A stretch of DNA of 62,228 nt, the filler included. It is 12 parts of 12 records of this genome, joined end to end, with 100 filler letters (N's around TTAATTAATTAA, not from the genome) between each part and the next. Parts side by side here need not be neighbours in the genome. Positions count along the whole stretch, not along the records: positions 49,658 to 54,267 come from SRR15195285_3779; 11 more parts are not named here. One strand, given 5' to 3'. Below the pieces are notes generated by a model. That model searched no databases, was not told the DNA's origin, and saw only the letters and a program-made list of their open reading frames with translations. The first letter of the stretch is position 1; every line of letters begins with the position of its first letter. Below, piece by piece: positions 1-62,228 of this stretch. The translations under genes and the position numbers were made by a program.

Positions 1-3000
1 TCGTCTGCATTCACAGATGTCTCGCCATCGACGTCGAGGTGCTCACCCAGCGCTGATTCCGATGCCAGCTTCACTTTCCTTCTCCGCCAGCGAGAATGCA
101 GTTGGCGACACTGTTTGCTGGACTGGATATGATGCGTCATCACCAATCCACCACAAAACACAGGTACAAGGAGCATTGCCAGCGCAAATTCGATGTACCT
201 GGGCGAAAGCGCACGGACAAATCTTACAGCCACAGCTTCACTGCTCACTACAAGCAGTGGTGGCACGTTCGTACATGTCCATCGGTACTGCGCATTTGAC
301 GTCCAAGTAGCCCATAATGTCGCCCTTCAGAAGTCTTAGCATATCGAGAACTTCGTCAAATATTTTTGGGAACTTGACGGACATAATGACAGGGAATTGC
401 ATGATTACCTGAAAGTGCGACACCTGTGCGGCACGCATACGTGTACAGTGTCAGCTCTCTGCTGCAGGCAGACAGTTTAGGACCAGCAAGCATGATGCGC
501 ACGATAATTTTGAAGTACACCTGCGGGGACGCTTTCTCATCGCCCTCAGTTCCAACCAGGACATACCCATCGCCAAGAGCGGCCTCGGCCTCTCGTTTGC
601 GTCGCGCACGGGCAATCTGCCCGATCTTGACCGGAAGGTACACTAGTGCAAATGCTAGAGCAGCCAATATCACGAGTAGTTCAGTTATATTGCCGGAGAC
701 CGCCTTGCCCTCGCACGTTCTACATAGTTTCGTCGTGCCCCCCACAAAGTTGAGCCTAGCCTTCATCTCAGCGTTGGTTGCACTAAGGCATGATGCACAC
801 AACGCTCCGTCCGCATTGTGGCCGTCTCGGCAAATGTACTCAACGCGGCTCTGGTTTAGGATGTTGATGTTTCTATCGTTCTCTCTACCGTAAGTAGACA
901 GTGTGATCAGCATATCATCAGTCACCACAGCTCGATCCCTGTGTGTTTCGTAGATATCGTCAGTCATCGGTGGTGTGCCCATTTCGGCGTTATCTGCCTG
1001 GTAATAATTGCGCAGATCGGCCTCGGCATCCAGCAGATCAGCCTCCTCGTGCGATTCCAAACGAGTTACGAAGGTCGTGAAACGGTCTGCTCGTTCTTTC
1101 GGGCTGCCACCGTAATGTGTTCCGATTGCTGCTGCCATCAGATTTCTTTTGCCGTGCAGAGGAATTTGGGGAATCGCGTCGATCACAGATGCTCGAGAAT
1201 CATCGTTTGCTTCAGCCAGAGCTTCCGCGCTCGCAACCACACTTCTGTCCACAGTGAACCACTCTCCCAGACACATTTCATCAATAGGGCACCGAAAGAT
1301 GTGAATCTCAGTCTGGCAACCCTCATGCCATTCAGAACACTGGGTAGTGGGTTGATGCATGCGCTCATATAGGCTTTGCGCGGGGCCAGTCACTTCACCA
1401 TCTTCAAACTGTTCCTTGGACTCCCCAAAATCCGCCCTTCCCCACCCGGGCTCGATCATTGGTATCGATGAGATACCGTCAGGACCGACAACGCAGCGGA
1501 CGCAAGTGTCACCAGCATCAGCTTTCGGGCAACGCACGCACGAATGGAGCAGCGGTACATCATTCTGATAGTAATTGTGGGCAACCTCCAACTCGAAATC
1601 TGTGCGATCTGTAGCCCCGTCGCAGTTCCCGCTACATTGCAACATGTAGTTAGTGGCGTCGTAGTAGCCCGGAGCGCAGCGGCACTCGCCATGTGCCGCA
1701 ATCTGAGTATTGGGGCAGACAAAACACCCGGTTTGATCTGCCTTCATCACTTTGTCCGCAGGACAGCGGTTACACTTCTCGCCTGCGGCTGCCATCTTCC
1801 CTGGTGGACACGCAACGCAGCTACTGCCTTGCGCGTTAGGTTCAGTCCCGGGCTCGCATTTTTCACAGCCAGAACGCTCGGCATTCGGGATCCGCCCGTT
1901 GTCACAGCGGTGGCACGAGAGCGAGTACTCGACGTATCGGCAGTAGTAGCCTTGTTCGCAAGGGTTGTCTTGACAGTCGCCGAGCCCTGGCCTATTGCTG
2001 CCGTCCAGTTTGACCGACTTGATGTCATCATAAACGGCAAATGATATTTCTTTGAGCTTCAACGCCGTCGGCTCGTACAGGTACAGTGCAACGCCATCTT
2101 GATCGCTTGTGAGCTGATTGGCCTGAAACTGGCTGCCAACAATAGAGACGTTCATCCATATAGAAGATCTACTGGGCACCTCCGGCTCAACCTGCCCGGT
2201 ATGCACCTTGGCGTACACCCCAGCTCCAACCTGCGCTACGTTTGCAGTAAACGAAACGTTTGTTAGCTGGATAACGGATGAGCCCATCGCAAAGACACTG
2301 CCTCCGCGATTTGTTGCGTGGCTGGAACGCATTTCCAATGCTACCCCAGCCAGACGTGTGCTCTCGACCCAGATGGCCCCTCCATCAGCAGCCCCGTTGC
2401 CACTGAAAAAGACACGCTCCAACTCGAGTCGTTGATGCTCGCACCTCCAACGGCATGATGAATATATTGCACCACCGCGCAGTTTGGCCTGGTTGTCAAT
2501 GAATTCTGCGTTTGTCACCAGTACCTCAGCATCGAATATATACAGCGCCCCCCCACTCTGCGCGTGGGTGTTTTCTTTCACGCTTATGTACCGCAGCACG
2601 GCGCGTACCACACTGCGGACGTGCAAGCGATCAGGTGTCGCTGTGTAGTCGGTTCCGTTTTGCGATGTATGGCCCTGGACAACGAATGAATTTCGTGGCT
2701 CTGATAGTAGATCATGCGACGGCGTGTAGCTAAGAAGCCAGGCCCCACTCTCGTCTCCACTTTCGGGGTGTGGCATACCAGACGCCAGACCTTGTGGTAG
2801 ATCAGGCCACGAGCCTGTACCACGATCATAAGTGTAAACGCAGCTTGTGTCCTCCCGCGCTGAGTTTAGGACCCGCAGTTGGTACAGGTGAACCATGCAA
2901 ACGCTACCAACAACTGACCCATCTTGGTAAATGCTGAGGCTGTCGTCAGAAGCGTACGAGAACGGCAAAGTGAAGACATCGGATGAGTGAAACTGCGAGT

Positions 3001-6000
3001 ATATCACGTTGCCACCCACGCTCACAGTGATCTTGCAGGCTGCGTTGTCGTGGTGCATAGCCATCGTCAACTCCGCCTGGTTATATCCCTGCGGAAGAGT
3101 TCCAAGGGTCATTGCGCTCGAGCAGTCTCCAGCACAGCCAAACCCGGCATATGTGCCCGTCGCCCCGTTCATACAGGTCTCACATCGACCCCCATCGCAT
3201 GCACCAGACAATCCATCAGAGTAACAATCGTCGAACGCATCGATCCTGTCCACCGTCCATCCAGCCCCAGCAAGTGACCAACACACCCCAGCTTCGCCGT
3301 ATAACAACGGGCAGTCAACGTCAGTCGGAGCGTTTATGCCGTTGCGACCGAATGTAATGGCAACCGTGGGCGGTGCTTCAGTGTGCTGACAGTCCACATG
3401 GAAATGTTGAGCCAGAGCTCCACCATTGTACTCGCAAAACTCGATATCAGCTGCCGATGTTGGCTCATAATTGGTAGCAAGCCAGTCGCTACATCCGGTG
3501 GGACTGCAATCTGCTTCTGCGCGCCCGGCACCATCGTGACGGGTCGTCTGCCCAACAGAGCATTGCGCGCATTCAGCCGCAACGTCCTGTGCACCGCGGT
3601 AAGTGCCAGCCCTACATGAGGCGCACACCCGCGCATCCTCTACGATACGCTCGAATTTGCCCGCAGAGCATGACTCACACTGCCAGCGAGAGGTCGCACC
3701 TCGAGAGGCCGTTGAGCCTGTGGGACACATTGTGCACGCGGACACTCCAGCAAGTGCAGAGTACATACCCATTGGACATTGTACGCATTCGGTTGTAGCG
3801 TCAGTATCGTGATCATACCGGCCCGCAGCGCATTCGCGGCAAACATCAGATCGGCGAACGCTAATGGCATCAATGAAAAACGATAGTCCGTACGGGGGTC
3901 CATGCAAACGTTCCCGTTCGGACTGAAATGGTGCCTTGTTCTCAAATCTAATGACTGCATATGTTGAAGATGACTCAAAGCTCACGGTAACGCTTTCAAA
4001 CCGGTCATTATGAATGGCCGCTGGACCCCACACTGTACGACCGTTGACGTACACTTCGACCTTGACACCAGCTTCTCCCATCAGCGGCTTTGCCATTGCA
4101 AAGCTGAGCTGATATCGAGCCCGTGGAGTGATCGCTGTGACGTTCTGCTCGATATACGCCTTTGAACCTGCGATTGCCAGGTATTGAGCACCGCTCGGTG
4201 CCGCACGAGCGTCTCTCAGTTCGTTTCCCCAGGCTGTGTTGAGCCCATTGGCAGGGCTACGGATGAGCAGCGCGCCCCAGTAGCGCCCTGAATCCACCGT
4301 TCCCTGCCACCCACTTGGAATGAGAAACTCATCGCCAGTACTCTCGTGCTCAAAGTCCCCGTTGGTGACCGATGCGTACTCAGTTTCAGTACCAGTTGGG
4401 CACTGAGTGCACTGAACAGAGCCGTATCCATCCGAGTACTGACCGGAAGGGCAGGGATCGCATGGAGTCAACGCGCTGCTGTCTGTGTCATACATTCCGG
4501 GGCTACAGGCAGAACAGCTTGCGCCCGAATCGCTCATTTGCGATCCTCCGACCACAACGCTACCATCTGTAGCATCGATTGTCAGCAAGCTGTAGACATT
4601 AGAAAAGTCTATCGGGTACACAATCGCCGTAGAGTAATTCGCAGTGATAAACCCGCCGACACTGAGCTGCAACTGCGCCAGTGAGCCCCAGTGTTGGCCT
4701 CCGGATACAGAGTTTCCAATGGCGGCTATGTCAACACTTCCTGATGTGCACATGGCGGCTTCGGCAGCAGCAGGCAGGTTGTTCGTCGTAGTGCCGACCA
4801 GCGCACTGTCCACGTAGTGGTGCACAACCTCACTCGTCACTGTCATCACGACATTATGCCACTCCGGTCCCAACGGCTGCGAAAAGATGCTGATCGACAA
4901 GTCGTCAGTGCAAGAATCGACATCGGGTGTTGCTGTAGGCGGTAGTGAGTCTCCGCAGCGACATTCCATTGGCGAGTTCTGGCTTGGTTGTCGCTGGCGT
5001 GGACGAGTTCCCACGTTCTCCTCCTTGGCGCAGCACGTGTTTCCACAGTCGCACCATCCAAAGCCTTCGAACAGTTCCCGAATGTCATGGAACCTCCCCA
5101 GCGACACAAACCCCTCCGTGCAGGTTAACCGTCTGTCGCATTCAGCTTCGTTGCCATTAGTTGTCACGCAGCAGTTGGAGTCCATCCTCCCCCTGTCCTG
5201 CAAGCATGGCCGACCACGCGTTTCGCAAGGCAGGTCGCGCCAGCAGAGTGCCCCGGGGGAGTGTGGAGCCCACCAGCCACAGCCGGCTGTGACCAGGCAG
5301 CTCTCCTCGTCCAGGCACGCGTTGCAGTGCTCATTGCTGTCGTTGCCGCACAGGAGTCCATCCTCCGACGGAGGCTCCCAGTCTGTGACGCCAAAGTACG
5401 TGCTGTCGCGGCACTGCTCTGCGCACGCGCCTAATGAGGTTACAATGGTTGGGGAGCTTTCGCTCTGCCAGGCGCTCCCGCCGCCAGCTTTACTCACTGA
5501 AACTGTGTAGTTCGAGTTCTCGCTGAGACGTAACTGGTGCGTTCCAAAAGTGGGCGTGTCCCAGCGAGTTGCATCGTAAGCTTGAAGGCCTCCATCCGAC
5601 GAGAGCAGCGGTTCGGAAAGACGCCCACCGCGCTGCCACTCGCGGTCCTGCATACGGTAGCTGCCCGTCTGGTTGCGGTCGTCGAAGGACCAGAAAAGCC
5701 ACTTCGATTGGTCAACAATTTTGATCTCAACCCCACCAAGCGCCCACGACTCCGGGTTGTCGCCTTCTGCATCGCAGGATTGGTCCAGGCTTGTGGTCAC
5801 CCTCAGCGTTAGCTGCGCTGCGCTGTGGGGTCCCCGGTAAGAGACGTGTGTCTGCATTGGCGGGGCGTCCTTGCCTTGGTGCTCGAATAGTTGACGCCAG
5901 ATGTAGTCATCGTCTACAGCGACTCGCCCAGCTTCGCCCCTTTCCCACGAGCCGTACACAAAAAAGTCCAGCTCGATGGAGACCTCTGTGTGTGGCCAGT

Positions 6001-9000
6001 CGGTCTCAAACGTTCTCTCGAGCACCACGCTGTCGCAGAATACGCCACGACCGCCGCCCACCGCCTGACCATTCTCGATTCCGAACGCCGCTGTTTTGTT
6101 GAACGTCTCCGATACTCCTGCTATCTGCCACTCGTCCCAGTTTGAGTCTGCAAAGTCATCTGTGTAATCGATCCCGCGGCGGCATCCCTCCTGCCCTCCG
6201 ACCCATATACACCCTGAATGTTCTGTGCATGAGGTTAGTCCGGTGCAGCCAAAGCAGTACTGCGCGTGGCATTCGTAGCCTGCTGCCGCGGTATCGTAGC
6301 TGTACATGTACGTCTCAGTCTGGTGGTTATGGTACGCCATATGGTAAGACTGGTCAGTCCCCCACTGCGCAGCAGGCGCGTACTGCCCGTTGTACTTCTG
6401 GTCTGGGTGCCCCTGAACGGCCAGTTCATCCCAGTCAGCCAGGTAGCAGCCGACGTGGTGGTCCGACTGCAGGATCATGGAGTCGAGGGTGCTGTGCTGC
6501 CACGTCGGCATGTCGGAAGCACTGGCATAATTGTCATCGACCGGAATGCCGCAGACCGAAGGGACGTGACCGTAACCGTCCTCAAGCGATAGCGTAAGTC
6601 CCCAATCTGCCCATTTACCGAACTCCGCCCGTGGCACCTGCCCAATCTCTGGGTCCAAAGGCCCAGCTGGTCCGTAAACCATCACATGTGGCTGATGCAT
6701 AATCTCTGGAGTGTCGGGTTGGCTTGAGCCCCAGTTGGTGTAGTCTGTCGGAGTCGAGTCTGTCCACGTCCACGTCGTTCCGTCGTCGGCAGTGAAGAGC
6801 CCGATCCAGAAGCCGATGGAGCCAGTGTAGCCCGCGGCTTGGAAGATTTGCGCCTCGTCGTCGGCGCTGTGCATGCTGGCCAAGTGGCCACCCTGAGCAA
6901 CACAAGCGGCCTCTGCGGATAGCCAGGTTAGGTGTTCCTGGTTGTACGTGAACCTGAAGCGCTGGGCGGGACCAAGGCAGGGCAGCTGTGGCGGCGGTGG
7001 CGTGGGCAGGCCGAGGCCGGCGGCATCGACTGTCTTGCGGACGGCCAGGAACATACCCATGATTCCCGCCTGTTCCACATATACCCTCGATAGCCGCGGG
7101 CAGGTCGGCTGACAGTAACAGTTTCCGGAATCCCCAAATTGTGCGGACGGCCAGAAGTCAACTCCACTCAATTCGGGAAAGATGGACAAGCACTGTGTCC
7201 AACACTCATCCAGAGTGTTGACAGTTTGTCCCTGGTTGTCGCTGTCACACCAACCAGCATTCGGGTAGACGACGTACTCGATGTTGGAACACATCGGCAG
7301 GGCCTCACAGTCGACCGCCACCGTGTCGTCGTCGCAGGCCCCGATCGTGACGAGCTCGCCGTTGCTTCGAGCCGAAGTGTCGTAATCGACGGTCATGTAG
7401 GGGTCGACAGGCATCGGCTGCAAGACGGTGCCGTCGGGCAGCGTCACGCCCACCCCAGCATTACCCATTTCCAGATTATTTACAGTTAGCACCTGCAGTG
7501 GGTACGCACGACCTGCCTTCAGCTGCTGGGGCCTGCTCCGCTGCTCTGGATACTTTTCCCACTCAGCGGCACCGGCCCACCCAGGCACAGAGGCGATGTT
7601 GTCTTCCACTCGATCGTTGTAAGGGTCCGTGAGGTATAGTTCGGTCTCATCGTCGCCAGTCAGCCAAAACGTATAGTCGCCGTCCTGTGGAGCGTGGAAC
7701 GTGCCTTGCAATCGGTGCGCTACATATGGGATCGAAACGAGCGTCTCGAAAGAAGCGTCCAGGATCTCCACGCTGTCCGGCAAATCGGGGTACCCGGGAA
7801 GTCGCTCGAGAGCCTCAATGCATGAGTGTCCAGCCCAAGTTCCACCCGCAAAAGTTCCAAGTTGAGTTCCTGCTTGGTCCCACGTCTCCACGGTCACACC
7901 GAAGGCGTCGGTCCTGAAAGCGTCGAGATCGGCTAGCAAGACATGGCGCGTGTGTGTCAGCAACGACCCGTTCAGTGGAATGTCGTACTCGAACGCTTTG
8001 ACCCATCCCTGTACAGCAAATTCACCATTGACACGGAGCCCGGTGTCTTTAAGCAGCAACGCGTCGCCTGCACCGAAGCTGACCCCGCCCATCGACTCAT
8101 GCAGCTCACGCGGCGCCCCACCGACCACAGACGGAACCGAGGCATACGTGCCTGGCAAGCACACCCCACAGGCACGCTCGTCCTGAATATCCGTGAACCC
8201 TCTTGGGCAGCCAAGAACTTTGTACACGCTGATGTACAGCCTAGCATCATCAACCAATAAAGGTGCGCCGCCACACATGTATGACGAATCACCACCGCAG
8301 GGTTGAAGGCACAAGGCAGCTGACTGTTGTTCTGTCCACTCAGGCTCTCCACCACACGCGCACCGACCGTCGTGCCCCACTGCAATGTAGTCCGCGTCAC
8401 AGATGTTGCTACACTGCAACGGTGACGCAGTAGCAGCTGGCAGCGTGTGCCGTGTCTCCGCGGCAAGCGTTGGATGAGTACTGCTGAGCACCCAGCAGCC
8501 AACGTATTCAAGGTCACGTCCAGTCTGTGGAAGATCCCGAATCCCTTCTGCTTGAGCCTTCAAGGCGCAATAGGATTCGAGCTCACCGGAATGTGAAGCT
8601 GGACAGTGGACATACATCTCTGGGTCGTCGCAGCAGTCGACACATTGCAGCTCTGAACCCGTGTGACACTCGACGGTACTACAAGACTGCAATGTGATGC
8701 TTTCACAGGATGAACAGACACGCGTGGAGTCACAGAAGAAGCCGACATCGCAGTCGGAATGGGCCGCACACACCGACATGCCCACACCATCTCCGAGCGT
8801 GAAACCCATCGTAGCTGACTGAGGGCGAATGTGCAGCTCGAGCCCTTCGAGCGAACCATCGCAGCCCGCTGGGTCGGCGCTACGTACCATCTCACAGTCC
8901 CGAGGTCGCAATGATATGCCAGGTCTACAGGTGCCACTATCCTCAACTGTGTCAGGTTTGTACACCACAGCGGCGCACCGTGCAGTCTCTACACACTTGG

Positions 9001-11789
9001 CTTTGCACTGAGCAACTGTCTGACCTGGGTACACTGCAATACGATGCTGCTGTGTCACGCAGCCTGGCCGTCGCACTGCCCAACGCCCCGGGCTACTTTC
9101 CACGACAGAGGGCTTGCACCACACCTGCGTGTTGTGGCTGCTAGACGCCTGCTCCGAAAGCGACACTGCGGGAGAAAACGTCCATATGTGCGACTGGCCT
9201 GTTTCGAATTGATGAACTTCGCCGTCTACTGTGATTTGCACAAAGCCATCTTGTCCAGGTCTACCATCGCCGAGCCCACCGCTTCCATATTGTGCTCCCA
9301 ACGAGCTGCCAGAGGATTCTACAGTGCAGTACTGTGCATGGCAGTAGCCAGAGCCACCACCACCACCACCGATGGTGTTCGGCTCTTCGTATCGTCCACC
9401 CTCTCCACCGTACCATCCACCACCACCGCCACCACCTTTGCTGTACGTACTGCCCGCCTGCCCTCCTGCAAATTGGGTTCCGTCGTTCCCCTGCGTCTGC
9501 AGTGGCTGGGAGCTCCCGACGTTGTTGCTTCCGCCAGCTGTCTGAGTTCCTCCACCAGATGGTGGTGCTTGAGTGTCGTATGGTGCCCCGCCGTCCGCTC
9601 CTTCCGGGTAACCTCCATCGCCACCTCTGTTGCCTCTTCCAATTCTGGATGCTCCGCCACCGCCGCCACCACCAGCCATCATCAGCGTGCTGTCTGGATC
9701 AAACTGAGCGCTGTAGGCGGCTGCGGTATGTGTAACTCCTATGACCTCTTGCTGCACCGTCGACGACAACAGCCATATCCCACTCGCTCCACCCCCTCCT
9801 CCTGAGTATTGGTTATCACGGTACCCAGTCGTCGCGTGTACAGCTCCCCCGCCTCCCAAGTTCCAGATGGTCTGAAACGGTTCCCCATGCTGGCCGGCGA
9901 CGACAAGCAGTCGGAGAGGCTGCCCAGTTGGTAGTGGCAACCTGATTTCGCCTACCATGGACCCACCTGCGCCACCGTCCGCACCGAACCCCCAGCCACC
10001 TCGCGCGCCTGACGCGCCTCCTGCACCCACCATCTGCACATGCAGCACGACTTCGTCGGGTGCGGGCAAAGCCTTGATCTGTGCGGCGCAGAGCTCTACC
10101 AGTGCCCCAACCGGCAGGGAGCTCGAGTAGGTGCTGTTCAGAGCGCCATCGGGGCCGGCGAGCCTATCGATACCCACACGGCTCGCTTCTGGCCCTACCG
10201 CAGTCTTCATCACTAGCGTCCAGCCACCGTCAGACATATCACAGTGCACTGGCAGGAGCTGTCCTGTCACCAAAATCGTGTACGTACCAGTGCGTGACGA
10301 CGGATCTTCTTGGTATATCTCTGCGCACGACGTGTGCCGCGGGAACTGGCACGTCGTCCACTGAGCCTCGGCGTCTGAGCTGGTCATCCCGAACTCTGCA
10401 AAGCACGACCCTGTGCCGTCACGGGGCATGGTGGCGCCGTTGGCTTCTGGCCGCATCGACATGACCATCTGAAAGCAGGCATCTGTACTGTCCGCCACAC
10501 CAACCAGCTGGTCATACTCGCTTACACCGTTGCCCACTACGAATTGGCACTCAAAATGGTCTCCTTTTGTACTCTCTACTCGCAGCGCGTCAGCATGGTC
10601 AAACAAACACGTTTCCCACTCGCTGTCTCTATCCGTTCCAATCATGTCAAACTCTGCGAAGCAGTCAAATCCTCCGATGCGAAGAAATGTTGCTCCATTG
10701 GCACGTGGATGCCTGGCACGAACGAGTCGTGCGCAGTCGTCGGCATTTCGTGCTTTCCCTACATGTGCCTCCGCGCCACCGACTCCCTGACCGGCGACGA
10801 AATTGCATACCTGATCAGCCACAAGGGCGCGAGCGGCGGCTACCTCGTCCATGAACTCCGTCCCGGCGATGACCAGACCTGGTGCGCCGGCCAGGTTCAC
10901 GGCAACGCTGCATGATGTGTCGAAATCTAGGTCACCAGGCGAAGTCAGTGCACCGGTGGCGACGACCGGTGTCTGGCTCGACACATCCGTCAGGCCATCC
11001 TGACGACGGCCCCACACCTCGATCTCACATACTGTGAGGGCACGCGTGCGCGATGAAACAATTGTGATGAATTGGGCAGCAACATCGCCGCAGTCCACGC
11101 CTTCCGGTAATTGGGCTGATGCACTAAGCACGCCACACACGACTCCGTGGGTATGATCGGGCGTCACACTGGCTAAGATCTGCGCTCCGTTCAGCTGCTG
11201 CTGGCAGCAGTCGGCACGATGGTACAGTGCCACATGATCAATATGGACGACATGTCCAAGATCCAGCTGCCACCAAGATGGCAACGACTGTGCCTGAGTC
11301 TGCGCACACGAGCCGCTAGAAAACTGCCCACTTGTGTCGCCATCGATCGCATGACCAGGATGACCACCCTCTGCAGCACCGGTCTGACGCGTATGTCCAC
11401 ACACTACAATCCCCTCCCTGGCAGGTAGACAGGGCTGGCTAGGCAATCCACGTGCCAGGTCTTCCAGACCCGACGCTGCGTGAGTCTGTTGCACAGTGAA
11501 CGCGCTCAACGATGGTTCGTTGCAAGCATTGTTGTCAATAGGAACCAACGCGACGTCCATGGATGCCGACAATGCAGTGAAGTCATACGTAATATAGGCT
11601 GCTGTACTAGATGCACTCACACCGCCCTGAATGTCGGCTGGAGCAAAGGACTGAACTATTGCGTCACCATCTGCGAACACATCGAATACCGACATGCACA
11701 CCTGTTCGTAAAACAACAGCTGCAATCTGTACATAGACCCGATGCTAAGGCCGCCGACAGCCAACACAAGCTCAGTCTGCGTTCCATTT
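1..11789 (-). CDS. Giant (>3,800 aa, both ends truncated) cell-surface multidomain protein: fucolectin/F5-8C, PAN-like repeats, fibrinogen-like start, Gly-rich domain, WSC, LamG, PA14, C-type lectin, galactose-binding-like domain, Cys-rich (TNFR/GCC-like) repeats, Pmp-type beta-helix, multi-TM C-terminus
   Basis: ORF 356..11767 is open up to the gap. Motifs: HAIDGD...WWQLDLG...VCEIEVW (fucolectin); SCAEI...VHCDMSDGGWTLVMK (fibrinogen); TWLSAEAACVAQGGHLAS...WIGL...YTNW (C-type lectin); FxxN..GGAI[YW] repeats; CxxCxxGxY repeats. The 3' end is spliced: introns 424-502 (GTGCGC..CAG) and 199-274 (GTACGA..CAG) join YFKII|VSHFQVIMQF...DM|YIEFALAMLL, and the frame runs off the window start. Confidence 0.85.
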
Positions 11790-11889
11790 NNNNNNNNNNN
11801 NNNNNNNNNNNNNNNNNNNNNNNNNNNNNNNNNTTAATTAATTAANNNNNNNNNNNNNNNNNNNNNNNNNNNNNNNNNNNNNNNNNNNN
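11790..11889. other. Artificial contig linker (N44-TTAATTAATTAA-N44)
   Basis: Six-frame-stop linker inside an N run. Confidence 0.98.
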
Positions 11890-13744
11890 GTGCGTGCAGG
11901 CTCGCGCTGTGCCAACGGCGAGTGCCAAACTGGCACAGGTGGGAAAGGCTGCGCTGCGTGCGCAGAGGGATTCTTCACTGCCGGCTCAACGTGCCAGCAA
12001 TGCCCAGAGTCGCTGCAGCTACTCATCCCTGTGGCGGTCGTGGGGCTCGTGGGCCTTCTGGCTGCTGCGAAAGGCCTCTGGATGGTGTCAGCGGTAAAGA
12101 TCGACAGCAAGCATGTGGACGAGGAGACTCGCAACGACACAGAAGATACCGCAGCAGCGATCCAGGTCTCCGCGAACGCTGCACAAGCTGCTGCGCGCAT
12201 TTCCAACTCAGGAATCATCAGCAGCATTGCATTCCCCGCCATCTTCCAGATATCGATCACTTTCACGATGCCGTTCGGGTGTGATCGGCGCGATGCCTGA
12301 TTCTTGGCCTTCTGGTCTAGGTTTGCATAGCTCTTGGCACTGTTGCGAACAGAACCCTAACACACGAGCTTGCTGTACGCAGGTTTCCGCCAGTGCTGGT
12401 CGCCTTCGCCGACTGGGTCGGTGCGATCGTGTCCTTCGACGTTGGGCAAGTTGGATCTCCAGAGTGCGCTCTGCCGGGTGATGCGGAGACAGCTCTCCTG
12501 TCGAAGTTCTTGCTTACGGTATGCATCGCTCAATTCAGCCTTCAGTGTCGCATCGGTTTGCTTCACTAACTCTCTGCTGTGTTCCTTAGCACGCTGGATT
12601 CGTGTTGATGAGCGCAATCCTCACCGTACCGGAGCTGACCACGTGCTTTCGGTCTGAAGCGCACCGGACCCTGCACTCAATCAACGTAAGCAGTTTGTCC
12701 AGTGTGGTTGCAGTAGTTGATGCTGCGCAAGTGCCTGACTTGCGAATTGAACTGCTGACGATTAGGCCCGGACCGCCTTCTTCACGATGGCAGTTGGGGC
12801 GCTGACCAAGAGCTGCGCCAAGGTAAGCGCCTCTCGGTCTCGCAGTATGTTTCACATCACTCTGATCTGCATATTGTTGCTCACATTGCACCTTGTATCT
12901 CCAGATGCTGGACTGCACCAGCAATCCAGACGGTACCATCACTCTCGACACGATGCCTGATATGATTTGCTGGGAAGGGGACCACTTCGTATTCGCAGCG
13001 TTAGGTGCGGCCGGGTTGCTGTTCTACAGTGTGTTGGTGCCACGCAAGCTGTTTCTCACCGTAAAGAGCAGTGCGGCTGACGGCGAATGGACGGAGCAAG
13101 AGCTAGAGTCACATGGCTGGCTGCTGCTGAAGGTGAGCACTGCGTCTTAGCCATGGCCTGTCGTTCGGCTACCGCGGCTGACGCGTGTGTGTCCGGTGTG
13201 ATACGGTGCGATGCGCGTGCAGTACAAGCCAAGGCGTTGGTGGTTCGATTTCCCGCTGCTCTACAACAAGATCCTCTTTGCCGTGCTCTCTGTCCTGATG
13301 GACTCGGACGCTCAGGCGTGGAACCTTCTGTTCACCTGGACCACGTTGACGACAGCGACACTGGTGCTCGTCGTGGTGGACAAGCCGTTTCGCGATCCAG
13401 ATCGACTCGATTGGGAGGGCCTCACTCTTGCGGACAAGCTGATGGTCGTCTCGCAGCTAGCACAGCTCGTGAACTACCTCGTGGCGGCATTGTGTCTGCG
13501 CAGCAAGGAGAGACGTCTGGCGGAAGGCAGCTTCGGCACTAGCGAGGAGGTGGAGCTGTTGGCCGCGGTGGTTGGCTTTGCGTTAGTTGCCGTGCAGGCT
13601 GCGGGCATGCTCTACGCGTATCGCTACGAGCGCGCCAAGGGTACGAGCACCAGCGCGGAACGAGAGGAAGAGCGGGCACCGGGCGAAATTGCAAAGGTAG
13701 ATATGGAGTTCGCGAACCCGGTGGCCGTCGACAGCCCAGAGTGA
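11890..13744 (+). CDS. 5'-truncated, multi-exon Cys-rich + multi-TM membrane protein; same general family as the C-terminus of the giant protein
   Basis: GKGCAACAEGFFTAGSTCQQCP followed by a TM helix, FQISIT, MLDCTSNPDG..MICWEGDH, YKPRRWWF and further TM helices. Several GT-AG introns (e.g. donor GTGAGC near 13133). Stop TGA at 13742-13744. Confidence 0.75.
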
Positions 13745-14062
13745 CGCCATCTGAATGGCTCATGGACGGAGAACAAGAGGTCAAATTTGAAAAGCCAGAT
13801 GTTTTTGCGTGCGTTCAGGACGAAACTAAGGACAGCGGCAGCACGCGAAACTCATTTGACTCGTTGCATTGCGCGTTCTCCATCAGAAGCAGCAAGGACG
13901 ACAACAAGGTCTCGTTGCGTAGAACGCATTGTACGGGACTGGTCATTCAGCGTAGTATATGTACATTCATTATGTGTGAAGAGAGGCTATCCTATCTACA
14001 GCACAGGCACACCAATCTTGATGCAACGCTACGCCACTCGAGTCAGCCTCTACCTTTTGCAG

Positions 14063-14872
14063 CCTCTATCGTCCTACTTCCCCTCCCTTCGTTGCAACAC
14101 TCGTGGCGCTGCTCATCGCACTCATCTGCAAGCAGACCCCAGACCGGAGCGAAGAGTTCGACCTGGTAGTTGACATTATTCTGGCACTAATCGGCATTGT
14201 GCCCATCGCGTTTGCGCTGCTCGAAGTAAGGGAGAGCCATGCGCACAGACGGCCCGTCACCGTGACCATCGAAGGAGACGGGAAACTGGGCCTAGTATTT
14301 GCAAAGGGCAAGGTGCCTCTGAGGATCCAGCGCATTAACCCCAACGGCCTCGCTGCTCAGGTTAGAACCTCACAGGATGCCACTGCATACAATCATTATG
14401 AGCAATGTGTAACACGTATACACGTATGCATGCGCGTGCCACACGTGTGACTGATTTGCTTGGACGTTTTGCTCGCTGGCATGTCAGGTGGTCCCGGAGC
14501 TCAGCGTTGGAATGAAGCTCCTCGCTGTCAATGGTGTCAATGTGCACGAGATGAGCTACGGTAAGTTGGATGCATCTTATTGCGCCCATGGCTTCGTATC
14601 TCGAACTGTGGCGCTCGTTATCAGAAATCTGAACGTGCAGTCATGGCTTTTAGCAGCTGAAGGCAATATGTTGCGTATGAATGATATTCGTAGACGCTGT
14701 GGTCGGTGTGATCAAAGTAGCACACAAAGGTGGGTCAGCCTTTGAGCTGGCGTTTGCAGCAAGCGACACTCTCACCAAGAAACAAGCAGAGCCGGCGGGC
14801 AGCCACGGGAACGAAAATGAGCGCGACTACGCTAACCCACTGCACAATGAACTGTCGGTAGAAACTGAGTAG
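14063..14872 (+). CDS. Exons encoding two TM helices plus a PDZ domain; start not located
   Basis: Acceptor ttttgcag at 14062. VTVTIEGDGKLGLVF...IQRINPNGLAAQ|VVPELSVGMKLLAVNGVNVHEMSY|DAVVGVIK is restored by introns 14361-14487 and 14561-14693. Stop at 14872. Confidence 0.7.
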
Positions 14873-14980
14873 CTAGGTTCTAGCAATATTGGATATCTGA
14901 TTCTCCGAAATCTGAGATGTAGTAATGGAATCGAAGCATTTTGGGGATACAATTCTCCAGCCTGTGCGGATCATACTCTC

Positions 14981-15516
14981 CTAGCCACTGGCCAATGCGT
15001 GCAAGGCAAGTACTCCACCATTGCATGTGAGAGCGAATGTCTCCCCGTCGTGACGGTCCTTTTTGTGGGCGCTCCCGTCCAGTGACCCCGCTCCGCTGCC
15101 CCGGCCGCGCCGCGACGGCGTGCCGCTCTCGAGCGACGTACCAAACGAATCGTCCAGCGACGCGGAGTTTTCAAACTCAGCAAACGCGTCAAGCGGGTCC
15201 CGGTCAGAGAAGCTGGTGTTGAGGCTACCAGTGCCCGCGCTGTGGTCCAGATCCGTTAATGTGCTCTGGAAGCTGCTGAGCGGGTCACCGTGACGGTGCT
15301 GCTCCAGCGTCCGGTCGCGCTCGTGCTCGTGCTGCTGCTGCTGCTGGCGCTGCTTGGTGGCGCGACGCGACGCTCGCGCTTGCGCTCACGGCTCTCCTTG
15401 TCGCGCTTGCGCCCACTGCCGCCGGAGTGCCCACGCCCACCCTCGTCATCTCTTTCTCGCTGCTCGTACTGTGGGCTCAGGAACGCCGGCGGTGGTGGCG
15501 CGAACGGCGACGGCAT
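14981..15516 (-). CDS. Low-complexity (R/E/S/Q-rich) coding fragment with an apparent 1-nt frameshift near 15370
   Basis: ...RDKESRERKRERR is in one frame; RATKQRQQQQQHEHERDRTLEQ...DPLDAFAEFENSASLDDSFG...LASG* is in another frame that has a TGA just upstream. Confidence 0.35.
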
Positions 15517-15731
15517 CTGGCGCCCGCCTCCTCACGCAGGCGGCGTGCCGCCACCGCCACCCTCTACATCACACGTGCAGTACCTCCTACAGCGCCACCA
15601 TCAACACTGTCACCACCAACAGTACCACTTCCTTACACTGCCACCACCCCACAGTGTCACCACCGCCACCTGCAGCTCCAGTTGCTCCGTCCCTTCCGTC
15701 CTCTGCAGACGGCGTCAAACCACAGTGTATG

Positions 15732-15831
15732 NNNNNNNNNNNNNNNNNNNNNNNNNNNNNNNNNNNNNNNNNNNNTTAATTAATTAANNNNNNNNNNNNN
15801 NNNNNNNNNNNNNNNNNNNNNNNNNNNNNNN
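15732..15831. other. Artificial contig linker
   Basis: N44-TTAATTAATTAA-N44. Confidence 0.98.
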
Positions 15832-16349
15832 TACGTCAATACACTCTACTTAAGCTTAAGCGGCCCTATTCCGGACTTGTCGCAGATTGCGGAGGCCGCG
15901 CAGATTGGTTTTGACGTGCGCCGCGCTGCGTGCCGTCGCGCGTGCGCTTGAGATGCATGACGAACGCGAATTTCACAATACTCAATAGATCTATGACGGG
16001 TATGATCAAGTGGTCATCGGTCAATCCACAGATCCAGAATTAGCATGCCGTATCCCAGACGACGCGGCACGTCCGTGGAAAGCTGGTGAGACCCGTCCGT
16101 CCACGGCTGTCGTGCCAACCAAGGATTGAGTGCAATTTCCTGTGTGATCGCCGTGAAACTCTGCAGCAACTCGATGCGGTGGCTGCGTTCATCGGGGGTC
16201 ACTGCATTTCTCAGTGCGTTTCGTACCCCTTGACGACTCCGAATGAATTGATGGCTGGGGGAGCGTGGTGGTGATCGCCCCAAATTTGAGCCGTTACAAC
16301 TGACTGGGCCGTTACCGTTACGACTGACCGAGGGTGATCGTTAACGGTT

Positions 16350-18726
16350 ATGGTGCGGCTGAGCTTCGTCTTCGTGCTGAGCGCCGGGAGCGGGTGCTTC
16401 GTGCCGTGCGGTGGTCTGGCTCCAGCTGAACAACGGTGAGGGCAGCCAACCCCTGACACGCCTTTCTCTGTGTTTGTGTGGTGTGGGTGGGGGAGTTTTG
16501 GGGTCCTGCAATTTCCTCGCCGATGCTATCTCATACGCCGCATGGTGTGCCGCCGCAGAGAGCACGGGGCGGATCACCTGGATGTGTGGGGAGCGAGTGG
16601 TGGGCTCGTACAACGAAAGTTCGAACCTGTTTTGAGCTCATCGTACGACGCGGCTGCTGCGGGGGGCGAGGGGGGCGAGGGGCATCGGCGGCTGCGCTCT
16701 GGCAGCGGGGGCAAGAAGCGGGAGGGCGGAGGAGAAGAGGGAGAAACGGTGATTACGTATCAGTACTGGGAGGACTTCGGCGACCCTCCGTTTGTCCCGG
16801 GCGATGATAGCGGCGACAGCCTGTGCACGTCTGTGTTCTACGCCGTGTGCGGGGCCGCGCTGCTATCAATCCTGGTGATCCTGTCGGATCCGTGGTGGCC
16901 ACCGTTCGAGGAGCGCTCCCCTGGCTTGATGGTAATGATGTGCGTCTCCTCCGTGGTGTGGAGCTGGGCGTCCCTTGTCGTCGACAACCATGCGCCAGAG
17001 TGGATGATGCTGGCCTCGCTGACCGCTGGCAGCGACGGCACAGCAACGGTCAAGTTCTGGCTCGTGTGGATGCGGATGGTTGCCGGTAGTGGGGTCTTTA
17101 TCGGGTGTTTGTTCGTCCGGCTGCACGCCGCTAATGCCCTTTACGTCGTCAAAGATGTCAACGAACCGATCTGGTGGGCGGTACGGCTGTTTAAGTACCT
17201 GCTGCCGTGGTTGGTGCTCGCCGGCTTGCGGATCTATATTTTGGCAACGCAGATGGAAGCTGTGGTAGCCTCATCTCTCAGCATCGGCATGGGCGTGGCA
17301 CACATGTGCTTTCTGATCTGGCTCGTTGCGTCGATCGATCGCAAACCTGAGCGACGCAGAGCAGTCGGCGACATACAGGTCACCATGTGGTGGGTCCTCC
17401 TGATGACTGGTACGCTGCCCTGGCACTGACCTGGCCCAGCTTTGTCGGCACGGCTCAATTCTGTAACCTCGCCGAGTGCCCGGCCTGCTTCTCTGTATTT
17501 GACCACCGTTGCCCCTGCGCAGCTGGCCCTTCGTGTTGGCACGGTGTTGCCATCGACTACAGCGTTGTCTCCTATGCTACGACGATGTCGCCTGACTATG
17601 ATCCCGCAGTCGACGATCCAGACCCGCAGAGCGTTCAGACGCGGCAGGTCATATCGAGCCTCCTCACCATGGGACTACTCCTCATATACTGGCTGCTCAC
17701 CACGGCCCCTCTGATTTTTCGATGCCTCCGCAAATCTAGCAACCTTGCTTGGATGGAGGCTAACTACGAGGGCCCGTTCGTCGAGTACCGCCTCAAGAAG
17801 CTCTCGCCAGAAGAGCGCAGCAGAGCCGGGTTGGTCGGGCAGTCATATGAGGCCACGGGCGACCCAACGGTCTCGTACGATGACGAGGACGAGCCCGTGG
17901 GTGATGTAGAGCCGCCTGCAATTTCTTGCTGCTCACGGTTGCTAGGCAGCTGGCGGTACGAGATCGAGACTAGTGAGTGGAACGAGGCAGATGATACCCG
18001 CTCAGAGAAGCGCACGTACCGCACGCTGCGCAAGTTTGTGGTAGAGGAGGAAACAGTGCTGACCGCAGAGATGTGCCACTGGGATGTCATGCAAATCGAT
18101 CGCGACACGGAGCTTCAGGCAGCGGAAATATTCAGATCACTCGACCTTGACGGTGACGGCCAATTGGAAAGAGAGGAGATGCGCACTGCGCTGGCCAAGC
18201 TGCACGGTATGCCTCCCAACACTCCATCCAAACCGCTTGATCAGATGGACCCGCTTGGTCGAATGGCACTGATGCGGGACCAACGCGCAGGTGGCAATGT
18301 AGTTGAAGGCCAATTAGACGAAGTGATGAAAGATTGTGATGCGGATGGTGATGGCTTCATTGATGTGCTAGAATTTGTAAGCCGCTCCGAAGATAGCGCT
18401 TGCTATCTAACCTGTGCCGCGGCGACCCGCCTTGGTCGCTTCGTGCGACAGAGGGTGATCAGCGTCTTGGTCGTTTGGTGCAGGTGAACTGGTTCAAACG
18501 TTCTGAGGTAGCGCAAGAGCTGAAGAGACAGGCACGGAGAGAAAAGAAGCTCCGGGCCGCGTACTCAGAGCTTGGTGTTGCCGTCGGCGAGGCCGGCGTG
18601 TCTCACGGACTACAGGCATTGCACACCGCAGTCGAAGTGGACCGAGTGACCGGGCACCACGGCACTGATGGCGCAACAATGGAACGAGCATGGGGGGAGA
18701 ATGGCAACTTGCCCGGAAACCCGTGA
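16350..18726 (+). CDS. Signal peptide + 7TM (plant RGS1-like TM region) + two EF-hands
   Basis: ATG 16350 (MVRLSFVFVLSAGSG). Introns 16436-16558, 17410-17522 and 18377-18483 all keep frame. Hydrophobic helices include FWLVWMRMVAGSGVFIGC and YLLPW. EF loops are DLDGDGQLEREE and DADGDGFIDVLEF. Confidence 0.8.
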
Positions 18727-18849
18727 GCACAATTCTACCTGCGACAAGCTCTGCAAAAAAGAACTAGCGCAGGTATCGGTACCGGTACTATACTGCTTAT
18801 GAATATGGCTATGAATAAAGAATCAGCGTTGGCCAGTGTACCAGTCAAT

Positions 18850-21800
18850 TTACGAATCTATTCCAGAGTTTTCTTCCGTCAGCTGTTTGTAGAAATAACC
18901 TCCCTTATCCTTGAGTAGATTGCCAGGGGTATCGAACGCCTGTGGGAGTGGAATCAGCAGCAGCACACAACACCAGATAATTATGATGAAGGTCTCTCGG
19001 GCTCACAGCAAGCACAATTTTTTTCTCAGTGGTTTTCTCACGTTAATCGTTCCGCCGGTGTTGAGCACCAAGATTTTGTCTGAATTGCGAATAAAGTTCC
19101 TGCAGCATTCGCACGAGCTTCAGCTACTCTATCCGACTTACCGCAAGGCAGTTTTGCACTAACAGATAGCCCCAGCTTACAGGCGATGTGCAATTGAAAT
19201 CACGGTGGTCTCCGCAAAATTATCATCAATTACGCGCAGTAGCTCGTTTGCCGATTCCTGGACCGACAGCAGACAGACACACCGGCACCAGAAGTTCGAG
19301 CTTAGTCAAGACATCACTTACCTCCGTCCTACTGCCCCTCGCTGCAATACGATGGTATAAGAAAGTGCACAGACAGTGCTCACCTGGTCCAAGTCCGCTC
19401 TGGCGGTACACGGTAAATAGAGCAATATAATCAGCGGCAACACACAACGACATAGGGATAGCAGCATTTGCGATATACATGTGGATTCCTTACGTCGATT
19501 CGTCGAGCACAAGAATCTTCGGCTTGCGTACCAGTGCCCGGGCGACACAGAAAAGTTGACGCTGCCCGTCGCTCAACTTTCCCATCAACCCATCCAGACC
19601 GCGGTTAGCTAGGACGTCCAACCTACACGATCGCAGGACGTCGAGCAGATACTCATCGCTGGTGTCGCTCGCTCGATTGCCACCGATCAAATTCTCTACA
19701 CACGATGCACGCGACCAGGGCTAAGAACCATAGCGGCAGGCTAGGGTGTTGGAGATACTGGATAGCAGGGTACGCGCGAATCTCACCGCGAACAGTGCCA
19801 TCAAACAACCTACATCAGCACAGCTGGCTTAGTTATATAACTAAATTTTCTTGGTGTGTCGACGCCAAGCAACTCAAGTGCATACCAATTTAGCCAGAGC
19901 GAGACTTACGTGGGAAACTGAGGGACAATCGCGATATTTCTTCTGCAAAATGCATCATAGATGCACAGGGGCGCGCGGCGGGTTAGCAAACGTAGTGGAG
20001 CTGCGGACGGTGCAATCCACAGTCTGCGCGTAGCAAACTCCGCTGCTGGATTAGCAGCGCAGACCGTACCGAACTTCATGGCATGAGATGTCAACCAGGT
20101 CGACCCCAGCGACGGACACTGAGCCGCCACTGAGCGGACCAAGGCTAAAGAGCACTGACAGTAGAGTGCTCTTCCCCGCACCGGCTGCGCAACGTAGCAG
20201 TAGCCGGCTCAGTTGACCAACAACATGTGCCAGTTGCAACACAGGACGGAGGTGGGGGTCCGGGGCTTCTGCCGACTTGTCTGGAGAGTTCGAGGCACTC
20301 ACTTCTGCCGCAGACACCGATCTTCTCTCCTGGCTGAATGTCTATCGATATACCATTCAATGCGCTCGGGGCCCCAGTCCTGTAGTCGAAGACTACGTCC
20401 GACATTCGCACTCCGCCGTCGGCGGGCCAACCTGGAGGGGCTGTGCGAGTGTCCTCTTCGATGCATGACTTGCCAACGCACTCCTTGACATCAAGAAAGT
20501 CCATGACCCTCATCCAGTTAGGCAGCATCTGTGCAGCTGCGTCGTTGACCGTGAAGAAAAGCCCTATAGAGTTGTTCAGCTCTTCAAGCTGATTGTATAC
20601 GGCTATTGCCACAGCGGGAGCCAACTGTCCACGCATAGAGATGAGGGCAGCCATAGAGATAGTTGCCCAAGCGGTGTCCACTACCATTCCATAGAAATTG
20701 CTCCTGCCAAGACTGCCGAAGAAGAGCGGGGAGAGCTGGAAGTTCTGGTAAAAGCGCTTGTTCGAGATAGCGTCGAACTCCTCTTCGCGACCCATGGCGC
20801 AAATAGTTGGGCTTGCGTCGAACAGCTCTCCAGAAAACTTGCGCATCCCCACCCACGCCTCAATTATAAGGCCACCTGCACGGCGATGCGAGTGAACCTG
20901 TTGTGGCGCCGCTACAAAGGCAGCACAAGACACGCACTATCTCGGGACCTATGGCAGATGCTGGCAAAACTAGTTACCGTAAACTTGACGAATTCCCCAG
21001 CCGAACGGTTTCTTTACGTGCTTGTAAAGATAAAGAGCAACGATAGCAACGGGTGTGATGAGGGGTCTAGAGTAGAGCACCATACTGAGCGACACGGATG
21101 ATGAGGCAAGAATCAGCGGCATCATGGCAAAGAAGCCATATTCCTGTGGATCCTTTGTGACCAGATCCACCAGGCTTGCAGTTGAATGTTTTGGATCCCA
21201 CTGTGCACGTTCCGAGTACAGTCAGCTTGCCGCGGCAAAACACAAGATCAACAGACCGAAGAGTAAACGAAGATGGCGACTCACCAAATAAGGCATTGCA
21301 AGTACCGAAAGTTTCTCATTAGTATCGAGCCGAATGGACTTGCTGGCGACTTCGCGGCCAGCACCATCAGTAACACCTTGAAAAAACTTAGCCACCTGCG
21401 CGCCAACCATGAAACCCACCGCAATAACGTAGTTTGACACGAAGCCGAGCCCCCAGCTGTCATTTGCCCATTTCTCATTCCACCAGAATAGACCTAGGCC
21501 GGCTGTTTGAGAAAGCACGTTTCCACACGCCGATACCAGGATCCACGGGCCCATTCTCCGGCAGTAAGCTGTCACAGCTGCAGCAATGCTGCCCTTTTTC
21601 TTTTCGCCATCGTTTTTGGAACCCTGCTTGGCATTCTTTGAAGTTTTTCCGCCTTCTTTCTTTTCTTTAATGACCCGATCATGTCTTGCACCAGGGCTTT
21701 CTGGCGCGACTTTGGTCTCCTCCTTGCTACTTGATGGTGTTCCCTTCACATCACCCTTCGCTGCTGTTTTTTCTGCAGAGGCATCGCTGGTACCTAATTC

Positions 21801-24165
21801 GACTGGTGGCGCCTCATCTAACATAACGTACCCGTCACCGAGCGATTGCTGCAGGCTGATTGGCATATCTGACGGCTTACCATTGTAAGTGATCCGACCA
21901 GGAGTTCCGTCTCCAGTGTTTTCGATGATGACAAGCCTGCTCACAGCCTTGTCGCTCGCAAAACGCTGAAGCATCTGGCTGTTGACCACCATCACTCGTG
22001 TCTTGCCCGCCATTACATCTTTCATGTTGTCCCAGCACTTGGCAGCCGTATGTGGATCAAGTGCTTTGATGGGATCATCCAGAATAACGCACTCCGATCC
22101 AGCTAGAGCAGCATAGATACAGCGTGCCAGAGCCACGCGGGCTTGCTGTCCACCAGATAGCTCGCTGCCGTTCTGCCCTGCTGAAGTGAGCTCGCGCTTT
22201 GCGTGAAGAGTTGATTCTGGATCATCCATGTCAAGAGTCAGCGTGCTTGCTTGCAACGCTTGCTGTACGTACTCCTCATTCGCATCGTCATCTGCGATAC
22301 CAAAAAGAATATTGGCTCTAATCGTCTGGTCGAACAGAATTGGCGACTGCGGCTGAAAGGCAACACTATGCGGAACTTCTAGGCTGCCTCCAAGCATCTC
22401 TGTATTGCCAACGAGGCTCTGAAGCAGCGTTGACTTGCCGCTGGCTACTGGCCCGCTGACGAGAACCAACTCCCCTTGGGTAATCTGCAAGCTGATGTCT
22501 GCAATCCCAGGAGCTGGGGTTGGCCAATCCTGAATCTCCAAGTCCGGCAGCTGCTTCAACGCAGATGTTTTGATCCAACCGTCTGCCCCCCCGTCTTCAG
22601 TTTGCACGCGGACAGAGTCGTCATTTTTCTGACCGTCAACACTTGCAACGACGTCACCTTGTCGAAGCGTCACTGTTATCCCACTCGGTGCCAGCGGCGT
22701 ACAGACCGTACCGTTAGCGGCAACGGAGTACCTAGTTGGGGGCTTCGTCGGCCAGCCAAATGCAGCATCGCCCAAGCGGATCGCACCGTCGCTGCTGCGT
22801 TTCAGCGGCTCAGCGTCTGGTAGCTCAAACATCTCATCGATGTTGGCGCACTCGGCGCACAGGTCACGCCACTGCTGACGCGATTCTGTAACTTTTTGCA
22901 TGCTCGACGAAATTATGGTGATGTAAGAACCGGCAGTAAGAAGTTTCACAAGCTCGACCTTGCCTCCGAGCAGCACATTGATGCCGACTGACATGAGTAC
23001 CGCCGTCGGACCGATTGCGTTAGGCAGCACGTCAGCCAGCGTCTTCCAGAACGCGTTCCACCGTCCGACGGTCTCCATTTCAGTCGTTAGCTTATTCAAC
23101 CTCGCTACGAAGTAATCCGCCCACCCATATAGCTTCCAGATGGGTAGGTTGCTGGCAAGCTCGTTGAGAACTGCCTCCTGCTTTTTGCGAAGAGAGCGCA
23201 GCTTCTGCTCTGTTTTTGTCTTCTGGTTACCGACCTTTGCCACCAAGCCAAGTACCCCTGCGCCAATGGCGGCACTGGCCCCAATCGCAGCGATGCCAAA
23301 GAGCCGCCACAGAAAGAAAAACCCGATAGGCAGCGTGGCAACCTCGAGCACGACCTTGGCCTGGCCTGGCATCGAGAGCGCAGCCGTAAAGCCTTCCATC
23401 TTAGCGAAGAGCGTCTGGACCTCGGAAGCACTGATGGCGATGCGTGCACGTGGACTGATTGTCTGTAGCTTTCTGAGCACCAGAGACTGTGCACCTAGAA
23501 TAGCGGGTTGGGTGCCTTCGTTTGAGACAGAGAACAAGTAGAGTGCCTCGGTATACTTGTCGCAAATCATTCGCAGTGCAGCAAGTAGCATCAGCTTGTA
23601 GCCGATTGTCATTGGCGCTTTCCGATCTTGAAGGAAGTCCAGCAAGTTACTGACCAACAGCGGGGGCAGAAACTGGACGAATTTGCGTGGCAGTTGCAGC
23701 GCGTGGCTAAAGCACCACCATGGCCTGCCACATGCACATCCAGCGGCGCATTAGGCCGGGTGTCATTCGCACATACGAGTGCATCGAGACTCACAGCATC
23801 AACCAGAAGAAGGCCCCAGAAGAGCGGCCGTTGCGATAAAATCGCCCGCTACCTTTGCACGACTTCCACACGCGGTGAAACGCGTCTGTGTCTCTGGCGA
23901 TTCGGCGTTTTTCCCCAGGCTTGAGCGGCGGTTCCGGCAGCAGTTCTCTGAGCTTCATCAGTGGACCGTCACTCGGGAACTTGACCATCCAGGGCTTGAT
24001 GAAGTTGTATGACCACATCCCCCACCAAGTTGTCTTGTCGTAGGTTATGGGGTTGTAGTAGAACATGCGCCCCAGCGCGAGGACCCACCCGATCCCCGCG
24101 CCCGTCGCCACGAGGTACCTGTTGATCGGGTCTTGCATGCCCAGCATTTTCGACAGCGCTGTCAT
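18850..24165 (-). CDS. ABC transporter, C subfamily (MRP-like, TMD-NBD-TMD-NBD), multi-exon
   Basis: NBD1: [30 protein letters not shown]2: CGR|..[43 protein letters not shown]. Stop TAA at 18850-18852; probable ATG at 24165 (MTALSK). Confidence 0.92.
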
Positions 24166-24619
24166 TGCCGCTCCTCCACTCCCGCACACACCGCCACACC
24201 ACACCCGACCGACCCGCCCAGCCACCGCCCAGCCGGAGGCGATCAGCGCCAAAAAAAACGGCTGTAGCCTACCGATCAGGGCCCAATCATGGCCGCAGGC
24301 GCAGGCAGCACAGCCCCCGCCCCCCGGCGTGCCATCGCGCGACCCGGTCCGCGCGGCGCTACGCTCCCGCGCGCGCGGCGCGCGTGCTCCGCCCGTCAAA
24401 GCGTCAATCACTGAATCAGTCAATAAGCTCCGGGTTTGGTCACGAACAGGCCTTCAGTTCTTCACGCCCGGCAACCAGCATCATGTTTCATAATTGGAAT
24501 GTGAGGACGAGGTGTGAGGTTGCCTCATGTCATGATCACCGACATCGGCGACGAAGGGCACATTTCTCAGACGCGACAGCATGCAGCAAAATCCTCAATA
24601 CCATGTATCATGATGTGAT

Positions 24620-24719
24620 NNNNNNNNNNNNNNNNNNNNNNNNNNNNNNNNNNNNNNNNNNNNTTAATTAATTAANNNNNNNNNNNNNNNNNNNNNNNNN
24701 NNNNNNNNNNNNNNNNNNN
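24620..24719. other. Artificial contig linker
   Basis: N44-TTAATTAATTAA-N44. Confidence 0.98.
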
Positions 24720-25833
24720 TTTGACGAGTCGCGGCCACGCGGCGATCCTACAACGAGTGTGCGAAGCCCTGACCAGTGGTAGTGGCGGGAATGATCCAAC
24801 TCTTTGGCTCAGTGATCTGAAGGAAATGGAGGCAAATGGAGATCTGGAAGCTTTTCTCCAAGGGTGTCGCGGCACAACAGCACCACAGCCGGCGCCTGCC
24901 TCGATTGCAGTCTCGCAAGAAGAGCAAACAGACCGACTGGAGCAATTCCGAGCAAAGCGAGAGGTGATCGCGTGCTGTGGGCCAGGATCGTGCCTTGGTG
25001 CGGGTGGGCCGACGAGGGAATACTTCCGTCATCGCCACAACTGTCAATTTCATTCCCTTATCGCGTTGCTGCAGTTGTCGTATCTGGCGTATGCCAACTC
25101 GCCAAGGTGTCACAACGTAAGTGTTAGCTCCTGCTCCGAGGACTACCAGGGCCGGTCCTATTGCGATTACAGCTCACGGTCAAGTTGTCTCGGGATGATT
25201 GTCAGCTGGTCCGAATTTCGCGAAATCCTCGTTGCGTTCTGCGTCGTCATCTGTTTGGAGCTGATCCTAGCTATGTTCTGCTGCGGTCGGCTCGATGAGC
25301 CTAGCGAGCCACACAAGGTTGGAACCGTACGTTGGTTATGTTGGAGCATTTGGCCGGTACGCGAGAAAAAAGTAAATGACCAGGTGCAAATGCCAGCGCA
25401 ACCTGTGGCCGCTGCCGATCCGCGCGGTCTTGAGCAAGTGGTGCAGCAGGACCACCAGCCTGTGGCCACGGCAATGCGTGGTGATCCACCACAACAATCG
25501 GCGATGACGATGCCGGATCAGCAAGAACAGCCACCACAACCGGTGGCGCAACGCCAGATGGCATTCGAGATAGAGCAAACGTCAAACCCGATGGCTCACA
25601 TCGTGGCGGTGGCAAACACAAATGCAAACACTGACTTGGATCTCACGCAGTTTTTGTCGGTCCTCTCTCTCGGCAAATACGAAACTGGACTGGTGGCAAT
25701 CGGGGTATCGCATATTGAGCATCTCGTTGATGTAGTTGCTGAAGATCTTCAAGAGGTTGGAATGAAACCTGTCGAGCAGAAGCGCTTCTTGAGGTCGGTG
25801 GCGAAGTTGGCAGACGACAGTGGCAGCGTGTGA
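24720..25833 (+). CDS. 5'-truncated membrane protein (1-2 TM, Cys-rich loop, Q/P-rich linker) with a C-terminal SAM domain
   Basis: DLTQFLSVLSLGKYETGLVAIGVSHIEHLVDVVAEDLQEVGMKPVEQKRFLRSV fits the SAM consensus. Confidence 0.75.
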
Positions 25834-26592
25834 GAGTGGGTAGCTAGTCGAGCGCTCTGTCGCGTAGAAGGTTTGTATAGAGGTTGGGGGCGGCTCTAGT
25901 AGCAGCGATGAAGATTCAAAGACTGACCTTGGAGACGGTGATTCATTGCACACAAATTTTCGCCGCCAACTTAATCATCCAGATGACCCAAGAGCACGTC
26001 TTCCAAATATCTCATTGGTTGCAATAGGCTTGCATCCAGCCCATTGTGGTGCACGCCTCTATCGAATGCATGTTGCAACTCGGTCACAGCTCGAGCGATT
26101 TGCAACATCATACTGGTATTGTCCATTGTAGCGAATGCTCTCAATGCAGTTGCCGGCTCTACATAGGCGCGCTGGATCCCACGGGTGCGCTATAATACTG
26201 TCGAGAGTGTTTGCTAGGACCTTCATTGCGATGGCCGAAATGCAAGGGGGGATATCTTATAGCGCCGGTGGGCATAACGTTGCTACAACACCAATTGTTC
26301 ATGCAATCACGTACTCGTCTCGACGAGATCTGGAAGATCCAACGTGGCCTTCACGTGTTTGAGCTTCTGCGATGATGGTAGGTCCTACTGGTCACAGATC
26401 GCTTCATTGTGAAATGGCTGCGTATGAACATACTTCCCTGTGTTCTCACCACTGTGCATTGTGTTTTTCTTTCTAATTGCATATCACCGCATCTGCTCCA
26501 CAGCTGCGCCTCTCATGGCCACAGCTTTCAGCACTCGTTGTACTCATCTCACTCCGGCTTCGGCCACGGTCCGAGCTTCGGCGAATTGGTAG

Positions 26593-29502
26593 CTAAGCGG
26601 TCGATTGCAGATGACGAAGCAATTGCGCACGCTGCAGCTCAACCAGTTGTCGTCCCCACGCACCTGTCTCTCTACCGCTGCGATCAACCTGCTGCTCTGG
26701 AGTAGCATCGGGCTTCAGGTGTTTCTGTGCGTTGTCGCCGTCAATATCAGTCGGGCCTTCAATGCCATCAGTGGTTTGGTCTGTCAACTGTGATATCTCA
26801 TCTACACCGGCATCCGGCCGTAGTGCCTCTACGTCTGCCGTCGGCTGCAAGAGCTGCATGCTCTCGTGCGCCAGCACTGATTCTAGCTCGCCCAAACACG
26901 CACTGCAGCGTGCTGCTGCTGGGGAGTTCTCTGCAACCACCGCACGGTATGCTGCGATTGCTGCTGGCTTGATAGCACGAAGCCCAGCCTTTTTCCGCAG
27001 CTGCGAGAAGAACCGCACTTCCTCACGCAGAAGTAGCGTGATGGCAGTGCCACGCCGGCCAGCCCGTGCAGTCCTCCCGACACGGTGTATGTATGTTTTT
27101 GGATGGGAAGGTGCGTCATAGTTCACGACCAAGCTCACGCCACTCACGTCGATTCCGCGCGACAACACGTCCGAGCAGACCAAGACTTGGGTTGAGCCAT
27201 CGGCGAGTCGCTTCAGCGCGGCCCGCCGCTCTTCTGGTCGCAGGCGAGCAGAGTATTCGGAGACGGCAAGCCGTCCGTATAGCTGCAGCACGCGAGCTAG
27301 ACGATGCGAAGTCTCGACTGTAGCGGCGAACACAATCACACCACCTGCATCGCTGGTATCACCATCATTTGCATTGCCGAAATGCGCCTGAAGCTCCAAC
27401 ACGAGTGCCAGCGGTTTTCCGCCCGGTGGCACCACCGCAGAACGCTCAGTTAGCGTGGTCGGAAGTGAGAAACGTTTGTTGGTGCCACCAGCCATATCAT
27501 CTGCTGTGGCTGCGTGTAGGTGAAGTGGCCTGTGAAGACGTAAAGAGTGAAGCTTCGCCGGGTGCCGGGTCAGAGTTGCAGATAGAATCAGCTTTCTTAC
27601 TCCCCTGCGCCAACCGAGCGCAGCCTCTGCATCGATCATTTGTGGGTCATTCATCACAACCCAATCACATAGAGACATGCCGCTTGGTATTCCGAAACAT
27701 TTCCGGTTGTAAGGTGAACTATGTTCAGAGGCACCGGGGCCTTCCATGCCCTCCTTTGCTTCACTGTCAGCCTCAAGGCGCGACTCCGACTTTTTATCGT
27801 CAGATTGTTCTGCCAGTCCAGGCTTGCGTTCAACCGCTGCCATGAGCCTCGGTAGCCAATCCTGGTGCGATTGCTGCAGCAACCTATCCGCGTCATCGAT
27901 AACCAACCATTCGACTGTCGAGAGCTGGCGCTCGAATCCCTCGGTGTCGCGCATGTGGGCAACAATGCGACCAGGCGTACCGACTATCACGTCCGCCATC
28001 CCAGGACACAGCTGTACACTCTCCGCCGCCATGTTCTCTCTGCCACAGACGCCCACCAGCTTGACATCTAAGCTGCCTCCATCGATTAGCGTCTCGAAGA
28101 CAGAGAGCACTTGCATGGCAAGGTCTCTGGTAGGCAGCACAACAACAGCTCGCAGTCGAATCGCTACACGTGAAGCAAGCGCGTGTAGAATCGGCAAAGT
28201 GTAGACGAGTGTCTTGCCTGAGCCGGTAGGCGCTGACAGCAGCACATCACCTCGGTGTGATAAGATTGCTGGAATAGCTGCTGCCTGTGCTGGCCACAGT
28301 CGCACCACGCCGAGTCTCTCCTGTGCAGCCAGCGACAAGGCCCCGCCCACGCCTACGCCAGCCTCATCGAGAGTAGGACCCGTAGGGAGGATATCACCAG
28401 AAGCCTCCTGCTCTTCTCCAGCCGTAGATTGGTCGTCATCATTGGGCAAGACAACCTGTTGCGAGCGTGCAAGCCAGCTTGGAAGGCCCGCAACATCCGC
28501 GTCGATACCTTCTTCGGCATTGGTCGCTTGCTGTTGATCGTTTAGGTACTGCGCAGTTGGACGCGAAGTGGTGGCTTCAGTCAGCCGCGACTGCAGCTCG
28601 TCGAGGGAGAGCACAGGGGCGGTTTTTTCTGATGCTTTGAGCGCCTCTTCTTCCGCTACGAGAGCCTTGGCCTCCTCGTGTGCATCCTGCTCGTCCTGTC
28701 CAAGTGGCCCATGGGTCTCTCTTCCGTCCATAGCATCGGCATGCCTCATCTGTGCTGCTGCGGCGCGAGCCCGCACGAGCTCGTACGCCTTATTTGTGCG
28801 CTCCGACTTTGGTTTCCTGGGCTTTTTCTTGTCGCCATCAGAATCTGCATCTGCATCTGGATCACTGCCCGCAGCCGCTTGCCTCTGCCGCTTGCGCTCC
28901 TCGTTTTTCTCGACAGCCTTCTTCTTCTTTTTCTTGTCCTTCTTCTTCTTCCGCCGACGGCGCTCCTTCTCCAACCGCTCTGGGTCGGCCTCTGTTGCCG
29001 CGCCGTCTGCGTAGTCTTCGACGCTAATGTCTCCAGCTGCATCGGCCGTGTCCTGTGCGTCCTTCGTGCGCTTGGCGGGTACCTCCGCAGCGTCGGAACC
29101 GTCCTCCGTGACCTCGCTTCTGTCTTTGTACACGGCGTTGCCGGCGACTAGCCGGTCCTGGACGCGGCGTTTCTTGTCGCCGCGCCTCACTGGATCCACA
29201 GCCGGCGCGGGCGTGGCATCGTCGGTCTCCTCAGCGGCCGGAGCTTTTGGTGCGTGCGGCGCGGCATCGGGTGCGCGGGTCGTTGGCACGTACTCCCGAC
29301 CTTCGGCCTTCGCCCTCGCGCGGGCACGCCGCTGCGCGCCCGACAGGTGCCCGAATCGCTTCTCCACACCGGCGCCCCCTCCCCCCGCCGCCTGCTTCTC
29401 CCGCGCCTCGAGCAGCTTCTGCGAGAAGCCGCCGCCCACCGCCTGCGCCACATCGGTGTGGTCGCCCTGCTTCAGCGGGTCGAAGCGCTGCACGCCGAAC
29501 AT
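26593..29502 (-). CDS. DDX51: DEAD-box RNA helicase DDX51/Dbp6 (60S biogenesis), single exon
   Basis: Starts MFGVQRFDP, resembling the Dbp6 N-terminus. Has a Q motif, APTGSGKT, LPTRDLA, TPGR, IDDADRLL, SATLT, RGID and YIHRVGRTARAG. Confidence 0.88.
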   Translation of the reverse strand: MFGVQRFDPLKQGDHTDVAQAVGGGFSQKLLEAREKQAAGGGGAGVEKRFGHLSGAQRRARARAKAEGREYVPTTRAPDAAPHAPKAPAAEETDDATPAPAVDPVRRGDKKRRVQDRLVAGNAVYKDRSEVTEDGSDAAEVPAKRTKDAQDTADAAGDISVEDYADGAATEADPERLEKERRRRKKKKDKKKKKKAVEKNEERKRQRQAAAGSDPDADADSDGDKKKPRKPKSERTNKAYELVRARAAAAQMRHADAMDGRETHGPLGQDEQDAHEEAKALVAEEEALKASEKTAPVLSLDELQSRLTEATTSRPTAQYLNDQQQATNAEEGIDADVAGLPSWLARSQQVVLPNDDDQSTAGEEQEASGDILPTGPTLDEAGVGVGGALSLAAQERLGVVRLWPAQAAAIPAILSHRGDVLLSAPTGSGKTLVYTLPILHALASRVAIRLRAVVVLPTRDLAMQVLSVFETLIDGGSLDVKLVGVCGRENMAAESVQLCPGMADVIVGTPGRIVAHMRDTEGFERQLSTVEWLVIDDADRLLQQSHQDWLPRLMAAVERKPGLAEQSDDKKSESRLEADSEAKEGMEGPGASEHSSPYNRKCFGIPSGMSLCDWVVMNDPQMIDAEAALGWRRGVRKLILSATLTRHPAKLHSLRLHRPLHLHAATADDMAGGTNKRFSLPTTLTERSAVVPPGGKPLALVLELQAHFGNANDGDTSDAGGVIVFAATVETSHRLARVLQLYGRLAVSEYSARLRPEERRAALKRLADGSTQVLVCSDVLSRGIDVSGVSLVVNYDAPSHPKTYIHRVGRTARAGRRGTAITLLLREEVRFFSQLRKKAGLRAIKPAAIAAYRAVVAENSPAAARCSACLGELESVLAHESMQLLQPTADVEALRPDAGVDEISQLTDQTTDGIEGPTDIDGDNAQKHLKPDATPEQQVDRSGRETGAWGRQLVELQRAQLLRHLQSTA

Positions 29503-29714
29503 GACCAAGGCCTTTCTCGATGGTGGGCGGCGCCTCAAGCGTCACCGGCGGCGGCCGAGCGAGTCGAGCGGCCGTCCAAGCGACGGCATTTCACCATTCG
29601 ACTGCCTGTGCTCGATTTCAATCGGATTTGCGAGGCCATCGCCATGTGAGGTATCCTACTGTAGCTTTGCCATAATCCCATCAATTGCTTCTGCAATTTT
29701 CGTCTGCAGAATGC

Positions 29715-29814
29715 NNNNNNNNNNNNNNNNNNNNNNNNNNNNNNNNNNNNNNNNNNNNTTAATTAATTAANNNNNNNNNNNNNNNNNNNNNNNNNNNNNN
29801 NNNNNNNNNNNNNN
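29715..29814. other. Artificial contig linker
   Basis: N44-TTAATTAATTAA-N44. Confidence 0.98.
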
Positions 29815-29844
29815 AGCTCCAAGCCCAAGCACAGGCGCAGGCGC
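29815..29844. repeat. 30-bp perfect inverted repeat with the other end of the same contig (33026-33055)
   Basis: AGCTCCAAGCCCAAGCACAGGCGCAGGCGC opens the contig and its reverse complement closes it. Confidence 0.9.
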
Positions 29845-30057
29845 TCTCGTCTGCCGCCCGGGGGGAGGACGGAGGGGACGGCGGTGGGGTTGGTAGCAGC
29901 CGCCCACCCTGCTGCACAGAGTTGGTGCCAGGCTTGTGATGCGCGCTCCTGCCTGCCACCATATCGGAGGCTTGCCGCCCCGCAGCTCTCCGCGGTGCGA
30001 TTCGGACGCAGGTGGTCTGACAACTGGCGCTGGACTGTCGTGCACTGCAGGGTCAAC

Positions 30058-30449
30058 ATGGCTGGCCTGGTCGGCAAGATCCCGGCCATTCCGACGCTGG
30101 GCGCGCAGGGCGTGACCCTGCGCAACGTGGTGTACGACCTGGTGATGAAGCGCACCTCGACGTACGTGGGTGCCATCTTCGTGTGCGCGATGGTTGCCGA
30201 GAACACGCTCGACAGCGCCGTTGACACCATGTGGAGTGTGAGCAACAAGGGGGTGCGCCTCCCCCCCGCCGAACGCCCACGCCCACGTGCATGCAACTCG
30301 TCTGCGTGCGTGCATGCGTGCGTGCGATCGCCGCGCGTGTCGCCGTGCGCTCCGAGCTAAGAGTTTGGTATGTGTCGCGTGTGCAGAAATTCTTCACGGA
30401 CATCCCGTTCGCTACGATTGCCGCCAACGCGGACGCAGACGACTACTGA
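30058..30449 (+). CDS. QCR9: Cytochrome b-c1 complex subunit 9 (QCR9/UQCR10)
   Basis: VYDLVMKRTSTYVGAIFVCAMVAENTLDSAVDTMWSVSNKG|KFFTDIP; intron 30253-30386 (GTGCGC..GCAG). Confidence 0.88.
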
Positions 30450-30653
30450 TTCTGCAGCGACATGTTGCGAACTGCCTGCCTGTGAGAGCTGCGCGAGGCA
30501 GCCAGCGAGCGCGGTGGTGGCGCTGAAATTAGTCTGGAATTGAAAGGGAGACCTTTTGCTCGCCGCAAATCAGCTTCCCCAGGTGCCGGACAGCGTCCTC
30601 GGACAGTGGCCTGGGCGCGGAAAGCTTGACTCTCGGCCCCGCCTCTTCCGCCG

Positions 30654-33055
30654 TCAGTCGTTGTCGTCGGCGGCCGCGAAGCCAAAGGCCTTGCCCCTCG
30701 TGCGTTTCTTCGAAGCTCCGCCACCTCTCATCGCTCGGCCCAAGCCAAACTTGACAGCCTTTCCCGCCCCTAGCTGGATAGCCTGCGGCTTGTTCTCCTC
30801 GCTCTTCCCGTTCAGACGCCCCGCACCTTGAGTCGCGCTTCCTCCCGTGGCCGCTGCGCTTGACGAGATCCCCCCTGTCGCTGCTCTCGCGCCCGCCGAG
30901 TTGGACTCCGCCACTGAATCCAGTTGTGCGTCATCGGCCTTGCGCTTCACACCACCACCACCGCCGGGAAGTGACAGATCGCCGTGACCTGCACCCACGG
31001 CTGGGCTCGGAGGAGGAGCGTCTGCCGTTGCTGCGGCCGCCGTCGTCGCCGCCGCCGCCGGGGTGGCTCTGGCTCGTGCCTGTTCAGCTTTCTTGGCATC
31101 TGCGAGATCTGCAGCAGCATTGGCAGCTGCGAGATCTGCGGCAGCCTTGGCCGCTGCCAGCCGTTCGGCTGCATCGTCGTCCCGCCGCGGGAGCAGTCGC
31201 TTCAGCGAGCCTGCTAGCACGGCAGCCATTTCAGTGGACTTGAGGGTCTTCTTCTTCTCCGTGACATAGGCTCGCAGCTTGGCTTCGATCAACGGCCAGG
31301 GTTTCTCGTCTCCGTCGTCGTCGCCATCGGCGAAACATTTCAGTAAATCTTGCCGAATTTTCTTCCTCACACCTGTGGACAGCGTTTTGGCCTCATCTTC
31401 ATCTCCATCGTCGACAGCGTCTTCAGCCGCAGTGATCGCCTGATCGACTACTTGTTCCTTGGTTAACGCTGCCTGCGGTACAGCTGCCGACGATGTAGTG
31501 CGGGCCATCATTGCTGCGACATTGCTGGAGGTGCTGCTCCGGGGACTAGGTGGAAGATGTGAGATCCCGAGCGAGAACTCTCTGAGAAAGCCAACCGGCT
31601 CCTCCTTTCGGGTCATCGCATCGTACGCTTTGTGGATAGCCCGGCGCGATCGACCACCGAGGAAGTTCATCGAGCCATTTGCGAATATCATCACTGTGAT
31701 TTTCTTCCCACAGATCGGGTCCTCAATTTTGTCTGCAATTGCAGGGCAGGTGATCGTCCGAGAGCACAGACGACGCGTGTCAGAAAGAAGTATTCAACCC
31801 TAGACAAGATGCCAGCAAATCAAGTGGCGAACTTTCTCACAGGTGAGCGACGATGCAATTTCAGGCTCGTAAATGCAATTCAGTGCGTGTTCATCGGAGC
31901 TCGCAAGCGCGTCCAAGTGAATCTCGAAACCAGCATTGGCGGTCGCAGCAACATTGGTAATGTGGAAGCCATGGAAGCGGCACGGGAAACCGGCCTGCTG
32001 GATGATCCGGGCATAGCGTCTCAGGCACTTGCGTGCCTGTTCCTCATGCCTACAGCCCATACAGGACATCTTGCCGCTGGCACTCAACGTGCACGTCGTC
32101 GTGAGTGGCTTGTATATGGACTCGCGGTCACCAGTTACATATCGCGTGTCAAATGGCTCTCGTCGTTGCATCCGGAGGGAAGAAATGACCTTAGGGTTGT
32201 ACTTCAGAGACAAAGTCTCGCACGGACGTCGGAGCGAAAGTGCCATCCGCTGTAAGTGAACTTCACAGGTCAGGTCTGCGGAGCACACGACGTTCGAGAT
32301 ATACGGCCGTCTTGCCAAATATCGCGGCGGCGGCGGTGGAGGCCTAGGCTTCGGCTTAGGCGGCGGTGGCTTTTTCGGTGGCTTTTTAGGCTCAGCGTCC
32401 GGTTTGGTTTTGGGCTTGGGCTTGGGTGCAGACTTGGGCTTTGGCTTCGATTTCGGCTTCGTTGGCCCGGAATTGGGTGGCGGTGGTACAGGCTTTGCGA
32501 TCGGCTCACGGTAGACGGTGTGACTTTTCATCAACTGCAGGAGTCTCTTGATATGGTCTTGGTGCACGCCTTCTGCCTTCACGGTGCATCCGAGTGTTCC
32601 GGTGGGTGAGATCACGAGCGTGAAATACACGTAGGCTCCATTCGATAGGCCGCAGTAAAGAAACACCTTCACGGACCCGTCGGGTGACGGGAGGGCCTGC
32701 GCAAGTGGCTTGAAACCCATGGGCTTCAGCTGTTCGAGGACCATATTGCGCATGTGCTTCACAATATCTGTAGTGTCCATGCCGGGCTGTGGCATCGCTA
32801 TGACCCACTGTATACGGAGCCCAGTCTGGCATTGCGACCACGCGGCCTTGAACTGCTCCATCTGCAAAGCCGGCGGAGCCCGATTGATTTCAAGCGGTGC
32901 TGTCGCGTTAGGTGCCGTCTGCTGCATCTGCATCTGCGTCTGCTGCTGCGCAGATCTCGCAGCCGCCACGGACTGCTGCATGGTCACGTGGTGCATCTGA
33001 GCCTGCTGAGCCTGCGCCTGTGCCTGCGCCTGCGCCTGTGCTTGGGCTTGGAGCT
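30654..33055 (-). CDS. 5'-truncated TBP-like factor: Q/A-rich start, adaptin-appendage (platform) domain, P/K linker, two TBP repeats, long low-complexity/helical tail
   Basis: ISNVVCSADL...KYNPK...ASGKMSCMG...RRYARIIQQAGF...ITNVAAT...IYEPEI..LT|YKIEDP...VMIFANGSMNFLG. Intron 31733-31840 joins ORFs 31800..32996 and 30654..31694 in frame. Confidence 0.85.
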
Positions 33056-33155
33056 NNNNNNNNNNNNNNNNNNNNNNNNNNNNNNNNNNNNNNNNNNNNT
33101 TAATTAATTAANNNNNNNNNNNNNNNNNNNNNNNNNNNNNNNNNNNNNNNNNNNN
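33056..33155. other. Artificial contig linker
   Basis: N44-TTAATTAATTAA-N44. Confidence 0.98.
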
Positions 33156-33358
33156 ATACAAATTTACATACTATTTGAGTACCATTACGGCATTAGCCGC
33201 GTACGTTTGAGTACCATAGCCGCGCCGCGCGCGCCCGCGGCCAGCCATTTCGGTAACTCTCGCGCGCGTCAAGTGATGCGTTCCACCGGCGCCGTGGCGC
33301 CGGCGCCGCGCGCGCGGCGGCGCGCGCCCGCCGCGGGCCCCCGCGGGGTAGCAGCGAG

Positions 33359-36081
33359 ATGTTCCCCTGCTTGCTGCTGTCAGCTCTGTTCGCACCGACC
33401 GAGGCAGGGCACCCGACGCCTGACCCGGATGGCCCATACATGCGGAATCCGTGCCTCAACGGCAGCCACTGGTCCCAGCTGCCGTTTTGCGACACCACTC
33501 TCGGACTCGACGAGCGCGCTGCCGACATCGTGCAGCGGCTGTCTTTGACGGAGCGTATCACCGCGCTGGGCTCGCAGGACGCCGGTTTCCCCTCGGTCGG
33601 CTTGCTGCCGTATGACTGGTGGTCCGAAGCGACTCACGGGATTAGCCATGTGCGGGATGGGCCCAATTCGTCTACACCTTTTGAGTCGAACTTCGCCCTG
33701 CCGATAACGACAGCTGCAGCGTTCAACCGATCGCTCTGGGCGGCGACGGGCCGCGCCATAGGGACCGAGGCCCGGGCGTTCATGAATGCTGGGAACGCGT
33801 ACAGCACATTCTGGGCCCCGGTGGTCAACCTTGTCAGAGACCCACGCTGGGGTCGGAATTTGTGCGCCAGCGCTGTTCAACCCACTAGCTGAGCAACGTA
33901 CATTAGTTATCTGCACGACGTATCGTTGGTCTCTGCCACATCCCATACTAGTATAACAGACTGTGGGTGCGTCTGCAAACTGCAGAGAGACACCAGGCGA
34001 GGACCCATACCTTAGTGGGCAGTACGCAGTGAGCTTTGTCAAGGGCATGCAGGAGAGCCCAAAGGACCCTGGGCACATCATGGCGAGCGCATGCTGCAAG
34101 CATTTTGTAGCCAACTCGATGGAGAAGTCTCGAGTCGATGGTGTCGAGTACAAGCGTCACAACTTCGACGCAGTCGTGTCAGCCCAGGATCTCGTCGATA
34201 GCTACCTGCCACCCTTCCAAAGTTGTGTCGAAGAAGGCCGGGTCAGCGGTCTCATGTGTGCGACCTCCGGAGAATGAGTCTTCTCAAGCCCTGCTGCTTG
34301 CCACTGACTAGAGCAGGACGTTGCGTGTGACTTTTTTGTTGCGAGCAGGTAGCTACAACGCATTGAATGGAATTCCGACTTGTGCAGACCCGTGGTTGTT
34401 GCAAACGGTGGCGAGGGACAGCTGGAAATTCGAAGGATACGTGACGAGTGACTGCGACGCGGACTCAGACGTCTTCGTGAGCCACAACTACACCGCGACG
34501 GCCACCGAGGCAGTTGGCAAGATTCTCCACGCTGGGACCGATCTCGACTGTGGTGGATTCGTGGAGGAACATGCGCTACAGAGCCTGGCAGCACACACGA
34601 TCACGTTGGGTGACATAGAGCAACGGATCACAAACCTCTTTCGCGTGCGGTTGCGGCTCGGGCACTTCGATCCGCCTGGGCCGCTGCAACAGATTGCGAA
34701 AAGTGATATCTGCTCGGATGAGGCACTAGAGATTGCCAGGAGTGGCGCAATACAAGGCACGGTGCTACTGAAGAACTTAGGTAAACGGTTGCCTCTCGAG
34801 CCAGCAGTGACAGCTGGGCGTGCGAGTGAAGCTGTGAACACGAGTGGGGGGGCGTTGCAAAAAGTCACAGCACTAATCGGTCCCAATGTCAACCTTAGCA
34901 AATCGATTGCAGGCTACTACGGTGGAAAGCAGCCGTGTGGAAGCAAATTCTGGTCCATGATTGACGCGATTTCGCAGTATACTGGTCCTGAGGCGTTGCG
35001 GGTCCTCAAAGGGGTGCCAACCGTCACAAGCAACGACACGAGCACCGTTGGGGAGGCTGTAGCGGCCGCACACTCCGCAGATGACGTGATTCTCGTCGTT
35101 GGGCAGGATGGGACGATAGAGCACGAGGCGAGTGATCGCACTAAGATTGCTCTCAGCCAAGGGCAGACAGAGCTGATTGCACGCGTGGCTGATGCAGCGA
35201 TTAAACCAGTCGTTGTCGTGATTCTTACAGGTGGCGCTGTCGACGTGTCGGAGATGTTAGCCAACTCGAGAGTCGGGGCGGTGCTCATGGCAGGTCAACC
35301 CTCTGTGACAGTGCTAGGGGTCGGCGACTTGATCTATGGCAAGGCTGTGCCCTCTGGCCGTATGGTGCAGACGACCTACCCAGCAAGCTTTGTCAACGAA
35401 GTGAGCATTTTCGACATGGGTATGCGCCCGGGCCCGAGCCCATGGCCTGCTCCTGGCCAGATCGACTGTGGTGGTACTGCTGAGCCAGCCTGCAAGAACG
35501 GCACGAACCCGGGAAGAACGCATCGCTTCTACAGCAAGGAGGCGGTCGTACCTTTCGGATTTGGCTTGAGCTACTCATCGTTCCGATACACACCTGTGTT
35601 GGCACCAGCGACGGTGTCACTGTCTACCGTCCGACACATCCTCGCTCGTGCCACCAAAGACGCACCATCGCATCGAAGTGCAGACGACGTGCGCTCGAAC
35701 ATCGACTTGGTGCGCAGCGGTGACAACACAGTGGTCGCCGAGTACTTTCTTAATGTGACGAACACAGGTGATAGGGACGCTGACGACAGCGTTCTCGGAT
35801 TCCTGAAACCCCCTGGCGGGGGAACGCACGGCATACCGTTGCAGTCCCTATTTGCGTTCGAGCGCGTGCATGTTGCGGCTGGCGCGACAGTGCAAGTGTA
35901 TCTCGCTGCGCACGCGCTTGACTTCACGGTGGTCGGACAGGATGGCTCTCGAACGGCTTGGCCAGGGGGGTACCAGGTGCAATTCGGCGTTGTGGCCCCG
36001 AAGGGTGTTGTGGGCATAGGTGGGGGGGCACAGGGCCACAACATGATGGGTTTCGCGAGCGTCGAGACCCTCGCAGTGTGA
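33359..36081 (+). CDS. Secreted GH3 beta-xylosidase/alpha-L-arabinofuranosidase (BXL-like)
   Basis: Signal peptide; WWSEATHG; RDPRWGRNL|ETPGEDP; CCKHF; MC|SYN; nucleophile YVTSDCDA; C-terminal Fn3-like domain. Introns 33862-33985 and 34258-34348. Confidence 0.92.
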
Positions 36082-36631
36082 CTGACTCAATAATTATGAA
36101 TTCTGTATATTCGTAGCGGGCATGGCCCAATTCTGCCAGCCCCCGACCACGAGGCCTTACACTACCACATTCCGGGTCAGGATGTAATTTTTAAAGCCAT
36201 GCTATGCTGTGTCGACCAACGACATACACTACCTACCCCGCTTTCGACCTCTGAAGATGGCCGCAATGCAGAAGGAGAAGCGAAAAAAAGGGGCTAGCAA
36301 GCAGTTACTAGCGTGGAGAAATGGCTGAGCAGTGTATTCTAACAGTACCGCAGCTGAGCGATCGAATTTTCTACTTCGGATTACCTCAATTTCAATGCAG
36401 GATTTCCCATCCTCCCACGCCTAGATTGGTGCCACCGGGGCCAGCTGGTACCTGGCTGCGCTTAGCGCGCATTGCAAAGGGATGGTGTCACAACAACATA
36501 CGTGGCTAACTTGAAGCTTTGATCCATTTCGTTCTTGTCGGATCTCGTTCCGCATTCTTCATGCGTGCAGCTGCTAATTCACAGAGTCAACTCTCGATGT
36601 TGTCTTGTTGTCATCCAGCACAGTTTGATGC

Positions 36632-37443
36632 TCACGGGGCCATCGTCGCTGGCGCCGGTGCCTCAACGTCACCTTGTGGTTCAGGCGCTGGGGCTGGTGC
36701 AGACTTCGCCTCCGTCGCAGGCTTTGCCTCCGTGTTCATTGACCAATGGAAAGATAGGTGCGAGGGCGCCAGGTCTGTCTTCATGAGCGAGAAGACCGCA
36801 AACACAGCCGTGTGAACAAGTGACACTGCCAGCGCGATGCCGCAAATGGCGACGATGAGGTACATGATGCTGGTGTCAAGAAGGCCCAAATAGTGGGTGA
36901 TACCCCGGACCGCGTTGAGTGCAGAGATACCGGTGAACACGGTGAAGACAACCATCCAACATTTGTTGCCATAAGCAAAGCTCCAGTAGCCGGTGTATCC
37001 CCAGATAAGACACCAGATGGCGCTGAAGACGAGGTCGAAAAATACGTCGCTAAAAGTTGAAGAGACCAGGCCGGTGAGCAGCAGCAACGCACAGATGACT
37101 AGCTGAAACCATACGGTGAGCGTAAGCCAGGAGACGAACGCGTGATGGGCGCTCGCGTAGGTCCCGCAAGCCTTGTCCGCTGCCTTGAACCAGGCCAGTC
37201 CGATCTTCTCTTCCTCCTTATGTTCGCCTACACAGCCGGTCAGCTGCACAGGCATGTCGTGGCAGCCATACAGTTAGCACAGGACACGCAGCGGCAACAC
37301 GGGCGCACAGTGTGCGCAACGAGAGATGAGGCGCATGGACCGTTAGCTGCGAGACACACCTGTGCTTGGAACGCCTTGAGGCAGGGAGCCTTGAAGTAGC
37401 TGCCGCAGCAACCACCAGCCTGAAAGCACGGCTGGTCGGCCAT
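36632..37443 (-). CDS. Small membrane protein with about 4 TM helices and a Cys-rich N-terminus; function unknown
   Basis: MADQPCFQAGGCC...AQ|LTGCVGEH joined by intron 37244-37359; four hydrophobic segments; P/A/E-rich tail. Confidence 0.65.
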
Positions 37444-37872
37444 TCCGGTCGGGTCGTCGCGTCAAGGAACTTCGAAGCACGCTCGTCAGCGACGTTCTTC
37501 GAAGAAAGAGCGTCGTCACACGAGCAAAAGGTACTGGTACCCACGCGCCCAACAGCACGCACGCAGCGACCAGTCGGTAGTACAGACGCGCAATCGCACA
37601 AGCGAGGACCGACCGCGTCCGTCAACTACAAAGTACAATTTGTAAATTGTTACGATGGATTACGCGCGTACCGCGCGCGCGCCGCGGCCGAATTCCGCCG
37701 GACTTCACGTCCGTTCAGCAGCTCCAGATACAATATATGATAGCCTAGAGCTCTAGAGAGTACGTCCGGGAACGTGAGCATACAACGGGTACATTGATGC
37801 ACATGTAAGAGTACGTATTGAAAATTTTTGCAGCTCATTTGATTTTGTGTGTTTCTGTTTGTAGAAAGATTA

Positions 37873-37972
37873 NNNNNNNNNNNNNNNNNNNNNNNNNNNN
37901 NNNNNNNNNNNNNNNNTTAATTAATTAANNNNNNNNNNNNNNNNNNNNNNNNNNNNNNNNNNNNNNNNNNNN
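37873..37972. other. Artificial contig linker
   Basis: N44-TTAATTAATTAA-N44. Confidence 0.98.
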
Positions 37973-38253
37973 ATTCTGAATGAATTCATGCATGCTGAGT
38001 ACCGTGATTCTTGATGTCCAAAAGTTGCCTATTGATTTTGATAGATTCCCCGACTGCACACCATGCGCGCGAGCCGCCGCGGGTCTGGCGCGGGTGCGCC
38101 GGCCGCGCGCGTGAGTACACGGTTACAGTATGTATATCCGCGCGCGTCGTCGCCGGCGCCGCGGTCGATCGGCGAGCAGGGATCGGAGCGTACCTGGCGT
38201 GCTCCGTCCGTGGCTCCGTCCTATTCATTAGTTCGCTACCGTGCGCGAGATAG

Positions 38254-41200
38254 ATGTGCTGGCTTCTGTTGGCGCTGCAAATGTTGATGATAATGCCACT
38301 CGGTTTGGTGCATGCCATCGACAACGGAGTCGGCGTCACACCACGTAAGAGCTCTTGGGCATGTTTTGAGCCCGGGACGGCCCTCGCGTTAGACTAGTTC
38401 ATGCTCTGCCTCGAGTCTGCTCCGTTCGCCACTGAAGCCGTGCCCACCGAATGCCTGCAATGTGTCATGCGAAGCGATGGGCTGGCGTCACTGGAAAGCA
38501 TTCTACGCTCACATCAACCAGGCCATCATGGAGGAGATTATGGAGGAGATGGCAGCTAAGCATCCAGTCGACGGTGTCCCCACCAGCTTGGTCGATTTGG
38601 GCTACAAGTACAGGCTCCAACCTGTGACAATCTCAATCTTGCTTTGCAGTCACCTGACCAGACTCTCTGCTCGGAGCAGATACGTGGGGCTCGACGACCA
38701 CTGGCAGAACTGCACGACTGTCTGCCCCAACGGCACCGTGGTCCCGAGCTACCGCGTCGTGCACAAGAGCAATGGACAGACCGACTACGACTACCAGGGC
38801 TGCGTCAACGCCACTGGTGGCAAGGTAGCGGGCGCGAGGCAAATCCCATGGTACTCCGACGGGACAGACTCAGCCCAAGGGCCGTATGGCACGCCACAGT
38901 GGGACACCCATCGTTTCCCTGATGTTAAGGGCATGGTTGCAAAGGGCCACTCCCTCGGGTTGCGTCCTGGCTGGTACATGGTAGGCTCCCATGGGCATAG
39001 CTCATACAACAGGTAGAATGCGCGCCGCAATTGAATAATTTCAGTCAAAATTCGTTTCACGTTCGAGTGTTGGGTGGATGTGCACAGGGCAATTACCAGT
39101 GCTCAGGCGCTAACAACCAGTGTGCTGGTGGTGGCGAGCGTGGTGATAATTGTAGCAGCTGGGACATGGACAGGCTTGTCGCGGGATCAGTGAAGGCACT
39201 GGTTGACGCTGGATTCGATTCTGTGAAGCTTGACTCGGGATTTGCCGTGGGGCACAATCTGACGCTGTGGTCGCAGCTATTAAACCAGTCGGGTCGAGAT
39301 GTAATGGTGAGTCAGAGACCACTATGGTCCTCCCAGCATCCTACTCATTCACGAGCGCCGTGTTATTCCCAATGCTACGCCCTTTGTTCTGTGTTTTACT
39401 GAGGCTCTCGCTGTGGACCACTAGATTGAAAATTGCCATCAAGGAGCAATTGCTCCTGGGCTGGTCCAGGATGGCGCATGGAACCACAACTGTACTGGCC
39501 TCGGCCGAGCTGATGGCAACACCGAGTTCTCTGACTGCCCCTTCACCTTCTGGCGTACGACTGGGGACCCGTACCCAGACTGGGGCACTATAATGCGCGA
39601 ACTGAATGGCCTACGAAAGATTAAGAATAAAAACTACGGCATTGGAACGCGCACAAACTCCGTCCCATATAACACGGAGCCACCGCGCTCTCGACCTGGT
39701 GGCTGGGCATATCCGGGGACCATGACTTTGGGGGATGGGGGCTCCGTCAATGCAAGCGGTGTGCTCAATGGTGGCCTGACATACGACGAGAATGCAGTGC
39801 ACTTTGGAGGCTGGTGCATAGTCTCAAGTCCTCTCATCTTGGCCTACAACCTCACTGAGCCCGCAAGGCGTAAATTGGTGTGGCCGATTATTACAAACAA
39901 GGAGGCAATTATGGTGTGTAGCCAACATTACGGCATGCCTTGTACAGTCCGTGATGATCGTAACTATGATGGCAATGATATTGTGTTGCTGGTGTAGGTG
40001 AACCAAATCTGGGCAGGACACCCTGGGTCGCAAGTGCTGGCAAATATCGGTTCGAATGGCCAGATCGAGGTCTGGACGAAGCCTCTTGGTGGTGATCGGA
40101 CGGCTGTGCTCGTTGTCAACACTGCAAACAAAGCAGAAACAAGTGGGCATGGGGTGCTCCCAGAGGCGAAACGATTGGAAGAGGCTACAGAACCATACGG
40201 TGCACTCTATTCCAATACGAATTCTCAGTTCGAGTCGAAGTCCGGAAGAGAGAAACTGGATGATGGCGTGCTACAGTTAGTGCAGTGCAATAACAGCCGC
40301 CCCTCGCAAGGGTGGATCCTCTCTCCCGGCGTCGCTCCGAACTCTGGGGCGGTGACGAATGTATTTCCGGCTGACACGGGAAACAACGGTTCTGAAGGCA
40401 GCAGTCATTGCTGGTCTGTGCATGCGTGCAGGACAGCCGCAGGCTCATCAATTAGTCTAGATCCAGGGTGCAAAAAGCTGCCAGAGCCACCGTTCAACCC
40501 GTGTCCCAAAGCGTGCAACTGCAATTGCGCTTGGGAATTCTACTCGAACAAGACGGTGACCTCTGCAATGACTGGCCAATGTCTCACTGCAGTGGGGAAC
40601 CCGAAGTCCACAGGTAAGACCGACGCGGTGCAGCTTCAGAAATGCGAAATGAACGGAGACAACGACGACGCCTATGGCATCAATGCGACGCAGCAGTGGA
40701 CAGTGACCAAGAGGATCCTGCCGCTTTCTCCCTACGCCGATGCCGCTAGCAATCAGACCGAAACCAGCGTCGCCTACAACATCGAGTCGGTGGCCCAACC
40801 GGGGATGTGCGTGCTGTTCTGTAGATTAGATGAAGCTGCGCTGCCGCGGCATTCATTCGTGTTTCTATGTCATTCACAATATGATGATATGGGTTGGACA
40901 GTGAAAGTGGCACTTCAGCTACCGCTATGAACTCATGTTGACGTGCAATGGAATGGATGTGTGGACAGGTGTGTCGATGCAGCTCCTCCTGGTCCAGTCA
41001 CACCACCGTGCATGCCACCAAAATGCGTACCGGGCGCACCCGCGAAGGCAACCATCAAGCTGAGCGAGCTCGGACTTGGAATTGCCCAAGGTACAGTCAA
41101 AGTGCGAGATGTCTGGAACAAGAAGGATCTTCCTGATGCAATTGCAACTGGGAGTTTCACCACCACCGTGCCGCACCATGGTTGCACATTCTTTGTCTTC

Positions 41201-41317
41201 TCCAAGCCGGGCGGCGCGGCATGGCCTCCACCGTTCAAGGTGGCAGACTGGTTGGCCAAGCCTCCAACACCAGCACCGGCACCGCTTGCACTTAGCACTC
41301 TTGATAGAATGAAGTAA
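38254..41317 (+). CDS. Secreted GH27 alpha-galactosidase/alpha-N-acetylgalactosaminidase-like enzyme with a ricin-B (CBM13-like) insert, multi-exon
   Basis: Signal peptide + IDNGVGVTP|PMGWRHW; YVGLDDHWQ; VKLD; ENCHQG; WRTTGD; SSPLIL; EVWTKPL...VRDVW...VPHHG. Confidence 0.88.
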
Positions 41318-41811
41318 TCGTATTCACTGCCACCGGCACTAAAACCATGGCATCGCCGCGACGAATAAGTAGGTCCCAACTTGGAGAGCTAGCGAGGCAC
41401 CATCCACAGCCATACCACCCCTGAAAAGCCTGGCGCCCAAACCCGTCCGGCCGAACGAGGTCCTGCAGACTTGTGCAGCCGCGTCACAGCTGGCCGCGCG
41501 CGCGTCGCGAAGATGCTTCACGAAGATGCATGCGAGCAAGTGAACCGTCCTACGCGTAGGACACAACAGTAGCATAGAATAGCTAACGTGGTGACTAACG
41601 ATGGCGTCGCCGAGCGTCGTATGACAGCGCCCGCGGGTGGCAAGCTAGTCGTCTGGACGACTGGGCCCGCAGTGACCTGGTGCTGCTGCAGCCCTAAGGT
41701 GGAGCCCCCCGTGGGTTGCTTGCACATGTACCAGTGCTGGCATACATAAATACATATGCCACAATTACACACGACCCATACCCTCAACCTGGGTACTGCC
41801 TGAGTATCATA

Positions 41812-41911
41812 NNNNNNNNNNNNNNNNNNNNNNNNNNNNNNNNNNNNNNNNNNNNTTAATTAATTAANNNNNNNNNNNNNNNNNNNNNNNNNNNNNNNNN
41901 NNNNNNNNNNN
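41812..41911. other. Artificial contig linker
   Basis: N44-TTAATTAATTAA-N44. Confidence 0.98.
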
Positions 41912-42025
41912 TTCTCTTCATCTGCGAATGAGTGGATCTCAGCGGTTGTTGAGCAGACCAACAAGAATGGAGAGGCACAGGTACGATACACGGTAGGAGG
42001 CGAGGATAGGTTGAAATGGGTAGAC

Positions 42026-43705
42026 ATGAGCGACGAGAGTCAAATCGTATCCGATGCAGAGTCCATGCGTCAGCTGCAGAAAGGTGAATGTCCGCCTGCA
42101 GACGAGGATGGCGCAGGCGCTTCACATGCAAGCACGCACAGTCTGGAGACGCAAGTCGATGGAATGGACGCAGCCCAGCAGAAGCGGCAGCCAAATTACA
42201 AAACTGAAAACAGCAAGGAGCATAGCGCTGGCGTGTTTGACATGGAAGTTGAGGTCCCCGAAGGCATGGGTGCGGGAGATACGCTTACGATCGAGGTAGA
42301 CGGTATGGAGCTTGAAGTGGAAGTTCCAGAAGGACTGGTTGCTGGCGATGAATTTGACATTGCAGTCGAAGCTAGCAATTCGCCGCGAGATGCAGAAGCA
42401 CGACAGGATAAGTTCAAGTCGGAGCAGAAAGCGTTGGGACTGGACAGCTCGGACGACGACGAATCTGACGAACCAAAAGCTGCAGGCTTAGACCATGTTC
42501 ATTCTACGGTGGAGCCAGCTGAGGAACTCACGACATACACTGTCACGTTGGAGAAACCCGTCACAGGAGGCTTCGGCATCAATATGTCTCCAGACTGCAT
42601 TGTCAAGTCGTTTAGCAGCGAGGAATCTAGCGCTCAACGAGCTGGTGTAACCAAACACAGCGTCATCGTCAAGGTGAATGACAAGCCCGTCAGATCACGG
42701 GCAGAAATCATCTCTATTCTTCAGTATCTCATGCCAGGTGATCAAGCTACCTTTGTGCTGCGTGGCGATGGCCCCGGCCCCGTCCTGAAGGACGAACATC
42801 AGGTCGCAGCCATCGAGTACTTCGAAGCACTCTCGTCTCGGTTTGTTGAGCTTGGCGGCTTGACAACAGATGGTATCTTTAGAGAAGCCGGATCGAATGA
42901 CGCTGTCAGTGAACTGCAGACAACACTTGATGCCAAATTGAAAAGTGCGGGTGGCCGTGGGGCAGCAGCAATCGCGCAGGATATCCTCAGCAACCATTCG
43001 GATGTGCACAATATTGCTACACTACTCGGGCGATGGCTAAGAGAACAGCCTATGATGATAGCTCCTCACAGGTTCAGAAGTTGCCACGCTTTAGTAGACA
43101 ACAACGCGGACGGTGCTGCTTGTGATGCGTTCGTGGCAGGTCAGCTTTCGAGCCGTGGCGGGTCTTTGCTGCGATCTTTGGTTAGGTTGCTCCAGCAGAT
43201 CGATGCAAGCGCCACACGGATGACGCCAGACAACTTATCCAAGGTGTTTGCAGTGACCATCATTCAGAGAGCAGACCCCCAGGAGATATCCAAATACGTT
43301 GCAACTGACGCAGCGTTCGTCAGGCATCTCATTCAAAAGCTGCCACCAGGTCCGATTTGCAAAGCTTCCAGTGCAGCAGTCGACGTGCACACGGACACCA
43401 AGGCAGCTCTGCAGACTGAGCGAACTGCAGGCGCAGAATCAGACGAGGAGGAATTCGGTGAAGATGACTGGGATGAAGCCCGTGCAGGCGACACTGTGTC
43501 CGTGAGCCGTCGGATGCAACTCGACCAAGCTGAGAGCGACTCCTACAGCGCTGGTGCAGTTGCCAGCCTCGAGTCGATTATGAAGTCCTCGTCCTCCTCG
43601 TCCTCCTCCAATGCCAGCACAGATGACGAATCAGAGGAGAACGCACCAGCTGCCTCGAGCCTGATGGATGAGTTTGCACTTTTAGAAGCAATGCTGGATG
43701 CTTGA
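42026..43705 (+). CDS. PDZ + RhoGAP protein with an N-terminal tandem VEVPEG..GD module
   Basis: VTLEKPVTGGFGI...IVKVND (PDZ); GLTTDGIFREAGS (Arg finger); DVHNIATLLGRWLRE; TRMTPDNLSKVF. Confidence 0.85.
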   Translation: MSDESQIVSDAESMRQLQKGECPPADEDGAGASHASTHSLETQVDGMDAAQQKRQPNYKTENSKEHSAGVFDMEVEVPEGMGAGDTLTIEVDGMELEVEVPEGLVAGDEFDIAVEASNSPRDAEARQDKFKSEQKALGLDSSDDDESDEPKAAGLDHVHSTVEPAEELTTYTVTLEKPVTGGFGINMSPDCIVKSFSSEESSAQRAGVTKHSVIVKVNDKPVRSRAEIISILQYLMPGDQATFVLRGDGPGPVLKDEHQVAAIEYFEALSSRFVELGGLTTDGIFREAGSNDAVSELQTTLDAKLKSAGGRGAAAIAQDILSNHSDVHNIATLLGRWLREQPMMIAPHRFRSCHALVDNNADGAACDAFVAGQLSSRGGSLLRSLVRLLQQIDASATRMTPDNLSKVFAVTIIQRADPQEISKYVATDAAFVRHLIQKLPPGPICKASSAAVDVHTDTKAALQTERTAGAESDEEEFGEDDWDEARAGDTVSVSRRMQLDQAESDSYSAGAVASLESIMKSSSSSSSSNASTDDESEENAPAASSLMDEFALLEAMLDA

Positions 43706-44627
43706 TGCATGCTCGAACGCGTATGAATGGTACTATTTGAGTGTGTCATCTGTGCAAAGAAGTGTTTGACCGTAGCAACATAATTATGGCATCGATCTAA
43801 GCGCGCAGCGAGCGACAGACTAGCAACCTTCAATCTTCATTTTCAATATCCAACCACCTCATTGAACTCATGGGGATGCACCAACATCGGTGTCATTATG
43901 GCAGGCAGCCAGTGGGTCAGCGAAGACTCCCATTGATTCAATCCGTGGCTCCGTATCCTCCTCGGTCCACGCAATCTCATGCGAGCGGAGGATTCTGCTG
44001 CTCCCGTCTGGTGAGAGGTCAATGACGAAGAGGCCTCGGGTGATGAAGCTCTCGTGATGCATCGGTTTTCCGTTGTAAGAAAGCACTGGAACCAGGGCCA
44101 AAACGCATTAGAGAGGGCCACGATCAGCTAGATTGTGCTGCCGTCGAACGAGATGCCCACTTGGTCTCGGGCTGACCGTGGAGGCTTGGTCTTGGGCTGA
44201 CCGTGTGATTGGCCAGATCAAAACGGACCAGGTCGCTATCGTAAAGCGAGGTCTAGATGGGACAAGGAGTCCCAGTACAAGGCGCCGACAAACGTACATG
44301 TAATCTAATCTTGGCCCAGTCCATCGTCTGTCTCACTTTCTGGGCTCGAATGGAGAAAAGCTAAACCCCGAAAACTTAGGATGGAAGAATGCACCCCTTT
44401 CCCCTTTGGTGAACGCTCACGTGAACGGCTTGTCAGGGACCTTCCGAATGTACCGGTACAATCGGTACAATCATATAACAATGTTCAGTGTTTACATCAT
44501 TCGATTTCCATTTCTGAGATTTCGATTCATCGCGCCGGAAGAGCACGGACGAGTCCGAGCCGGGTGATCACATCATCAGAGTTGAGAGTAATCCACCTCG
44601 TCATCAGCCAGGCGGGACGCCTCTGGG

Positions 44628-45039
44628 ATGATAGCCTCGTCGCTGCTGCTGCTGCTGACTTCAACCGCCGCACCACGTACACCAGCGGCGAGTCATCAGC
44701 GCGCCCCTGCATCGTTCTGCGCTGCGCATGGATTCCGCCAGGTCTGGTCCGACGAGTTTAATGGCGCAGGGCTGAACTCGTCCAACTGGGAGAAGCGCAC
44801 GATGGGCAAAGTTGACCGAATGGCTGCCGTGGAAGACGACGATATCTATCTCGAAAACGGCAGTCTGGTGCTACGCAGCCAGCGCCGGGCAGTGAGTGGC
44901 TACAACTTCACCTCCGGAGCACTGCACACACGGGGTAAGCATAGCTGGAAGGGCAGAACGCGCGTGTGCGTGCGTGCGCGACTCCCGGCAGGTGGTCTGG
45001 GAACGGCGCAAGGCGTCCAGCCAGCGCACTGGATGATGC
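44628..45039 (+). CDS. Secreted GH16 (laminarinase/beta-glucanase-like), 3'-truncated
   Basis: Signal peptide; VWSDEFNG; ENGSLVL; FTSGAL; VRARLP..G..PAHWMM. The catalytic ExDxxE motif would lie beyond the gap. Confidence 0.85.
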
Positions 45040-45139
45040 NNNNNNNNNNNNNNNNNNNNNNNNNNNNNNNNNNNNNNNNNNNNTTAATTAATTAANNNNN
45101 NNNNNNNNNNNNNNNNNNNNNNNNNNNNNNNNNNNNNNN
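45040..45139. other. Artificial contig linker
   Basis: N44-TTAATTAATTAA-N44. Confidence 0.98.
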
Positions 45140-48100
45140 TGGCTCTGGCTCTGGCTCTGGCTCTGGCGTGGACTCTGATTCTGGTGCTGGTTCTGGGATA
45201 GAGTCGATGGTTGAACGATGATCAAAGGCGGCATTCAGCGCTCGCATGTTTTTGGTGCTGACAACCAGCGTCCTGCCAGCAACACGCTGCCGAGTGCACG
45301 AGACACACCCACAACATGCTCCATCCGAGGGCAGTATAATCGGCTCGCTGTTGTCCAGTGCTCCAAACGGCTTGTGCAGCTGTGGAAACATGTTCTCCAG
45401 CACCATGTCAATCACCAAGTCAATATTCAATTCGTACTGTAGTGACCCTAGAAGAAAGCACCAAGGCTGTTTGTACTTATTAACGCACTCATCTATCACG
45501 TATCGCTTTGGCGCTGGTGCCTGCACACGCACATGTGCATCGAGCTGCTCAAGCATCTGCTTGATCAGCGTCTCGTAGTTAGACCTGACGTCACCTGCCA
45601 TACCGCGCCCTGCCTCCTTGTCGTGTCCCACAAGGTTCCACAACTGCTCACAAATTGCACTGCGTGCTTTCAGGCGTCGGACGTCAGCTGCAGCTGCAGC
45701 CGTGCAGGCTTCCGCATGGTCTGCCTTGCACTGAAGCTGATCCACCTTGGTGGCTATGCTGGCAAAAGCCCCCGCTCCATTTTGCGCCTCTGACTTTGTA
45801 TCTCTGGTTTCTGTCGTACCGGACAAATCTGCTCTAGCCACCGCCTCTACTGCTGCGGTGCCCTCAAGACGTGGCGGCGGCATCGAATCCTGCTCTGCAT
45901 GAACAATTTCTTGTGCATCCTGGAGCATTGATGCCGCCATTTTGAATGATGCCTGCGCAGCCTGAGATTGTTGTCGCAATTGTTCGTACGCTTCGTCGAG
46001 CTTGGGAAGTCTAATGCTCAGGGCAGTGTGCGTCTGTTTGAGCCGGAACTGCAGCATGTCCACAACAGCAATTACCGATCGAGCTGTTTTGCCGAACGAT
46101 GCATTCTGTGGAAATCCAGTGGAAGCAGTACTATCCACACGAGTTTGAATTTCTAGTAGAAGACTTGTGACTACTTCTGCTGCAAAGTGAAGCATCGCTG
46201 TTACGTAGTCATCGTGCACCGGATCAAGCGCCTTCTGCTCTGAAGCTTCGTTCCCGTTACCCAATGTATCGTCATTGCTGATACCTAGCCCAGCCAGCAA
46301 CCGAAACACATGGGCTTTTCGATCGGCACCTCCGTAGTCAGCTAGGCCCACTGCAAACGCGGCTGCCGATTGCAACGCAATTGTCTCGACACCGAACATG
46401 CGCCTGAAGAACGCGGTTGTCAGATAGTGGTCCATGGGGTGGCCCCAATGCCCTGTTGGCCACTCTGACACTGAAACCGAAGATTCTGCAGAGATATTCT
46501 CGACGAGTATTTGTTCTCCAGTCGTTGCAGGCCGCTTCGCATCAGCATCCTCATTTACGCGCACGAACAGCGAGGCTTTCATGTTAGCGATGTAGATGGA
46601 ATTGATTGTTTTGTGGACCTCAGTCAGCCTCATCGGCGCCGAGACAGCTGATTCCCTAACAATCCTCTGTTGGACTGAAACCCTGTCCCAGTTCGCTAGA
46701 GCAGGCGACCACTCGTCCTCGACCTTACCAGATCCGCGTAATGTGGGCATCAGCGCTTGTAGGAAAAGGTCTGCAACAACATACAGTGACACAGCACCAG
46801 TCCTAAATCTGCATAGATGTGTAACGCACGCGCAGATCTTGTTCACAATCCTCTGCGGCGATTGTAAAGCCATACGTAGGGATTTGGTCGCCTCGATCAT
46901 CTCGGGTGCGTCCCGCTGCATCACGAGCACGCGCTTCGGTTCGGTTACTGCTGTCAGAATTCTGTCAATTGCCAGGCGGACGGAGCGAGTGGCAATCAGC
47001 TCGCCGATGTGGTCCTTGTCCTTCGTGATTAAGACACGCATCGCACCAGTACTTGCCTCGGCCTTCTTTCGACTAAACTTGCGAACGGACAGCCGACTGT
47101 TGCCGATCGATATCCCCGGATCTTCATTGTCGGCAGCAAGTGCCTTCGTGGCCCCGCTGACATCTTGCATTGTTACGAGTGCCCACGAACCTTTAGAGGT
47201 GTTTCTAGGTCGGCAAAAGACATTGGCTACGACTCCAAATTCAGAAAAAAGCTGCTCAAGCTCCTTCTCGTTTGTAAAGTCTTTCTCCAAGCCTTTAACG
47301 TGCAACTTTGTTTTATCCAGTGGGCTAGTGCTGCTGTTGTCGCTGCCACTCTCGTTCTTGCTTAGTTCCGCCTTCAGATTCTGACCAGTTCCTTTGGCTT
47401 TGACCGAGCCTGAGCGCAGCGTCTGCACAGCTTCCATCAGAGCTAGCACACAGTCTAGACCTAGCTCACGAACGGCACTGTTTGAGGTGATGGTGAGGTC
47501 CTCGTCATCACCAGACCATCCCATGGCACTCAGACGACCAAACACGTACGCAGCCCTATGCTGTAAAGAATGGACCTGTAGGCCGCTGCGGAAAGACGCC
47601 AGCAGGGCACGACAACGCCCACGCACCCTTCCAGCCCAGCTCCCGAAATAATCTTCAACATGAGCTATTATATCAGAACGTTCAGCATCCATAGCTCCCT
47701 CCTTTCTGGCATCTGGAAGCGGTGTTATGCGTCTGAGCCGATGCTTTCGTCCAGTTCCTCCGTTCGCGACCATTACAGATCTGTTCTTTGCCAAATAAAG
47801 ATAGAATTGCGACACATGCATGCAGACTTGTACCACGCTCATTGGTCCAAGCTGCACCTGCGGCTCCTTCACCAGCCTGCTCATGTGTATCGATTCTTCT
47901 TTCGAGCCCAGCGACGGAACTCCCAGCCCCTCGACATAGAGCACTGGGCAGACGGAGCTCAACAGAAAGGCAAGCGTTGCATCGAGAGCCACCATAGGGC
48001 CCCCTGTTCGGTTGCCTCGGCTACGTGCCGCGAGTTTGATTCCCTTCTCTCGCTTTAACTTTGCTTCCGCTGCTTCCTGCTTGAGTTTGAGCGCAGCCGC

Positions 48101-49552
48101 CTCACCCCAGCTTGCGTTTGCTACAGCCTGACCCTTCAGCGCCATAATTTCGCCGAGATCTTTTTCAGCACGCTGCAGCGGATCCAACAAGCCAACGGCA
48201 GACGCAATGAGCTGCTGCACAGTTTCAACACCCTTTAGCCAGCCCTGTGCTTGAAGCCGCTCCATAAGCTCGAGGCAAGAATAATCCTGTGCCTGAGATC
48301 CTTGGGAACCACGTGCCTGCAGCTGGCTAACACATGTCCGACAAGCGCCTGACACGCAATCTGCCACATCACGGAGTGGGAGCGGCTTGTCGTGCAGCTG
48401 CACTCCAGAGCCTTTCCTGCAGACGCTGACTAGCACCGCCACAGCAAGCTCAGCTCCTAGGGCGCGCTGAATCTCCTCTCCCGTTGTTGCCGAGTCACAT
48501 ACCAGCTGTCGAAACAGCAACAGCCGCTGATCGGCCACGACCATGGCTTCGATTTCCGGCTCTGCTATTTCATCTACCGAATTCCCATGACCAAGCAGGG
48601 CTCGAACCCTCTCTACCACACCGTCGCCTTTTCCAAATCTCCGCGGGCCGAAAAACTCGTCGCGGCACCATGCTCCGAACGGCTGTGGAACCTTGCTGAT
48701 GGAGATCAGCTGATTGCCGGGCCAGTCCGCGGCTGCCTTGCCGCGGTAGATTGCAGCAACCTGACGCCGAAGCGTTGCTATCGACACCAGCGGAGCTCCG
48801 GCGGGTGACGGCAACGGTGGCGGTGGCTGCTGAAGCCAGCGATACTGGCTAGGCGCTGGCGCCGAATTTGGGCGTGCAGCGGAACGACCGGCAGCCGGCG
48901 GCCGGCAGGAGCCTGAGGCAGCCTGCTGATGCACCAGCCGGCCGAACGCTGCCGGCGAACCCGGCACGACGGCATCAGCCGAGGCCCGTTCGCGCTGCTG
49001 GCGCGGCGTCTGCGTAACAATACGCCCTGCAACGCTGCGCCCCCGACCAGGCACACTGCGTCGCTGCTGCTGCCGCAGTGTGCGCGCAGTACGAGGTTCA
49101 GACCGAGCCCAAGCAGTGCCCGAGGGTGGAGTGGCAACCCGTGGTGCGTTTTCGCCGATCCTCGTGTCTTCGCGCAGCAGCGCAGCCTTCAGCCGCGCCA
49201 CCTTTCGCTGCACGCCAGCCTCAGGGTCCACCCGACTTCGCACCGCATCCGACACAAAGAACTCGTCCTGCTCCCGCACCGCAGGCCGCTGCTGCAGCTC
49301 TTTGATCTCCTGCTCGATCGCTCGCCGAACCTCCCTGTCCTCCCGGCCATCGCCACGCGGCCGCGCGCCAGCCGGCATCGCCAGCCGGCACATCGCCGCG
49401 CCCACAGCCCCAGCGGAGCACGGCCGCCCGTCCCGCGCCATGCGAGAGTCCGGCGCCCGTATCGCCGAGTGCATCGCGTGCCGCTGCCCTCCGTCCCTCT
49501 TGCTCTTCCTGCCGACCGCGGTGAGCTCAGTCAATTGTATGTGTACGCTCAA
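45140..49552 (-). CDS. Large (~1,450 aa) unknown protein with a central RRM, coiled coils and a C-terminal (EP)n repeat; start uncertain, 3' end truncated
   Basis: Single long ORF; KLHVKGL...ELEQLFSEFGVV...SWALVTM...LSVRKF (RRM) at about 47075-47310. Confidence 0.75.
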
Positions 49553-49557
49553 AACAG

Positions 49558-49657
49558 NNNNNNNNNNNNNNNNNNNNNNNNNNNNNNNNNNNNNNNNNNN
49601 NTTAATTAATTAANNNNNNNNNNNNNNNNNNNNNNNNNNNNNNNNNNNNNNNNNNNN
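49558..49657. other. Artificial contig linker
   Basis: N44-TTAATTAATTAA-N44. Confidence 0.98.
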
Positions 49658-50933
49658 GGTCAAGTGCAGAGGCGAACTGAACGTGATTCTTGTTGGCGAC
49701 CCTGGTACGGCCAAGTCGCAGCTGCTCAACTACGTGCACAAAATTGCTCCGCGCGGTATCTACACGTCAGGCCAGGGAAGCTCGGCGGTGGGTCTGACCG
49801 CATACGTGACACGGGATCCAGACACCGGCGAGATGGTGCTTGAGTCAGGTGCTCTAGTGCTGTCCGATCGCGGAATTTGCTGCATCGACGAATTTGACAA
49901 AATGAGCGATATTACCCGCGCAGTCCTGCACGAAGCGATGGAGCAGCAGACGGTCTCAGTCGCGAAGGCGGGCATCATTTGCAGCCTGAACGCGCGTACG
50001 TCCATCCTCGCGGCGGCGAATCCAATCGAGTCGCGATACAATCCACGCAAAAGCGTCGTTGAGAACATCAACCTCCCGCCGACGTTGCTCAGTCGCTTCG
50101 ACCTCATCTACCTTGTGCTGGACAAGGCTGATGAGACGTCCGATTCGCGGCTTGCCTCGCATCTTGTTTCGCTGTACTTCAAAGAGGTCTCGCCGAAGAT
50201 GAAGGGACAGTTCTCCGTAAAGCAGCTGACCAAGTACGTGTCGTACGCCCGTCGCAACTGCCACCCGCACATGACCGACGGCGCAAAGCAGCGATTGATC
50301 GAACACTATGTCGAAATGCGGAAGGCCGGGATGCGCAACAAGACAATCACGTCCACTCCACGCCAGCTCGAGTCGCTCATACGGCTTGCAGAGTCCAACT
50401 CCCGCATGCGGCTTGGCGAGGAGGTCACAGAGGACGATGTTGCTGAAGCAGTGCGGCTTATGACTGCGGCGACGCTGACGGCAGCGACTAACCCGGAGAC
50501 TGGCGAGATCGATATGGATCTAATCACTACTGGCCGTAGTGCGACTGACCGAGAAAGGGTTGAGCAGATATCGCAGGTGCGCCTCGTCAACCGCGCGCTA
50601 TTATGCAACTGAACACCTTGCCTTGTTCTCGTGTGGTTGCGTCACCTGCTCAGGGTGCATCGTCGCGCTTCTCAAGTGGCTGACTGTCGACTGAATGTTC
50701 CTGCTGCGTGTGTTTCGCTGCTGCGGCAACTGCTCACGCAGGAGTTGATGCCTATCATCGACGAGCTGCGGGCTGAGGGATTCAACGCACGAGATCTAGC
50801 AGTTGAATTGAGGGAGCGCTCGCGTAACCAGGACATCACAACGGAGGACGTGCGCGCTGCGCTTGACATGTTGGTAAATGAGGGTATGATCAGAGAGGGT
50901 AGCAATGGCTCCTACCGGAAAATGAGGCGGTAA
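49658..50933 (+). CDS. MCM4: DNA replication licensing factor MCM4, 3' part (AAA+ domain and winged helix)
   Basis: GDPGTAKSQLL; SSAVGLTAYVTRDP; LESGALVLSDRGICCIDEFDKM; LPPTLLSRFDLIYL; TPRQLESLIRL; G.IDMDLITTG. Intron 50577-50741. Confidence 0.93.
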
Positions 50934-51362
50934 GGCCACGCCAGTGATCTTCAGTGGCCGATATAGGGTGCAGCATCACACCATTCACGTAGCGTCGAAC
51001 CGGCGAGACGACAAGTACCTCGTCGAAGGTCGTGCGGACGAGTGGCTGGGTGCTGGCGGTGTTTTCATGGCACGAGCAGTGCATAAGCCGGTAGTCAGGA
51101 GACAGAAACAGGAGAGGCACAATGCTAGACGACGGGCTAGTGAGCAGGTGCTTGGCTTGTGGAACGTTCTCCGGCGGCGGCAGCGGCGGCGCTGGAGGAG
51201 TCAGTGCCAGCTGGTGCAGGATGGGGACAGAGGAAATGCACCGCTGATGGCGCAAACGTATCAGCATGCTATGGAGTTCGACTGAGACATTTTCTTTCAA
51301 TTCCACACACTATCGCTAAGGCGCCAATAGACCTTCGGCATTCCACGACAGCCGTCGAAACT

Positions 51363-54033
51363 CTACGGTGCGCCTGTTCCCGCTGCAGCTGCAGCCACCG
51401 CCGCCTTTTTCTCTGCCATCTTCTTTTCGTAGCGCGCGATCATCTTCGCAGGAAGCGATGTGCTCTCGACCCAGGTATCGGCATCCTTCTCGCAGCCATG
51501 CCACCTCACCTTGTACTCCATCACGCCGTCTGCTCGCCTCCTGGCCTTGACGAGACCCCGGGCCTCCTGCCCTTGCGGACCTGCAACCGGCTTAAGAGCA
51601 ACCTTGTCTTTCCCCTGCGCGGAGCTAGGCGCCTTGGCGACATGATCAGCAGGACTAGGTGCATTCTTTGATTTCTTCGCCGGGTTCGAAGGATTCTTGA
51701 CATTTGCATCTGGCCGGTATTCTTCTTCGTCGTCGTCATCATCGTCGTCCGAATCGTCAACTGACTTGTTTCTGCCTCGTTTAGCGCCACGTCGTTCGTC
51801 TCCGTTGGTCAGCGCAAGTGTAGCTCCTGAACCACCTTCCAGCAGCATCTGTGGCTCGTGCTTGTAGCGTGCTGCCTCGATCCGACCTGCTCCATTCCAT
51901 GCGCGTAGCGCGCTGGGCTGAGATGCACAGACTACCGGAGTAAAATATACACTGCGCAGCATCTGATCCACCATTTGCATGGGTGGTGCATTGCGGCCAT
52001 TTCCACAGATGGCGCAGTGATAAACCAAGCAATGAACGCACCAATGAGTGTAGACTTCCGGTCACCCTCCTCAAAACTGATCCCGTACGACGCACATACC
52101 TGTTCCAGAAAACGAGAACGGACAGTAGGGAAATGTTTAGACCAACTGTGCTTCAATGTTCAACGTTGCTTGTTATCACCACAAGGGAAATTACCGCCGC
52201 AAGTTGCTCTGCCTCCATCGTGTTGAGATTGGTGGGAAGCTCGTGGTCTTCAACGTCTTCAATGCCCGCAGTGTCTGCGGGTGCGGCGTCAGCAGCCATA
52301 GCTTCCTACAGCAGCCACGAACAGCGATCAAATTAAGAGTAGCGCAGTGTACCAGGTTCGCAACTCCTATAATCTCTCGATGACAGTCAGACAGCGAGCC
52401 AAGGAGGCAACGCACGGAGCCGTCAGTGAGCAGTCTTCCTTTGTCTGCCGCACGCAGAGCCTTCGCCAGCAGTGCAATCAGCTTTGGCTTGCTCAGGCCG
52501 GGTCCTGGCGCTGGCTGCACGTTATATAACTCGCACTGCTGCCGGATTGCAGTTTCGCTTAGCATCCACAGCTGCCCGACTTGGCGCCCACCTGCGCACA
52601 ACCAGCCCGGTGAGCAAGAAAATTGCATATGAGCTAGTCAACATGACGGAGTCGGTCGTGTGCAGCCTCTGACCAAATTCCCACTGCGCAACTGCCATCG
52701 CCTCCTCCTGTGCAAGCTGGCCACGCGATGCAGCATTTCGCCTCTGCTCGGCAGCCGCCCGTGCTGCTGTGTGCGCCGCGATTGCCTTTGCGTCGTTGCA
52801 GGATGCCAAGTGCGCGATGGCTCCGTCCGCAGTCTCAGCGTCTGGGCGGCCGCCGCACCGAGGACAGTCATCCAGCAGACCCTTGACCAGACAACGTGCA
52901 GCCGCGCAGATTCAAACAATGCAAAGAATGGTCATAAGAGAGACTCGACAGAGGAAGCGCACCAGGACAAAGAGCTGTTCCTCCTTCGTACGGCTCTCGT
53001 CTGCTTCTCCGCTTGAGCCCGAACGCTTGGCGGAGCGAGCGGCGCGTCGAGCCTGTCCCTCACGCTTCTTCAACCGCGCCTCCTGTTCAGTTTTTACCTC
53101 TTTGCGGACCTCTTCCTCGCGGCGCTCTGAAAGCTTGTGCTGCATAAACCCAAACTCGCGGCCGCATCCAGCATTCCCACATACAATCTTTCGGTGGTAG
53201 TCCTGTGGTGAGTACTCGAAGGGCTTGCGACAGTGCGGGCACTTGTGTTCCGCAGTCATACATCCGAAGGAGCATGCGCACCGGCCACAGACGTACTCTT
53301 TCAAGCCCATCATCAGCAAGTTGTACGCCGCGGTCTCGAGTCCGAGCTCAGCGCGACCCCACTCCATGTGACAACGGGGGCAGTTGACCCGGGTGTTGTG
53401 GCATCCGGCATTGGAGCGCACTACCTGCTTGGCCTTCTGCCGTGGCTTCTTCGCTGAGCTCTCGGATGACGCCTCGGGGTTGCTCAAAGCTTCGTAGGCA
53501 CTCACGAGAGTCTGAAAGGCGCTCTTTGAATCTGCGGAGTTGCCGTTCTTGTCTGGGTGGATCTTCACGGAGAGCTTCAGGTAGGCTTTCCGCATGTCCG
53601 CGGTGCTTGAAGAGCTGGAAATTGCGATGCCACTCAGCGATAGAATGGCGGCATCGTCTTCGCCGGCATCAGCCTTCGTGATGATGCTCTGGATCAGTCT
53701 AGTACCACCGCCGCCGCTGCCGCCGCCGCCGCCACTACTTGCCGCCGCGCCGCCGGATGACGCCTCGGCGCTGGAGGCCTTGAGTGACCGTAGGTGATCC
53801 GCGAGCCGCCGGACCAGCTCGTCCTTGTTGCCGATGCAGTCCAGACCATTTTGGGCGAGGGTCTTGCGCACTTTGCCGACGCCGAGCGCCTTGGCCTGCT
53901 GTGCTTCCGCAAAGTTGAGGCATGAACAGTTGCCTTCCAGGCCACGCCCGCCATGGCATTCCGCACCGCACGCCACGCCCGCCTTGGCGCAGGCGCATCC
54001 CGCGCACTTGCCAGCGTTGCACCCGCACGGCAT
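51363..54033 (-). CDS. Multi-exon protein: Cys cluster, SAP, DnaJ (HPD), CxxC Zn ribbons, helical repeats, acidic/basic linker, chromodomain
   Basis: MPCGCNAGKCAGCAC; VRKTLAQNGLDCIGNKDELVRRL; MRKAYLKLSVKIHPDKN...FQTLVSAYEALS; CPRC, CGRC, CPHC; EYKVRWHGCEKDADTWVE. Five inferred GT-AG introns (first 52882-52962) link the ORF pieces in frame. Confidence 0.8.
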
Positions 54034-54267
54034 CGTGTGTGGCGGAAGCGAGACTTGGACAAGGACAGCCTGTGGGGTATACGGAACAGGCCCGTCCGCT
54101 GTCCCGTGTCCGTCCGGCTCTGTCGGTCCGCCCCGGCGCTGCTGCAACGCCCAGCCCCAGGTGGTCACAGAACAGGCTGATGTGATGCAACAGCAGGCAC
54201 CCTCCTCTTTGATTTCAAACCTCATTCTGATTCTCGAGTGATAGACTGACTTTGGAGACAAGACTGA

Positions 54268-54367
54268 NNNNNNNNNNNNNNNNNNNNNNNNNNNNNNNNN
54301 NNNNNNNNNNNTTAATTAATTAANNNNNNNNNNNNNNNNNNNNNNNNNNNNNNNNNNNNNNNNNNNN
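54268..54367. other. Artificial contig linker
   Basis: N44-TTAATTAATTAA-N44. Confidence 0.98.
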
Positions 54368-54404
54368 TCTCTCTCTCTCTCTGTCTCTCTCTCTGTCCCT
54401 CTCC
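54368..54404. repeat. (CT)n microsatellite at a contig edge
   Basis: tctctctctctctctgtctctctctctgtccctctcc. Confidence 0.85.
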
Positions 54405-54509
54405 ATCTATCGAGTTGCCTGTTCTAATGCGATGGGCGGGGGACATACTGGGTGAGGGCTGAGGGTTTTGGGGTTGTTTGAGGGGTTAGGGAAGGGTAGA
54501 TTTGGGGCC

Positions 54510-57500
54510 ATGATATACCAAGAGGAAGCGCCGGGAGAGAACCCTTTTGTCGGGCGTGAGACCGTGTTCGCTGAGGTCATATGTACTGCGTTGCTTGCTG
54601 GCTTGCGTGTGGATCTTGCGGTTTGCTTGTGTTTTTTCGCAGTCGTTGTACCGCTCGGAGGAGATGACGTATATGCAGATTGTGATCTCGCGAGAGGCTG
54701 CCTATGAGACCATCAAGGCCTTTGGGCGCATGAGCGAGTCCGGCCACCCGGGCCTGCAGTTCACAGACCTCAACGCGGACAAAACCCCGATGCAGAAGCA
54801 CTATGCTCCCTACATCCGGCGTAGCGCCGAGGTGGACCGCATCCTGCGACTGCTGGACGGGATGATCGCGCGCAACCACGTCACGTCCGTGACGGTCGGC
54901 GACGCGTCAGAGGAGTCGCGCGGCATTTTTGACACAGGGGCGCAGGGGCGGGAGCCGATCGAGCAAGAGCTGCTGGCGCTCGAGAAGGAGCTGGTCTCTA
55001 TGGAGAAGAACCTGGACATTGTGGTCCAGCAGCGCATAAAGTTGATCGAGCACAAGGAGGTGCTGAACAAAGTCGGTCCTGTGCTCGGCACCGGCTACGG
55101 TGGGTTCGGCCACGAGACCTACGGCGGCCCCGGGGGTGGCCGCCGCTCGATGGACCAGGGCCTGCTGGGCACGGAGATGGCACAGCTGACTGATCCCGGG
55201 ATGCTGAGCAACGTGGTCGGCACGCTGCCGGCCGAGTCGCAGGCGATGTTCGAGCGCCTGGTCTTCCGCATCGGACGCGGGAACGTCCACCTCCGGTTTA
55301 TCGAGGCGCCGCTCAATTCGGAAGGCCAGGGGGAGAAGGTCGTGTTCTGCGCGCTGTTTCAGGGTGCAGAGATGGGCAGGAAGGTAGAGAAGGTCGCCAA
55401 GAATTTCTCGGCGAACATCTTCACCTTCAACGCGGACACGGTTGATGCGGACATTCGCCAGGTGCAGAACGACCTCGACGACCGCACACGTACGATGCGC
55501 ATGACGCGCGACCACATCCAAGGGCAGCTCGGCGATCTGGCGTCCAAACTGCCGATGTGGAATGAGAAGGCGAAGGCCGAGCTGGCGATCTACGATACTC
55601 TCAATCGCTTCGCACAGCTCGGTGACCTGCACGACAATTTTGACGACGGTGATCAAAGCGGCAATTCGGAGTTCCTGACAGGTGAAGCATGGCTGCCGAA
55701 TATTTCGATTCAAGCTGTTGAGGAGACGCTGAAGATTGGCCAGCAGAAAGCTCGCGCGTCAGCTCCGTCATACTGCCGCACCCTGAAAGCTCGAGGGATG
55801 CCTCCGACATACTTTAAGACCGGCAAGATCACATCACAGTTCCAGGCAGTCGTGGAAGCATACGGTATCGCGAGGTACCGGGAGCACAGCCCAGTGCCAT
55901 ACGTGCATATCATGTTCCCGTTCATGTTTGCGGTCATGTTTGGTGACGTCGGGCACGGAACTCTTGCGTTGCTGTTTGCCCTCTACTTAATCTGGAACGA
56001 GAAAAAGCTGGAAGAAACCGGTGTGAACGAGATGCTCCAGACGGCTTTCGACGGACGCTACGTTGTACTTGTGATGGCTTTGTTCTCCATCTACTGCGGC
56101 GCGCTTTACAACGAAGTGTTCGGGCTGCCTGTTGATTACTTTCATTCCCGGTGGGCCTACCACGGAAACAACGGCACCACCTCCGGTACTGTGGCAGTGT
56201 ACACTGGAGTTGATACCTGTGGCGTAGCGGCGGATCCGGGGGCTTGCAACCTGCCTCCGGCCAACGTGTATCCGTTTGGTATGGACCCTGCCTGGAAGTG
56301 GGCCGCCAACGGCCTGCAGTACACCAACTCGCTCAAGATGAAAATGTCGGTGATCCTCGGCGTCTCGCAGATGGTGTTTGGCATTATACTGAAAGCGACG
56401 AACGATCTTCACTTCAAGGAGCCGCTGGATTTTTATTGCGAGTTCATACCGCAGATGATCTTCATGAACTTTATCTTCGGCTACATGTGCTGGCTCATCA
56501 TTTTTAAGTGGCAGACCTGCTGGCTGCCCGACCAACCTGACAGCTGGCCCGAAACTGACACGGGGACCTTCGACGGAAGGATTACGTTCGAAACGGACCC
56601 TCACCGGTACAAAGAGGCTCTGGACGGTGTTGGCTGGACTCTGCCATCTGATATGAATCCAGAGCCGGAGCTCATCGCGGAGCCGCTGCAGACGGGATTG
56701 CTGCCACCGTGGGGTCAGGATGGCCAAAATGGCAAACTCATCCTGGAGGGCACCAAGCTCTCGTACGTTTGCGAAGGGAAGCTTAATGACCTAGATGCGC
56801 CACCGGATATCAAACAGATCTTGATCAACATGTTCATGGCGTTTGGGACCGACTTTCCACAACAGTTCGTCCTCTACGCCAACATGAACACGTGGCACCA
56901 GCCGATGGTGATCATCGCAGTGCTTTGCATCCCGATTATGCTGCTCCCGAAGCCGCTGATCTTGAACGCAGAGCACAAGAAAACGCAAGGCTACGGCGTG
57001 ATCACGAACGATGACGACATGATTGGCGGCGGCGGAGGCGGCGGCGGCCACGGCCACGGCGACGAGGAATTCGACTTTGGAGAGGTCATGATTCACCAGG
57101 TGATTGAGACAATCGAGTTCGTACTAGGGGCGATCTCGAACACAGCCAGCTACTTGCGGCTGTGGGCCCTGTCGCTCGCGCACGCGCAACTGACGGACGT
57201 TTTCTGGGAGAAGATCATGGTCGAGAATTTCGAGCGTTTCATCGAGTCGTCGCCGATAGTATTTGCGGTTGTGATGTTCTGCGCATTCGCGGTGTGGATG
57301 GCCTGCTCGTTTGGAGTGTTGCTGGTGCGTCGTAGCACCGCTCTCCATACGCCAGCAAGTTCAACTAGCCTTGCCTGGTCCTTCACCAGCTGTCCGCACC
57401 TCATCTCTGTTGCCACCTGATAACTGTCAACTATTCTTGTGCTCTCCTCGCTCTCATCTTTGCCGTCGTCACGATAGGTGATGGAGAGTCTTTCTGCTAC

Positions 57501-57612
57501 TCTGCATGCACTGCGCCTTACCTGGGTCGAATTCCAGAACAAGTTCTACCACGGCGACGGCGTTAAGTTTGTGCCGTTCGACCTTAAGAACCTGAACGAA
57601 GAAGAAGAATGA
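54510..57612 (+). CDS. VHA-a: V-type H+-ATPase V0 subunit a (Vph1/VHA-a)
   Basis: [82 protein letters not shown]. Last intron 57325-57477; the first exon and its donor are less certain. Confidence 0.95.
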
Positions 57613-57643
57613 GTATCTTTTGATCGGGAAAAAGCATAACTTT

Positions 57644-57763
57644 TCTGTTGCGCGAACTTGCTGTTCCGTTCTTCCATACACTGCGCGGCGGCCAATCCAG
57701 CTTAACTGTCTCTCTGTTGCGCGAACTTTCTGTTGCTGTCTTCATACCCTGCACGACGGCCAA
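57644..57763. repeat. Imperfect ~50-bp tandem duplication in the intergenic region between convergent genes
   Basis: tctgttgcgcgaactt.ctgtt...catac.ctgc.cg.cggccaa occurs at about 57644 and about 57713. Confidence 0.7.
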
Positions 57764-57982
57764 CATGCTCCACGATGCGCGCAGATGGGCTCATAGCTAT
57801 AAGGAAAGAATAACGCATTTTATGCACACAAGACTGGTGCACTCTGACCGGGTGGTCACACAACGACCGAGACCGAACCTCCGCCCCGCCGCAAGCCAAC
57901 CACCCCGAAGCTCGAGTTGTTCGCACTCCGCAAACACCCTCCATCTTCATCACCCACCACATCGTGAATCTAGGCAGCCGCC

Positions 57983-58919
57983 TTACACCGCCACTGAGCG
58001 AGAGGAGCGCGACTGACCCGCCTGGTCCAGCTGGCTACGGATGCCCATCTGGGCAGCGTACTCGTCACTCAGCTCAGACTGTGCCCGCCGAGCCTCCTTC
58101 TCCGCTTCCAAGACGTCCAGAGGCTTCTCGTGCTCGGCCATGTGCACAGCCGCAAGCTTTGTGTTCTCCTCCACCTTCTCGAGGTAGTAGTCGATGGTGG
58201 CCTTGTCCACCTTCTGCACCATCTTTGCCGGCATCCCTGACCAAAACTCTCCGGCCTTGATGGTCGCACCCGGCGCGAGAATTGAGCCCGCCCCGAGCAT
58301 ACCGTGCTTCTCCACGGTTGCACCGTCCAAAACGTGCGCCCCAATTCCGATGATTGCCTCATCGTGCACCGTGCAAGAGTGCAAGACAGCACCTTGGCCT
58401 GCGCAGCGAGGCAACGCGGGTTCAGCGTCTGCGGCTAGGAAAGGACCGGGTTCGCAGGAAAGACCGCGAGCAGCGGCGGGTGGCGTACCAACGGTGACCT
58501 TGCTCCCGATGACCGCGGGCAGCTTCTCCGAAGCCGGCCCGGACGGCCCCACATGCACCAACACCTTATCCTGCACAGCGGTGCCCTCCCCCACGCTAAT
58601 GCTGTTGGAGTCGCCTACAGCAGTGGTAACAGGAGCAGCCACCCGACCGTCAGTCAACGGCAGCGGCGATGGGTAGTCGCGGATCGCAAGTACTACCGCG
58701 CCGACAGTGGGCTGTGACCGCCGCGCCTGCAGCTGAAGAGCTCGCGCGGGGCGCGCGCGCAAGCTTTGTGCGTACCTCTCAGGATCGCGCCATACCAAAC
58801 CGATGAGCCGCTGCCCAGCGTCACGTCGCCAATAACAGAGGCGTTCGGTGCCACAAACACGTCACCGCCAACGATCGGGTGCGTATCGTGGACGCCCATC
58901 ACTTTACGGTGACGGCTCA
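57983..58919 (-). CDS. Mitochondrial complex I gamma-carbonic anhydrase subunit; 5' exon missing
   Basis: SRHR.VM; FVAPNASVIGDV..G..SSVWYGAILR|GD.NSI.VG...VQD..LVH; V|GQGAVLHSC; hexapeptide repeats; W.G.PAK; C-terminal helix. Confidence 0.9.
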
Positions 58920-59065
58920 CTGCACACGAACCGCAGGCAGGCGAGAGGTCAGCCACCAAGGTGCACCAGCTTGGTTTCGGCGGGAGGCGGGTGGCCTGGC
59001 GGCGGCTAGCCGCATGGCGCAGCCCTCCCAGCTTTCCGAGCCCCCCCCCCCCCCCCCCCCCCCCC

Positions 59066-59165
59066 NNNNNNNNNNNNNNNNNNNNNNNNNNNNNNNNNNN
59101 NNNNNNNNNTTAATTAATTAANNNNNNNNNNNNNNNNNNNNNNNNNNNNNNNNNNNNNNNNNNNN
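59066..59165. other. Artificial contig linker, preceded by a 25-nt poly-C run (59041-59065)
   Basis: N44-TTAATTAATTAA-N44. Confidence 0.98.
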
Positions 59166-59310
59166 TGGATTGAATCCTGAGCCAGCCTGTGACAACGATG
59201 CCGGTCCGCCTGCGCTGCGCCCCCCACTGTGACCTGTGAGAGGTCCAGGTCGCGGCAAAGGACCTGAGGACTGCGCGGCAACCCCTGAGGGGCGTGCTGG
59301 AGCGGCCGGG

Positions 59311-60090
59311 ATGGCGCTCAGCGTGGATGGGAGCGGGGCCGGCGGGGTCGAGGTTCATGAGATCGAGAACGAGGAGGGGTTTCAGTACAAGGGTGAGATG
59401 CGGGGTAACAGACGGCACGGCAAAGGGACGCTGATATGGCCAGATGGTACACAGTACAGCGGCGAGTTCTGGGATGGCAAGCGACACGGGAAAGGAAAAA
59501 TCGCGTGGCCTGACGGGTGTGAGTACAACGGCGAATGGCTACAAGGAGAGCGGTCTGGCTGGGGCAAGAGTACCAGCCCTGACGGCAGTTCCTACGACGG
59601 TCAGTTCATTAACGGCAAGCGACAAGGACGTGGCACGAGCACTAGCGTCGACGGCCCGTCGACGGCAACATACCTAGGGGATTGGGAGGGTGGCGTGCGC
59701 CAGGGATATGGCCAGTATCGAAAGTCCGACGGCAGCCAGTACGATGGGCACTGGGTGCAGGGCAAGATGGCAGGACAGGGTCGCTACGTCTGGCCAAACG
59801 GCCAGATGTACGAGGGCGACTGGAGCGACAGCCGGCGCCATGGTTATGGGCGCTTGGTGTACGCTAACGGCACGGTGGTTGAGGGCGACTGGGTGGACGG
59901 GAAGCTGCACGGGAAGGGGCGGTTGTTAGACGCGGGAGGTCTGCACCAGTTCGAAGCGGAGTACGTAGAAGGTGAGATGCAAGGGACAGCAAAGTACACG
60001 CGGACAGAGCGCGGGCAGGATGGGATGGTGGTAACGAGTGTCCAGACTACGGTTGGCGGCAGTTTGACCGGCAACAAACCACAGTACTAG
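59311..60090 (+). CDS. MORN-repeat protein (about 9 repeats)
   Basis: Repeated Y.G.W..G.RHG.G...W.DG units. Confidence 0.9.
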   Translation: MALSVDGSGAGGVEVHEIENEEGFQYKGEMRGNRRHGKGTLIWPDGTQYSGEFWDGKRHGKGKIAWPDGCEYNGEWLQGERSGWGKSTSPDGSSYDGQFINGKRQGRGTSTSVDGPSTATYLGDWEGGVRQGYGQYRKSDGSQYDGHWVQGKMAGQGRYVWPNGQMYEGDWSDSRRHGYGRLVYANGTVVEGDWVDGKLHGKGRLLDAGGLHQFEAEYVEGEMQGTAKYTRTERGQDGMVVTSVQTTVGGSLTGNKPQY

Positions 60091-60316
60091 ATACCGTGGC
60101 CGGTCGCTGGTCTGACCTAGACCTCTGTGAGAGACAAATCAACACTCTCTTTACGTTCATGTGTACATAGACCTGTGTCTAGAGAGTAGCGCAAGTCATC
60201 TCGTGTGTGGCTCTGTGCTACTGCCCACCCACTCGTTCGTCTATCCACGCAGGTTTCGATGATGCCCCCTGCGTAGCTCTACCAGCAATCGACTAGCGAC
60301 CAGCGAATTGGTTGTA

Positions 60317-62101
60317 TCACCCGGAGTCTGGATTGCCGTGCTCGTGCACCACCTCACCCTCACCAAGCCCGCCTGTAGCTTCGTTGCGTGCTTGTGGTTC
60401 TCCTTCGCCCCCGGACTCATCCAGACCATCAGAAGACACGTCTGAGTCCGATCCCTCTGAGTCCGAAGACTCTACCAATCTGCAGTCGGACCAAGGCTTC
60501 GTCACCTCTTCTCCTGTGTTTATAATGATCGTATGCATCGTTGTCTTGTCCTTCGCCCATCTACTAGGCTTGTGAAACTGGTGGTAAACCCCCTCGCCAA
60601 ATCCCGTGACAAACACACGAACGGTTCCATCGGTTTTGCAGCCGACAAGATTCGGGTCCACCGCATCTCTCGCTGCTTGCTCCTTTGCCGCCTGCTCTTG
60701 TTCCAAGCGCATTGCCTCTTCCTGCGCAGCCACATTCTTGGCTTCGAGCTCCGCCTGATGCTCCCGAGCCTTTTTCTCCGCATTCTCCCTGGCGACTGCC
60801 TCACGCAGCATCTGGCGCAGGCTCTCGAGCTGGTCCTCAAACACACCTTCGCTGTCGACACCGCGGCTCGCCAGCTCGGCTTTGCACTCTTGGAAACCAG
60901 CACGTTGGATCCAGTCGCCCTCAATATCATACCGTCTCGTCAACTCAGACAACTCCCATACATCCCCTGGATCTACTAGCGATATGAACGGATGCAATGG
61001 CACCTTTCGTAGCGGCAGTCCCTCAATCACGCCGACCTCCTCCTCAAGGCCACCCTTCTCAGGCATCATCCAGAACGTCGCGCGCCCATGATCGGGGCGC
61101 AGGTCTACGATGATCCTGATCGTAGCGCCAGCACCGAGCACTGGCTTCACATCGTGCCCCCTCACGCCCTTCGCATACAGGCTTGCCTGTCCCACATACT
61201 CCCCGTATTGCTTGATGAACGCGTTTCCACCGAGATACCAGGCCTTGTCCGAGTTCCTGGCCCATTCCTCGACGTCAAACTCTGATTCGCACAGACCAAC
61301 CGCGAAGTTTATACGATCGTGCATGCGCTCGTTGCTTTCCCGCGTGCATCGATCAGTTTCCTTGCGCTCGAAGTCAATCTCGGAGTCGGTGCTCACTTCG
61401 CTCATGGCATCTGTCGCCAAGAGCACCGTCACGGTGCTCCCAGGCTCCGTGTTGCGAAAGAGCGACTCTGCCTCCTCTTTGGTTGCGACCGCTTCTCCGT
61501 TGATTTCCAGAATGCGGCTGCCCACCTGTACTCCTTCGCGCTTGGCCCAGCAGTCAAACTGAAGTGAGGCGACGACGCAGTCAGGTGTAAGCTCGATGCC
61601 AAAATCGGGGCCTCCGCAGCGAGGAGAAGGCGGCCGTTGTAACTCGACCTGCTGGGTAGGCTCGCTGTACTCTGACTCCGGGTCTAGCTCCGGCTCCGGC
61701 TCTTCGTCCGCAGCCATCAGCGCAAGCTCCGCCGCATCCGTCGTTTCCAGCGCACGCAAGCGTTGGTCTCGCTCGGCATCGCGCTGCTTCTCTGCGAGCT
61801 TCGCCTGCTTGCGTGCTTCCTTCTTGGCTTCTCTCTTGTCTGCGATCAGCTCCTCGCGCTCTTCGTCACGAATGCGTTCGGCTTCGCGCCGCGCCATGCG
61901 TTCCTCAGTCAGCTGGACATTCTCTTTCACCCACGTGAACGTGAACTCGTGCACCAGCCCACGCAGCGTCGCGGAGCCGATGGCATTGGAGGGCTGCCTG
62001 TGGTACACTGTCGCGACGTTCTTCACACGGTTACCACGCGCGACCATGTTTTCGTGGCATCGCGCCCAGCGTGAAGAGCACGCGGAGTTCCCAGCGCCCA
62101 T
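60317..62101 (-). CDS. Putatively myristoylated SPRY-like + PDZ + coiled-coil protein
   Basis: MGAGNS start; PDZ FGIEL...AKREGVQVGSRILEINGEAV; SPRY-like FAVGL...AWYL...GATIRIIVDL...ATFW...LHPFISL..PGD. Confidence 0.7.
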   Translation of the reverse strand: MGAGNSACSSRWARCHENMVARGNRVKNVATVYHRQPSNAIGSATLRGLVHEFTFTWVKENVQLTEERMARREAERIRDEEREELIADKREAKKEARKQAKLAEKQRDAERDQRLRALETTDAAELALMAADEEPEPELDPESEYSEPTQQVELQRPPSPRCGGPDFGIELTPDCVVASLQFDCWAKREGVQVGSRILEINGEAVATKEEAESLFRNTEPGSTVTVLLATDAMSEVSTDSEIDFERKETDRCTRESNERMHDRINFAVGLCESEFDVEEWARNSDKAWYLGGNAFIKQYGEYVGQASLYAKGVRGHDVKPVLGAGATIRIIVDLRPDHGRATFWMMPEKGGLEEEVGVIEGLPLRKVPLHPFISLVDPGDVWELSELTRRYDIEGDWIQRAGFQECKAELASRGVDSEGVFEDQLESLRQMLREAVARENAEKKAREHQAELEAKNVAAQEEAMRLEQEQAAKEQAARDAVDPNLVGCKTDGTVRVFVTGFGEGVYHQFHKPSRWAKDKTTMHTIIINTGEEVTKPWSDCRLVESSDSEGSDSDVSSDGLDESGGEGEPQARNEATGGLGEGEVVHEHGNPDSG

Positions 62102-62228
62102 GGCCACCTGTGGCACACGGCCACTGCACGCTACGCCGGACGACCACAGCCGGTAGGTGCAGCTAGCCCGGGCGCCCCATCCCTCGCCTGCTCGCCGCTC
62201 TGTAGCTAGCCCGCGACGCTATCACTGC

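Follow-up and report, generated by a model that had tools for sequence, protein, structure and literature searches.

The window analysed here (62,228 nucleotides, made up of contigs joined by 11 N...TTAATTAATTAA...N linkers) carries on its minus strand, at 54033-51363, a single spliced gene of a marine microbial eukaryote. Its product combines a J-domain with SAP-type motifs, zinc-binding candidates and a chromo-like domain, and belongs to a large unnamed family of microbial eukaryotes. On balance, we favor reading this protein as a nuclear class C J-protein, that is, an Hsp70 co-chaperone tethered to DNA or chromatin. The family probably brings Hsp70 to chromatin, and probably does not do so by reading methylated histones.

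Gene structure

Scripted splicing of the window coordinates resolves the locus into six exons and five introns that encode one product of 715 aa.

51363..54033, minus strand: whole coding span, 6 exons, 715 aa, with the stop codon at 51363-51365
52963..54033, minus strand: exon 1 (aa 1-357), an open frame with the Cys cluster, SAP, J-domain, zinc module and charged helix
52882..52962, minus strand: intron 1, 81 nt, GT..AG, with a stop in frame; same junction in P0030, L001 and L003
52674..52881, minus strand: exon 2 (aa 358-426 + 1 nt), CCHC finger and long helix, from the spliced model and homologue alignments
52592..52673, minus strand: intron 2, 82 nt, GT..AG; L003 is in one frame across the junction and L001 also has an intron here
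52416..52591, minus strand: exon 3, carrying the degenerate second SAP unit at about 52455-52562, which aligns with the SAP of P0003 and P0006
52306..52415, minus strand: intron 3, 110 nt, GT..AG; same junction in L001 and L003
52195..52305, minus strand: exon 4, joined to exon 5 in RNA contig X3 record 16
52100..52194, minus strand: intron 4, 95 nt, GT..AG; spliced joint between 52096 and 52192 (cut +3) in X3 record 16
52042..52099, minus strand: exon 5 (19 aa), from the spliced model and the RNA contig
51887..52041, minus strand: intron 5, 155 nt, GT..AG; spliced joint between 51884 and 52040 (cut +2) in X3 record 16
51363..51886, minus strand: exon 6 (aa 542-715), one open frame with the end of the third SAP-like unit, a basic/acidic linker and the chromo-like domain

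The initial annotation had described one spliced gene with these coordinates and this content, and the six-exon frame, homologue colinearity, L001, L003 and the RNA joints all bear it out. Across the five junctions, the spliced product aligns without gaps and colinearly with 12 homologues. All five intron positions are kept in L001 (92% identity). On one contig, L003 (90% identity) has both the chromodomain and the end of exon 1 with the zinc module; its exons 2 and 3 lie in one frame, as do exons 4, 5 and 6 with the chromodomain (this second frame being P0162, 233/233), and it is continuous through junctions 2, 4 and 5. P0091, a single protein, extends from the zinc module as far as its chromo-like end, and P0158, a genomic ORF from a relative, reads through an intron in the position of intron 5. 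Intron 2, if retained, shifts the reading frame.

RNA-seq had been suggested as a check on the five introns, and it delivers this for introns 4 and 5 but not for introns 1-3, which have no spliced contig. Splicing is shown by one RNA contig alone (X3 record 16; depth 2.3, one run). For intron 1, no spliced RNA contig was found, and X2 record 11 spans it unspliced. Contigs from X1 and X2 are unspliced: introns 1, 3 and 4 are covered whole, intron 5 for the most part and intron 2 over its first 20 nt. We read this cover as DNA carry-over or pre-mRNA, and as no argument against the introns. X3 RNA contigs tile 51312-51884 colinearly, that is, exon 6 through the chromodomain. RNA cover was drawn from four runs and part of the gene is without it (53648-54157, for example); none of the four runs yielded a contig from the window's organism that spans the J-domain to the chromodomain.

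The piece of the window at 49658-54266 contains both the J-protein gene and part of MCM4. The 3′ part of MCM4 lies on the plus strand at 49614-50930 and is recognized by domain matches to MCM P-loop, MCM lid and MCM4_WHD. The two genes are convergent on the same contig, as first reported, with 430 nt between their stop codons.

Domains of the protein

Pfam was run on five of the six exon translations, exon 5 (19 aa) being left out as too short. The features of the product are as follows.

53920..54027, minus strand: N-terminal Cys cluster (aa 3-38; 9 Cys + 1 His), from the sequence
53788..53868, minus strand: SAP motif 1 (aa 56-82), Pfam SAP 22.7 bits, cut-off 23.9
53470..53622, minus strand: J-domain (aa 138-188 matched), Pfam DnaJ 46.7 bits, cut-off 27.8
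53143..53418, minus strand: zinc module specific to the family (aa 206-297), its ligand candidates kept across the 69 rows of alignment A4
52798..52866, minus strand: CCHC finger (C363, C366, H381, C385), ligands invariant in 62 rows
51870..52218, minus strand: third SAP-like unit, cut by introns 4 and 5, a block conserved across the family
51720..51758, minus strand: acidic tract (D/E run), from the sequence
51405..51563, minus strand: chromo-like domain, with the Pfam Chromo match at 51420-51548 (exon-6 aa 113-155)

The J-domain is intact, in agreement with the earlier call. Its HPD loop (H159-P160-D161, encoded by CAC CCA GAC at 53551-53559 on the minus strand) is complete, its DnaJ score exceeds the Pfam cut-off, and it aligns to the J-domain of DNAJB12 (E 1.5e-7). 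Neither DnaJ_C nor DnaJ CXXCXGXG matched at E<=1 in the exon translations submitted to Pfam. With the HPD J-domain present and the class A/B parts absent, the protein is assigned by sequence to class C.

Three SAP units had been annotated, and they fare differently. SAP motif 1 falls 1.2 bits below the Pfam cut-off, and the SAP of P0030 is also just under it (23.8 bits vs cut-off 23.9). Of 50 long family members, 30 have a SAP match at E<=0.001. In the window, neither of the other two units matches a Pfam family at E<=1. The second unit nevertheless aligns to true SAPs: it shares alignment columns with the SAP of P0003 (31.1 bits, aa 454-481) and with the better of two stretches in P0006 (aa 452-482), a protein that scores 51.4 bits over its full length. 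The third unit, searched as a profile against PDB, returned no SAP structure, the best match being RESC1 (E 0.037).

At the N-terminus, the Cys cluster is kept in P0001-P0004 and P0010, while P0006, P0007, P0016 and P0021 carry an extra SAP instead; an M-P-C-x-C start is common to exon 1 and the homologues P0001-P0003. The cluster had been called CXC/tesmin-like, a label that finds no support. The TCR profile is unmatched, aa 1-43 match no Pfam family and no PDB sequence at E<=10, and we take the Cys spacing to be unlike the tesmin/TSO1 CXC (TCR) consensus.

The zinc module has 12 candidate ligands (C211, C218, C221, C249, C252, C258, H263, C265, C268, H280, C285 and C290), invariant or nearly so across the 69 rows of alignment A4, and likely holds three zincs. 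Its AF2 model has a pLDDT of 90.7. Nothing rises above the Pfam cut-off for this module, and the best structural matches, at E 0.2 (Foldseek) and Z 3.7 (VIA-align), are too weak for us to assign a fold. The CCHC finger that follows has C6, P7, C9, G10, H24, L25 and C28 invariant in 62 rows, and its AF2 model (pLDDT 89.4) is a knuckle plus helix.

An unnamed family and its chromodomain sub-clade

At a threshold of E<=1e-30, 259 cluster representatives share the core of this protein. As a taxonomic lead, the nearest Atlas cluster to exon 1 (score 0.88) has Haptophyta as its commonest group; a V-ATPase query added nothing to this. Source names were looked up for five homologue clusters, and those seen were all ‘hypothetical protein’. 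The family order begins with a Cys cluster or extra SAP, followed by SAP, J-domain and three-zinc module. A long helix rich in charge comes next, then the CCHC finger, another SAP, the SAP-like unit and an acidic/basic tail; acidic tails are frequent among family members. One member, P0042, is a fusion with an Exo_endo_phos nuclease/phosphatase domain (64.6 bits).

In the sub-clade of the window protein, the tail terminates in a chromo-like domain. The C-terminal chromodomain of the initial annotation is recovered by Pfam at 51420-51548, where Chromo scores 27.6 bits (cut-off 25.1) over profile positions 8-53 of 53. Pfam finds DnaJ in 48 of 50 long family members and Chromo in none of the 50. 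The chromodomain occurs only in the sub-clade, in 11 of 12 exon-6 relatives and in P0091; it is a sub-clade addition and not a feature of the whole family. The chromo-like end of P0091 itself matches no Pfam family at E<=1; with the last 80 aa as query against 154 family proteins, phmmer gave no match at E<=10 and BLASTP aligned the P0091 end. Searches with exon 6 returned a single, irrelevant match among longer proteins (E 9.4e-3), and 591 pattern matches but no relatives among metagenome contigs. The annotation's union of SAP and chromo-type modules with a J-domain in one polypeptide is seen in the window and in relatives alike.

Within exon 6, identity is higher in the chromo block than in the linker for both P0161 (44/56 vs 34/65) and P0164 (32/56 vs 27/64). 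The chromo region has five invariant basic residues (R109, R115, K125, R127 and K147 in exon-6 numbering).

Proposed function and alternatives

SAP is chiefly a DNA-binding motif. In the mechanism that we propose, anchorage to DNA or chromatin would come from the SAP motifs, with possible help from the zinc modules, and the HPD loop of the J-domain would trigger ATP hydrolysis by Hsp70. Hsp70 would then clamp a client beside the tether, so that DNA-bound protein assemblies could be remodeled or dismantled. The sequence analysis shows how the gene is built, which domains it encodes, the family to which it belongs and the state of the cage; the nuclear location, the binding of DNA, the recruitment of Hsp70 and the nature of the client are what we infer here.

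A rather unlikely alternative, and still the strongest competitor, is a co-chaperone for DNA damage and protein removal, in which the CCHC finger binds ubiquitin, SUMO is bound by the hydrophobic-acidic tails found in many members, and these parts along with SAP direct Hsp70 to ubiquitin- or SUMO-marked proteins stuck on DNA. The finger's invariant ligands fit the C-x2-C ... H-x3-C pattern that is also the ligand pattern of UBZ4 (RAD18-type) fingers, and its model has the knuckle-plus-helix shape described above. Zinc fingers from FAAP20 (titled UBZ with diubiquitin), NDP52 and NEMO make up three of its eight Foldseek rows, and the latter two bind ubiquitin. However, all eight rows lie at E 3.5-9.5, far from significant (3.5-7 for these three), a further comparison with VIA-align found nothing at Z>=2, and phmmer against PDB returned chance-level rows only, with UBZ absent. 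UBZ4 fingers also have an Asp two places after the His, whereas the family varies at the second residue past the finger His. For the SUMO part, the tails of members such as P0001, P0004, P0013 and P0027 have acidic-flanked hydrophobic runs, which presumably resemble SIMs, but a clear hydrophobic SIM core is absent from the tail of the window protein. The nuclease/phosphatase fusion of P0042 points the same way as this alternative, but is possibly a fused gene model. RAD18 and SLX4 offer a precedent, being built of SAP and UBZ (and SIM) in the excerpts available of PMC3273806 and PMC8599992. This alternative is more specific than a DNA-tethered co-chaperone, and compatible with it.

A broader synthesis would see a widespread protist family of DNA-tethered J-proteins in which a three-zinc domain of a new kind and a finger of ubiquitin type are combined, and which brings Hsp70 to proteins that are stuck or marked on DNA, serving genome maintenance as its chaperone arm, with the cage-less chromodomain of the marine clade as a nucleosome or nucleic-acid anchor. 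We regard it as speculative, and as a little more doubtful than the damage and removal role taken by itself.

Less probable again is the role first proposed for the chromodomain, that it reads methylated histone lysine in the style of HP1 or Polycomb and so brings Hsp70 to marked chromatin. The Chromo score exceeds the Pfam cut-off, and among PDB sequences the H3K9me readers MPP8, CBX and CDY match best (MPP8 at E 8.4e-4, CBX8 at E 2.1e-3). In MPP8, the methyl-lysine cage consists of F59, W80 and Y83, according to the available text of PMC3192050. The annotation had asked for this cage to be checked, and one of three aromatics is kept, W670. Alignment with MPP8 and CBX8 places E649 or Q648 at the first position and a Cys, C673, at the cage Tyr position; no aromatic occurs in the 28 residues preceding the conserved first-strand Tyr, and the Pfam match lacks profile positions 1-7, the site of the first cage residue. 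This state is conserved in the clade. Among 14 rows, the Trp column holds W in 12 and F in 2, which favors a reader, but the third position is C in 12 rows, with one L and one A. The chromodomains of Mi-2 and MOF, which have no cage, bind nucleic acid and leave methylated histone unbound, as stated in the part of PMC6222470 available. Because only one of three cage positions is kept, and this state is conserved, recruitment of Hsp70 to DNA or chromatin is plausible while methyl-lysine reading is unsupported. For the same reason, the chromo-like domain is most likely a further anchor, to nucleic acid, a nucleosome surface or a partner protein, and not an HP1-type reader. W670 and neighboring acidic residues could form a partial pocket for methyl-lysine or methyl-arginine.

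Slightly more improbable than methyl-lysine reading is an RNA-directed nuclear co-chaperone, in which RNA or RNP would be the ligand of SAP, the zinc module and the chromo-like domain, with Hsp70 acting on RNP assembly. RNA binding is known for several chromodomains, going by the same excerpt (PMC6222470). When the zinc module is compared by VIA-align, eight of the nine top rows belong to RIG-I-like helicases, by their RNA-binding C-terminal domains (Z 2.8-3.7), and the top PDB match of the third unit, given above, is an RNA-editing complex protein. All of these matches are under the usual thresholds, however (the tool cautions that below Z 8 an arrangement may be a common one), and the usual ligand of SAP is DNA.

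Finally, a gene-model artefact that joins two adjacent genes, one with the J-domain exons and the other with the chromodomain exon, is very improbable: the missing own-organism RNA contig, the 0 of 50 long family members with Pfam Chromo, most of which end without a chromodomain, and P0163, in which the same chromodomain follows an unrelated 44-residue N-terminus (on a 525-nt contig), are outweighed by an exon 6 that is one frame from the conserved end of the third unit to the chromodomain, by the splicing of exons 4-5-6 together in X3 record 16, by the union of family core and chromodomain in P0161, P0162, P0164, P0165, P0167 and P0091 and on the single contig of L003, and by the absence from the window of the coding pattern of P0163's unrelated part (a degenerate pattern for 7 residues, no match).

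Comparison with known systems

J-proteins set the site at which Hsp70 acts. To our knowledge, few of them are known on chromatin, namely ZRF1, DNAJC9 and, very recently, the plant PICKLE-associated JDPs. ZRF1 carries SANT.

The Arabidopsis proteins JDP1-4 / DILL1-3, of the PICKLE CHD3 complex, likewise join a J-domain and a histone or chromatin module in one polypeptide. In the portions available of the two reports (bioRxiv 10.64898/2026.09.14.751395; 10.64898/2026.09.10.750567), they bring HSP70 to the chromatin machine and are class-A-like, with a C-terminal DUF3444/BAH-like domain that reads unmethylated H3K4. As described there, they are without SAP, this zinc module or a chromodomain, unlike the window protein, in which Pfam finds no DUF3444 at E<=1. 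ZRF1 / DNAJC2 (MPP11), which binds mono-ubiquitinated H2A, and DNAJC9 / Djc9 / Dnj4, which bind H3-H4, are J-proteins that work on chromatin, as proposed for the window protein (excerpts of PMC8393682, PMC11775587, PMC8689522 and PMC11148058). Their targeting modules, so far as those excerpts describe them, are a ubiquitin-binding domain (ZRF1) and a histone-binding surface (DNAJC9), and such Pfam families are unmatched in the window protein. The initial annotation found the domain combination unfamiliar, and it does differ from plant JDP/DILL, ZRF1/DNAJC2 and DNAJC9 as these are described in the excerpts. No J-domain-chromodomain or J-domain-SAP fusion is among the literature matches listed, which is weak evidence of absence from print.

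Individual modules have parallels elsewhere. RAD18 and SLX4 pair SAP with a C-x2-C...H-x3-C finger, much as the window protein has a SAP-type motif and its CCHC finger, SLX4 also having SIMs in the text available (PMC3273806; PMC8599992), but they are without a J-domain, and the window protein is without RING, BTB or nuclease-binding parts. The chromo-like domain belongs to the same Pfam Chromo family as those of HP1, Polycomb and MPP8, but with one of their three cage aromatics. With Mi-2 and MOF it shares a chromo fold without the cage (PMC6222470, as excerpted), and it has many conserved basic residues; those chromodomains sit in remodelers and acetyltransferases, whereas this one sits in a J-protein, and the likeness seen is the missing cage, not a specific sequence relation. 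The sub-clade is a natural example of a chromodomain still conserved after loss of its methyl-lysine cage.

The family would represent a different route of Hsp70 tethering to DNA or chromatin, through several SAP units, a CCHC finger and a clade-specific chromodomain, in a set that includes two zinc modules unmatched in Pfam and PDB, and it gives a defined domain set for testing. Set beside the systems above, our verdict is that the window protein is a member of the known class of chromatin-directed J-proteins, with different tethering modules.

Gene structure and transcript evidence

Splicing by script of the minus strand of 50800-54600 gave a gene model of six exons for the J-domain protein, with a product of 715 aa.

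Exons of the J-protein gene (spliced gene model)
54033-52963, minus strand, exon 1
52881-52674, minus strand, exon 2
52591-52416, minus strand, exon 3
52305-52195, minus strand, exon 4
52099-52042, minus strand, exon 5
51886-51363, minus strand, exon 6

The model reproduces the gene coordinates and the five introns of the initial annotation, with introns of 81, 82, 110, 95 and 155 nt that are bounded by GT..AG in all five cases, and the HPD codons are found at 53559-53551 where it had placed them. Exon 6 is a single open frame that opens with the last, conserved stretch of the third helical unit of the family and closes with the chromodomain. Four marine RNA runs were compared with the gene region, and splicing is seen in one low-depth RNA contig (X3 record 16), which joins 52232-52192, 52096-52040 and 51884-51733. 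With the tool's cut offsets these joints are exactly introns 4 and 5, whereas the other three introns have no spliced contig; further X3 contigs tile 51312-51884 colinearly. No contig from the window's own organism in these runs spans the J-domain to the chromodomain. Unspliced sequence is seen in contigs of runs X1 and X2, where introns 1, 3 and 4 are covered whole, intron 5 for the most part and intron 2 at its start. Since intron 1 contains a stop in frame and reading through intron 2 would shift the frame, we take these contigs to stem from pre-mRNA or from DNA carry-over.

Relatives give a consistent picture of one gene. In an alignment with 12 homologues, each of the five junctions of the spliced product is free of gaps and insertions. 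A search with exon 1 also brought up two related metagenome contigs. In the first (L001, 92% identity) all five introns sit at the same positions, and the contig stops early in exon 6, where its sequence equals the homologue P0159 (84/85), which itself continues to the chromodomain. The second (L003, 90% identity) covers the last part of exon 1 and shares the positions of introns 1 and 3, with exons 2 and 3 in a single frame and exons 4 to 6, chromodomain included, in another that equals P0162 (233/233). SAP-like units and a chromodomain occur together in P0161, P0162, P0164, P0165 and P0167, and one N-terminally cut protein (P0091, 526 aa) extends from the zinc module as far as a chromo-like C-terminus. 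Exon 6, the X3 splicing, the homologues, both contigs and these relatives bear out the view that these domains belong to a single gene, and the gene is real.

Over its own positions 417-1964, the 90%-identical L003 is without introns 2, 4 and 5 of the window gene and keeps introns 1 and 3, a difference explained either by a recent gain or loss of introns or by L003 being an RNA contig that is partly spliced.

Genomic surroundings

The linker N...TTAATTAATTAA...N is present in 11 exact copies (0 expected), as N-runs with a six-frame stop linker at 11834, 15776, 24664, 29759, 33100, 37917, 41856, 45084, 49602, 54312 and 59110. Separate contigs, each about 3-9 kb long, thus make up the window, and gene order across linkers is no evidence of adjacency.

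Genes near the J-protein gene
49614-50933, plus strand, 3′ part of MCM4 (MCM P-loop 286.8 bits, MCM lid, MCM4_WHD)
54514-57420, plus strand, V-type ATPase subunit a (V_ATPase_I 673 bits)

The J-protein gene shares the piece 49658-54266 with the MCM4 part, which is cut at the contig start; the two lie on opposite strands with stop codons 430 nt apart, convergent as first annotated. The convergent neighbour in L003 is a different one. Adjacency to the V-ATPase gene, which is apparently intron-poor or intronless over about 2.6 kb, is meaningless because a linker lies between. The J-protein gene sequence recurs in marine and seawater metatranscriptomes. On another piece, one minus-strand frame (45092-49609) is open across the whole piece from one linker to the next, a length of 1505 aa; its GC content is high (up to 0.71), and its sole match is an RRM at aa 771-826.

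Domains of the J-protein

The Pfam search covered the translations of exons 1-4 and 6, exon 5 (19 aa) being too short.

Pfam matches of the J-protein
aa 138-188, minus strand, DnaJ (46.7 bits, cut-off 27.8)
aa 56-82, minus strand, SAP (22.7 bits, cut-off 23.9)
exon-6 aa 113-155, nt 51420-51548, minus strand, Chromo (27.6 bits, cut-off 25.1; profile positions 8-53 of 53)

The J-domain and chromodomain of the initial annotation both exceed their cut-offs. Its SAP and two SAP-like units fare less evenly: the first is matched below cut-off, exons 3 and 4 have no Pfam family at E ≤ 1, and the third helical unit, searched as a profile, found no SAP structure. Against the PDB, the best match of exon 1 is the DNAJB12 J-domain (E 1.5e-7), nearly all matches listed falling within the J-domain segment, and exon 6 matches best to chromodomains, those of MPP8 (E 8.4e-4) and CBX8 (E 2.1e-3). 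Class A/B DnaJ parts had no Pfam match in the exon translations, so on sequence the protein is assigned to class C.

A large family with two zinc modules

Searching with exon 1 identified seven full-length relatives (639-711 aa, 40-55% identity). Their profile retrieves 5367 representatives at E ≤ 0.001, mostly via the J-domain, 534 at E ≤ 1e-10 and 259 at E ≤ 1e-30. Among the 50 proteins of at least 520 aa, out of 154 collected, Pfam finds DnaJ in 48, SAP in 30, SAP_new25 in 11, Exo_endo_phos in one (P0042) and Chromo in none. For the five homologue clusters looked up, the source names are all 'hypothetical protein'. The shared plan begins with an N-terminal Cys cluster (replaced by an extra SAP in P0006, P0007, P0016 and P0021), followed by a SAP, the J-domain, a block with 12 conserved Cys/His (C211, C218, C221, C249, C252, C258, H263, C265, C268, H280, C285 and C290 in the window protein), a long charged helix, an invariant C-P-R-C-G ... 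H-L-x-x-C finger, a second SAP with real Pfam matches in P0003 (31.1 bits), P0006 and P0042, a conserved L-P-x-N ... helical unit and an acidic/basic tail. The family that the gene defines is large and uncharacterised, and it has two zinc modules that are unassigned.

The zinc block is modelled with high confidence (pLDDT 90.7) and has no clear fold relative (Foldseek best E 0.2, VIA-align best Z 3.7). Eight of the nine top VIA-align rows are C-terminal domains of RIG-I-like helicases, a possible likeness that we take as a lead only. The CCHC finger is predicted as a knuckle and short helix, then a long helix (pLDDT 89.4); three of eight Foldseek rows are zinc fingers of NDP52, FAAP20 and NEMO (E 3.5-7), the FAAP20 structure being titled as a UBZ domain bound to diubiquitin, and a second structural comparison gave no Z ≥ 2. 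Its ligand pattern fits the UBZ4 type, a putative assignment as to fold and function. The 'tesmin-like' label first given to the N-terminal Cys cluster is unsupported, since neither a Pfam family (E ≤ 10) nor a PDB entry matches the cluster.

P0042 (779 aa) carries a fused Endonuclease/Exonuclease/phosphatase domain (64.6 bits, aa 534-769), which may be real or a merged gene model. The C-termini of P0007 and P0009 consist of a conserved helical module, some 60 residues long, that is distinct from the chromodomain and has no Pfam name at E ≤ 1; C-terminal add-ons seem to be swapped within the family.

A chromodomain without a full aromatic cage

The chromodomain is a sub-clade feature. A near-length search with exon 6 returned 12 proteins, 11 with a precomputed Chromo match; one (P0156) is the window's own ORF, and those other than P0156 and P0163 range from 89% down to 43% identity. 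The chromo block is more conserved than the preceding linker (44/56 versus 34/65 in P0161; 32/56 versus 27/64 in P0164). P0163 (113 aa, on a 525-nt contig) has a chromodomain 100% identical to the window's after 44 unrelated residues, and a 7-residue pattern from this start has no match in the window. A chimeric contig, an alternative first exon and a second copy are possible explanations.

The cage of MPP8 is given as F59, W80 and Y83 (PMC3192050). The MPP8 W/Y strand pairs with the window strand, and therefore W80 stands opposite W670 and Y83 opposite C673; the position 21 residues before W670 is E649. The cage Trp is kept, but these other positions are non-aromatic, and no aromatic residue is present in the 28 residues preceding the conserved Tyr. 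Over the 14 rows of the chromodomain alignment (A6), the Trp column holds W in 12 and F in 2, and the third cage column C in 12, L in 1 and A in 1. In 13 rows the 12 residues that precede R-G-[LI]-V at the start of the domain contain no aromatic; the exception is P0163, in its unrelated part. The chromo-like domain is conserved without a full cage, with five basic residues among the invariant ones. Cage-less chromodomains of Mi-2 and MOF are described as binding nucleic acid and not methyl-histone (PMC6222470).

Proposed role and comparison with known chromatin J-proteins

For a gene with established domains and family, we propose that the SAP and other modules would hold the protein on DNA or chromatin, the J-domain would load Hsp70 onto neighbouring clients, and the chromo-like domain would serve as an additional anchor by means other than methyl-lysine reading. 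Of the initial proposal that Hsp70 is brought to marked chromatin, the putative tether is retained and methyl-lysine reading is unsupported, the full cage being absent. One more specific hypothesis is ubiquitin- or SUMO-guided removal of proteins stuck on DNA, which would be consistent with a make-up like that described for RAD18 and SLX4 (PMC3273806; PMC8599992), the single nuclease-domain fusion in P0042 and acidic-hydrophobic tails in family members.

Among the papers listed in a literature search, none deals with a J-domain-chromodomain or J-domain-SAP protein. According to two 2026 preprints, plant JDP/DILL proteins read unmethylated H3K4 through a DUF3444 / BAH-like domain and act in the PICKLE complex, and ZRF1/DNAJC2 as well as DNAJC9 and its fungal relatives are described as acting on chromatin too. 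The SAP, zinc module and chromodomain of the window protein are absent from the descriptions at hand of JDP/DILL, ZRF1/DNAJC2 and DNAJC9. Chromatin-directed J-proteins are already known as a kind, and the window gene adds to them a different domain make-up.
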